Shown here one piece after another: positions 1 to 60,000 of a stretch of DNA of 60,000 bases. The translations under genes were made by a program, and so were the position numbers. The notes under the pieces are model-generated. The model was not told the origin of the DNA, made no database searches, and saw nothing but the letters and a program-made list of their open reading frames with translations. The stretch is from Malacoraja senta. Lineage: Eukaryota. The stretch lies in assembly GCA_038087875.1 (NCBI GenBank), contig CM075993.1, positions 8,124,001-8,184,000 of the forward strand. The letters are read 5' to 3'. Position 1 is the stretch's first letter, and each line of letters begins with the position of its first letter.

Positions 1-877
1 CGCGATGTATTTCTGAACTAAACTAATCTAAACAAAGCAGCACGTATAGGAAACATCACAAAATGTGGGCCACAATGTTTGAAAAGCTCTCCTTTGTTTT
101 ATGTTTGACTGAGGATGAACTGGCCAATTCCCAAACTTCTTCTGGCCTCAAGTTTAAGTTTACTGGATACAAATGGCATGCAGATAATCCCAGTGTATGG
201 CAGAATCATTCCTCATTAATACCATATCCAACACTCGTGCAGTGACATTAGTTATTCGAATCAGCAGCTAAACAAAGTTTCAATGAACATTTGAAGAAGG
301 GTCTCAACCAGAAACGTCACCTATTTCCTATTCTCCAGAGACGCTGCCTATCCCGCTGAGTTACTGCAGCTTTTTGTGTCTATCTTCGGTTTAAACCAGC
401 ATCTGCAGTTCCTTCCTGAACATGTGATGAAAACTGATTACATTTTCTTCAGAGGAATGAGGCTAAAATTCTTGTAAATAATTCTTGCAAATGCCCAAAG
501 CATTCAGAATTCCTCTGTTCCACCTGAGCAGGAAGAATACGTCAAGTGTCGCAGCTCGAAGAACCGCTTCCTCACAGGGCCAGAGACCCGGGTTTGATCC
601 AGACCTCGGGTGCTGCCTGTGTGGAGTTTGCACGTTCTCCCTGTGACCGTGTGGGTTTCCTCCGGGTGCTCCGGCTCCCTCCCACACCCCAAAGACGTGC
701 GGGTTTGCAAGTTAATTGGCCTTCTGTAAAATTTTCCCTGGTGTGCAAATGTTGGATAACATGGAACGAGTGTGAACGGGTGATTGATGGTCGGCATGGA
801 CTCGATGGGCCGAAGGGCCTATATTCATTCAGGTTTCTATCAATTAATCAAACAAACCGGTCCCATAAATAGTTCTA

Positions 878-975
878 AAGATAGACACAAAAGGCTGGAG
901 CAACTCAGCGGGACAGGCAGCATCTCTGGAGTGAAGGAATGGGTGACGTTTCGGGTCCAGACCCTTCTTCAGACT
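878..975 (-). mobile_element. Penelope pseudo-LTR fragment with hammerhead core (representative of more than 30 fragments in the window)
   Basis: Shared repeat gacacaaaa(t)gctggagtaactcagcggg..aggcagcatctctggag...gacgtttcgggtc.agacccttcttcagact. Confidence 0.75.
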
Positions 976-2609
976 GCTTCAAGTCCTTTCCTTCTTGGAC
1001 TCCCAGGCTAAATGATGACTTGCAGTCTAATGAAACAGGAAGTAATCTTCCGTGTGTCTTGCGGACAACACTAACCAAGTCTGCTGACCTAGTATTTCTG
1101 CAAAGCTCGTTTTCTTTGGTCTGTTTGCCACAACAACTTACACTTGACTAATGTGGCTGACCTTTGGAGCTGTTACAAAAGGACACGGCGTTCACTGGCA
1201 CAGCTTGTTAGTGAAATGTTATCATTAACTTTGGTGTAGTTTAGTTTAGTTTAGAGATGCAGCGCGGAAACAGGCCCTTCGGCCCACCGAGTCCACCCCG
1301 ACCAGCGACCCCCCCCCCCCACACACTTACACTATCCTACACTAGACTGGGGACAATTTATAATTATACCGGGCCAATTAACTTACAAACCTGTACGTCT
1401 TTGGGGTGTGGGAGGAAACCGGAGCACCTGGAGAAAACGCACGCGGTCTCAGTCCAGACAGCACCCGTAGTCAGGATCGAACCTGAGTCTCTGGCGCTGT
1501 GAGGCAGCAACTCTACCGCTGTGCCACCGTACGTGTGAGTGAAAATAAAACTATCACTTATTTTTTAAGTTTAATTTAGTTTGGTTTAGAGATACAGCAT
1601 TGAAGCAGCCCTCTCGGTTTACCCTGGCCATCGATCACCCGCTCACACAAGTTGTACGTTATTCCTCTTTTTTTGTAAAGCAGCATCTGCAGTTCCTTGT
1701 ATCTAAATACAACCTGGGTTTGGATAAAGCACAGCCTAGTGGTTTTGAGCAGTATTACTGAGACCGCCTCTGTAGCTTTGCTTTCAGTCTAGTTTAGTTT
1801 AGTTTAGTTTAGAGATACAACGCGGAAACAGGCCCTTCGGCCCACCCAGTCCACGCCAACCAGCGATCCCCACACATGAACAATATCCTACACACACTCG
1901 GGACAATTTTACATTGACTTTGGGCTGGTGCAGCTGACCATTGACTGAGCAAGACTGAGGGAAGCTGGTGGCCCTGAACGTCCAGTGGCAGGTGAGGCTG
2001 GGTCAGGCATCTACCTTCACTGCTCCTGACCCTCATCTGCGGCTTGTCCACTATTTCTGTTAGGATGAGCCATCCATTACATTTTCTCCCCTGCAAAATA
2101 TGCACAATATCAGCAGTTGGACATTTGTGTTTGGCACCAGAAAAGAAATTACCTTAAACGTTAGGACATAAAGTGCTGGAGTAACTCTGCGGGTCAGGCA
2201 GCATCTCTGGAGAACATGGATATGGGACATTTCGGGTCGAGACCCTTCTTCAGACCTTGAACTTTGTACTTAAAAGGCCAGTAATATCCACACTGAGAAT
2301 CTTTAGAGATTTAGACCAGAGATACAGCATGGAAACAGGCCCTTCGGCCCACCGACTCCATGCTAACCAGCGATCACCCCTGGACACCAGCACTAGGGAC
2401 GATTTACAGAAGCCAATTAACCTACAAACCCGGACACGTCTTTAGGATGTGGGAGGAAACCGGAGAAAACACCCACGGGCACATGGAGAACATGCAAACT
2501 CCGCACAGACAGCATCCGAGGCCGGGATCGAACCCGGGTCTCTGGCGCTGTGAGGCAGCAATTTCACCAGCTGCGCCCCTGTGCTACCCTGCTTCTCTCA
2601 AGCCTTTAT

Positions 2610-2900
2610 GGGTGGCACAGTGGCGCAGCTGGTAGAGCAGCTGCCTGACAGCAGCAGAGTCCCGGGTTCCATCCTGATCTCCGGTGCTGTCTGTGTGGAG
2701 TTTGCACGTTCTCCCTGTGGCTGCGTGGGTTTCCTCCCACATCCCAGGTGTGTAGTTTAATTGGTCTCAGTAAATTGCCCCTAGGGCGTGGGATACGAGG
2801 CATAACATGGAACTGGTGTGAACGGATGATCGATGGTTGCCATGGACTCGGTGGGCCGAAGGGCCTGTTTCCCTGCTGTATCTCTAAACTAAAACTAAAC
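2610..2900 (+). mobile_element. HE1-like tRNA-derived V-SINE (representative full-length copy)
   Basis: tRNA-like head with A/B boxes, V-domain gtggagtttgcacgttctccc, CR1-type 3' end with (taaac)n tail. Other copies at ~545-855, 1238-1530, 2310-2590, 3730-4047, 5320-5612, 17155-17455, 20105-20372, 23100-23387, 23690-24183, 25760-26193, 28410-28625, 29860-30160 and 57590-57860. Confidence 0.85.
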
Positions 2901-5900
2901 CCTTGCTTGGCATCAACCCCCCAATGAAAAAGGAGATGGGGAACTGTGACCTTGAAATAGAAGCTCTGCTTTAAAAAAACAACAAACCCTTCACCCTCAA
3001 AAAATTAAGTAGTTCTAGATTTGCCTATTGACGCTCTCATATATCCGCTCAGAAATAGAACAAAACCCTTCTGTGGACACTGAGGCATTCTTCATGAGCA
3101 ACTCATTGTCTGGCCAGGTCTTGCATCCGAGTCAGAAAGTTGTGTGTTCAGCAATAACCAGGTCCCCTTTCGCTCCGATCTTTCATTAGCTCAGATCTCA
3201 TCCAGTACGGCTCTTCCAATGATAAGGTCATACGTGATAGAAGCAGAATTAGGCCATTTGGCCCATCGTGTCTACTCCGCCATTCCATCACGGCTGAACT
3301 ATCTCTCCCTCCTAACCCCATTCTCCTGCCTTCTCCCCATAACCTCTGACACCTGTACTAATCAAGAATCTATCTGTCTCTGCCTTAAAAATATCCATTG
3401 ACGGCCTCCACAGTGTTCGGTGGCAAAGAATTCCACAGATTCACTACCCTCTGACTAAAGAAATTCCTCCTTATTTCCTTCCCAAAGGAACATCCTTTAA
3501 TTCTGAGGCTTTGACCTCAGGACCCAGACTCTCCCACTAGTGGAAACATCCTCTCCACAGTCTGAAGAAGGGTTTCGGACCGAAACGTTGCCTATTTCCT
3601 TTGCTCCATAGATGCTGCTGTACCTGCTGAGTTTTCCAGCACTTTTGTCTACCTTTGATTTTCCAGCATCTGCAGTTCCTTCTTAAACTCTCCAAATCCA
3701 TTCGATCCAGGCCTTTCACTATTCGGTAGGGGTGGCACGGTGGCACAGCAGCAGGGTTGCTGCCTTACAGCGCTTGCAGCACCGGCGATCCTGACTACGG
3801 GTGCTGTCTGTACGGAGTTTGCACGTTCACCCCGTGACTGTGTGGTTTTTCTCCGAGATCTTCAGTTTCCTCCCACACTCCAAAGACGTACAGGTGTGTA
3901 GGTTAATTGGCTTGGTGTATGTGTAAATTGTCTCTAGTGTGTGTAGGATAGTGTTAATTTGTGTGGATCGCTGGTCGGCACGGACTCGTTGGGCTGAAGG
4001 GCCTGTTTCTGTGCTGTATCTTGAAACTAAAACTAAAAACTAAAACTATATTTGGTAAGTAAGTGATGTTCTTCTGTAGAGTCATCACTGCTGTTGGAGA
4101 GAGGAAGGTGGCAACTATTCACTGCATCAAACAGCAAGAGGTAAGAATCGGCTCATCTACTTATTTTCCCCTCGGGTCTGTTGCTTAAGGGAAGAAAATT
4201 GGCGAGGGCCGACGTTACTCCACAGCACCCGTTATTGGAACTTTTATGCTCAAGTGGAACTTTGGTTCCAATTTGCTCCGGTCTTTTCTTACCTGCAGTT
4301 TATTTCCCACCTCCCACCTCCCACCTCCACCTCTTTCAGTCTGAAGAAGGGTTCTGACCTGAACATCACCTATTCTGTTTCTCCAGAGATGCTGCCTGAC
4401 CCGCTGAGTTACTCCAGCACTTTGTGTCTATTTTTAATGGCGGCCATCAGAAGACTCCAATGACACTGGGTTTGTTCATCTGGAGTATCTGTGTCTCTCT
4501 ACCTCTGAGATAAGAGGGACAGGGATTCGCAAATCCATACCCATAAGCAAATAATCCAGGATGGTGTCTGGTGCAGAAGTGTAGGCTGCTGCAGTGTCGG
4601 AGGTGCCAGCATTGAAAAGCCAAGTCAGTGGATATTTTTAAGGCAGAGATAGATAGATTCTTGATTAATACAGGTGTCAGAGGTTAGGGTGTTAGGGGAG
4701 ATAGATCAGCCATGATTGAATGGCAGAGTAGACTTGATGGGCCGAATGGCCTAATTCTACTCCTATTCCTTATGACCTTCTGAAAGTCATAAACAATCTG
4801 CAGGAGGAACTCAGCGGGTCAGGCAGCATCTGTGGAAGGCAGTGGACAGTAGATGTTCTGCGTTGTGACCCTTCACCTGAACCGGACGTTAAACTTTGAC
4901 CTGGCCTGCCCACTAGGGGCCACAGAAGATCACACAACACTATTCAAATGAGGGAAAAACGTAAAAATGCTGGAGTAACTCAGCGGATCAGGCAGGAGTT
5001 TTGGATAATCCTTTGTTCTCCCTATTTAATCCCCATTGATCTCCAGAGATGCTGCCTTACGCACCGAGTTACTCCAGCATTTTGAGTATTTCCCTCATTC
5101 GAATAGTGTGTGCACAGTGAGCATTCAAGGTCAAAGTTTAACATCCGATTCAGATGGAGGGTCCCATCCAGGAATGGCAAGTGGCTATTTTCTTCCACAG
5201 ATGCTGCCTGACCCGCTGAGTCCTCCAGCACTGTGTGTCTTCCGTTTATCAACCACCATCTGCAGTTCCTTGTTTCCACGATTCAGACCTGCTGGCCCCA
5301 GTCACACACATCATGGGCCTCACAGCAGCACAGCGGTAGAGTTGCTGCCTCACAGCGCCAGAGACTCGGGTTCGATCCTGACTCCGGGTGCTGTCTGTAC
5401 CATGTTTGTACGTTCTCCCTGTGACCACGCCGATTTTCTCCGGCTGATCCAGTTTCCTCCCACATTCCAAAGACGTGCAGGTTTGTAGGTTAATTGGCAT
5501 CTGTAAATTGTCCCTTGTGCGTCGGATAGAACGAATGAACGGGCGATCGCTGTTCAGCACGGACTCGGTGGGCCGAAGGGCCTGTTTCCACGCTGTATCT
5601 CTAAAATAAACTAGACATTATCTTCACCAGGTGGGAGGTTGCTGGGTGCACGTTGGCCCCTGATTTGGCACAATTGTGACCTTACAACGGGAAATATTTC
5701 ACTCGTTGCGTAACTCCAGGGGTGCTCGGAAACGGTGAACAACTCTGCTGAAGCTGTTGAATGCCGATAAAACTTTCAACTTGTGCTCTGTCCTGCAGGG
5801 AAGGGTTATAGACATAGACATAGGAAATAGGTGCAGGAGGAGGCCATTCGGCCCTTCGAGCCGGCACCGCCATTCATTGTGATCATGGCTGATCATCCCC

Positions 5901-8900
5901 AATCAATAACCCGTGCTTGGATTCTGCTTGGGTTGGGATTCTGATCAGCCCCAATGGAAACTACAATCAGCTCTGTTCTCCAGTCTGCCGCAGAATACTT
6001 AACCCTTTCATTCAGCAATTCAATCACAAACCTATCCTCAACTGATGGTAAATTGAAAATGGCCAACTCATGATATGATACGTCACTGAGCTCACTCTGT
6101 TTAATATTGACAGGAAAAGTAATTCATTTATAATTTTAAAGACAAATTTTATACATAGCCAAGCAAGTCATTACTTTGTAATTTAAAGCACAGAAACAGA
6201 ACTTCTGTATGTGCGGGAATATGAACACATGAGCATCATTTTATGCCTCCTCGAATAACCTTCTAAACATGACTTTGCTTCCTCATTTATTTATCCAGCT
6301 GCCGCATTAAAAATAAATCTACGCTGTTCTTAACTGGTTCCTGCAGTGGCAAATTTGTTGAATAAGAAACAAAACTGGGAGTAGGCCATTCGGCCCTTCG
6401 TGAGTGTTCTATCATGATTGCTCTTACACTTTTCTGCACATTTAGAGTCATACAGCGTGGAAACAGGCCCTTCGGCCGAACTTGCCCACACCGGCCAACA
6501 TGTACTACCTGCACTAGTCCCACCTGCCCGCGTTTGGTCCATATCCCTCTAAACCTGTCCTATCCATGTACCTGTCGAACTGTTTCGTAAACTGCACGAA
6601 CCTCACAACCCTGCCTACCTTTAAAATCTAAAGCTGGAAAGAGTGCCGAGAAGATTTGCAAGGATGTTGCCAAGGCTCGGGGGACTCGGCTACAGGGTTG
6701 GGCAGGCCAGGACTTTGTTGCTTGGAACGCAGGAGGCTGAGGGGTGATCTTATAGAGGTAGGTACGATCATGAGGCGAATGCAGAGTCTTTGACCCATGG
6801 TAGGGGGATTAAAACCAACAGGTCATATGTTTAAAGTGAGAGGGGCAAGATTTAACACAAACCTGAGCGGCAACTTTTTCACTCAGAGCGTGGTGGGTAT
6901 ATGGAACAAGCTGCCAGATGAGGTAGTTGAGGCAGGGGCTATTGGGGCATTTAAAGGATGCTTGGACAGATACATGGATAGGAAAGGTTTAGATGGAATG
7001 TGTAGAAAGGAACTGCAGATGCTGGTTTACACGGAAGAAAGACACAAAATGCTGGAGTAACTCAGCTGGTCAGGCAGCATCTCTGGTGAAAAGGAGTGGG
7101 TGATGTTTCGGGTTGAAACTCTTCTTCAGACTGGGGTTCCGACCCGAAACGTCACCTATTCCTTTTCCCCAGAAATGCCGCCTGACCAGCTGAGTTACTC
7201 CAGCATTTTGTGTCTATCCAAGGTTCAGTGGGATATGGGCCAAATATGGGACTTCCTTAGACGAGGCACCTTGGTTGGCATTGGCACGTTGGGTGGAAGG
7301 CCTGTTTCCCGTGCTGCGTGACTCTGTCACTCTTGAATTCACTGAGAGAGGGAGTCTCACAGTCCTGTCGCGCAGTGAATTCCCAACATTCACCACGCCC
7401 TGACTGAGGAAATGTCTTCGTATCCCAGACCCCAGTGGCTGGTCTGTATTTTACAACTCTCGCCCCAACTTTGGATTTCTTTTTCTTGCTTCTGTCCTTA
7501 CTTTTCTCTCTTACTTTCCTTCAATGGAAATTTACTAATCCAAATAATATATTGGATTATATTATATAACCAAAAGACCACCTGCCATGAATCCAACTCC
7601 ACCCCCAGGACAGAGCCAGCCTTCCTGATGAGTTTGTTGATCCTATTGGCGTCCGCGCCCTTCGCCCTGCTGCCCCAGCACACAGCAGCAAAGAAGATGG
7701 CACTGGCTACCACCGATTGATAGAACATCTGTAGCATCTTACTGCAGATGTTGAAAGAGCCTTCTCAAACAGTTCAGCCAGCTCTGTCCCTTCTTGTCCA
7801 GGGCCTCAGCGTTCCAGGACCAGTCCAGTTTACTGCGCAGGTACACTCCAAGGTATTTGTACCCCCTTGGTAAACTGCACGACCACACCATTGATGGAGA
7901 CAGTGGACAGGGGTGTTCCCCTCCTCCTAAAGTCCACCACTAACCACTTAGTCTCGTCGGTGTTGAGTTGCAGGTGATTCAGCCCACACCACTCAACAAA
8001 GTTGTTGACACCACTCAACAAAGATCTAGTTCATTAATAACACGGTTTATACAGCAATTGGAATCCATGGGGTACAGACAGAGAGAGACACGACATTAGC
8101 TCCAGTGTAGAATACTGAGGCCAATTGTGGGCTGCACACTTCAGGGAGGGCAAGGAGGAAATTGGTTGGGACCATTCTAGGGGAGCTGAATTACTGCTCC
8201 TGAGAAAAACTGCAGACAAGATATTAAAGATACAAGGCAAAGATGACTAACGAGAGAAGTTGCAAAGCAGTCTTAATTGAGTTTAGTTTAGATTATTGTC
8301 ACATGTACCGAGGTAGAGTGAAACATAAACAGCCTAGATCTATTACAGAGGGGTTTTTTAATGGGGAAAGTCATGAGGAATTGTGAGACGTGTTCAAATA
8401 CAATAAAAATAATCTGTTTCAAAGCTTCTGTGGACAATGGCGGGGGGGGGGGGGGGGGGGGGGTTGGTTTAAAATGATTAGTAAAAGAACCAGAACCAGG
8501 GGCCACAGTCTTAGAATAAAGGGGAGGCCATTTAAGACTGAGGTGAGAAAAACTTTTTCACCCAGAGAGTTGTGAATTTGTGGAATTCCCTGCCACAGAG
8601 GGCAGTGGAGGCCAAGTCACTGGATGGATTTAAGAGAGAGTTAGATAGAGCTCTAGGGCCTAGTGGAATCAAGGATATGGGGAGAAGGCAGGCACGGGTT
8701 ATTGATAGGGGACGATCAGCCATGATCGCAATGAATGGCGGTGCTGGCTCGAAGGGCCGAATGGCCTCCTCCTGCACTTATTTTCTATGTTTCTATTTAC
8801 AGTGTAGATACATGATAAAGGAATAACGTTTAGTGCAAGGTAAAGCCAGCACAGTCTGATCAAGGATAGTCCGAGGGTCATCAAAGAGGTAGATAGTAGT

Positions 8901-9829
8901 TCAGCGCTGCTCTCTGGTTGTGGTAGGATGATTCAGTTGCCTGATAACAGCTGGGAATGAAACTGTCCCTGATCTGGAGGTGTGCGTTTTCACACTTCTA
9001 TACCTTTTACCCAATGGGAGAGTGGAGAAGAGGGAGTAGCCAGGGTGCAACTCGTCGGAACTGCAGATGCTGGAATCTTGTGGAAAGTACAAAGTGCTGG
9101 AGGAACTCACCTGCTCAGGCAGCATCTGTAGACGACATAGACAGGCGATGTTTCTTGTCCCACCTGAAATGTTGCCCATCCCTGTGGAGAGGATGTTTCC
9201 ACTAGTGGGAGAGTCTAGGACTAGAAGTCACAGCCTCAGAATTAAAGGACGTTGCTTTAGGAATGAGTTGAGGAGGCATTTTCTTAGTCAGAGGGTGGTG
9301 AATCTGTGGAATCCTTTGCCACAGAAGACTGTGGAGGCGGGTCAATGGATAGTTTGAAGGCAGAGAACAGAGATAGATTCTTGATTAGTACGGGTGTCAG
9401 GGATTATGGGGAGAAGGCAGGAGAATGGGGTTAGGAGGGATCAGCCATGATTGAATGGTGGAGTAAACTTGATGGGTTGAATGGCCTTATTCTGCTATCA
9501 CATGACATAATTCATTCACATTTGTGTATCAGCAGCGGGTCTGATGAAAAGCTGTGGCATTCATTTGCGAAACCACCCCAGTGTCAGCAGGCAGCCTGGC
9601 GTTGCAGTGTGGATAAACACAAAATGCTGGAGTAACTCAGCGGGACAGGCAGCATCTCTGGATAGAAGGAATGGGTGACTTTTCGGATCAAGACCATCGT
9701 TCAGACTGAGGGGAGTGTGGATCAGGTCGGGTCAAGGCTCTGCCCCAGTTCAGCTCCCTCCATGTTTCTCCTCACCCTCTTTCTCTGCTGAACTTCTCAA
9801 CTGTGCAAGATTGTTGTCATGGTAATACC

Positions 9830-10480
9830 ACCGTGTGGCGTCATAAATGGCTACCTCGCCACAGTCTGTCTGCCCCTTCCTTCATTTGTTGTTTGTTTGT
9901 ATGTGTTAAATGTATGTTTTTAGTGTTCTTTAGCTTGTTTTATGTGGGGGGTGGGGAGTTGGGGGAAACTTTTTCTAATCTCTTACCTCGACGGAGATGC
10001 GTTTTTTTTCCCCGTATCGTAAATCCGTCCGCACTGCGGCCTAACATTGAGGAGTTGGCGGCCTCTGCTGTAGACTGGTTTAAGAGCTCCACCGCGGGTG
10101 CCTGCGGACTTTAACATCACGGAGCTCGCATCTCTGGTCAAGAGACCGACTTCGGGAACTCCAAGCCACAGGGGCTTTGACTACCCCGAAGCGGGACCTA
10201 CGACTGCCCCGACATGGAGGCTTCGACCGCCAGCTGCGGGAGCTTCAATCGCCCCGACTGCGGATGGTTCGACTGCCCCGAGAATAAAAGAAGAAGTTGA
10301 TTGGACTTTATTGCCTTCCGTCACCGTGAGGAACGCGGGGAATCTGCTGTGGTGGATGTTTATGTTAACTTTTATGTAGTTGTGAGTTTTATTGCTTTGT
10401 TTTTAGTATGGCTGTATGGTAATTTGAATTTCCCTGCACCTTAATCGGTGCATGTGACAATACACTGACCTTGAAACCTC
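9830..10480 (+). mobile_element. Unclassified SINE-like retroposon with a Rex/L2-type 3' tail
   Basis: GC-rich body with internal ~22-bp cgactgccccga repeats; core shared with 29215-29390, 48560-49145 and 51400-51690 (-); tail aatttc..tgcacc..ggtgcatgtgacaata. Confidence 0.6.
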
Positions 10481-10721
10481 GAAATAAAAAGAGGCGTTGG
10501 CCCAACCTGTTGTGCACATGCACGCCCAATACAATTACTTCCACAAACTTAGTATTTCAGAGCGCAACCATCATCTTTGTCTTCTGACTCCAAGAAAGGA
10601 TTGGAGACCAGGAGAGTGCCCGCGGGCCCGCACGCACACACAGACACGCACAGGCATACAGACACACACGTCCACACACACGCAATGCAGTCCACTAGGG
10701 CAGACAATGAGAACGGTTTGA

Positions 10722-10727
10722 TTTATT
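10722..10727 (-). terminator. Candidate SNUPN polyadenylation signal (AATAAA)
   Basis: AATAAA on the - strand ~1 kb past the stop codon, followed by a GT-rich tract; the intervening sequence is non-repetitive and 3'UTR-like. Confidence 0.55.
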
Positions 10728-11758
10728 AAAAAGCAGGTCACAAGACCGGTAGGCAGCACATTCAATCATCTTTAGTATATCACAAAGCTATAAATCAAGC
10801 GTTAAAAAGCGTTAGCCTGGGAGAGAAATGCACAAAATAAAACAGGCTTTCCATTGAGGTGAGCTTTCACATATTTACAAAGGTATTTCAAGGAGAGAAG
10901 TTACGCGTCAAATTCAACAAGTCACTGGGAGCAAATATCCCTTGGCAATGCCAGTGAGCCTTTGAGTTCATCGCTAACTGAGGGAGCGGCCGGGAGACTA
11001 AAGAGGGACAGTAGACACTGCTGGAGGGACTGCAGCTACATTTAATGATCACTAACAACTGGTAAAGCTTCAAACATGCGGGTGGAGCCCAGGTAGCCAA
11101 AGATTAAATTTGAACCTTCAGCTTAAAATGATTACAGAATTGACCTAGGTTCCAATAGTGGGATGTGTGCAAGATCATGCTAATACAATGCCCTATAGGT
11201 GGTGACTCTTTGCATACCTTGTGTATGATATGTAAAACAAAGAATCTCAATGTAACATGTCACGTGATAATAAAGTATCTATCTATCTACTTCACACTCC
11301 CAAGTCAGACTTACCAATATTCTTATGTAATTAACTCAATTAATAAAAACACACACTGCTACCAATTCCCCCCCTGCTGCGTAAAAACAGACAACTACAG
11401 AATTCAAGGCTCTTGGGAAAGTGTCCACTTGGTACAAACACGTACTGGCACAAATATGATGTTCTCAAGTGCCCTGTCCAGTGACTGTCCTTGGATTCCC
11501 AGTGAGTTTAAACTCTGCTTCCCCTCTTACAAAGAAGAGCCCTCCATATTTATACAGAAGCAGCAGCAGCAACAGCTCGAGATTCTCCAGACCCTCGAGG
11601 CTACTTTCAGTCACGGTCAGAGGCCCCAGCCAGTTCCTCCCAACAATCCTCATTCAATCGAAACCCCGGGTGAAGGAGAACTCTCGTTGCAAGCAGCTCC
11701 ACAATATAAACACAGAGGCTTCGAGGGGAGGGAACCCTGCCTGCCACAGACAGGGCAC

Positions 11759-12088
11759 TTAGCTTTCACTTTTGCTTGTACTTTCCATCTTGGTGGGAGT
11801 GCTCTTGGTCTTTCCGGGGGTGGAGAGATGTTCCAGCTCGTAGCGGCCGGGTCTCGGCGACCCCTTCGTGCCCACGTTGTCACCGTCCTGCCCCCCGGCC
11901 TTGTTTTTCTTCAGCTCGATGATCTGCAGCATCTGAGAGTTGGCGTAGTCGGGTTTCGAGGTCAGAGGGCCAGCCGGGACGGACATCCCCAGAATGTCAC
12001 CCACCATGTAGGGCTTCAGCCAGCCCACCAGCGGCGTGCTCCCTGGGGTGTAGTGTGTCCGGCTGTGGTAGAACAACAGGCCATCCAC
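11759..12088 (-). CDS. SNUPN: Snurportin-1 last coding exon
   Basis: [34 protein letters not shown]...[12 protein letters not shown]...YELEHLSTP...SES*; acceptor ctgtag. Confidence 0.96.
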
Positions 12089-12604
12089 CTACAGGAAGGA
12101 GCGAAGCAAAACACAAAGAGCTGGAAGAACTTAGCGGGTCAGGCAGCATCTGCGGAAGGAATGGGCAGTCAACGTTTCGAGTCGGGAATATTTAAAAAGT
12201 TCACCGCCATTAGAAGCAGGAGGAACTCAGCATTTTAGATCCCCTCTCATCCTTCTAAATTCCAGTGAACACAAGCCCAGTCGACCCATTCTTTCATCAT
12301 ATGTCAGTCCCGCCATCCCTGGAATTAACCTGGTGAACCTACGTTGCACTCCCTCAGTTTATAAGGTTTATCAGAATATTAGATTTGCAACTTCATGTTG
12401 CAGGCTTACAACGCATTGGTTAAGATAGAGTTGGAATATGATGTGCAATTGTGGTCTCCACACTTTAGGAGGGATGTGCCTGCAATGTAGGGGGTGCAAA
12501 GGAGATTCACCAGCGTGTGACTTGGATCGGTGGGATTTAGTTATGGGAGACGTTACACAGGCTGGGTTTGTTTTCCCTGGAGTGATGGAGGCTGAGGAGT
12601 GACA

Positions 12605-12967
12605 ATGAACGGGGCGGAGTAACGACGAACCTAGAGTAACACTGATGTCGGCAGAGTAATAATGGCGCTAATGGAGTAAGAGCGGGGTAACAATGGCAGA
12701 GTAACAGCCATTGTACCAACGATGAAAGTGGAGTAACAATGATGCCAGTAGAGTAATAATGATGCTAATGGAGTGGGGGGGGGGGGGTTTCCAATGATGC
12801 TGATGGAGTAACAATGACTTCAGCAGGGTAATAATTATGCTAATAGGGTAAGAGCAGGGTAACAACGGCTCCCATGGGCAGAGTAACAGTGGAGTACCAA
12901 TGATGGTGGTTGAGTACCAATGACGCCGGTTGAGTAACAATGACGCAGGCAGAGTATTCATGGGGTA
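12605..12967. repeat. Degenerate ~20-bp minisatellite (GAGTAACAATGATGC...)
   Basis: About 20 imperfect GAGTAA(C/T)AATG-cored units. Confidence 0.75.
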
Positions 12968-12995
12968 TCAACGAAACAGACGGGACTATGGTTAC

Positions 12996-13076
12996 CTCAA
13001 AAGGATAATCGGCAGCCAACGCCTGACAAATTGCTTCTGGTGTGCACGGCACATTGGACAATCCCACAAACTTGAA
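12996..13076 (-). CDS. SNUPN: Snurportin-1 penultimate coding exon
   Basis: [27 protein letters not shown], 81 nt, cag/gtaacc boundaries. Confidence 0.95.
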
Positions 13077-14680
13077 CTGTGAAGAGAAGGGAGATTCACT
13101 TTCACACTTTTTGAAGAGTATTGCTGGCTCACAAACCCAAAACAGCAACTACAAAAAAGTGAGAGTGTAGAAATCGCACTGCTTACTAGCACAGTCTCAA
13201 ACACAACAAGGTGGAATCACATTCCTAACTTGATTTAGGACTAGTTAGTTATAGGACTAGACTGATGAAGATAGCCAACATATACATCTATCAATAACAA
13301 AGCTCGGGATTAAGGCGGGATACCAGAGGGAAAGTGAAAGAACGACAAAGGGTGTTCCAACATTGAAAGGACGAGTGAATGAGTGGCTCAGTGAAGAATT
13401 GTTTCACATATTCCCACAAAATCATCTCCAAACGCTATCACTGATCTGCATTAGAGAATCACGGAGAAAACGTTCAGTTGAGACACAAGGAAGGAACTGC
13501 AGACCCTGGGAGCTTGAGCAAAAATCACAAAGCGCTGGAGTAACTCAGCAGGTTGGGCAGCATCTGTGGAGGACATGGAGAGGCGATGTAGAAACAAGGA
13601 ACTGCAGGTGCTGGTTCATACCAAAGATAGACACAAAGTGCGGGAATAACTCAGCGGGTCAGGCAGCATCTCTGGGGAAAAAGGATGGGTAATGTTTTGA
13701 GTGAGTGAAGAAGGATCCTGACCCGAAACATCAAAACTATCCTTTTTCTCCAGAGATGCTGCCGGACCTGCTGAGTTACTCCAGCACTTTGTGTCTATCT
13801 TTGGATGGGCGACGTGTCGGATCAGGACCTTTCTTCGGACTGATTGCAGTAAAGGGTAGGGGAGGGGGGGGAAGAAAGTCAGACAAGAAGTGGGTGCTGG
13901 ACAAAGTGATAAGTGGATACTGGTGAGGGGGGTTTGATTAGGAGATGGGGGAAACGGGTGTCAGATAAGGAGAAGCGGTGTGAAATACAGACAGAGTGCC
14001 TAAAGTCTAAAGCAAGGGTTCCCAACCTGGGGTCAATTTGTTGATTCTGGATTTGTACATATTTTTTCCTCATTTTTCTCAACATCGACTGTGTTTGGTT
14101 CTGTTCATCATTAGTTGTTCATAAATAAGTGAAATAACATTGTTATGTGCTATTCAAGTTGCCACGGATAAACGGGATGAAAAAGGTTGGGAATCCCTGG
14201 TCTAAAGTATAGTCCAAAGTCAAGATTGCATGGGTTTTTAAATAGACATACAGCGTGGAAACAGGCCCTAGGGCCCAACTTGGCCACGCCAACCAACATG
14301 CCCCATCCACACTAGTCCCACCTGCACGCCTTTGTCCCTCCAAACCTATCCTATCCATGTACCTACCTAAATGTTTCTTAAATGCTTTGATAGAACCTGC
14401 CTCAAACTACCCCCTCCGGCAGCTCGTTTCCTCCGGGTTCTCTGGTTTCCCCAAAGACTTGCAGATCCACAGGTTAATTTGTCCCAGTGTGTAGGTGAGT
14501 GGTAGAATGTGGGGGGATTGATGGGAATTTGGTGAGAATAAAATGGGATTTGTGTGAGATCAGTTGAACGACGCACGGACAATGTGGGCCGAAGGGCCAG
14601 GTTCCATGCTGCAAGTCTCTATGGCTTTATACTACAGACTAGAGTGGGGAAGTACTTCAGTTTTAAAAGTAGGAGGGTTA

Positions 14681-15049
14681 AGGGCCTGTCCCACTTAGGA
14701 GACCTAAACAGCAACCTCTGGTGACCTTGCCCGCCACCGAAGGTTTCCATGAGGTCACAGGAGGTTTTGGTCACTCTCCCTAATGGTTGAAAGTGGTTTC
14801 CGCGTGGTCAAGGCTTCATCTAGGTTGCTGCTATTTTTTAATCATGATTAAAACCGGCCTCGACTAAAAATAAGTTGCCGTTTTAAAAATCGATAATTAT
14901 TTTGTTGCAGGTCTAGTCGAGGAAGGTTTTCAACATATGGGTGGGAGGTGGTAGGAGGTTGCAGGTCACCTCAACCGTGATTTTTTTTTTGGGTGGCAGG
15001 CAAGGTCACCAGAGGTTGCAGTTTAGGTCTCCTAAGTGGGACAGGCCCT
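14681..15049. mobile_element. PIF/Harbinger-like MITE
   Basis: ~57-bp imperfect TIRs AGGGCCTGTCCCACTTAGG...CCTAAGTGGGACAGGCCCT; TTA/TAA flanks; no ORF. Confidence 0.8.
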
Positions 15050-18000
15050 TAACTTTAAACACGCACCCGGAAGAATATCGCTTTGGTACGGTTCCCCCCG
15101 AGGAATAGCGAGGGGCAGAACTACAGATCGAGACTGCAGGTGGGGGGGGGGGGAGAAAAACGTGAATGGGTATCAGCATCAGAAAAACATGAATGGGAAA
15201 CAGCAGGAGAGTTGCAGAGATCTGGAGGAAACATTCTTTGGAGCCTCTCCAGCATCAGTCAGTGTGTGGGAACATTCCAATGATTCAGGAGTGGCTCAGC
15301 GGCTCTTTGTGCTCCAGTTCGTGCATTAAAGGGCAATTTGCAGAGCAGCAGGAAAGTAGAAAAGTACAGCCCACACACTAGCAGAAAAGTCTGACGTGAC
15401 GGCAATAATTCTACAAATCAGGCTGGAAAATCTGGACTCAAGTTTCTCCACCACATTTCTGAAATGCCAGGATTAAGAGCAACCACTTTGGCCCGAGAAA
15501 GAGAGTTTGATGCATCATCAGTTGAAGTCAGCGCAGGTTCTGGGAGAACTTCAAAGCGTTTGACAGCACTGGGCCTCCACTCGCTGGAGTTCAGAAGGAC
15601 CTCATTGAAACGTACAGAATAATGAAAGGCATAGATAGAGTGGATGTGGAGAGGATGTTTCCACTGGTGGGAGAGGTGGGAGGTCGTAGCCTCAGAATTA
15701 AAGGGCGCTCTTCTAGAAAGGAGGTGAGGAGGAACTTCTTTAGTCAGAAGGTAGTTAATCTGTGGAACTCATTGTCACAGAAGGCTGTGGAGGCCAAGTC
15801 AGTGGATATGTTTAAGGCAGAGACAGACGATTAGAACGGGTGCCAAGGGTTATGGGGAGAAGGCAGGAAAATGGGATTAGGAGGCAGAGATCAGCCATGA
15901 TTGAATGGTGGAGTAGACTCAATGGGCCAAATGGCCTAATTCTACTCCTATAACCTGTGAACTTGCGAAAGCAGGTCAGTGAAAGTCTACTGATGGAATG
16001 GCAACAGGATCGATCGCGCTGCACTCAGAATTAAAAGTAAAAAGACTTAAGATTTATCAACTCTGAGCTATACAGCAAAGAAAGAGGCCCTTTGGCCCAC
16101 CTTGTCCATGCTAACCAAATTGGCATGCCAGGCTAGATCCATTTTCCTGCATTTGGCCCCTAGCCATCTAAACCCTTCATGTCCATATATCTTTTAAATG
16201 TTACGATACGATAACACTTTATTCATCCCCGGATGGAAATTGGTCTGCATCTGCAAATAGCTTCCTCCGGCAACTCATTCCAGATACAGACTACCCTTGG
16301 AGTGAAAATGTTGCCCCCGGGGTCCCTCTTAACTCTCTCCCCTCTCACCGTGAACCCATGCCCTCAAGTTTTAGAATCCTCTGCTCTAGGGAAAAAGTTA
16401 GTTAGTTAGTTAGCTAGTTAGTTAGGTGTTCACTCTATCCATGCACCTTATTGTTTTGTACACTTTAGGCTCACATGCAAACTAGAAAAAAACCTCTTTG
16501 TGTTTTTTAAAGTAGAAACATCGAAAGTAGGCCATTCGGCTCCTTGAGCCAGCACCGCCATTCAATATGATCATGGCTGATCTTCCAAAATCAGTACCCC
16601 GTTCCTTCTTTCTCCCCATATCCTTTGATTCTGTTACCCCAAGAGATATATCTCACTCTCTCTTGAATACATCCAGTGAATTGTCCTCCACTGCCTTCTG
16701 TGACAGAGAATTCCACAGATTCACAACTCTCTGGGTAAAAAAGCTTTTCCTCATCTCAGTCCTAAATGGCCTACCCCTTATTCTTAAGCTGTGACCTGAC
16801 CCCTGGTTCTGGACTTCCCCCCCATCATCTCCAGGTGAAATACTAACTGGGGATCTAACAAGTGGGGAAAACACGAGGCGAGGGACGGCGAGGATCACAA
16901 CAGATTTAAAATGTAATTTATTTTGGCCACTTTAAGCCCAAGCTGTGTGGCCCGGTTCCATATCCGAGTGTTTACTCTAGCTGTACCGGGGATCATGTTC
17001 TAAGTGTTCTCTTTGGGCCTGGCTCTATGGGAAGACAGGCCAAAGTCTTAGCTTATTTCTGTAAAGTGAGTTTAAACAGGCGACAGGGGACAGGCAAGAT
17101 TTCAGCTGCAAGAGCAGGCTTTCCGCAGTTACTCGCTAGGCACCACCAGTTTCGGGCAGCACCGTGACGCTGCGGTAGAGTTGCTGCCTTACAGCGTCAG
17201 ATACCCCGGTTCGATCCCAACTACGGGTGCTGTCTGTAAGGAGTTTGTATGTTCTCCCCGTGACCACGCGGGTTTTCCCCGGGTGCTCCGGTTTCCTCCC
17301 ACACTCCAAAGACGTACAGGTTTGTAAGTTAATTGGCTTTGTATAATTCTAAATTGTCCCTAGTGTGTGTAGGATAGCGTTAGTGTGCGGGGATCGCTGG
17401 TCATGCAGATTCAGCAGGACGAAGGGTCTGTTTCCATGCTGTATCTCTAAACTAAAGGCAAACAGGCAGATGGCAGATGGAACACAACGGTAGGAAGTCC
17501 TGTTGTAATTATGTGTGTGTTTGGCAAGTGCTGCTCTGGAATAATGTGCAAAACACAAAGTGCTGGAAGAACCCAGCAGGTCAGGCATCATCTGTGGAGG
17601 GAATGGACAGACGACGTTTCGGGTCAGGACCTTTGACCATACTCACTGAGGATCCCACAACTGAGGAATAATGACACACTCAAGGTACAGGAAGCCTGGT
17701 CACAAGGTCGCTCAACACTTTCTCAATGGATCTCCAAACACATGAAGGCGGGTGAATCTGTGGACTTCATTGCCACAGACGGCTGTGGAGGACAAGTCAA
17801 TGGATATTTTTAAGGCAGAGATTGATAGATTCTTAATTAGTGCGGGTGTCAGGGGTTATGGGGAGAAGACAGGAGAATGGGGTTGAGAGGGAAAGATAGC
17901 TCAGCCATGATTGAATGGCAGACTAGACTTGATGGGCTGAATGGCCTAATTCTGCTCCTACAACTTACGAAGCTAACCTGTGGTTCCTTAACGTGATTGT

Positions 18001-18767
18001 TTCTGAAGCCTACCACCTTAGTGGTGCAAATAAATAAAGTAGTTAGGGCCAAGATGACAGAACCTTTACCATTGTGGAATTGTGAATTAGAGTGCATACA
18101 ATGTTATTTTACAATGAGATGGTGATAAAGCAATATTCTGCACACTGGTATTTGTCTCTTTAAACTACCTGTCGTACGTGTGTACTGCTTGTTTGTACTC
18201 ATAAAGATAGATAGAAAATGCTGGCGTAACTCAACTCAACAGGCAGCATCTCTGGAGAGAAGAATGGGTGACGTTTCGGGTCGAGACCCTTCTTCAGACT
18301 TATGTATGGTATGATTTGATTTGAATGGATACCGAGCAAACAAAAGCCTTCCACTGTATCTCTGTAGACCTGACAACAATAAACCAAAGCAAGCCATTAT
18401 TCTTGGCTAGATCGAAGCCCAGGGACAGTGTTGAAAGGAGATTGTGGAGTACAATATTGCGCTTGGAAATAACTCACTTTAGCAAATCACAAAGTGCTGG
18501 GCCAGGCAGTATTTCTGGAGGGAAGGGATAGGCGACGTTTTGGGTCGGGATGTCTGAAATAGGCTCCTGACTCACAATGTCATCTGTCCATCCTCCCCCT
18601 CCCCCCCAATAATGCTGCCTGGCCCACTGAGATATTCCAGCACTTTGTGTTATGCTCAAGATTCCAGCATCTACAGTTCCTTGCGTCTCCAATAACTCTC
18701 TGTATTTTGTTTCTGAGAACTGCACAAGTAAATGAACCATGCACACGGAACATAAATGGAAACTCAC

Positions 18768-18848
18768 TGGATTCCGGCTCACTATCTCCGACAGCTTCGC
18801 ACCTTCCTCTTGCAATTTTGACTGAAGCCAAAAAAATCTGAATTCTGT
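18768..18848 (-). CDS. SNUPN: Snurportin-1 coding exon
   Basis: TEFRFFWLQSKLQEEGAKLSEIVSRNP, 81 nt, tag/gtgagt boundaries. Confidence 0.93.
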
Positions 18849-19795
18849 CTATTTTTAAAACAGAATAAAACAAAAATACATTTACGATCATTTATAAATC
18901 CACTCAAGAAGCTGAATCATTCGCATTTGCACAGCACACGAGTCCATCAGCAGCAGATTCCAAATTACTGAAATTATTTTTTGAAAGGCACTTGTTTTTT
19001 TTTAAACTAAGGACTTGCGACCAAATTTGTTTAGGTCCTGGTTGCAAAATAACAAAAGCAATGTTTCTAGTGATGCTGATAAAGGAATATTGGTCAGAAA
19101 ACTGAGATAATTCCACTGCTTCGTGTGGAATAGCGTCACGAGAACTTGATGGCATCTCCAATATCCTCAGATCTGCCCTGTCAAATCTTTTTGGATTGTC
19201 TCCTACGCTGGTCTCTCACAACATGTTCTTCCAACACAAGAGTCGTGGTCTTTTATTAACTGCGACAAGCTTGCAATTGATGCTAACATCTAAACTCTTT
19301 TGCAAGTACTCCTGTTTTTTAATTTTAGCCTTTTTACATTAAAACATAGGAACAGGCCATTGGGCCCACAATGTCCCTGCCAAGCATGATGGCAAGATAA
19401 ACTAATCTTGTCTGCCTGCACGTGATTCATCTCCCTCCGTTCCCAGAGTGGGGCTTGCCTGGAATGGGCAACGTTTATTACAACTAGAGCGCGGACTGGA
19501 CTTTTAAAATGGCGCCAAAACATGGCACCTCTCTCATGCAAGATCAGTGGGCTATTTCTGTACACTTGTTAATTGGGGATGTGCTTGGGTCTGGCAATAC
19601 TCTACCAGACTGTTTGTAAGAAGAGAATTTCACTGTGTGTTTGCACTTTGCCCGTGTGACAATAATAGCAGCATTGAATCAAATTCTGAGGATTTCCAAT
19701 TGATAATGGATGCCATTCTGAAAAAAGGGATACTTCTTACATTGAGACCACATGGAGCTAATGAAAGGCTTGAAGCTCAGTGCCTTCATACAGAC

Positions 19796-19893
19796 CTGAC
19801 AGTCATAGACTGGATGGCCTCTCCAACACATCACATCCAAGACAAAGAATGTTCTGTTCACTTCGCTGTAAATGCAGTCCAATATGGTGTAGT
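19796..19893 (-). CDS. SNUPN: Snurportin-1 coding exon (m3G-cap binding domain)
   Basis: (D)[32 protein letters not shown], 98 nt, AG/GT boundaries. Confidence 0.95.
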
Positions 19894-20609
19894 CTGCAGG
19901 GAGGAGCAGGAATTAGAGCAATGAAATGCAGGAAGACAGTCAAACTAGTCAAGTAGAATCCCCTTAAAACAATTCCAACAATCCAGGATGTGCATGAAAC
20001 TCAAACTATGAAATCTAACCATCAGGACCCACATCAGTTTATTTTTCCAACTGAACTAAAGTAAAATTTATTTAAGACGCGAAGAGGTTCAAGTAGTCAC
20101 ATCTTTAGTTTAGTTTAGTTTAGAGATACAGCACGGAAACAGGCCCTTCAGCCCACTGAGTCTGCACCGACCAGCGATCCCTGCACACTACCACTATCCT
20201 ACACACTAGGGACAATTTACAATTTTACAGAGGCCAATTAAATCTATAAACCTTTGGAGTGTAGGAAACTGGAGCACCCGGAGAAAGCCCAAGCAGGTCA
20301 TGGGGAGAACGTACAAAATCTGTGCAGGCAGCACCCATGGTCAGGATCGGACATGGGTCTCTGGCGCTGTAAAGGGCCTTTCCCACTAACACGATTTTTT
20401 CGGCGACTTGCTGGCCCCCGTCAGAGTCGCAGCAGGTCGCCGAAAATTTTCAAAATGTTGAAAATCCAGCGTTGACCAGAAAAAGGTACGACTCTTTGGG
20501 CGACTAATCACGACCAAACATACGTCACCCCGCGACATGCCGCTGGATTTTCAACATTTTGACATTTTTCGGCGACCACCGGTAGATCGGTTTGGTTAAT
20601 GTGAACTGT

Positions 20610-21040
20610 GCAGAGGTTAACGCACAGTTTGCATTAACCAACCTGATTTCCCGGTGTCTCAGCACTTCAACTCCCCCTCCCATTCCGTATCCGACCTTTC
20701 TGTCTTGGGCCTCCTCCATGGCCAGAGTGAGGCCCACCGCAAATTGGAGGAGCAGCACCTCATATTTCGCTTGGGTAGTTTACACCCCAGCGGTATGAAC
20801 ATTGACTTCTCCAATTTCAGGTAGTCCCTGCTTTCTCCCTCCTTCCCCTCCCCTTCCCAGCTCCCCCACAGCCCACTGTCTCCGCCTCTTCCTTTCTTCC
20901 CCTCCCCCCCCCACATCAGTCTGAAGAAGGGTCTCGACCCGAAACATTCCTTCGCTCCATAGATGCTGCCTCACCCGCTGAATTTCTCCAGCATTTTTGT
21001 CTACCTTCGCTTTATCCAGCATCTGCAGTTCTTTCTTAAA
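20610..21040 (+). mobile_element. Penelope-like element 3' fragment (GIY-YIG endonuclease C-terminus plus pseudo-LTR)
   Basis: PVSQHFNSPSHSVSDLSVLGLLHGQSEAHRKLEEQHLIFRLGSLHPSGMNIDFSNFR*, followed by the abundant ctgaagaaggg...gaaac repeat. Confidence 0.85.
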
Positions 21041-21319
21041 CATACAAGAGTGATATATGTTTTTGACAAACCTAGCGATGAAGATGCAACTTGTAGGCTA
21101 GGTGAAGGAGCACTGGTGTACAGTGAGTCTTCAAAAAAAAATCACACAAGATAATGGCATGAATACCCGGGATAGCAAATTAACAAAACGCAAAGTGCTG
21201 GAGGAACTCAGTGGGTCAGGCAGCAACTATGGAGGGAATGGACAGGCAATGATTCAAGTCACGACTCTCAATCAGTCTGAAGAAGAGTCCCAACCCAAAA
21301 TATCACTTGTCAGTCTGAA

Positions 21320-21970
21320 GATGATAACCTCATCTTCTGCATCCAGTGTTCCCGATGTGGTCTCCGTTACAATGGCAAGAACAAGCATGAACTCAGTGAA
21401 CAGTTGCACTCAGTCCGCCAAGGTCTGTGGGATCTCCTGGTTGCTAACCATTTTAATTCCTCTTCCCATACTGACCTGGGCTTCCTCCACTGCCAGAGTG
21501 AGACCACACTCTGCATTCAGACCTTACAACCCAACGGTATTTTCCAATTGTGGGTACAACTAAGCTACAAACAACCCTTCCTTACACCCTTCTCTGTGCC
21601 CCATTTGGCCTTACACCCACTTCTCCACTTCCCCCTCCCTTTCCACCTATATGCTTTTCTCTGGCCTCACAATTCGCAAATCTATGTATTTCACATCGTT
21701 GGACTTCTCACCTCTGGCCTTAGTCCAACCACATGCCTATCAATCCACCCCCCCCCACCCCCACCTGTATCCACCTATCACTCACCAGGCGCCTCCTGCC
21801 TTCCAGCTTTCTTACCCTCCCATCCCCCAACCAACACAATCAGTCTGAAGAATGGTCCCGACCCAAACATTGTACCTCCACGTTCTCCAGATATATTGGC
21901 TGACCCATGAGTTACTCCAGCACTTTGCATCCTTTTTTGTAAACCAAAATCTACAGTTCCTTGTATCTAC
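21320..21970 (+). mobile_element. Degenerate Penelope-like fragment
   Basis: CIQCSRCGLRYNG (decayed C-x2-C-x3-YIG motif) and VANHFNSSSH, followed by a pseudo-LTR. Confidence 0.7.
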
Positions 21971-22465
21971 CGTTCTTATGGTGAAGAAGGGTCTCGACCC
22001 GAAACGTCACCCATTCCATCTCTCCAGAGAATCATGAGTTACTCCAGCTTTATTTGTCTATCTACCAGTCTTTTGGGATTGGTTAATGATCAAAATACGA
22101 GAGGCGAAATTAAGGGACCATTCTCATGTTGGCAATCTGTTTTGAGTGGAATACCACAAGGGTTGCTGCTGGATCTCAGCTATTTATAACCTCAGTAACA
22201 AATTGGATGAAAAGACAATGAAATGCATCCAAGATGGCCTCTGCTACAAATCGGGAGGGGAAATTAACCAGTCGCCGGAATACCAAGAGACTGCAGAAGT
22301 ATGTAACCAGATTGATTGAGTTGGCAGGAAAGTGAGCAACTTTACAACCTGGTCAAGAGCGAAGATATTTATTCTGATTGGGCCGATGGGAAACAATATT
22401 TAAATCTAGAGGAAATTAAATGTTGGGTTTAGAGGAATCTATGTACGAAAGGCTCTTGGTTTTGA

Positions 22466-23076
22466 AACATAGAAAATAGGTGCAGGAGTAGGCCATTCGG
22501 CCCTTCGAGCCTGCACCGCCATTCAATATGATCATGGCTGATCATCCAACTCAGTATCCTGTACCTGCCTTCTCTCCATACCCCCTGATCCCTTTAGCCA
22601 CAAGGGCCACATCTAACCCTCTTAAATATAGCCAATGAACTGGCCTCAACTACCTTCTGTGGCAGAGAGTTCCAGAGATTCACCACTCTCTGTGTGAAAA
22701 ATGTTTTTCTCATCTCGGTCCTAAAGGATTTCCCCTTAATCCTTAAACTGTGACCCCTTGTCCTGGACTTCCCCAACATCGGGAACAATCTTCCTGCATC
22801 TAGCCTGTCTAACCGCTTAAGAATTTTGTAAGTTTCTATAAGATCCCCCCTTCTAAATTCTAGCGAGTACAAGCCGAGTCTATCCAGTCTTTCTTCATAT
22901 GAAAGTCCTGACATCCCAGGAATCAGTCTGGTGAACCTTCTCTGTACTCCCTCTATGGCAAGAATGTCTTTCCTCAGATTTGGAGACCAAAACTGCACGC
23001 AATACTCCAGGTGTGGTCTCACCAAGACCCTGTACAACTGCAGTAGAACCTCCCTGCTCCTATACTCAAATCCTTT
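22466..23076 (-). mobile_element. CR1/HER1-like LINE 3' end
   Basis: LVRPHLEYCVQFWSP...RGDLIETYKIL...TRGHSLRIKG...FFTQRVVNLWNSLP; 3' hairpin and (tttctatg) tail. Confidence 0.9.
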
Positions 23077-23911
23077 TGCTTTCGTTTTCCGTTTCGTTTT
23101 TTTTGAGGTACAGAACAGAAGCAGGCCCTTTGACCCACCGAGTCCACACCAACCAGCAATCACCCCGAACACTAGCACTATCCTGCACACTAGGGACAAT
23201 GTACAATCTTTACCGAAGCCAATTAACCTACAAATCTGTACGTCTTTGGAGTGTGGGAGGAAACCAGAACCCCTGGAGAAAACCCACCCTTCACAGGGAG
23301 AACGTACAAACTCCGTACAGACAGCACCCTTGGTCAGGATCGATCCTGGGTGTCTGGCGCTGTCAGGCAGCAACTCTACCACTGCGCAGTTGAAGAAACT
23401 TCAGCATGATATTGTTTCATAGATGGTACACGCTGTGATCAGAGTGTGTAGTGATGGATCTCCAAAGCCACCAGCATCGTCCTTTGGCCCACACACATCT
23501 CCAGTCACCAGAGAACCAGCAGCCAGATTCACCTTGAAGACACATTCAGTCAAATGCTGCCCTCTCACCTCAGGGCAAAGGGGTCAGTTACTTAGAGCAA
23601 GACGGGAAGGGAGCTTCCAATGTCTGGAATCCTTTACCCTGGAAAACTGCAGATACTTATTTCTCTAGACTTAAGAGATACACCATGGAAATACTTTAGA
23701 GATACACTTCGGCCCACTTTCACTCCGTACACTTGCACTAGGGACAATCAAAAATGTTACAGGAGCCAATTAACCTGCAAACCTGTACATCTGTGGAGTG
23801 TGGGAGGAAACCAGAGCTCCCAGGGAAAACCCACGCGATCAGCGGGAGAACTTATAAACTGCACAGGCAGCACCCATAGTCAGGATCGAACCCAGGTCTT
23901 CGGCGCTTTAA

Positions 23912-24146
23912 ACGGCCTGTCCCACTTTCTCGACCTAATTCACGACCTCTGCCGAATTTGCCCTTGACTCGTACTCGCAGCATGGTCGTCACGAGGTCGT
24001 AGGAGGTTGTAGGTAGGTCGTAGCAGGCCGTGATGCTAGTCGTAGGTACTCGTGGCATCAAGTAGGTCGGGCGTTTTTCAACATGATGAAAAATGTCCAC
24101 GAGTAAAAAAGGTTGTGAATTAGGTGGTGAAAGTGGGACAGGCCCT
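23912..24146. mobile_element. PIF/Harbinger-like MITE nested in a V-SINE
   Basis: Same terminal 16-mer TIR with TAA/TTA flanks; partial relatives at 20373-20580, 30315-30398, 36530-36705 and 41930-42220. Confidence 0.8.
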
Positions 24147-24934
24147 TTAGGCAGCAACTCTACGACTGCGCCACCGTGCCGCCAATAGTTGGCTGGAGAC
24201 AAGGGTATTTTTGGTTGAAGGGAACAGGGTGTTCGAGGACGGAGGCATCAGGATTATAGTGTGTATTGGCACAGGTGCTGGGTGGCTCCACTCCTGTTAC
24301 CACTTGGAGTTACTCAACCACCCCACACAAGGAATGAAATCTCATCACCACCAAAATACTTATTCCACAGGGTGAGGACTTCATTGAAAACTAGGAAGAG
24401 AAATAGTATCAACACTGGTCAGTGAGTTTGTAGCTAGAAGGTTTCACAATGGCAAAGGGTCCAAAGGAAAACTTCTTAAAAATCATATGGAACAATGTGT
24501 TACAAACAGGATACATTTTTAAAAAGGAAGTAGCCAATAAAGAATAAACTGAACTAATGCTCTACCCTGTGTAGGAAGGAACTGCAGATGCTAGTTTACA
24601 CTGACGATAGACTCAGGAGGAACTCAGCGGGTCAGGCAGCATCTCTGGAGAAAAGCAATAGGTAACGTTTCAGGTCGAGACCCTTCTTCAGACTGTTCTC
24701 TGAGAGGATTACCGCCTGTCTCTTTGTTCTGAGGAAGGGCCTTTGAGATGAAACACTAACTCTTCACAAAGCTTTGCCCTGACCTGCCGAGTGTTTCCAG
24801 CAATTTTATTAAAGAACATGTTGAGATGTTGTGAGGAAAGGGGACGAGGCACGTGGAACTTCAGGTAATCTTCTCTTGCACTCAAGCTGAGCACAATCTT
24901 GTTAAAATGTAAGATTAAAAAAGAGGGATTGAAA

Positions 24935-25695
24935 ATCTGATTGAATGGTGCCAGAACAATAATCTTGTTCTCAACATCAGCAAGACCAAGGAGCTGATTG
25001 TTGACTTCAGACGAGGACTTTGGGATCCACAAACCTGTCCTCATTGACGGGACGACGATGGAAAAATCAATGTTCCAGGGCGCGCGTATCTCTGAAGATC
25101 TGTCCTAGACCCAGCACAATATGGCAATCTCAAACAAAGCTTAATGCTTCTACTTTCTTTGAAGATTAAGGAGATTCGGTATGTCGGCGAATACTCTATT
25201 GAACTTCCCTAGGCGTGTGGTAGGGAGCATATTCACTGGTTGCATCAAAGCCTGGTTCATCAACTTAAATGCCCAGGAATGAAGGAGGGTACAGAGAGAG
25301 GTAGATACTGCCCGGACTGGCCTCCCCATGAAACAGACTGCTTCAAAACGGCAGTCAATCTCAAAGACTCACAGAACTCTGGCCATGCTCTCATTTAATT
25401 CCTACCGTCGGGATGAAGGTACCGGAGCCTGTAAACCGTGACCACCAGGTTCAAGAACAGCTTCTTGCCAACAACCACTAGGTTCATGAACACTAACCTC
25501 AGCAATTATGAACCTTCAGTCGACTGTGCCTTTAGTCGCACTGCAGGCTTGGGGATTTTTTTTGCACTAGTACTAGTCATTAATTTATTACATTTCTTAA
25601 TTTATCCGTGTATTGGTTTTATGGGCCTGTTAAGCTGCTGCAAATAAGAATTTCATTATTCTGCTGTCAGTTCATAAGAAACAATTAAACACTCT
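24935..25695 (+). mobile_element. Degenerate Rex1/Babar LINE fragment
   Basis: NISKTKELIVDFRR...TTRFKNSFLP motifs with frameshifts. Confidence 0.75.
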
Positions 25696-26249
25696 TAGCT
25701 CGATGTAAAATTATGGTAGAATGCCAGATTTACAACTGCAGGTCCTCATCGAGCTTGTTTTGTTTAGTTTAGTTTAGAGATACAGCGTGGAAACAAGCCC
25801 CTCGTCCCATCGAGTCTGCGATGGCCAGCGATCCCCGTACACTAGCACTATGTTACACACTAGGCACAATTTACAATCTTTACCAAAGCCTATTAACCTA
25901 GAAACCTGTGTTTAAGAAGGAACTGCAGATGCTGGAAAATCGAAGGTAGACAAAAATGCTGGAGAAACTCAGCGGGTGCAGCAGCATCTATGGAGCGAAG
26001 GAAATAGGCAACGTTTCGGCCCGGAACCTAGAAACCTGTATGTCTTTAGAGTGTGGGAGGAAACTGAAGCATCTGGAGAAAGCCCACGGGGAGAACATGC
26101 GAGCTCTGTACAGACAGTACGTGTAGTCAGGATTGAACCCGGGTCTCCGGCGCTGTGAGGCAGCAACTCTACCGCTGAGTCACCGTGCTGCCCACGGTAT
26201 TGTTGGATCTTTCTACAACCCTTATCAAAGCTGATTGAAGCGTGGTTAC

Positions 26250-26346
26250 CTTTGCCCATGGCCGAGTTGTGCCGGTTTCCACCGGGAAGGAGCGACGGAA
26301 ACCTGTTCACGCAATATCCACCGCGCGTGTACGCTGCTGTGCTGCC
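26250..26346 (-). CDS. SNUPN: Snurportin-1 coding exon
   Basis: [32 protein letters not shown](D), 97 nt, AG/GT boundaries, phase consistent with neighbours. Confidence 0.95.
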
Positions 26347-26665
26347 CTGTCCAAAGCAGAGTCCAGAAACATCATCAATAAATCAATAGGATTTACTCCC
26401 AACCCTCGTGTTCAAGTATTGAACGTGACCCCACTTCCCCGATATCACCATAAACGCCCCATTGAGACGGGGGTTCAGGTGCCCTGCCTCCCATCAATGG
26501 ACCAAAACCATTGTTAACCTATAGCGGCAATAACTCTGTTGGGCATCGAACCAGAGTTCCCCCTTCCCACTTGAGGACCAAAACTAGCTCAGTGGGGGGA
26601 GAGGCTCAGTTCAGTTCCCCTACCCACTCCATTTCCAGGTATTCCCATGTATCCTAGAATGTATC

Positions 26666-27075
26666 GCTAGAATTTAGAAGATTGAGGGGGGATCTTATAG
26701 AAATTTACAAAATTCTTAAGGGGTTGGACAGGCTAGATGCAAGAAGATTGTTCCCGATGTTGGGGAAGTCCAGAACAAGGGGTCACAGTTTAAGGATAAG
26801 GGGGAAGTCTTTTAGGACTGAGATGAGAAAAAAAAATTCACACAGAGAGTGGTGAATCTGTGGAATTCTCTGCCACAGAAAGTAGTTGAGGCCAGTTCAT
26901 TGGCTATATTTAAGAGGGATTTAGATGTGGTCCTTGTGGCTAAAGGGATCAGGGGGTATGGAGAGAAGGCAGGTACAGGATACTGAGTTGGATGATCAGC
27001 CATGATCATATTGAATGGCGGTGCAGGCTCGAAGGGCCGAATGGCCTACTCCTGCACCTATTTTCTATGTTTCTA
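26666..27075 (+). mobile_element. CR1/HER1-like LINE 3' end
   Basis: Near-identical to 22466-23076, in the opposite orientation. Confidence 0.88.
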
Positions 27076-27700
27076 TCCCTGCGGTTGGATGTGATGGGCT
27101 GAATGGCCTGTTTCCAAGCTCAATGACTAGATAGGATGAACGCACAGAGTCTTTTATCGGAATAGATGGAATGAATGCACTGGGACTAGAAAGGGTGAAT
27201 GCAGAGTCTTTTACCCAGAGTAGGGGAATCAAGAGCTAAATGACATAGGCTTAAGGTGAGAGGGGATAGATTTAAAAGGAACCCGAGGGACAATTCTTTC
27301 ACACAGAGGATGGTGGGCATATGGAACGAGCCGCAAGAGGAGGTATTTGAGGCAGGTACAACAACAACATTTGAAAAACACTTGGACAGGTACATGGCTA
27401 GAAAAGGTTAAGAGGGATGTGGGCCAAATGCAGGGATGTAGGATTAGTGTAGATGGGACATGTTGGTCGGCATGGGCAAGTTGACCCAAGGGGCCTGTAG
27501 CTGTGTTGTTGACTCAATGACCAGACTCTCCCCCATCTCTCCTTCCCCCAATTCCTCACAGCCCATTCGCTCCTTCCCTCCCATCCACAAGAGCAGATGA
27601 CAGGCAGTGGGAGGAAGGTGCGGGAGGAGGGCGCCTTGTGCAGCCTCACACACGACAGGGTGGAACAACTCTACGGGGCGGGGAGAAGGTCAGCACTTAC

Positions 27701-27805
27701 TTTGGAAGCGATAATGAGAATACGCTTGCCGACGGGACAGACCACCAGGCGCCACTCTTCAGCCAGGTCAGATGGCACGTCCACCAGCCATTCAGACAGC
27801 ATCAG
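27701..27805 (-). CDS. SNUPN: Snurportin-1 coding exon
   Basis: [35 protein letters not shown], 105 nt, cag/gtaagt boundaries. Confidence 0.95.
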
Positions 27806-30729
27806 CTGCAACACAGAGAACAAGACAGTGTCAAGCAGGCAACTCTCTCACCAGGGCATGAATACAGTGCTCTCTGTCTTGGACAGCACAGTGGCACACA
27901 ATAGTTTCAGTTTTCTTTAGAGATACAACATGGAAACAGACCCTTTGGCTCATCGAGTCCATACCGGCCGTCATCCATACAAGAGTCAAGAGTGTTTTAT
28001 TGTCATATGTCCCAGATAGAACAATGCAGCACAACAGAATATGTAAACATAGCAAGATATGATAAACGAAAGAGAAATGAAAGGTTCAGTGTGTATATAT
28101 ACACACATACTCACAATATATTTATACCAGAAAATAGTACAATAATAATAAGTCTATTGTAGTTCAGAGCTTATATGAGGTTGTAGTGTTTAATAGCCTG
28201 ATGGCTGTAGGGAAGAGGCTGTTCCTGAACCTGGACGTTACGGTTTTCAGGCTCCTGCGCCTTCTTCCTGATGGCAGTGGTGAAATGAGTGTGAGGCCAG
28301 GATGGTGCGGGTATCTGATAATGTTGGCTGCCTTTAAATCCCTTCGATAAATCTATTCGATGGTGGGACTGTCAGAGCCGGTGATGGACTGGGCAGTGTA
28401 CACCAGTTCAACGTTATCTCACTTTCGCATCCTACACACTGGGGACAATTCACAGAGGCAAATTAACCTACAAACCTACACGTCCTTGGATTATGGGAGG
28501 AAACCAGAGCACACGGAGAAAAACCCATATGGCCAAAGGGAGAAGGTACAGACAGCACCTATAGTCAGGGATCGAGCCCGGGTCCTTGGCGCTGTAAGGC
28601 AGTAACTCTACCGCTGCGCCGCCCTGTGATTTGCATTTCTCTGTAGCAGGAGAAAAGCGAATGACAAAGCAGAGGCAGGGGCAGAACTACTTTGCCTGAG
28701 AGGAGACAAGAGGAAAAGCTATGGGATTCAATGGCCCATGAACATTTGGCACAAGAAACCAAACTGGAGAATTGGGAAGAGTCACGAGTTCAGCTCTGAA
28801 GTGTTGATTCTGTTTCTCTCAGCCCCGCTGCTGAACATTTCTAACACCTTGTGATTTTTATTTCAGACTGCAGAACAATCCCAAGTACGTAGAGATTTTA
28901 GACTTTTCCTCTGTGACCATTTGTTTTTCTGTTCTCCCCTGTGGAACTATACCCCACCCTTCTCGTCCACAGCTGGACAAAACCGGCTTCCCCTCACCAT
29001 GCCAGCTCTTCCAAGAGTTCATCCCACCCATTTCCGTGTCAGTTTACACTGTGCCCACTGGGGTGCGCTCTCACTCCCAGGGCACAGGCTCCGTCCGAGC
29101 TCGATTCCCAAGTCAAAAATCCAAACCAAATTCCTGGTGTAACACTCTGGGAGTGCGACCTTCAGATGAGACGCTGCAGGAGCCATTATGTTTAGGCTAG
29201 CTACTATTGGCATATGACTGACTTTGGTGCCTTCCCTCACAGTGGCTAACTTTGATTCTGATGTGTGGGATGTTTTATGTTGAATTCTATCGTGTGTTGT
29301 GTTGTTTATTTTATTGTATGGCTGTATGGTGACCACACATTTCACTGTGCCAACTGGCACATGTGACAAATACATGTATCTTGTATCTTATATTATCTTG
29401 TCTAGATATTTCTAGCAGTATCATTTTGGACACTTGGGGGCGGTCATTTGATGCATAGAGGGTGTAACACATGGGCTTGATGGACAGGGAGTGATTCAGA
29501 CCAGGCACAGGAGGTGGAGAGCACACAGTTCTCAATAGAACGAGAGAACAGAAAGCTACAACTTGTATGATAATAAGGAGAACCTGGTACGTTCATCTCT
29601 TTGTTTGTACAACTGCTTCTATAAAGAACAATTGCTGGAAATAACGACTGGACGATCTGTTCTTTTTTGGTCTGCGTAAGATCACTCCTACGTACCTGAG
29701 TAGTCATGGCAACGGAAAGTTGGACATTGAGAAGTTAGAAATTGCCATTACGGACGCTATACAGGGATCATGCCTGCTCTCTCAACCAACGCAGATGGTC
29801 TCACCGCACTATTCCCCCCCAATCTTGTGCTGCATGGCTCTATTTTTAGTTTTGTCTAGATACAGTGGCAACAGCTGGTAGAGCTGCTGCCTGAAAGCGC
29901 CAGAAACCCGTGTTCAATTCTGACTACGGGGGCTGCCTGTACAGAGTTTGTACGTTCGCCCTGTGACCGCGCGGGTTTCCTCCAGGTGCGCTGGTTTCCT
30001 TCCACACTCCAAAGACGTGCGGGTTTGTAGGTTAATTGGCTTCGGTAAAAAATTGTACCTTGTCCCGACTGTGCGGGGCAGTGTTAGTGTACGGGGTGAT
30101 TGCCGGTCGGCACAGAAACGGTGGGCCGTAGGACCTGTTTCCACGCTGTATCTCTAAAGTCCAAAGTCTATGGTCTATGTCAGCTGTAGGGACAAGTGAT
30201 ACCCCAGAGGCGAAATATACAACAGTGAACATGAGAGTCTGAAGAACCAAAACGTCATCTTTTCCTCTTCTCCAGAAATGCTGCCTGACCCGCTGAGTTA
30301 CTCCAGTTTTTACGTGGGACTGGCCCCGCACGGCCATACGGTGCCCGTACGCCTCATTTGACCAAACGCATGCAGTCGCATGCAAGTGGGACAGGCCCTT
30401 TAGCCCCAACAGTAGTCTGTTTGTTTTCCTTGGACAGCAATGAGTCACAGCAATGTGTGGCAATAAGAGGAACAGGGTCCAGACAAAGGATCACTGCTGT
30501 CCTTTCCCTCAGACCATTTACAGGAAATGTTTACTTTGTGCTTTCTTCGCAACTCCCGGAATCCCAAAACAGTCAGTTTTACAGAAAGGTTAAATGCTTG
30601 CAAACAGGGCCAAGCACTTTATCAACCGAGCCGTTATTTACCCGTGCATAGACACAAAATGCTGGAGTAAGTCAGGGGGACAGGTAGCATCTCTGGAGTG
30701 AAGGAATGGGTGACCCTAAAATAAAATAA

Positions 30730-31390
30730 TTCCTCCAGTTTGATGACCTCGAAAAGATCATCCACACATTTCCTCTCCTCCCGCCTCGATTACTGCAACT
30801 CCCTGTACACTGGCATCAGCCAATCTTCCCCATCCCACCTGCAACTGGTCCAAAACGCCGCAGCGAGACTCCTGACGGGCACCCGAAAAAGGGACCACAT
30901 CACCCCGATTCTGGCCTCTCTCCACTGGCTCCCTGTGCGGTTCCGAATAAATTTCAAGATCCTTCTTTATGTTTACAAAGCCCTCAATGGGCTCGCCCCC
31001 ACCTACATCAAAAGTCTGCTTACCCACCACTCCACCTCCAGGTCCCTCAGATCGGCCGACTTGGGGTTACTGAATATCCCGCGGTCTAGGCATAAGCTCA
31101 GGGGCGACCGCGCCTTTGCGGTTGCAGCTCCTAGACTGTGGAACAGCATCCCCTTTCCCATCAGAACTGCCCCCTCCATCGACTCTTTTAAGTCGAGACT
31201 TAAAACTCATCTTTACTCTCAAGCCTTTCTTTACGTCCTCTGAGGGAGGGCTATATGTATGTATTTATGTATGTACTTAATCTATGAACCACTGTTGTAT
31301 AACGTTAGTACCTCCACCAATGTAAAGCACTTTGGCCAACGAGAGTTGTTTTTTAAATGTGCTATAGAAATAAATGTGACTTGACTTGAC
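30730..31390 (+). mobile_element. L2-clade LINE, 5'-truncated
   Basis: SRLDYCNSLY...LQLVQNAAARLLTG...HITPILASLHWLPVRFRINFKILL; 3' tail aaataaatg(tgact)n; tgaccct on both flanks. Confidence 0.9.
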
Positions 31391-31777
31391 CCTCTAGGGC
31401 CCCGCCCCGAAACGTCACCCATTCCTTCACTCTAGAGATGCTGCCTGTCCCCGCGGAGTTACTCCGGCATTTTGTGTCTATCTTCGATCTGCAGTTCCTC
31501 CATATACATGGGTGTGCATGGGTGTGCAAGGTAAAGCAATCCTGCTGCTGAAGTGGAGGGGTGTGGGGGACGGTGGTTGCACAGTGACGGGACTAGACTG
31601 GCGGCAAACAAAGCACAGCCGTTCGTCTCCTTCAAACCCCCCCCGTCATCTCCTCCACAGGGTGGCCAGGGGCAGGTGTTTATAAACCCCAACATGGACA
31701 AACACCGCACAGCAAGATCCCACAAGCCTAGAAACCGTACACAACGCGGCCCGCACCTCTTCATAAGACCATAAGAC

Positions 31778-32185
31778 GAGTTTAGAAGGATGAGGGGGGA
31801 TCTTATAGAAACATATAAAATTATAAAAGGACTGGACAAGCTAGATGCAGGAAAAATGTTCCCAATGTTGGGCGAGTCCAGAACCAGGGGCCACAGTCTT
31901 AGAATAAAGGGGAAGCCATTTAAGACAAAGGTGAGAAAAAACTTTTTCACCCAGAGAGTTGTGAATTTATGGAATTCCCTGCCACAGAGGGCAGTGGAGG
32001 ACAAGTCACTGGATGGATTTAAGAGAGAGTTAGATAGAGCTCTAGGGGCTAGTGGATTCAAGGGATATGGGGAGAAGGCAGGCACGGGTTATTGATAGGG
32101 GACGATCAGCCATGATCACAATGAATACGGTGCTGGCTCGAAGGGCCGAATGGCCTCCTCCTGCACCTATTTTCTATTTTCTATG
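31778..32185 (+). mobile_element. CR1/HER1-like LINE 3' end
   Basis: MRGDLIETYKIIKGLDKLDAGKMFP...; similar copies at 3230-3720, 6630-7330, 8490-8795, 9183-9500, 15560-15965, 16515-16820 and 57870-58577. Confidence 0.88.
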
Positions 32186-33290
32186 ACATAGGAGCAGAAT
32201 TAGGCCTTTCAGCCCATCGAGTCTTCTAGGCCATTCGATCAAGGCTGATCTAATTTTCCCTCTCGACCCCATTCTCCTGCCTTCTCCCCATTGATCTATT
32301 GACACCGGTACTAACATCGTTCACCTCCATCCCCATATCAGTGACACTGGTGTGAATTCCATGATCTCTTCAACCCAGTCTGGGATCCCGGTCTGACAAA
32401 CAGCACAGTGGCGCAGCGGTAGAGTTGCTGCCTTGCAGCACCGGAGACCCGTGTTCGATCCTGGCTACAGGTGCGGTCTGCATGGAGTTTGTACGTTCTC
32501 CTGTGACCGCGTGGGGTTTTCTCTGGGATCTCTGGTGTAAATATCGAGCACAGTTGATGAACTGGAAGTCACACCAAACAGGTGATGAGAATACCTAATG
32601 AAGAACCTAGATAGAGTGGACATGGAAAGGATGTTTCCAGTAGTGGGAGAGTCTAGGATCAGAGGGCACAGCTTCAGAATAAAAGGATGTACCTTTAGAA
32701 TGGAGATGAGGAGGAATTTCCTTTGCCAGACGGTGGCGAATCTGTGAAATTCATTGCCACAGCCGACTGTCATTGGGTATTTTTAAAGCGGAGATTGATA
32801 GGATTAGTAAGGATGTCAAAAGTTCTATGGAAAAGGCACGAGAATGGGATTGGGGAAAAATAGGTCAGACTCGATGGGCTGAATGCTCCTATGTTTAATG
32901 TAGAAACAGGCTACTTGGGACAGAAAAGAAAAACACAATTTTAAAATGACTGTGGACAACAAATAATTGATATGCACAACAGGCTTTGAGCAAAGAACCA
33001 GCCAAACATTGGAGCCCCAGAATATTAAGTCTGACCCTTATTTTGGTCTCTCCAATGATTCCATCAAATGGCAGTGGGCATGACACTACACTGCCACCTG
33101 CAGTCGGGAAGCAGCACTGCAGCCATCAAATGCCCTTATTTTAGTTTCTGGCACAAGACGACACAAAATGCTGGATAACTCAGCGGTCAGGCGACATCTC
33201 TGGAGAACATGGATAGGTGACGTTTCTGGTCGAGACCCTTCTTCAGACTTGAGCAACAGGTATCAAGAGGGGTAGCAGTGAGAGAGGGTC

Positions 33291-33490
33291 NNNNNNNNNN
33301 NNNNNNNNNNNNNNNNNNNNNNNNNNNNNNNNNNNNNNNNNNNNNNNNNNNNNNNNNNNNNNNNNNNNNNNNNNNNNNNNNNNNNNNNNNNNNNNNNNNN
33401 NNNNNNNNNNNNNNNNNNNNNNNNNNNNNNNNNNNNNNNNNNNNNNNNNNNNNNNNNNNNNNNNNNNNNNNNNNNNNNNNNNNNNNNNNN
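33291..33490. other. Assembly gap (200 N)
   Basis: Run of 200 N. Confidence 1.
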
Positions 33491-33937
33491 TAATAAGCAA
33501 AGAAAAGGAGAGAAGCAAAGAATAAAGGGTCAGTGAGAGCAAAAGTCCAGGAGAAATATGATGGAAGGAAGAGGCAAGGCAAAGGGGCATAACAATGGGC
33601 AATGATAACGTTTAGTTTAGTGACAAAGACCCATCATTTATTTATTTGCCTCTGTACTCCACAATTTCAGATTTGTAATAGGAAAAAAAATCACATGTGG
33701 TGAAAGAGTACATTGTCAGATTTTATTAAAGGACATTTATGCATTTTGGTTTCACTACAAATAAGGTGTGCAAAGTTAGTCTGTACATCCCCATCTCCAG
33801 AAATGAAAGCAAAGAGGTACTTTCAACACATCGCCCCAATGACAAGGGAACAAGGTCCCTGAAGAGGAGATAAGCCATCATTGGAAGTGAGACTCAAAAC
33901 AAAGTGCTAAAGATGAGTGACTTTCTTTCTGACTTAC

Positions 33938-34096
33938 GATTTTTGGATTTCCAGAAGTTTCCGCCTGCGTTCTGTTTGCTCTAGTGCATTGTATTTGGCT
34001 TTGTACTGGCAAGGCGAGGGTGTGGAGCGGCGATGCTGTTGGGGGTCCTGAGAGACTGTAAAAGCTGGCTGACAACACCTGGCTTAGTTCCTCCAT
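33938..34096 (-). CDS. SNUPN: Snurportin-1, first coding exon (IBB-domain N-terminus); contains apparent homopolymer indels
   Basis: ATG at 34096 gives MEELSQVLSASF. After correcting three 1-nt indels it reads TVSQDPNSIAAPHPRLAQYKAKYNALEQTERRRKLLEIQKS, matching the vertebrate SNUPN N-terminus. Acceptor ttgcag before 34104; donor gtaagt at 33937. Confidence 0.9.
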
Positions 34097-35304
34097 AGCA
34101 CAGCCTGCAATAGAAACAACTCACATGGCACCTTGCTCAAGAACAATTCTCCCAGTGACCCGACCGAGAACATCCCTCATTCAACAGCAATGTATAGATT
34201 ATATCACTAGGTTGCTTGCTGATGTTGGCAGTAGCTTGTGGTGTGTAGAAAGGAACTGCAGATGCTGGTTTATACCGAAGGTAGCCACAAAATGCTGGAG
34301 TAACTCAGCGGGTCTGGCAGCATCTCTGGAGAAAAGGATGGGTGACATTTCAGGTCGGGACCCTTCTTCAGACTGGCTTATGGTGATAAACTTGCAGTCC
34401 CACTGCAATACATACTTCTCAAATGTTATCCACTGCTCCAAAGTACTTTGGCACACTCAGAAGGCAGCAAAGGTGCTTTCAGAATGCAAACCTTTCTAAA
34501 TGCAAATTACCGCACCCAAACAAATCCAAACATTTAGGGAATGAAAATCAAAAAAACAAATTGCTGATGTTGGGAATCTGAAATAAAAACCGATATGCTG
34601 GTAACACTCAGCAGGTTGGGCAGTCACTGTGGATAGAGAATTAGAGTCAACCTATTGAATCCCAGAGCCTCTGACAAAATTGAGAAAGTTGTTGAAAGGG
34701 TCTCAGACTAAAAAACATTAACTTTGTCTTTGTTTCCTCAGGTGCTGCCAACCTGCTGAGCATTTCAACGAACGTTTTGGGGTTTGGAGTGGGCAAGATA
34801 AATCTCATTCATATTTTAAAAGGGGTGAAGCGTTGAAGAGGAGAAAGGGGCTGGTGTGTGAGGGGGGGGACAGTGAGGTGATGGCGTCACCATTCCATGG
34901 AATGCCCTAGACCCTAGCTCTGGGCACTGCCAGCTGGGCTGTCAACGAACCCAGTCAGGGAACACGCTGCTCCACCAACTGGTGGGGCAGCGTAGTCTGG
35001 AAACTGCATTGGAACTTTGGGATTTTATCCCAGACTAGTAACTTCCAACTGGTAGACAAAAGTGCTGGGAGAAACTCAGCGGGGGCAGCAGCATTCGTCC
35101 CTGAAACGTTGCCTATTTCCTTCGCTCCATAGATGCTGTTGCACCGCTGAGTTTCTCCAGCACTTTTGTCTAGCTTCGATTTTCCAGCATCTGCAGTTCC
35201 TTCCTAAACAAGTAACTTCCAACTGCACTGTGAGGAGGTAAAACAGATCAACGATTTCATTCATTTGGTATCATCTGGGTAAAGAACTCTAGGCCTCCAT
35301 TTCC

Positions 35305-35778
35305 TCTGCCCTACACCTCATTCCCTCCCTCATTCTAACCCTCTCCCTCCCTACACTTTCCTCCCGTTCCTCCAATTACCCTCACCCTCTACTGCATCCC
35401 TCCTCCCCCACACATACCATCTTCCCCTCCCACCCCCTCCTCCTCTGTTTTCTCACCTTTCTCCTACCATCTTCCCCCTCCCTCCCCTTTTCCCACCCTC
35501 CCCCTCTTTCTCACCCCTATATACCCTTCACCTTACCCTTTCCCATCCCCCATCCTCCCTTCCTACACACACATTCGCCAGGGCCTGTCCCCATCCCCCA
35601 CTCCCTCATCCCCTCCCCTCCCCCCTCATCCCCTCCCCTACTCCCTCCCCTCCCTCATCCCCTCCCCCTCCTCCCCACTCCATCCCCTCCCCTACTCCAT
35701 CCCCTCCCCTCCCTCATCCCCTCCCCCACTCCCTCATCCCCTCCCCCACTCCCTCATCCCCTCCCCCCTCTCTCCCCC
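35305..35778. repeat. C/pyrimidine-rich low-complexity tract with (CCCTCATCCCCTCCCCCACT)-like units
   Basis: Almost no G on the + strand over ~470 bp. Confidence 0.85.
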
Positions 35779-35807
35779 GGACGTCCGACGCTCCCGCTCC
35801 GTCTCAC

Positions 35808-36030
35808 CTCACGTTGCCCACTGCCGGCTCAAGCCGATGGCCAACCAGCGACTACACTCACTCAATGTTCAATTCCTGCAGTAACCGGCCGACCAGCCGT
35901 TTGCCCTGCGAATTAAATCACCGTCGAATGTCGCAAAGCACTAGCTCTTCGGGTTAAGGTATAAATCAAAGATGATAGAAGCACTTTGGTATAAATTGCC
36001 TCTCGCCACCATGTTCATCCAGACGTGCCG
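35808..36030 (-). promoter_or_regulatory. Putative SNUPN promoter and non-coding first exon
   Basis: CpG-containing unique sequence ending in a strong donor gag|GTGAGA at 35807, upstream of the ATG exon, which starts at a splice acceptor. Confidence 0.55.
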
Positions 36031-36992
36031 AGGAGATGATTCATCTTTGCTCCCCTCCCGTGGATCTGTCTTCTGCTAATTCAGTGTATTCTTACAGAAA
36101 ACAAGAAATAACACTGGGTCCAGAAAAGATCATAGAGACTCATGGAGTGCTTAGTTGTCATGTGCCTTGGGACCAGAACAATGAAAGCTTGTGTACGCAC
36201 ATTCAACGCACCAACACAATAAAGAAGAGGGGAGGGGAGGGGATGGGAGGGGGGGGAAGGGAGAAGGATAGGGAGGAGTGGAGAAGGAGGGATGGGGGCG
36301 GGAGGGGAGAAGGAGAGTTCAGTCTACGCTCATTGAATCCATCCCTGTGAAACGTTAGACTTAGTGATTTGGATCTGGAAGCGTACCAATACAAAATAAA
36401 ACTGAACGATTCAGACATCTTTTTATTTGCACAATTGATTTTATTGTATTCATTTTAATATATTAATGTTTAAAATCCATGCATTGAAGGAAGAATATTT
36501 TACAGCCCATCTGTGCGTCCCTAACCGGGCGTCACCCGCAGGACAGCATACGTCAGCGTGTGACAGGGCGCACGACATGAGACACCCTCTGGATTTTGAA
36601 CATTCCAAAATCCTGGGGAGACACCGCACGTCACTACATGCGTCATGACCCGACCACCTCTTTTCAGGCTGTCGCCGAAAATGTCGCCCAAGTGGGACAG
36701 GCCCTTAAATCCTTCACCCCACGGGAGGGGGAGAGAAACTGCAAAGCCACCTGCCTGCATTTGGTCCATATCCCTCCAAACCTGTCCTATCCATGTACCT
36801 GTCTCTATCCCTGTCTTTCTATCTGTCTCCATCTCTGTCTTTGCCTCTGCTCTTTCTGTCTCTCTCTGACCAGTCCTTCCCCACTTGTTCATCAGAAACC
36901 CACCCCCAAATTTGGGCATTGAAGCTCCCCCTAATGCTCCAGTGTAGTGCCAAGTAACAGCCATGTTGCTGAAAGGGTTGTTGTGATACAAC

Positions 36993-37358
36993 ATGGTGTT
37001 CCCGGAAGTCCCACACCAGAAGAGCTACCCAACATCTACTCTCCTTGACCTCGTCCTTACCATAACGACAAGTTCCGTTGAGGCTGAGCGAGGCTTCAGC
37101 CGGCTGAAGCAACTGAAGACCACCATCAGAAGTTCCCTCCAGGACGACCAGGTGACGGACCAGCTCCTTATCATGCTGCATGCCAGTATCATCAAAGACC
37201 TTGATCCCCGGCCAGCCATCAGCTTGTGGCATGCAGGAGGGATGAGGGCAACGAGGCCTGCCACGGGAGAAGACCCAGCTGCAGCATCTGCCTCGGGACC
37301 TCACCCTGACAGTGACAAGTCTGATGAGGATGCTCTGCTTGAGAGCGACTCAAGATGA
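36993..37358 (+). mobile_element. hAT transposase C-terminal dimerisation-domain remnant
   Basis: LLDLVLTITTSSVEAERGFSRLKQLKTTIRSSL...DPRPAISLW (hATC SSxxxERxFS motif). Confidence 0.8.
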
Positions 37359-37743
37359 CAATTAAAGTGACTTTTAGATGTATTTGAACAGCTCTGTCTT
37401 TACTTTGCTTTTCAGGTGATGGTTTAAATATCAAGCAGAAAAGTTACACAAGTTCTCACAAATATAATGTTTCTGTTCATTTGTAGTTGATATTCCCCCC
37501 CCCCCCCCCCCCCCCCCCAAAAAAAGCCACCAGCCATATTTATTGCCCTTCTGGGCAATCTCACTTGCCAAGTTCCATGATTGACTCAATAGTCACCTAC
37601 TTCCATCACTCGTCTTCTTAGTGGGCACAGAGTAAAAGACGTACTATGTACATTCAGAAGTATGGAATAGGCCTGGTCAGGCAATAATAATACAGTAACA
37701 GTATGTTACAAGGAAAAGAAAATCAAAGTACACTTCCATTCTC

Positions 37744-37749
37744 TTTATT
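37744..37749 (-). terminator. Candidate PCLAF polyadenylation signal (AATAAA)
   Basis: AATAAA on the - strand ~0.9 kb past the stop codon, followed by a T-rich downstream tract. Confidence 0.45.
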
Positions 37750-38680
37750 TCTTTTAATTACAAAATCCTAGAGCAGAAGGGATATATTATGTATCTATTT
37801 TTCCCCTCTTGATGTTGTTACTGTGTCTACCTTCAAAGGTGTCAAACAGATCGATACAATTCTTTATCAACTTACCTTGCTGTGACTGGGCACAACAGAT
37901 TGATGATTGAAGATTCAAGAGGAAAAGACCCATGCTATGGGCATGTCATGATACTTTTCTGTACTTCACAGAAAACATGCTTGCATCAATCTGTGGTGTG
38001 CATGGTTAAGCATATATGTTACCATGGTCCAGGTTTTATTGACACAGGTTGATCACACGCTGAATAATCCAACCACATTTTTGTTTGAAAGTGGAAAGAA
38101 ACTAATAGAAATTGCATTCATTGCAACGTGTAAAAAGAGTTCAGCCATGATCACATTGAATGGCGCTGCTGGCTCGAAGGCTGAATGGCCTACTCCTGCA
38201 CCTATTGTTGCTGGCAACAGCAAAAAAAAGTTAAGTGAGAGCCCTGCTATTTCATCTTCCCCACCACCGATGTGAGGCTAACTGGTCTATAATATGTCGG
38301 TTTAGAATTCATGTCTGTTCAATTGATTAGTGGCACATCAAATTATCTTGCAACGGAAAACTAAACACATCAACTATTGTTCCAAGGGAAAAGACAGACA
38401 AGTTTTCTCTTATTTTCCTGTATGAAGACCATTCCGTTCCCTTCCAATAATGTGCAGAATACTGCGTTAAATTAAAATCCAAAAATGGATTAAAACCTGG
38501 ACCAAAGGAACAAGTCAGAATTAAGCATTTTCCTCCACACTATGGCATTTAAATGGATATTTTTAATCGAATTTCTGTACAAAACAAGTCCAAACGACAA
38601 AGTAATCGACATATATACACACATATACACGTCAAGAAAGACATCTTCAAGTATCAGACGTGGTTAAAAGAACACGGGGC

Positions 38681-38738
38681 TCAGTTTTCATCACCTGACG
38701 CAGCTTCATCCGAAGACCCTGCAGACAGAGTACGTGCC
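38681..38738 (-). CDS. PCLAF: PCLAF exon 4 (last coding exon)
   Basis: Acceptor ctcaaccag, then (R)ARTLSAGSSDEAASGDEN* in the expected phase; acidic C-terminus. Confidence 0.8.
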
Positions 38739-39949
38739 CTGGTTGAGACAAAATAAACTTGTCAAAGCATTTTTAAGCCAGTTCCACTGAGGTCTTAATT
38801 TTCAAAACTAATGGCAAATGTTACTCAATGCATATACAGTTGATATTCGCAAAGTGACTTCTGACATCTCTGAAGGCTACAATGGTGCACATTAATCTTT
38901 GTAGTAACAGTAGCTGACAAGAATGCCATCTTCAAATGCAACACATGGGAAGGGTGTCTTGAAATGGTAGGTTAAGCTGTGCTGGAAAATTCTGGAGAAA
39001 TTTCAAATTGCTGCAGCATAGATATTGTACATCAGCAATGGAGAGCAATATTGAATTCAATTGAAGCACAGATCCAAATGTCTCCAGAAATTCACTAAGG
39101 CTAGAATGCAAATTAGATTGCCACCATCAAATGCCAAATGTTTTACTCTCTTGGACAAAGGGCAGCCATGTGGAGCAAGTGTGAGGTGGAGTATAAAACA
39201 ACTTGCTGCAAGTCTGATCTTCATCTCATCTACGCTATCAATCCTGCTAGATCTCACCCAGTTACATTTTCTCGATGACACAGAAGTCTGAACATGGGTT
39301 GATTTTAATATTGTAACATCAGATATTTGTTGGTGTCTTATTAATGGTAGATACTGGAATGTAATATTTATGCTAGAATTAATGAACAGCTCATAGAAAT
39401 TCACAAACAAACAAATCATAAATTGAGACTGAGACCTGACGAAATTCCAGCTCTTCAATTGCATCGTTGCGTTTAGAAGATGGTGTAATCTTTACAATAG
39501 CACTGATTCTGGAACCATTCCTACAGATTAGGTGGCTAATATAACCCTACCATGATCAAATACAAGACAATTTCAAAGCCACATCCCGCCCACGTTCTCT
39601 TCTTGCTCCTAACATTGGGAAGATGTATAGCAGTTTGAAAACAGTGACCACCAGGTTCAAGAATAATTACTTCCCAGCAATCATCAGGCTCTTGAACGCT
39701 ACACTCATCAACTATTAATTTTGGCTGCACTACCACTAGGTTTATTAATTATATTAATATTATACATTATCTGTATATTGTATTTGCAGGCCTTTTAAGC
39801 TGTTACATGTTGAGTCTCATTGTTCTGTTGGTATGTATGACAGTTAAATACTTAGTTCTGAGGGGGAGAAGGGAAAGTTGATAAATCAACAAAAATGTTG
39901 GCTTGGAAAATAAGATTTCCACTGTCACCTTTTATGAAAGCAAAATTAT

Positions 39950-41810
39950 GTTTTTTAAGCGTTTGAATTGAAGCCATGCCTGGTGGACGAACCAAGAGTG
40001 AAATGGTTGGTGTATTTAGGTGCCCAGAAGGCCTTTGACACAGGTGCCATACAAGGCATTATTCAGCACTGTGCGGATAATATGCTGACAAGGATGATTG
40101 GAACAAACAGGTAATTTTCAGGCTAGGGGGGCTGTAACCTTTGGAGCATGGTGAAAGGATCCCAGCTTTTCAAAATCCATATCTCTGTCCAGGATGAGAG
40201 GATAAATTGTAATTATTCAAGTTTGCTGATGAGGGAAAAGCTAGGCAGCAGTGAAGACAGCTGATTCTAGGGATTTATAGCCAGCCAAGAGGGAATATCT
40301 TGGCAGAGGGGTCAATGCAGAAAACATGTGGGGTCATCCTCTGGCCGAAAAAATAGAAAGACTTTCAAAATAGTAAAAATAAAATATGGTTTTCTGAGGG
40401 ATCCTGGCTCCCCTTGTACACAAATCACCAAAAGTTCAAATGCAATTTCTACAAATAGTAATGCCAGTTTCTCAAATTAGTGTAAAAGATAGACAAATTT
40501 CCACAACACATATTTCTGCTTGAGACCACACCAGGTCTGGGTGCAGTATCGTGTGCAGATCTGTTCTCCTTAAATATATGCTACACTAACATTAAAGGAT
40601 GCATCGAAAATTCACCAGGTTCATTTCCAAGGACAAACACAAAATGCTGACGTAACAGGAACAGTAACGGCAAGAACAGGAAGGCAGATTATTATCTGAA
40701 TGGTGTCAGGTTAGGAAAAGGGGAAGTACAGAGACCTGGGTGTCCTTGTACATCAGTCAGTGCTGAATATGATGAAAGAATGGAGCGACTGGGCTTGTAT
40801 TCACTGGCACTGGAATTTAGAAGGTTGATAGGGGATCTTATAGAAACATATAAAATTATTAAGGATGGGACACGCTAGATGCAGGAAACATGTTCCTGAT
40901 GTTGGGAGAGTCCAAAACCAGGGGGCACAGTTTAAGAATAAGGAGTAGGCCATTTAGAACTGAGATGAGGAAAAACCTTTTCACAGAGTTGTGAATTTGT
41001 GGAATGCTCTGCCTCAGAAGGCAGTGGAGGCCGATTCACTGGATGCATTCAAAATAGTGTTAGATAGGGCTAGCAGAATCAAGGGATATGGTGAGAAGGC
41101 AGGAACAGGTTACTGATTGTGGATGATCAGCCATAATCACATTGAATGGCCTACTCCTGCACCTATTGTCTGTGTAACTCAGCGGGTCAGGCAGCATCTC
41201 TGGAGAATAGGCAATGTCTTCAAGCTGAAAGTGGACGTAGGGAGGGTGGTTGGGGATAATAAACTGGAGGGGAGAAAAGACCAGAACAAATGAGGCCGGC
41301 TACAGATGACCTCAGGAAGGGTGGAGCTCACAATGGCCCAATGTCGGTAGTGGAAGGCGAATAAGAGGGATAAAGGAATTCATTTTGTGACCATCTTTGG
41401 TATAAATCAGCATTTGCAGTTCCTTCCAGCTCATTTTCAGCAAGACAGGTTTGAGGTGAGGAAATATTAGACCTGTGTTTTTAAATTCGCAATCTCAATG
41501 AAAAATACAATTCTTAAAATAACTTGACAGGGTAGATGCAGAGTTGTTGTTCCCCTGGATGGTGCGTGTAGAATTACAAATCAGTCTCAAATAGGGAAAT
41601 GCCCACTCAGTATGGATGAGAAGTTTCTTCACCAATGAGATGGTGAGTCTTTGGAATTAATTCACCAAGAATATTTAATGCAGTTCAATACATGTCTTTA
41701 GATATTGTGAGGAAATCTTAGGATATGTTGATAGGTCAAGAAAGCAATGTTGAGATAAAAGATCACACTAACCTCACTGAATGGCAACACAGACAATAGG
41801 GGACAAATGG
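39950..41810 (+). mobile_element. Highly decayed CR1 with nested younger CR1 and Penelope fragments (PCLAF intron 3)
   Basis: KAFD and KFAD remnants; younger CR1 3' end at 40670-41170. Confidence 0.65.
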
Positions 41811-42379
41811 CATGTGTTCAGGAATTTGCTTTGTTAAGGGAAGCAGTATTGCACCTTTAATGCAGCAGCCTGATTAACGGGCATTTTAACTTCCTTGGTT
41901 CTGAAACTCTAATGAGCCAATCGAAATGCCCAGTCAGCGAAGTAGATTGCCTACGGCTGCCCTCGAGTGCCTGTAAGTAAATAGCGACCCCACTCCACTA
42001 CGAGTGAAAAAGACCCATGCCGACCAAATTTTACTTGCGGAAATTATTTTCAATATCCTGAAAAAAATTCCACGACCTAGCTCAGGCTGCGAGTAGACAG
42101 GAACTTCCCTCGAGCATGCAGGAGAGTTCCAGCGACCTCATGTCGACCATGCTGCGAGTTTGAGTCCAGGGCAAACTCTTCTAAACTCGCAGATTAGGTC
42201 GCTCAAGTGGGACAGGCCCTTCAGTCACCTTTCCCAATATCTCAGGTGACAATTAATTTTCCATTTGAGAGATCCCTGGAGAAGTTTTGCTCTATTGAAG
42301 TGCTACATAAGCGAGTTTTGTGTAAAGCTATGAAGGAACAGTTAAGACTATGTGTTTGAAAGAAGAATCTGAAATTTAC

Positions 42380-42553
42380 CTTCTCTGAGCTTTTTTTGGT
42401 TCAGCCGTGCTGCTAGTGGGCTCATCATCCGAGGGAACTGTATTTTCTTTCTCCGGCAGTTTCGATGGTCCACCACCAAAGAATCTCCAATGCCTTTCTG
42501 CCACTTTGGGGTGGGTCTTGGACACACTGAATTCCCACCAGCATATTTATTTT
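42380..42553 (-). CDS. PCLAF: PCLAF exon 3 (PIP box, KEN motif); 1-nt deletion as assembled
   Basis: (E)NKYAGGNSVCPRPTPKWQKGIGD[F]FGGGPSKLPEKENTVPSDDEPTSSTAEPKKAQR. The exon is 174 nt where splice phases require 175. Confidence 0.92.
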
Positions 42554-43120
42554 CTGTTCAAAACAAAGCAAGCAGAACTCAGCACAACATATGCCATTGG
42601 ACCAAGTCAGTAAGCATTCTTGGAAACCACCAAACTGTGTTTATGATGGTATAAACATAATTATCCCAATACTAGACAAAAGTCACTAATGTCCCAATTT
42701 AAATATTAAACATTTCTTCTTACATGGAAACACCCATGATCAATGCAGAAAGCTCAGTTTTTGTTGAACAGAAACCATGAATTCCCAAGTAATATGCATT
42801 GAGACTATACCCACACTTTCAAAATTACAATTTAACCATCATTAATCTGATCTATGAACATTATTACATATTTAACCATATCAAATGGTCCCTGCTGGAA
42901 ATAATTTCCACAGTTAATGTCAAAAATTGGCGCAGAAAAGAAACACAGCATTTTATACAACTTGCTGCAGACCACACTTCATGAAGCCCAAAATATTCTC
43001 TTTTGGGACAAAAATAATGTGATTTTAGTCGATGACCAGCCTTCTGTGGATAATTCCTGGAAGCAAAACTAATAATCGCTAGGGCATTTTTACTGAAGTA
43101 CATGTCCTGTCAGTACATAC

Positions 43121-43201
43121 CCTTTTTCCCAGGGGATGTAAGGGAGTTGTTTGCTGCACTCGTACATCCAAGTGCCTTTCTTGGTGCTCGGGCAGCAACA
43201 G
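43121..43201 (-). CDS. PCLAF: PCLAF exon 2
   Basis: (A)VAARAPRKALGCTSAANNSLTSPGKK, 81 nt, cag/gtatgt boundaries. Confidence 0.93.
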
Positions 43202-44969
43202 CTGAGGAAACAAAAAGCACAGAGTCCTTCTTAAAATCAGGTGGATTGAGAAACGTCGAAAATTAAGACATTGTTAGATTCTCAAATGTTAAAACACAAA
43301 ATACTGTAATAACTTAGTGGGTCGGCATTGTTGGTGGACATGGCTAGGTAACATTTCGGGTGAAGACGCTTCTTCAGACTGAGTGTTAGTGTGCGCTGGA
43401 AAAGAGGTGGGGGTAGGAAAAAGGCTGGCAAGTGATAGGTGGATACAGGTGAAGGGCGCTTGATCAGCAGATACGTGATTTACCAATTCGCAAATAAAAT
43501 CAAACAAAATAGCTTCATGACATGAAAAACCTTGCAGAATAGCCCATAAAGAAATTGCCACCCAAAAGATAAAACCATGGCATACTGACATTGCTTCGAT
43601 CATGATCCCTATACCCGGATATACTCAATTTTTCTATTTCAAGACTAGCTAGCTCTGCTCCAGTGTTAATAATTTATAGCATTAACTTTTACCCCAGTCT
43701 GCAGGGTCCTTTCAGCAGTTTAAATCTGCATTTCCTAGCTTTAACACATTTAATTTTTCTCTCTCATTAATCTATTCAATAGATGGGATACAATGTTGAT
43801 GCAATTAGATACCAGAGCTCACCTGAGCCCAGAGATGTATCTTTTGTCTATCCATTGTTTGCATCAGAAAATCAACATGAACAGGTCACTATTCCTCATC
43901 ATCAGATGCTGCCTGACCCATTGTACATGGTTACATTTCACACGTTCATCTTATACAACAATTTGCTTTAATACTTTCAACTTCAATTGGATATGTTATC
44001 AAGAGACACCAGGCCAAAAGACGATTAGAATCAGGGGCCTGAAGCTTAACGTATGGATATGTATCAGGAATTGTCATGGAGCCTTCCAAATATATTGCAT
44101 TACACAAAGTTGCCATTTCAAAAGTAGGTAAACCGGTCAAAATATACTTGACACAAAAGCACTGTGGCCAGTACCATATTGATGTGATGGGCACATGTGT
44201 ATCAAATGCCCATCAAAGCCCAACTCTGGACAGTATCAAATTTGATGTTCCCAGAGAGAAACCAAGTATCAACTCCACAAAGGAAACATTTTGGTTTGTC
44301 ACAGCGTGACCTTCCATGTGCTGGTGGTACATTCCAGTGCACAGCAGTACGTGCTGAGAGATGCAGTGAAGTTTGCATATAGTCTGAAGAATTGTTTCAA
44401 CATTTGTCCCCGCTGAGTTACTCTAACATTTTGTGTCTATCTTGTATTAAGACTCTGGGTATAGACATAATCTTGGATCCTTCATAATGTTAGCAGAATC
44501 CCGTACAACAGCGTCTTAAACACTTCACTGCTCTACGATTTAAAGATGAAAAATAAATGATATTGAAGCATTATTAAGGGAATATACTGGGAGACACAAG
44601 GAAATGCAGGTGCTGAGGAATTGAGCAAAACACAAAGTATAGGTCAGGCAGCATCTGTGGAGAGAATGGACAGGCATTTCGGATCGGGAACTCTTGATTG
44701 AAATACATTGATTTAATACTATGAATAGCAGATGTACATTTGGTACACCCAACACAAAGCCATTCCCCCAACAGATGCTACTTAACCTGCCGAATTCCTC
44801 CAACATTGTGATTTACTATGTATTGATTGTATCTCATTCATAAAAAAAGCATGTAGTACAAATGCATATTCATAAAAACATACAGGAAATGCAACAAAAA
44901 ACAAAATGGTTGACAGGGCACTGGGGGGTTGAAAACAATACATAAAGAGAATCTCCCTGGGGATATTTG

Positions 44970-45910
44970 GCAGCAGCGACGCCGGAGACCGGTGAGTACA
45001 GGCGGGTAGTTTACGGCGAGGCTGGCCGGAGGCGGGCGGTGGGACATGGGCCTCCCCCGTCTCCGGAGCCCGCTCTCTGGGCATCCCGGCGCCAAAACCC
45101 CAGGCGGAGATGGCGCGCTTTCCACGGGTTCGTGCCCCGCACCGGCGGCGAGACTCGCGGCAACCTCGGTGCGCGGTGCTCCGAACGGGCGGCATTCCCG
45201 CCAAAACCGGCCACGGCCGCAGATGGGAACGGACAGCGGGAACGTCCCCTTTAATTAAAGGGGGGGGGGAGAGACTGTGTGGCGGCCAGGGCTTAGACGG
45301 ACGGTCAGCCATCGACGGTCCGGCTGGGACTAAAACGGCCTGGCGCCATTCGGGGACATGGTCGCGGGTTCACGGTACAGATCTTGCGCCGCTTACCCTT
45401 TCGGAAAGCGCCGGTGGAGACGGACGGGGCGTCGGCCTTGGTGCGCACCATGTCGTCGCTTGTGGGATGGGTGGGTTCAGGCCAGCTCGCGCCGCCGCGC
45501 GCCGCCTTTTTAAATCCGCCGCCAGCAGCCTCGCGCCTCCCGCCCGCTCAACCGCCGCCGCCGCCATTGGTCGGCCGCCCGGCGCTCCCTCCAATCACGT
45601 CCCTCGTCTCATCCGCCCTCAGCCGAGCGGCCAATCGGAGCGACGGGCTCACCATCCGCCCGACCTCGCTCTGCCAATCGGACGTCAGGCGGGAAAGCCG
45701 AGCTGTGGTGTTGTCCGGTTAAAACAACCATCCCCGGCAGGAATAACTCGCCAAAAAATATATATCACAAACTGCGACCTATTGCAATGGTATGATATTA
45801 AATTTGTTTAAATTGCGAAGAAATTACTTTCACCAATTCTCCACCCAGCTGGCGCGTCGATTAGATTGACAGTGATGTGGACCAATGCATAGCTGCATGC
45901 TTGGCGGGCT
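44970..45910 (-). promoter_or_regulatory. PCLAF CpG island and cell-cycle promoter
   Basis: Very CpG-rich. On the - strand TGGCGG-N4-TTTAAA (CDE/CHR, 45509-45524); CCAAT boxes at 45566, 45591, 45631, 45674; E2F-type TTTCCCGCC at 45688-45696; GACGTCA at 45681. Confidence 0.8.
45397..45451 (-). CDS. PCLAF: PCNA clamp-associated factor (PAF15/KIAA0101), exon 1
   Basis: MVRTKADAPSVSTGAFRK, donor gtaagc. Confidence 0.93.
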
Positions 45911-48900
45911 CTATAAATCGTTTGCTAATAGTTGGGGGTAATTAGTGAGCCTGGGTTTCAAGAATGGAATTCGCATATATATATATATGTGTGTGGTTTT
46001 TGTGTAACTAAAGGGTATCATTTCAATAAAGTGCAGAATGCAATGACTGGATCATAAAGGAGATCTTTGCTGTTGGTGTAATCCAGTCAGAATTTTATTG
46101 AAATGTAATAACTTTAATTTATCTGTTATAAAAAAACAGTGGAAAACAACTTTTGACGTTTTTTAACAAAATATTAAAAACTCAGAGGGTGATTTTACAT
46201 TTTAGACGATTTTAGCAGACAGATATTCTGTTCATGGTAAATCGTTGTTTTTGTTTAAACAATAGTCATGTTTTAAACAAAACAAACAATGCTGGTCAAC
46301 GGGTCAAGCAGCTTCTGTGGAAGGAATGGACAAACAACGTGTCTTCAGACTGATGAATTAGAGGGGAGATGGCTGGTAGAGAGATGTGAAGAGAAGGGGC
46401 GAGACATAATACATATTTTGATGTCCCATCTGACAATGAAACTCAGCTTACATATTGAAATTCGTCTTTGCTTTGTTTACTGGATCATTGAATCATAGAA
46501 TGTGATACAGAAGGAGGCCATTTGCCTTATCACGCTAGCTTTTGTTGCATATGTTCAATATATTGCACCTGCCTCTTCCTTGCAGCCCTATTACAATTTT
46601 CACCCGAGCATTTGCCCTGGTTACTATTGAATCAGTTTCTATCAATCTTTCAAGCAGTGCATTCTTTCTTTTAGTAAATTACTGCATAAAAATGTTCTTC
46701 ATTTCTCCTCTGGTTCCCTTGCCAATTACCTGAAATCTGACCTGACATAGACTGCTGAACCTGAAATATTAACTGTTTCTCGTTCCACATATGCTACAAG
46801 AAATCTTAACGTATGGTTGTAAACATACTTTAATTAACCTTAAAAACAAAGTGCTGGATAAACTGGGCAGGTCAAATAGTATCCATGGATGGACATAGAT
46901 AGACAACATTTTTGGTTGAGACCTGAAGAAGGGTCTCAGCCAAAATGTTTTTTGTCCATTTTTTTCTACAGATGCTACCTGAACCACTGAGTTCCTCCAG
47001 CAATTTATTTTTGCTCAGGATTCCAGCATCTGCCATCCCTTGCGTCAGCAATTGATATTGTCCCTGAAAAAGTTGACTAAATTTTCATGTGGAATTTATC
47101 TGTATATCCCATCCAGGAAGATTCTGTTGCCAGTATGCTGGAGTTTGGAATCTCACATTGACCATTTTCTGCTTAAACGTCAATTGCATGGTTCATCTGT
47201 TCAGGGAGCTAATGTGGGTTAAGGAGAATTGCTTGGGACTCCTTTGCTAATGGAACTTGCTACCTTGACCATTAACAGATTCAGATGGCAAGTTGCCGAT
47301 GGATTCAGAATAGAAAATGCTGGAAACACACACTTAGCAGATCAGGCAGCATCTCCCAAAAGAGAAACGGAGCCCATATTTCAGGTTGAAGGTATTCTGA
47401 TTACTGATGAAGAGTGTTCAACCTGAAAAGTTAACCCTGTTTCTTTTTCTGCAGATGTTGACAGACCTACCTTGTGCTACCAACATTTTCCATATCAATT
47501 TCAGATTTCCAGCATTGCAGTTTTCAGCAGATTTGTTCAGTCTTCTTATGTGGCCACATTCATGCCAGGTGTTTCTTACTGGGAGTGCATAGTGCCTACC
47601 AAAGGCCATGATTATAGACCTCCAGGACTGCATTCTGATTTGATTTTTCCTTTTAAACTTGGCCAAAAGTGTTTTTAAAAAATGAAATATTAATTCTTCC
47701 ATTTCCTTGGGCTATTTAGATAAGTAATCAAGGTGTATCAGGAGTCATTGAACCTAAAGAGTTTTTCATGTTTACTCTTACAGCGAGTGCATGATATATT
47801 TTTAAAAATCCACATATTGCATTGTTTGTAGTCTTCAGACATGGTACCTTGTAATGTTAAGAGAGACTGCTTCCAACCCTTAGATAACTAGTTTGATGTT
47901 TAAATGGTATTTTATTGTCACATGTATCAAGGTACAGTGAAATTAATTTAAGTTCAGTACATGTATCACTATACATAAGCACTTGGATACATCCTAGATA
48001 AACATCTCAGATACAGTACAAGTGTATAGCAGTACTACACTGAGAAAATATACAGTGTTGTCAGTTTTTGGCACATTTACGAGTCCGGTTATCGTAAGTA
48101 CAGGGTTCCTGGCCTGACCATGAAGGCCCGTTGTCCTGGTGGTGTTGCAGGGTCAGCCTGGCCAAGCATAGCTGTGGTGTCCTCCATCACTGCTCCAACA
48201 CCATAACGTTTTTGAATGCAGGTCAGAGCTCTTGCAGTAGCCTGAAACCGAAGGGAGGATGTTGGAAACATGCAGTGAAAAATGAAGTTAACATTACAAG
48301 CTAGTTCAGATATTAAAAGGAAAGCCTTGTTTTCTCACTTTCGGTGAAGTTTTTGACTTGAAACATTCATTCTATTTCTCTCAATATTTCCGGTGTCTTC
48401 TATTTCCCAACATTTGTATTTCTTTATTTTCTATTCCATTCAATTGGGAAGCAGAAAAAAACAGGAAACATGGCCTTATAAGTTCATAAGTGATAGGAGC
48501 AGAATTAGGCCATTCGGCCCATCAAGTCTACTCCGCCATTCAAGTCTACTCCGCAATTGGCTTTCCAGAGGAGGCACTGTCCAGAACGGCTGCCTGTCCT
48601 GGCCAGAACATCGGCTTTGGCGGCGGTGCAGAACATCGGCTTTGGCAGTGCTGGAGCGCTGTCGTGGAGCGGGCGATGTCTTTCCTGGGTCGCCGCGCTG
48701 GAACTCTAGTATGCTGGGACCGCCGATGAGAACATCGTGGAGCCGCGGTTCTGTGCAGCAGCCCAGCTGCTATGCTGAACGTTACATCCCGGAGCCTGGG
48801 ATCTCTTACTGAGATTGCCAGTGTGTGGAGCTCCGTCCGGCACGGTCTGTTGGCTTGGAAGCCGCGGTCTTCGGTGGAAAGGTGGTCGTTCCTGGTACCG

Positions 48901-49149
48901 CAAGCCGCTGGGGGTTCTCCCGACGCCGGAGCACCATCACCCGGCGAGAACATTGGGCGCCGTGGCGGCGACTGTGGGGGCCTCAGTGGGCCCGACTCTG
49001 GGTGGACAAGAGGATGGGGACTGGACTTTGTGCCTTCCCCCACAGTGGGAACCACTGTGGGGGGATGTTTTTGTGTTTTGGTGGTGAACTTCTTTTTAAT
49101 ACTATGTTGTATTTTATTAGTGTGCTGCAAGGACATCTGAATTTACACT

Positions 49150-50096
49150 GCTTTACACCATCTACACATATGATTGCACCCCCGCCCACCACAGTAACAC
49201 CATTGTCAAATTCGCGGATGACACCACGGTGGTGGGGCTCATCTCGGGGGGGGGGGGATGAGTACGCCTACAGGGATGAGGTGGAGCAGCTGACAGGGTG
49301 GTGTGGAGAAAATAACCTGCTCCTCAACACCTCAAAGACCAAGGAGCTCATAATAGACTACAGAAAGAAGAAAACGGACATTACACCACTAATCATCGAT
49401 GGGGACTGTGGAGAGGGTGGCGGATTTCCGCTTCCTGGGAATCCACATTGAGGAGGACCTGACTTGGAGCGTGAACACCTCTGCGCTGCTGAAAAAGGTC
49501 CAGCAGAGACTGTACTTCCTGAGGGTGCTCAGGAAGAACAACATCACCCAGAGACTGCTGCTATCCTTTTATCGGTGCTCAATAGAGAGCATCTTAACAT
49601 ACTGTGTATGCGTGTGGTACACCAGCTGCACAGTGGCTAAGAGGAAAGCGCTCCAGAGGGCTATTGACAACACCCAGAAGATTATCGGCTGCCCTCTCCT
49701 CACCTTGGAGGACCTACACAGTTCCCACTGTCTCAAAAAATCCCAGAAGATCATAAAGGACATTTTCCACCCCGGTCACTCCCTGTTTGAACTGCTGCCG
49801 TCAGGCAGACGGTACAGATCAATGAGGACAAGGACAAACAGACTCAAAAACAGTTTTTATCCCACAGCAATAACTACACTTAATGTAGCCACCAAATGAG
49901 TGCAGGTGTGCTACACACCAAAGGGACTGTGAAATCGACAGAAGAATGTGTTTTTTTTTCATGTTATTTATTTTAGTTGTTTATCTTAGACTTTTGCTCT
50001 TAGAAAATGTGTGAATGGTGCACTGACTGGTTGGCATTTCTAATTTTGTTGTACATGTTTACATGTTATAATGACAATAAAGTATTCATTCATTCA
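49150..50096 (+). mobile_element. Rex1/Babar-clade LINE 3' fragment (RT)
   Basis: IVKFADDTTVVGLI...WCGENNLLLNTSKTKELIIDYRK...FLGIHIEEDLTWS...LLPSGRRYRS...RLKNSFYP; tail caataaag(tattcat). Confidence 0.88.
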
Positions 50097-50214
50097 ATTT
50101 CCCCTGAATAAGGGGATTAATAAAGTCTAAAGTCTAATTCAATCATCGCTGATGTATCTTTCCTGTTCAACCCCATTCTCCTACCTTCTCCTCAAAACCC
50201 TGTTGCCTCACAGC

Positions 50215-52040
50215 AGGCTTGTCTTAGTGGATGACTTTAATGTCTCCAATATTGATTCCGACTTGCACAGTGCAAAAGGTTTAGACAGGGCAGAATTTGT
50301 TAGGTGAATCCAAGAGGGTTTCTTCAAACAGTATGTGGATAGTTCAACCTGAGAAGGGAACATACTGGACCTTGTGTTGGGAATTGAGCCTGGCCAGGTA
50401 ACTGGTATTACACAATCCACATTTTGAGGATAATGTGCAAAATACCACAATGCCACTGAGGAAGGAAAAAGAATAAGGTAAAGTACAATGTTATTAGGCA
50501 GGAGCTCAGGAGGGTGCACCAGGAACAGTTGTTACTGGGTAAGTCTACATCTGACATGTGGAGCCTTTCAGAAGCCTGTTTATCAAAGTTCAGGATCGGC
50601 ATTTTCCAGTAAGGAGGAGGGATAAGGATGACAAAGTAAGGGAACCTTGAATGACCAAAGAGGTTGTAAATTTGGTCAACAAGAAACAGAGCACATGTAA
50701 GGTTTAAGAGGATGGAGGTAGGGGCATTGAGGCATTTAAAGATAGGAGAAAAGAACACAAGCTGGCAATTGGAAGGGCTAAAAGAGGTCACCGAATGGCT
50801 TTGATGAAACAGATTATAGAAAATACCAAGGCTTCTTAAAGGAAACATTAAAAACGAGAGTAACCGGGTAGGACTGCTGAAGGATAAAGGGGGGAATTTG
50901 CACTTTGAGTCTTGGGATGTAGACAAGGTTCTAAATGAGTATTCTACATTTGTTTTCGCCAAGGAGAAGGGCATGGAGGACAATGAAAATTAATGTGGAG
51001 AATACAAATAAGGAAGCACAGTTTGAGATTAGGAAAGAGGAGGTGTTAGGTCTCTTGAAAAGCATTATGGTGGATAATTCATCAGGACCTGATGGATCCA
51101 TCCCACGTTATTGAGAGAGGCAAGAAAGGAAATTGCTAGAGCCTTGATGAAGATCTTTCTAGTCACAGAACAACCATCAAACTATTGAACATATGAACTA
51201 CAACTAATTGCTGAATTACGAGTCTTACTAACGTGATCAAGTTTTTTTGAGGCGGCGATGAAGGCGATCGTTGAAGGTAGGGTAGTGAATGTTGCCTACA
51301 TGGATTTTAGTAAGGTCCCCATGGTAGGCTGATAAAGTCCCTCATGGTAGGGCTGATCCAGAAGATTAAGAATGAACGGGATTAACAGTGATTTGGTTAT
51401 GTTCAAGTTCGTGTTTTTTGTCACTTAACCAACTAAGGTACAGTGAAATTTGAGTTACCATACAACCATGCTAAGTGAAAAGAACAAAATACGTACATAA
51501 AATAAAATTTAACATTAACATCCACCACAGTGGAATCAACATTCCTCACTGTGATGGAAGGCAATAAAGTTCAGTCACCTTCCTCTTTGTTGGACCATGT
51601 CGGGGTCTTGAACCCTCCGTACTTGTCGTTGCCAACGGTCCGATGTTCAAGCCCTCTCGTCGTGATGATCAAAACTCTGGCGTCGGGATGGATGTAGGTT
51701 CAGAACTGGTTTACTGATAACAGTTGTGGTGGAAGGACAATATTCAGGCTGGAGATCTGTGGCCAGTGGAGTTCCACTGGGATCTGTGCTGGGACCTCTG
51801 CAGTTTGTGATATATATAAATGGCTTGGACGTAAACGTTGACGAGTTGGTTGATAAGTTTGCAGATGACACCAAGATTGCTGGAGTCGCAGACTGTAAGG
51901 AAGGCTGCCAAAGTCTCCAGCGGAATATAGATCAGCTACAGAAATGGGTAGAGAAATGGCAGATGGGATTTAGGTGGAGCAACATTTGGAGGTTGAATGT
52001 AAGGGTAAAAGATACAATTAATGGTATAACCCTTAACAGC
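50215..52040 (+). mobile_element. Old CR1 ORF2 remnant (endonuclease to RT)
   Basis: Decayed DDFN and ILDLVL endonuclease motifs; SGVPLGSVLGPLQFVIYING...DKFADDTKI RT motifs; many stops. Confidence 0.8.
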
Positions 52041-52589
52041 AACTCCCTTCATTATCTTCAAAATAGTATGATGGGATCTTTTGAAGATGAGCGAAATGAC
52101 TGAACCAAAAGTTTGTACTTCTCTTAACTGATGCTATAGACTATATTTTCTACCTATCTACAACAACTGAGATTGGTAGATTGAAAGTTTAAAATTCATC
52201 ACCTTCTGACTTGGAAATGGATGTTAACATTGAGGTGTGGTAACTCCTTTACTTCAGTAGTTGGGGATCTGACGTAAATTCTCTATTTATTGCATTATAT
52301 GTTTCTCAGGACACAGAAGAACATATTCAGCCTATTGAATGCAAGCTCTCATTTTCCCATTTATTTTCCTGCAACCTATTCTCTCTCACAAGTCCATCAA
52401 CACATCCCTGTTACATCTCCCACACCTATCGCCACTGAGTGCTCATTTACAATAGTCATTTTATGTACCAGATTGTGAGAGGAAACCAGAGCACCATTGG
52501 GGAATACACATGATTACAGAGAGAACTTACAAACTCTATTCAGGCCACCAGTATAATCAAGGACGAATGTCACTCCCTCATCCCCCCCT

Positions 52590-53230
52590 TCCCCATCCCC
52601 CAAGTACCTTGGAGTTTACCTGGACAGTAAACTGGACTGGTCCAGGAATGCTGAGGCACTGTATAAGAAGGGACAGAGCCATCTGCACTTTCTGAGGAGG
52701 CTCAACTCTTTCAACGTCTGCAGTAAGATGCTGCAGATGTTCTATCAATCGGTGGTGGCCAGTGCCATCTTCTTCGCTGCCATGTGCTGGGGCAGCAGAG
52801 CGAAGGCCATGGATGCCAACAGAATTAACAAGCTCATCGGGAAGGCTGGCTCTGTCCTGAAGGTGGAGTTGGATTCATTGGAGATGGTCTTGGAGGGGAG
52901 GATGCCCCACAAATTGTACAATACAGCTCACCTCCTCCATGACACTATGGTCAACCTGAGGAGCACCTTCAGCAACAGACTTGTTCCACCAAGATGCAGC
53001 ACAGAACGCTACAGGAGATCCCTTTTCCCTGTGGCTATCAAACTGTACAACTCCTCCCCCTTCTGTCCTGGGGTAGACTGACTCATCTTCCCCCCAATCT
53101 TTGCACATCCCCAATCCTGGACTTTCCACTCGTCACTTTAATTTCATGTTTCATGTATCTTGTTGTGATTTATGATTGTTGTCAGACCAATTTACCTTCT
53201 GGGATAAATAAAGTTCTATTGTATCATATC
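52590..53230 (+). mobile_element. Rex1/Babar LINE 3' fragment
   Basis: MLQMFYQSVVASAIFFAAMCWG...TERYRRSLFPVAIKLYN; related copies at 7565-8020 (-) and 56515-56850 (-). Confidence 0.85.
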
Positions 53231-53616
53231 AGGCAAAAGGTACAGAAGTGTGAAAACCCATACCTCCGGATTCAGAGAGTTTCTTCGCAGCTGTTATCAG
53301 GCAAATGAACCATCCTACCAATAACTAGAGAGCAGTCCTGAGCTACTATCTACCTCATTGAAGACCATCGGGCTATCTTTAATCGGACTTTATCTTGCAC
53401 TAGTGTTATTCCTTTTATCATGTATCTGTACACTAAGGGTGGCTTGATTATAATCCTGTATAGTCTTTCCGCTGACTGGTTAGCACACAACAAAGACCTT
53501 TTCACAGTACCTCGGTACGCGTTACAATGAACTAAACTAAACAGTATCAAAGGTTAGGATTGAACCCAGGTTGCTAAAGTTGTGCTACTGGCAACGGTAT
53601 TAATGTTGCTTCAATA

Positions 53617-55085
53617 GACAATAGGTGCAGGAGTAGGCCATTCGGCCCTTCGAGCCAGCACCGCCATTCAATGTGTTCATGGCTAATAATCCCCAATCAG
53701 TACCCCGTTCCTGCCTTCTCCCCATATCCCTTGACTCCGCTATCTTTAAGAGCCCTCTCTAGCTCACTCTTGAAAGTATGCAGAGAACCAGCCTCCACTG
53801 TCCTTTGAGCAGAGAATTCCACAGACTCACAACTCTGTAAAGAATCTATAACGAGGCATCGTTACTTTACTATCTTTATTCATACTGGATATGGGGAGTG
53901 GTTAGTAGGTATGAGGTCACTATGTTAAAGGCACATGCATATCTCATCTACATCTTTCCTCTTCGAAACGACAGGCAAATACATTGGTGACATGGCGACC
54001 ACGGCTCATGCGCTAGGATAGTTAAACAAAATCGCCATAGCGGTCAGGCGGTTTGACAAGACGTCCCGCCCGGGTTCGCGTCTCGCCATCCACCCTTCCT
54101 GCAGGAGGAAGAGGCACCGGCAGGGACAGACGAACCTGAAAGGGGGAAACGGGAGGAGACGGAGGAGACCGCGGCACCGAACCCGGAGGTGATGCGAGAT
54201 CAGGACCGGGAAGAGCGCGGGCAGGCGAGCGAGGACTAGTCGGAGCGGGGTGGAACAGAAGGGGCTGAGGAGGAGCAGAACGTTGCATGTCAGGAAGGAC
54301 GGGCAGAGCAACGCCCTGACGCGAAACAGGCAGTGGGGGAGCAAAGGGATCCGCGGCAGGAGGACGCGGCTCGTTGACGAGCCGAAGGTGCTGGCGGGAC
54401 CGTCGGTAAATGGCTCCAGCGTGGTCGACGAGATAGGACATGGGCGACCCCGCAGAGCCGACGACGGTAGCGAGCTTGGAGTGACCGGGAGCGGTCTGCA
54501 TACGGACAACTTGACCGGGGAAGAGGCGTGGCAGCGGGTGGCAGGACCTGTCATGGGAACGCTTTTGGACGTCGTGGGTTCGGATCCCACTTCTGACACC
54601 ATGTAAAGAATCTATAACGAGGCATCGTTACTTTACTATCTTTATTCATACTGGAGCATTACACATTGCACTAGCTGTACGTGGTCTGTCACAGGAACTA
54701 GAGAGCGATCTGTGGGTGGGGAGGTTGTAGATATACTTGTGATATGGGGAGTGGTTAGTAGGTATGAGGTCACTATGTTAAAGGCACATGCATATCTCAT
54801 CTACAAACTCTGTGTGCAAAAGTGTTTCCTCATCTCCGTTCTGAATGGCTTACCCCTTATTCTTAAACTGTGGCCCCTGGTTCTGGACTCCCCCAACATC
54901 GGGAACATGTTTCCTGCCTCTAACGTGTCCAAACCCATAATAATCTTATACGTTTCAATAAGATTCCCTCTCATCCTTATAAACTCCAGAGTGTACAAGC
55001 CCAGCCGCTCCATTCTCTCAGCATATGACAGTCCCGCCATTCCGGGAATTAACCTTGTAAACCTACGCTGCACTCCCTCAATAGC
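53617..55085 (-). mobile_element. CR1 LINE 3' end, split by the LTR element
   Basis: QRRFTRLIPGMAGLSYAERMERLGL... continues across the AACTC TSD into the CR1 3' UTR. Confidence 0.88.
53836..54805 (-). mobile_element. Miniature, internally deleted Ty3/Gypsy LTR retrotransposon nested in a CR1 LINE
   Basis: TG...CA LTRs at 54602-54805 and 53836-53952; AACTC 5-bp TSD; PBS TGGTGTCAGAAGTGGGAT (tRNA-Leu); PPT aagaggaaaga; integrase C-terminal peptide (PLPRLFPGQVVRMQ...SYLVDHAGAIYRRSRQHLR...TRAGRLVKPPDRYGDFV). Confidence 0.92.
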
Positions 55086-55344
55086 AAAGCTTCACTTTGC
55101 AGTCTATAATTAATACCCAGGGTAAAATATCATCCTTTGGTCCGTCCTAGTATAAATTATGTCCTGAGATCACAAGTGTTAATTAACACAGCCGCATTTC
55201 TGAGATGCATTCAAAAAACATTGGCTGTCATTCCACTTTTACATTACTAGAATCAGAACGGGCTGATTCTCTAATCATCTTATTTCGTTGGTATGAATTA
55301 GCATTAGTTTATCTTTGAGATAAACGTTGCTTAATTTTATCAAA

Positions 55345-55500
55345 GTGAGTGCTCGCTCGGAGACCAATCAGATTTCCTACAGGTCGGAACATTAATGCCA
55401 AACCAGCGATGCCACGGGGGAAGTGTGGGTGAACTGGACAGTTTACACATGTCGCGTGTACAGGGAGAATGGTTCCGGGTGGCTCTAACCCGGGTTTAAT
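55345..55500 (+). promoter_or_regulatory. TRIP4 proximal promoter
   Basis: CpG-enriched unique sequence with GACCAATCAG (CCAAT at ~55364) and GGAAGT/TTCCGG ETS-like motifs directly upstream of exon 1. Confidence 0.55.
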
Positions 55501-55623
55501 GGCCGCCGCTGGGAAGGAAACAGGGGGAGGAAAGATGGTTGGAGACGCGGAGTGCCTTTTGCGTTGGTGTCAGGAGGAGTTGGTTCGGATGTTCGGTCTG
55601 GAAGTGAACGAGGAATTGATTCA
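55499..55623 (+). CDS. TRIP4: TRIP4 / activating signal cointegrator 1, exon 1
   Basis: MAAAGKETGGGKMVGDAECLLRWCQEELVRMFGLEVNEELI(Q), donor gtgagt; resembles human ...LVHWCTQQLRKTFGLDVSEEIIQ. Start codon uncertain. Confidence 0.88.
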
Positions 55624-58600
55624 GTGAGTGAGCTTTGTCGGCCGAGATTCCAGACGATGGCGAGTGAGCCGGGACTTCTGGCTTGGTGGAGATCTTCCTC
55701 CCCCAGCCACCACCCCACATCTTCCTTCCCAAATCAACAGTGAAGAGTTAATGGTGTATTGCTGACCTAGGGGTTTTTAGGGGAGAATAAGAGCATAGAG
55801 GGATTTGACGGGATGCTAGGGTAATATATGCCACGACGCACATGAGTGATGTGGAGCGCAGCAGCAGGTGGTTGGATTACAGTCAGTGGTAGTTACTGCC
55901 TGGTCCATCATGTGTACAGACTGCCCCATCATTGAAGAGATCCATGTGAATGCTACCTCAAAAAGACAGCCAATATCATCAAAGACCCCCTTCAACCCTC
56001 TCATCTCACTCCGACCATCAGGAAGCAATAGGAGCCCGAAAACTGAATAGCTTCTTCTCAGCAACCATTGGGCTCTTAAACAGCACACAACACTAACTTC
56101 AATTATGAACTGTCTTTGGTTGCATTTTGGGTTTTTTATATGCACCTGCACTGTGGTTATTGATATTTTAATTTATGAAATATTATTCATATGTATTGTG
56201 TTTATAGGTCTGTTATGCTGCTGCAAGTAAGAATATAATTTTTCTGTTGTCGGTACATATGACAGTTAACACTCTTGGATGAGATTAAGTTTAGGAAGAG
56301 GGAGGCCAAGCAGCTGAGCTTTGGAATAATTAGGTCACAGGGAATGTAAATGAATGAGGATTTTATCAGTGGATTTGAGGAGGTGGCAGCCAATGTGCTG
56401 TGATGGAAGTAGACGGTTTTCATGATTAAATGGATATACTGCCAGAAGTTACTCTAAAGAAAGCAAATGGTTCGTTCCAGTTTCAGATGCTGGTTATGGT
56501 AGGGAATGTAGTTACGATACGATAGAACTTTATTTATCCCAGGAGGAAATTGATCTGCCAACAGTCATAAAAACACAAAATATATGATTCATGAAATTAA
56601 AGTGACGAGTGGAAAGGATTGGGGATGTGCAAAGATTGTGGGGGGAGGGAGCGGAGTCAGTCTCAGTCTATCCCATGACAGAAGGGGGAGGAGTTGTGCA
56701 GTTTGATAGCCACAGGGAAGAAGGATCTCCTGTGGCGTTCTGTCCTGCATCTTGGTGGAACCAGTCTGTTGCTGACGGTACTCCTCAGGTTGACCAGTGT
56801 GTCATGGAGGGGGTGAGCTGTATTGTCCAGTATGTTCTGCAGTTTGAGGAGAAATTGCTGGAAAAAATATAATTAATCTTGTGCATCCACTATCATAAAT
56901 CTTAACATTAGCAATTAACTTTTAAAGAACAAAATCAAGATTTTCTTTTTCACCCAGAAGCTGGTTGTGAATTGGAATAATGTCCCTCAACTGAATGTTG
57001 AAGGGCACATAGGGAGATGAAATAAAAACAGAAAATTCTGGAAGCACCCAGCAGGTCAGGTAACAATTGTGGAGAGAGGAAGGCAGTCTTTGATATGAAA
57101 CATTAATTATGTTTCTACTGATGCTGCCTGATCTGCTAAATGTTTCTGTTATCTGCAGATCCTTGATTTTCACATGAGTGCATGATATGTGTGATAGGAA
57201 AATAACGAGAGGAGTAATTCACAGTGGTTTCCAAAGCTAAATTAAAATCTAAATCTTTAAAAAATTGCTCTCAGTATAATTAATTAATTAGACGAGAAAG
57301 TAGCAGGATCTTTACAGCAATCCTCTCGTCCTTTGGGGAAGGAAATCTGTAATCCTTCAACTATTTGTGACTCCTGACACTCAACTACTTGGATGAGTTT
57401 TAACTGTCCTCAAATTGCCTAACAAGCCAAGGTTAAATGGAATTGGAGATAGGAAATAAACACTAGCCTTGCCAGTGGCACCCACATCTTTACAGGGAAT
57501 AAGTGACATTGTCAACATTTCTATTGTGTACTTATTGGTGGCTTTTAACCTGCGTTGCATTTACGATGAGATTCCTGATTGATTGAAATTGAAAGATACA
57601 ACATGGAAAGCGGTCGACACCGAGTCCACGCCGACCATCCATCACCCATTCACATTAGTTCCATGTTTTCCCACTTTCTCATCCATTCACCACACACTCG
57701 GGGTAATTTACAGTGCCAATTATCCTATTTTAATTGTCTTTGGTCTTTGGGATCTGGGAAGAAACCGGAGCGCCCAGAGGAAATTCATGCGATCACAGGG
57801 AGAACATGCACATTTCCTGTAACCAGCACCCGAGGTCAGAATGGAACCCGAGTCTTTGGCACAAGTTCACAGGTTGTAGGAATAGAATTAGGCCATTCGG
57901 CCCATCGAGTCCACTCCGCCATTCAATCATGGCTGATCTCTGCCTCCTAATCACATTTTCCTGCCTTCTCCCATAACCCTTGACACCCGTTCTAATCAAG
58001 AATTTGTCTATCTCTGCCTTAAAAATATCCACTGACTTGGCCTCCACAGCTCTATGTGGCAATGATTTCCACAGATTAACTACCCTCTTACTAAAGAAAT
58101 TCCTCCTCACCTCCCTTCTAAAATTCTGAGGCTATGACCTCTGGTCCTAGACTATTTATGCCTTTCATTCTGTAAGTTTTAATGAGGTCCCCCCCCCCCC
58201 CCCCCAATCAACCTTCTAAACTCCAGCGAGTCAAGGCTAAGTGCTGTCAAAAGCTCATCATATGCTAACCCACTCATTCCTGGAATCATTTTTGTAAACC
58301 TCCTCTGGATCCTCTCCAGAGCCAGCATATCCTTCCTCGGATACGGGGCCCAAATTTGCTCACAGTACTTCAAATGTGGCCTGACCAGCACCTTGTAGAG
58401 CCTCAGCATTACATCTCTGTTTTTGTATTCCAGTCCTCTTGATATAAATGCTAGCATTGAATTTGCCTTTCTTACTACCGATTCGACTTGCAAATTAACT
58501 TTTTGGGAGTCCTGCACAAGCACTCCCAAGTCCCTTTGCACCTTCGATTTCTGGATTCTCACCCCATATGGAAAATAAATGGCGCTGTGAGGCATCAACT

Positions 58601-58759
58601 CTGCCAGCTGCGCACTGTACCATCTCTGTGGTGCTACCATTGGGATGAGGAAAGCGATGTGCGTTTACTTCCTTCAACCTCAATAAAAATGTTTAATTTC
58701 ATTTCTTGCCGCCTTCTCTGTGGTTTAAAAAAAAGATCATTTGGTTCTGTAATTAACAG

Positions 58760-58929
58760 GTATATCTTGTCGATCGAGAGTGCAGAGGAAATTGAAGAAT
58801 ATGTTGCTGACTTGGTACAAGGGACTGATGGAAAGAAGCAGCTTTTCATCAATGAGCTGCTTAAAAAGTGGAAGAGATCGCAAGAGTCACCGACTCCTGG
58901 ACAAGGACAGTTATACAGAAAAAAAGATG
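58760..58929 (+). CDS. TRIP4: TRIP4 exon 2
   Basis: YILSIESAEEIEEYVADLVQGTDGKKQLFINELLKKWKRSQESPTPGQGQLYRKKD, 170 nt, cag/gtatgt boundaries; phase matches exon 1. The gene continues beyond the window. Confidence 0.95.
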
Positions 58930-58956
58930 GTATGTCCAAATTGAGTACAGTACGTA

Positions 58957-60000
58957 CCGTCCCCTCAATGTTTGGGACAAAGACCCATCATTTATTTATT
59001 TGCCTCTGTACTCCACAATTTGAGATTTGTAACAGAAAAAAAATCACATGTGGTTAGAGTGCACTTTGTCAGATTTTAATAAAGGCCATTTTTATACATT
59101 TTGGTTTCACCATGTAGAAAGTACAGCAGTGTTTATACATAGACCCCCCCATTTCAGGGCACCATAATGTTTGGGACACAGCAATGTCATGTAAATGAAA
59201 GTAGCCATGTTTAGTATTTTGTTGCATATCTTTTGCATGCAATGACTGCTTGAAGTCTGCGATTCATGGACATCACCAGTTGCTGGGTGTCTACTCTGGT
59301 GATGCTCTGCCAGGCCTGTATTGCAGCCATCTTTAGCTTATGCTTGTTTTGGGAGCTAGTCCCCTTCAGTTTTCTCTTCAGCATATAAAAGGCATGCTCA
59401 ATTGGGTTCAGATTGGGTGATTGACTTGGCCACTCAAGAATTGACCATTTTTTAGCTTTGAAAAACTCCTTTGTTGCTTTAGCAGTATGTTTGGGATCAT
59501 TGTCTTGCTGTAGAATGAACCGCCGGCCAATGAGTTTTGAGGCATTTGTTTAAACTTGAGCAGATAGGATGTGTCTATACACTTCAGAATTCATTATGCT
59601 ACTACCATCGGCAGTTGTATCATCAATGACGATAAGTGAGCCAGTACCTTCAGCAGCTATTCATGCCCAGGCCATAACATTCCCACCACTGTGTTTCACA
59701 GATGAGGTGGTATGCTTTGGATCTTGGTTCCTTCTCATCTCCAGACTTGGCTCTTGCCATCACTCTGATATGTTAATCTTCACCTCATCTGTCCACAAAA
59801 CTTTTTTCTAGAACTGTGGATGCTCTTTTAAGTGCTTCTTGGCAAACTGTAACCTGGCCATCCTATTTTTGCGGAAACCAGTGGTTTGCATCTTGCAGTG
59901 TAGCCTCTGTATTTCTGTTCATGAAGTCTTCTGTGGACAGTGGTCATTGACAAATCCATACCTGACTCCTGAAGAGTGTTTCCGATCTGTCGGACAGGTG
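58957..60000 (-). mobile_element. Tc1-family (DD34E) transposon, 3' part, defective
   Basis: QQDNDPKHTAK...WPSQSPNLNPIE with 34 residues between D and E; stop at ~59211; in-frame stop near 59549; IR/DR-type repeat aatgtttgggaca at ~58967 and ~59166. A TIR fragment also lies at 33620-33760. Confidence 0.9.

Follow-up and report, generated by a model that had tools for sequence, protein, structure and literature searches.

Copies of the tRNA-Leu primer, with errors and stops at probable modified bases, mark deletion junctions of a skate Gypsy retrotransposon

A deleted Gypsy copy that opens with its own primer

Positions 53831 to 54810 of the stretch of skate DNA analyzed here (60,000 nt, referred to as the window) hold a two-LTR Gypsy remnant of 970 bp on the minus strand, which we regard with considerable confidence as a deleted copy that opens with a piece of mature tRNA-Leu. 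The reverse transcriptase likely passed and misread a base of its own primer, presumably m1A58, and the plus strand likely joined an unfinished minus strand through a 4-nt microhomology before integration.

A single 5-bp target-site duplication (TSD), AACTC, surrounds the whole unit and was read directly from the sequence at 54806..54810 on the side of the 5' LTR and at 53831..53835 on that of the 3' LTR. The 5' LTR (54602..54805, minus strand), with 204 nt and TG...CA termini, is 99.5 to 100% identical to the LTRs of the closest ordinary copies. It is followed on the same strand by the 8 nt that form the ordinary primer binding site (PBS) of the family (54594..54601; tRNA positions 76 to 69, CCA included; the match of ordinary copies runs to element nt 211 to 212) and by a copy of tRNA positions 68 to 59 (54584..54593), not found in ordinary copies, which ends at the strong stop seen in 34 of 93 insertions (see below). 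Comparison with the host tRNA-Leu genes then gives C for T opposite tRNA position 58 (54583, minus strand; A58>G in the tRNA sense, a putative misreading of m1A58) and a read-through copy of positions 57 to 52 (54577..54582, minus strand). The next four nucleotides, CACG (54573..54576, minus strand), are common to tRNA positions 51 to 48 and to the landing site in the integrase tail, as judged against ordinary copies. This tail (54022..54576, minus strand) retains the last 184 codons and the stop of the single gag-pol frame, 3' of the rve match (aa 1061 to 1138 of 1,405), and gave no Pfam match of its own; beyond the tRNA segment, the sequence is colinear with that of ordinary copies, starting at nt 3919 of 4746 (98 to 99% identity to the closest). 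A polypurine tract of 12 purines (53953..53964, minus strand, read from the sequence) adjoins the 3' LTR (53836..53952, minus strand), which has 117 nt, with LTR nt 1 to 65 joined to nt 151 to 204, and apart from this 87-nt internal deletion equals the 5' LTR. The 87 nt missing from the 3' LTR may reflect a deletion after insertion or LTRs derived from different molecules.

The sequence-only reading of 54573-54601 as a 29-nt copy of a tRNA-Leu 3' end, CCA included, was correct: over the 29 nt, the only difference from the host tRNA-Leu genes (L101, CAA type; L106 and L107, CAG) is at position 58, where the plus strand has G at 54583. The window contains the 18-nt tRNA core a single time; none of 100 shuffled versions had a match (mean, 0.00). 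Two details needed revision. An 18-nt PBS with 11 extra nucleotides had been assumed, but the ordinary PBS of this family is 7 to 8 nt, so that 21 nt are extra in the element. The tRNA copy had also been described as joined without a spacer, but 54573-54576 is common to the tRNA copy and to the landing site in L246 and L257; with these last 4 nt shared, the length of the copy is 25 to 29 nt. The core of the proposal is retained here, namely, that position 58 was read through and misread and that an aberrant plus-strand join followed, with loss of gag, protease, reverse transcriptase, RNase H, and the integrase core, leaving the 184-aa tail.

It is hardly credible that the tRNA piece is a separate insertion next to the LTR (a tRNA retrocopy made by a LINE) or an assembly chimera. 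Three contig-only public runs gave no piece across the junction (53700-54950), a search in which other repeat copies swamp the matches, and to this extent the insertion is without independent confirmation. Nevertheless, the CCA with which the copy begins always directly abuts the LTR, at hundreds of sites and across many LTR families, and instead of a separate TSD around the tRNA piece there is one around the whole unit (as in 73 of 80 two-LTR copies, below). ARAGORN found no tRNA gene in the 60,000-nt window.

The element lies in an older repeat (54801-55091 on the minus strand, and 53622-53835), whose frame presumably corresponds to the C terminus of a CR1/L2-type LINE. Farther out, 52909-53228 and 56513-56835 are two opposite copies of one repeat, with arms 89 to 97% complementary, and are likely ordinary interspersed repeats.

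The parent family has a short primer binding site

Ordinary copies, in which the LTR end is followed by 7 to 8 nt of tRNA complement, gave 369 matches by pattern search, and in 29 of the first 30 of these loci the LTR was ≥94% identical to that of the window. All 20 fetched ordinary copies have one leader with a 7- to 8-nt tRNA match, and 15 of them span 4.67 to 4.75 kb with two LTRs. Parent elements that already carried the 29-nt match had been named as a possible source of the extension; none appeared among these 20. In this family, even an 18-nt tRNA match is abnormal.

The hallmarks of Ty3/Gypsy elements (two TG...CA LTRs, PBS, polypurine tract, and TSD) are all present. A natural full-length copy has a single 1,405-aa frame with the Gypsy domain order protease, reverse transcriptase, RNase H, integrase. 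The Pfam matches are a protease (aa 338-386, weak and below cut-off), RVT_1 (aa 548-676), RNase H (aa 740-870), H2C2 (aa 979-1029), and rve (aa 1061-1138), with no match to env or BEL families on this copy. Its protein relatives are named K02A2.6-like or Gypsy integrase-like, the best being from the little skate (76%), which would point to a cartilaginous-fish host. Judged by features alone (ca. 4.7 kb, one ORF, LTRs of ca. 200 nt, a Leu primer, and a 5-bp TSD), the family would be Mag-like. A Culex study tabulates the Mag lineage with short LTRs, Leu or Ser primers, mostly 5-bp TSDs, lengths of 4.5 to 5.3 kb, and the order PR-RT-RH-IN (PMC3286476); the parent family resembles it in size, single ORF, LTR length, tRNA-Leu primer, TSD, and domain order.

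Independent read-through copies are often altered at position 58

A search with the family LTR end plus 16 nt of tRNA complement gave 120 matches. Of these, 99 were analyzed, namely the window and 98 fetched loci, and removal of six same-flank duplicates left 93 distinct insertions. Counts were taken from pattern searches because the first DNA search favored read-through copies. The 120 long matches against 369 ordinary ones suggest a proportion of roughly a quarter, with the proviso that the two patterns differ and that some ordinary-type matches lie inside aberrant copies.

Among the 93 insertions, the tRNA match ended at nt 18 in 34, at nt 16 to 17 in five, at nt 20 to 23 in nine, and at nt 24 to 49 in 45, with a second peak at nt 35 (n = 11). 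The nine copies with 20- to 23-nt matches do not enter the count of mismatches, as these bases can come from the landing site. Position 58 was changed in 20 of the 45 read-through copies (24 to 49 nt; element-strand letters C, 12; A, 7; G, 1), versus 5 of 563 control cells at nt 17 to 35 (Fisher P = 1e-20), and an adjacent CpG was changed in 0 of 45. The control excludes nt 9 to 16, fixed by the search pattern. A one-mismatch search gave 470 matches, of which the exact ones were itemized, and the per-position control was taken from the fetched copies instead. The copies therefore carry a signature of the m1A58 type, with arrest one base before position 58 (34 of 93 ending at nt 18) and mixed mismatches at the site itself (20/45 versus 5/563). 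With the correct base present in 25 of the 45 read-through copies, one copy taken alone is weak evidence, and the claim that the element is a genomic record of a tRNA modification, the identity of which is presumed, becomes far stronger with these population data.

LTR pairs differ at 1.24 positions on average in 72 aberrant copies and at 1.06 in 16 ordinary ones (P = 0.97), that is, at ca. 1.2 of 204 nt, and with a divergence of ca. 0.6% later mutation cannot yield 44% changed at a single site. The same comparison left an intermolecular origin of the aberrant copies, which we also considered, unsupported.

These data bear on the idea that the long tRNA match was inherited from a parent or from a TRIM-like subfamily and that the mismatch is an ordinary later mutation, which we consider largely refuted and very improbable. 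A few junctions do recur, with three copies at nt 2651 and eight copies of a sister family at one junction. However, recurrent first junctions are accompanied by different second junctions or LTR subtypes, the sister-family junction coincides with an 8-nt microhomology that the 18 ordinary copies of that family also contain, the extension is absent from 20 of 20 ordinary copies, the junction of the element is unique among the 93, and the divergence of LTR pairs is far under the 44% seen at one site. The junctions that recur coincide with hot spots of microhomology. L157 and L165 agree in site and length but differ at five LTR-end positions. For the eight sister-family copies, secondary spread of the read-through form was tried and rejected in favor of such a hot spot; they might still descend from a form that spread, although the microhomology explains them.

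The element shares with TRIMs the small two-LTR unit with PBS and polypurine tract (970 bp), but its interior keeps 184 open codons of the integrase tail, and no amplified family accompanies it. A count of mini-copies with the same junction gave none besides the element itself among 93 distinct insertions (of 120 matches). A route to TRIM-like families, as once suggested for it, finds no support here: junction 54573-54576 is absent from the other sampled copies, and no deleted form was seen spreading. According to PMC10886601, TRIMs, including Helenus, are likewise small, with two LTRs, a PBS, a polypurine tract, and no complete coding capacity, but they form multicopy families moved in trans, whereas the element is unique and has a coding remnant. 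Helenus has its tRNA-like sequence within the LTR, where it is attributed to a SINE insertion (PMC10886601), while the tRNA piece here is a primer copy.

The template is a mature tRNA

Searching the genome with the 5' half of the tRNA gave 10 matches: eight genes, three of CAA type with an intron and five CAG, together with a 5' fragment and a whole copy linked to an LTR. ARAGORN assigned a wrong anticodon to the intron-containing CAA genes, and the anticodon was therefore read by eye. The eight intact tRNA-Leu genes have A58 in 8/8 and encode CCA in none, in a census that may miss collapsed arrays; a gene with G58, which would have supplied the mismatch directly, was not found in this possibly incomplete assembly. 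A search for 3' ends without the following C gave 10 matches, and those with G or T at position 58 had no 5' half and ended in the LTR-type TG. A lone 5' half of tRNA-Leu(CAA), ending at the anticodon loop, lies at L102:1501-1535 (minus strand).

Longer copies extend these observations beyond the family. TACA plus the 18-mer had 918 matches in the genome, and seven of the first 30, from several families, reach nt 29 or beyond. Copies exact to nt 29 apart from position 58 number 368 genome-wide, and among the first 100 of them, counted by eye, the base opposite position 58 was T in 62, A in 24, C in 10, and G in four. The error spectrum at this site differs between the family (C, 12; A, 7) and other families (C, 6; A, 23; P = 0.005), hinting at enzyme-specific signatures.

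A search reaching U38 gave 60 matches, all of which were examined; three are genes, and 55 of the other 57 have CCA followed by the LTR-type TG (a loose test). Duplicates remain among these 57, with at least two identical pairs. The variable-loop C common to all three CAA genes, which is nt 36 and lies directly past the nt-35 stop, is changed in 44 of the 57 (T, 34; C, 13; G, 6; A, 3; deleted, 1), on both gene alleles. Fifty of the 57 end at U38 or one base beyond it (a chance match explains the extra base), and one goes 3 nt further. Only six cross G37; it is changed in four of them, and one of the six is changed at positions 25 to 26. The intron is absent in all six, and this, together with the absence of CCA from the genes, shows the template to be mature tRNA.

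The errors and stops in the tRNA copies likely mark chemically modified bases, and the identity of each modification is suggested by its position and by the pattern of stop plus mismatch. In two tRNA-sequencing studies, modified bases appear as arrest one base before the site and mixed mismatches at it, and 58, e2/47d, 37, and 26 are known vertebrate modification sites (PMC4787781 and PMC11417395). The copies are alike in their arrest and mismatch pattern at 58, e2, and 37, but here a retrotransposon enzyme left the signature in vivo and the genome has preserved it, and the e2 signal is on Leu-CAA (PMC4787781 and PMC11417395). In the portion available, the zebrafish data report m3C-e2 for Leu-CAG and Ser and not for Leu-CAA (PMC11417395).

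Could the variable letters instead come from unassembled tRNA-Leu gene variants? We think this quite unlikely. The assembly may lack tRNA arrays, only three CAA-type genes were found, and the T majority at e2 (34/57) could be explained by one missing gene variant. Against this, each of the four letters is seen both at 58 and at e2, in the latter case on both gene alleles; the same sites are stops (nt 18 and nt 35), and G37 has both a stop and errors; A58 is found in 8/8 intact genes; and the variable-arm matches include only three genes among 60. Misreading of modified bases is thus the reading that we keep.

One exceptional copy is of full length. In L110/L209 (L350 is the same place), a whole spliced tRNA-Leu(CAA) of 87 nt with CCA (L209:6675-6761) has the gene letters at all four sites. 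It belongs to a different Gypsy family, with an LTR on one side and, on the other, integrase sequence and then a second LTR. This copy likely derives from an unmodified tRNA molecule.

Formation of the junctions

The first junction could be mapped to the element in 88 of the 93 insertions (67 sense and 21 inverted; 5/93 unmapped), with landing sites from nt 149 to nt 4552, roughly even along the element and without crowding near the 3' end. Among direct joins, 32 of 62 have a microhomology of ≥3 nt, compared with 5% by simulation, and 26 of the 88 mapped joins have a gap or extra bases instead of an overlap. By segments, 54 copies are single, 15 have several, and 24 include an inverted piece (39/93 several or inverted). 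Eighteen copies first run inverted and then return to the sense orientation; in 16 of these, the start of the inverted piece lies upstream of the point at which the sense part resumes, and the other two run counter to the idea of priming on RNA not yet degraded. The 5-bp TSD is exact in 73 of 80 two-LTR copies.

We propose the following course. Ordinary copies, with their 7- to 8-nt PBS, do not inherit primer sequence; in the ordinary cycle, plus-strand transfer would use LTR pairing as in Ty1/Ty3, and the tRNA-bearing first plus-strand strong-stop DNA would be a dead-end by-product. As the copies show, copying of the attached primer by the plus strand stops mostly at nt 18, 35, and 49, just before positions 58, e2, and 37, with frequent misreading upon passage; from this pattern, the bases would be m1A58, m3C-e2, and m1G37. 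A stalled minus strand or broken RNA would then make proper transfer impossible, and the end of the tRNA copy would pair with a few bases elsewhere in the element, as the microhomologies suggest. In about a quarter of cases, an inverted piece would be copied first, likely primed on RNA not yet degraded. The product has both LTR ends intact and is integrated with a 5-bp TSD, presumably through integrase, and each product looks like a one-off event rather than the founder of a family. Frequent stalling might predict crowding of landing sites at the 3' end, a counterpoint to which the even spread gives some weight.

A variant of this scheme leaves the tRNA copy and its errors to the reverse transcriptase but has the join made later by the host, through microhomology-mediated end-joining of the strong-stop duplex and broken cDNA. 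We hold it possible, if rather unlikely. Junctions of short overlap with inserted bases resemble repair junctions, as at L1 5' ends, and the 1- to 5-nt overlaps, the inserted bases in 26/88 joins, the multisegment and inverted products, and the even landing sites all fit such a process; the extra bases and gaps, the unmapped joins, and the multisegment or inverted copies could indeed point to host repair rather than to reverse transcriptase. On the other hand, inverted pieces start upstream of the resumption point in 16/18, as priming on intact RNA predicts, the mapped pieces derive from the element itself in 88/93, the primer region also occurs in folded-back form (L178 and L111), and LTR pairs are no more divergent than ordinary ones (mean of 1.24 versus 1.06). 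The structure of the junctions would suit both routes, of which joining during reverse transcription is the one that we somewhat prefer.

Several copies have unusual structures. In L149 and L170, the element is inverted after the tRNA copy and runs back to the start of a 5' LTR, so that its two LTRs point in opposite directions. In L178, L150, L262, L344, and L345, primer-region sequence follows the tRNA copy once more, either as a second copy or folded back. In L127, L171, L200, and L208, the end of the tRNA copy landed within the LTR (nt 149 to 186), so that the LTR end is repeated and a second PBS is present. In L166, L203, L176, and L131, the tRNA copy is followed by A-rich tracts or by several hundred non-family bases, a possible capture of other RNAs.

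Relation to known systems

Strand-transfer deletions at the PBS were reportedly described by Pulsinelli and Temin in 1991. The closest parallel is a set of 44 defective HIV-1 proviruses (one own sequence and 43 from GenBank) with tRNA(Lys3) inserts, attributed to delayed second-strand transfer (Hardy et al. 2025, PMC12657518); the inserts measure 7 to 54 nt there, and position 58 is changed in 5/44. In both systems, an extra tRNA copy following LTR and PBS marks the deletion junction, with some changes at position 58 (PMC12657518), and the features of the HIV type of delayed transfer are found here: a copy running from the LTR end past the PBS to the deletion junction, a mature template, and a parent without the extension. 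The proviruses are somatic and rare, whereas the skate events are fixed in the germline and number hundreds, amounting in the family to ca. a quarter of the copies that bear a PBS; changes at position 58 affect 38 to 44% here versus 5/44, sites e2 and 37 are involved as well, and the parent PBS has 7 to 8 nt (PMC12657518). The mechanism is already known from rare HIV proviruses, while its scale, germline fixation, and multisite map were not found in the literature searched.

The role of m1A58 as the strong-stop site is treated in PMC8599865. In Ty1/Ty3, the primer is copied into the first plus-strand strong-stop DNA but not inherited, the stop after 12 nt being a dead end (PMC5371799). Such a noninherited primer copy agrees with the short and stable PBS seen in ordinary skate copies, but the tRNA-bearing strand here runs to 18 to 87 nt instead of stopping at 12 and is found integrated (PMC5371799 and PMC7472051). 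Ty1 and Ty3 strictly inherit their PBS, and mouse ERVs are described as lacking modification-linked PBS changes (PMC7472051). In mouse ETn/MusD elements, a fixed C opposite m1A58 by the PBS has been proposed to stem from misincorporation (bioRxiv 10.1101/2025.05.12.650695). The likeness lies in a genomic base beside the PBS attributed to m1A58 misincorporation; the difference is that ETn/MusD show a single inherited base in working elements and the skate copies a three-letter spectrum over independent junctions (bioRxiv 10.1101/2025.05.12.650695). Genome-scale primer read-through is not described in the available portions of PMC10886601, PMC7197481, PMC3286476, and PMC9278108, and a literature search, with subscription journals, Repbase, and Dfam largely outside its scope, gave no report of such read-through or of a multisite modification record in LTR retrotransposons.

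Implications

If the errors and stops mark modified bases, as is likely, the genome would preserve a legible trace of tRNA chemistry in the germline. On balance, we favor the broader view that animal genomes with short-PBS Gypsy elements contain an in vivo, datable, germline “tRNA-seq library,” in which the supposedly dead-end strong-stop DNA is rescued and integrated in ca. a quarter of insertions and which records m1A58, m1G37, occasionally m2,2G26, and, for the variable loop of tRNA-Leu(CAA), an m3C hitherto unreported, with enzyme-specific error spectra, together with spliced, CCA-ended tRNA retrocopies that are called as genes. A rare laboratory or HIV error would thereby become a countable germline process (ca. 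120 versus 369 family copies, a rough figure from different patterns), offering a handle on the failure rate of LTR-element reverse transcription and on plus-strand transfer with an 8-nt PBS. Sites of tRNA modification could be read from an assembly alone, including in species without RNA samples, and past modification could be dated with LTR divergence as the clock. A direct prediction is a modified C at e2 of tRNA-Leu(CAA).

Read-through may depend on PBS length. A family with an 18-nt PBS showed no read-through in 12 sampled copies (L041 to L044, L050, L055, L056, L060, L062, L063, L065, and L067), several of which have deletions at the PBS end. For annotation, an 18-nt “perfect PBS” can mark a defective copy, so that PBS-based LTR finders would choose broken copies, and the whole-tRNA read-through in L110 is called a tRNA gene by ARAGORN.
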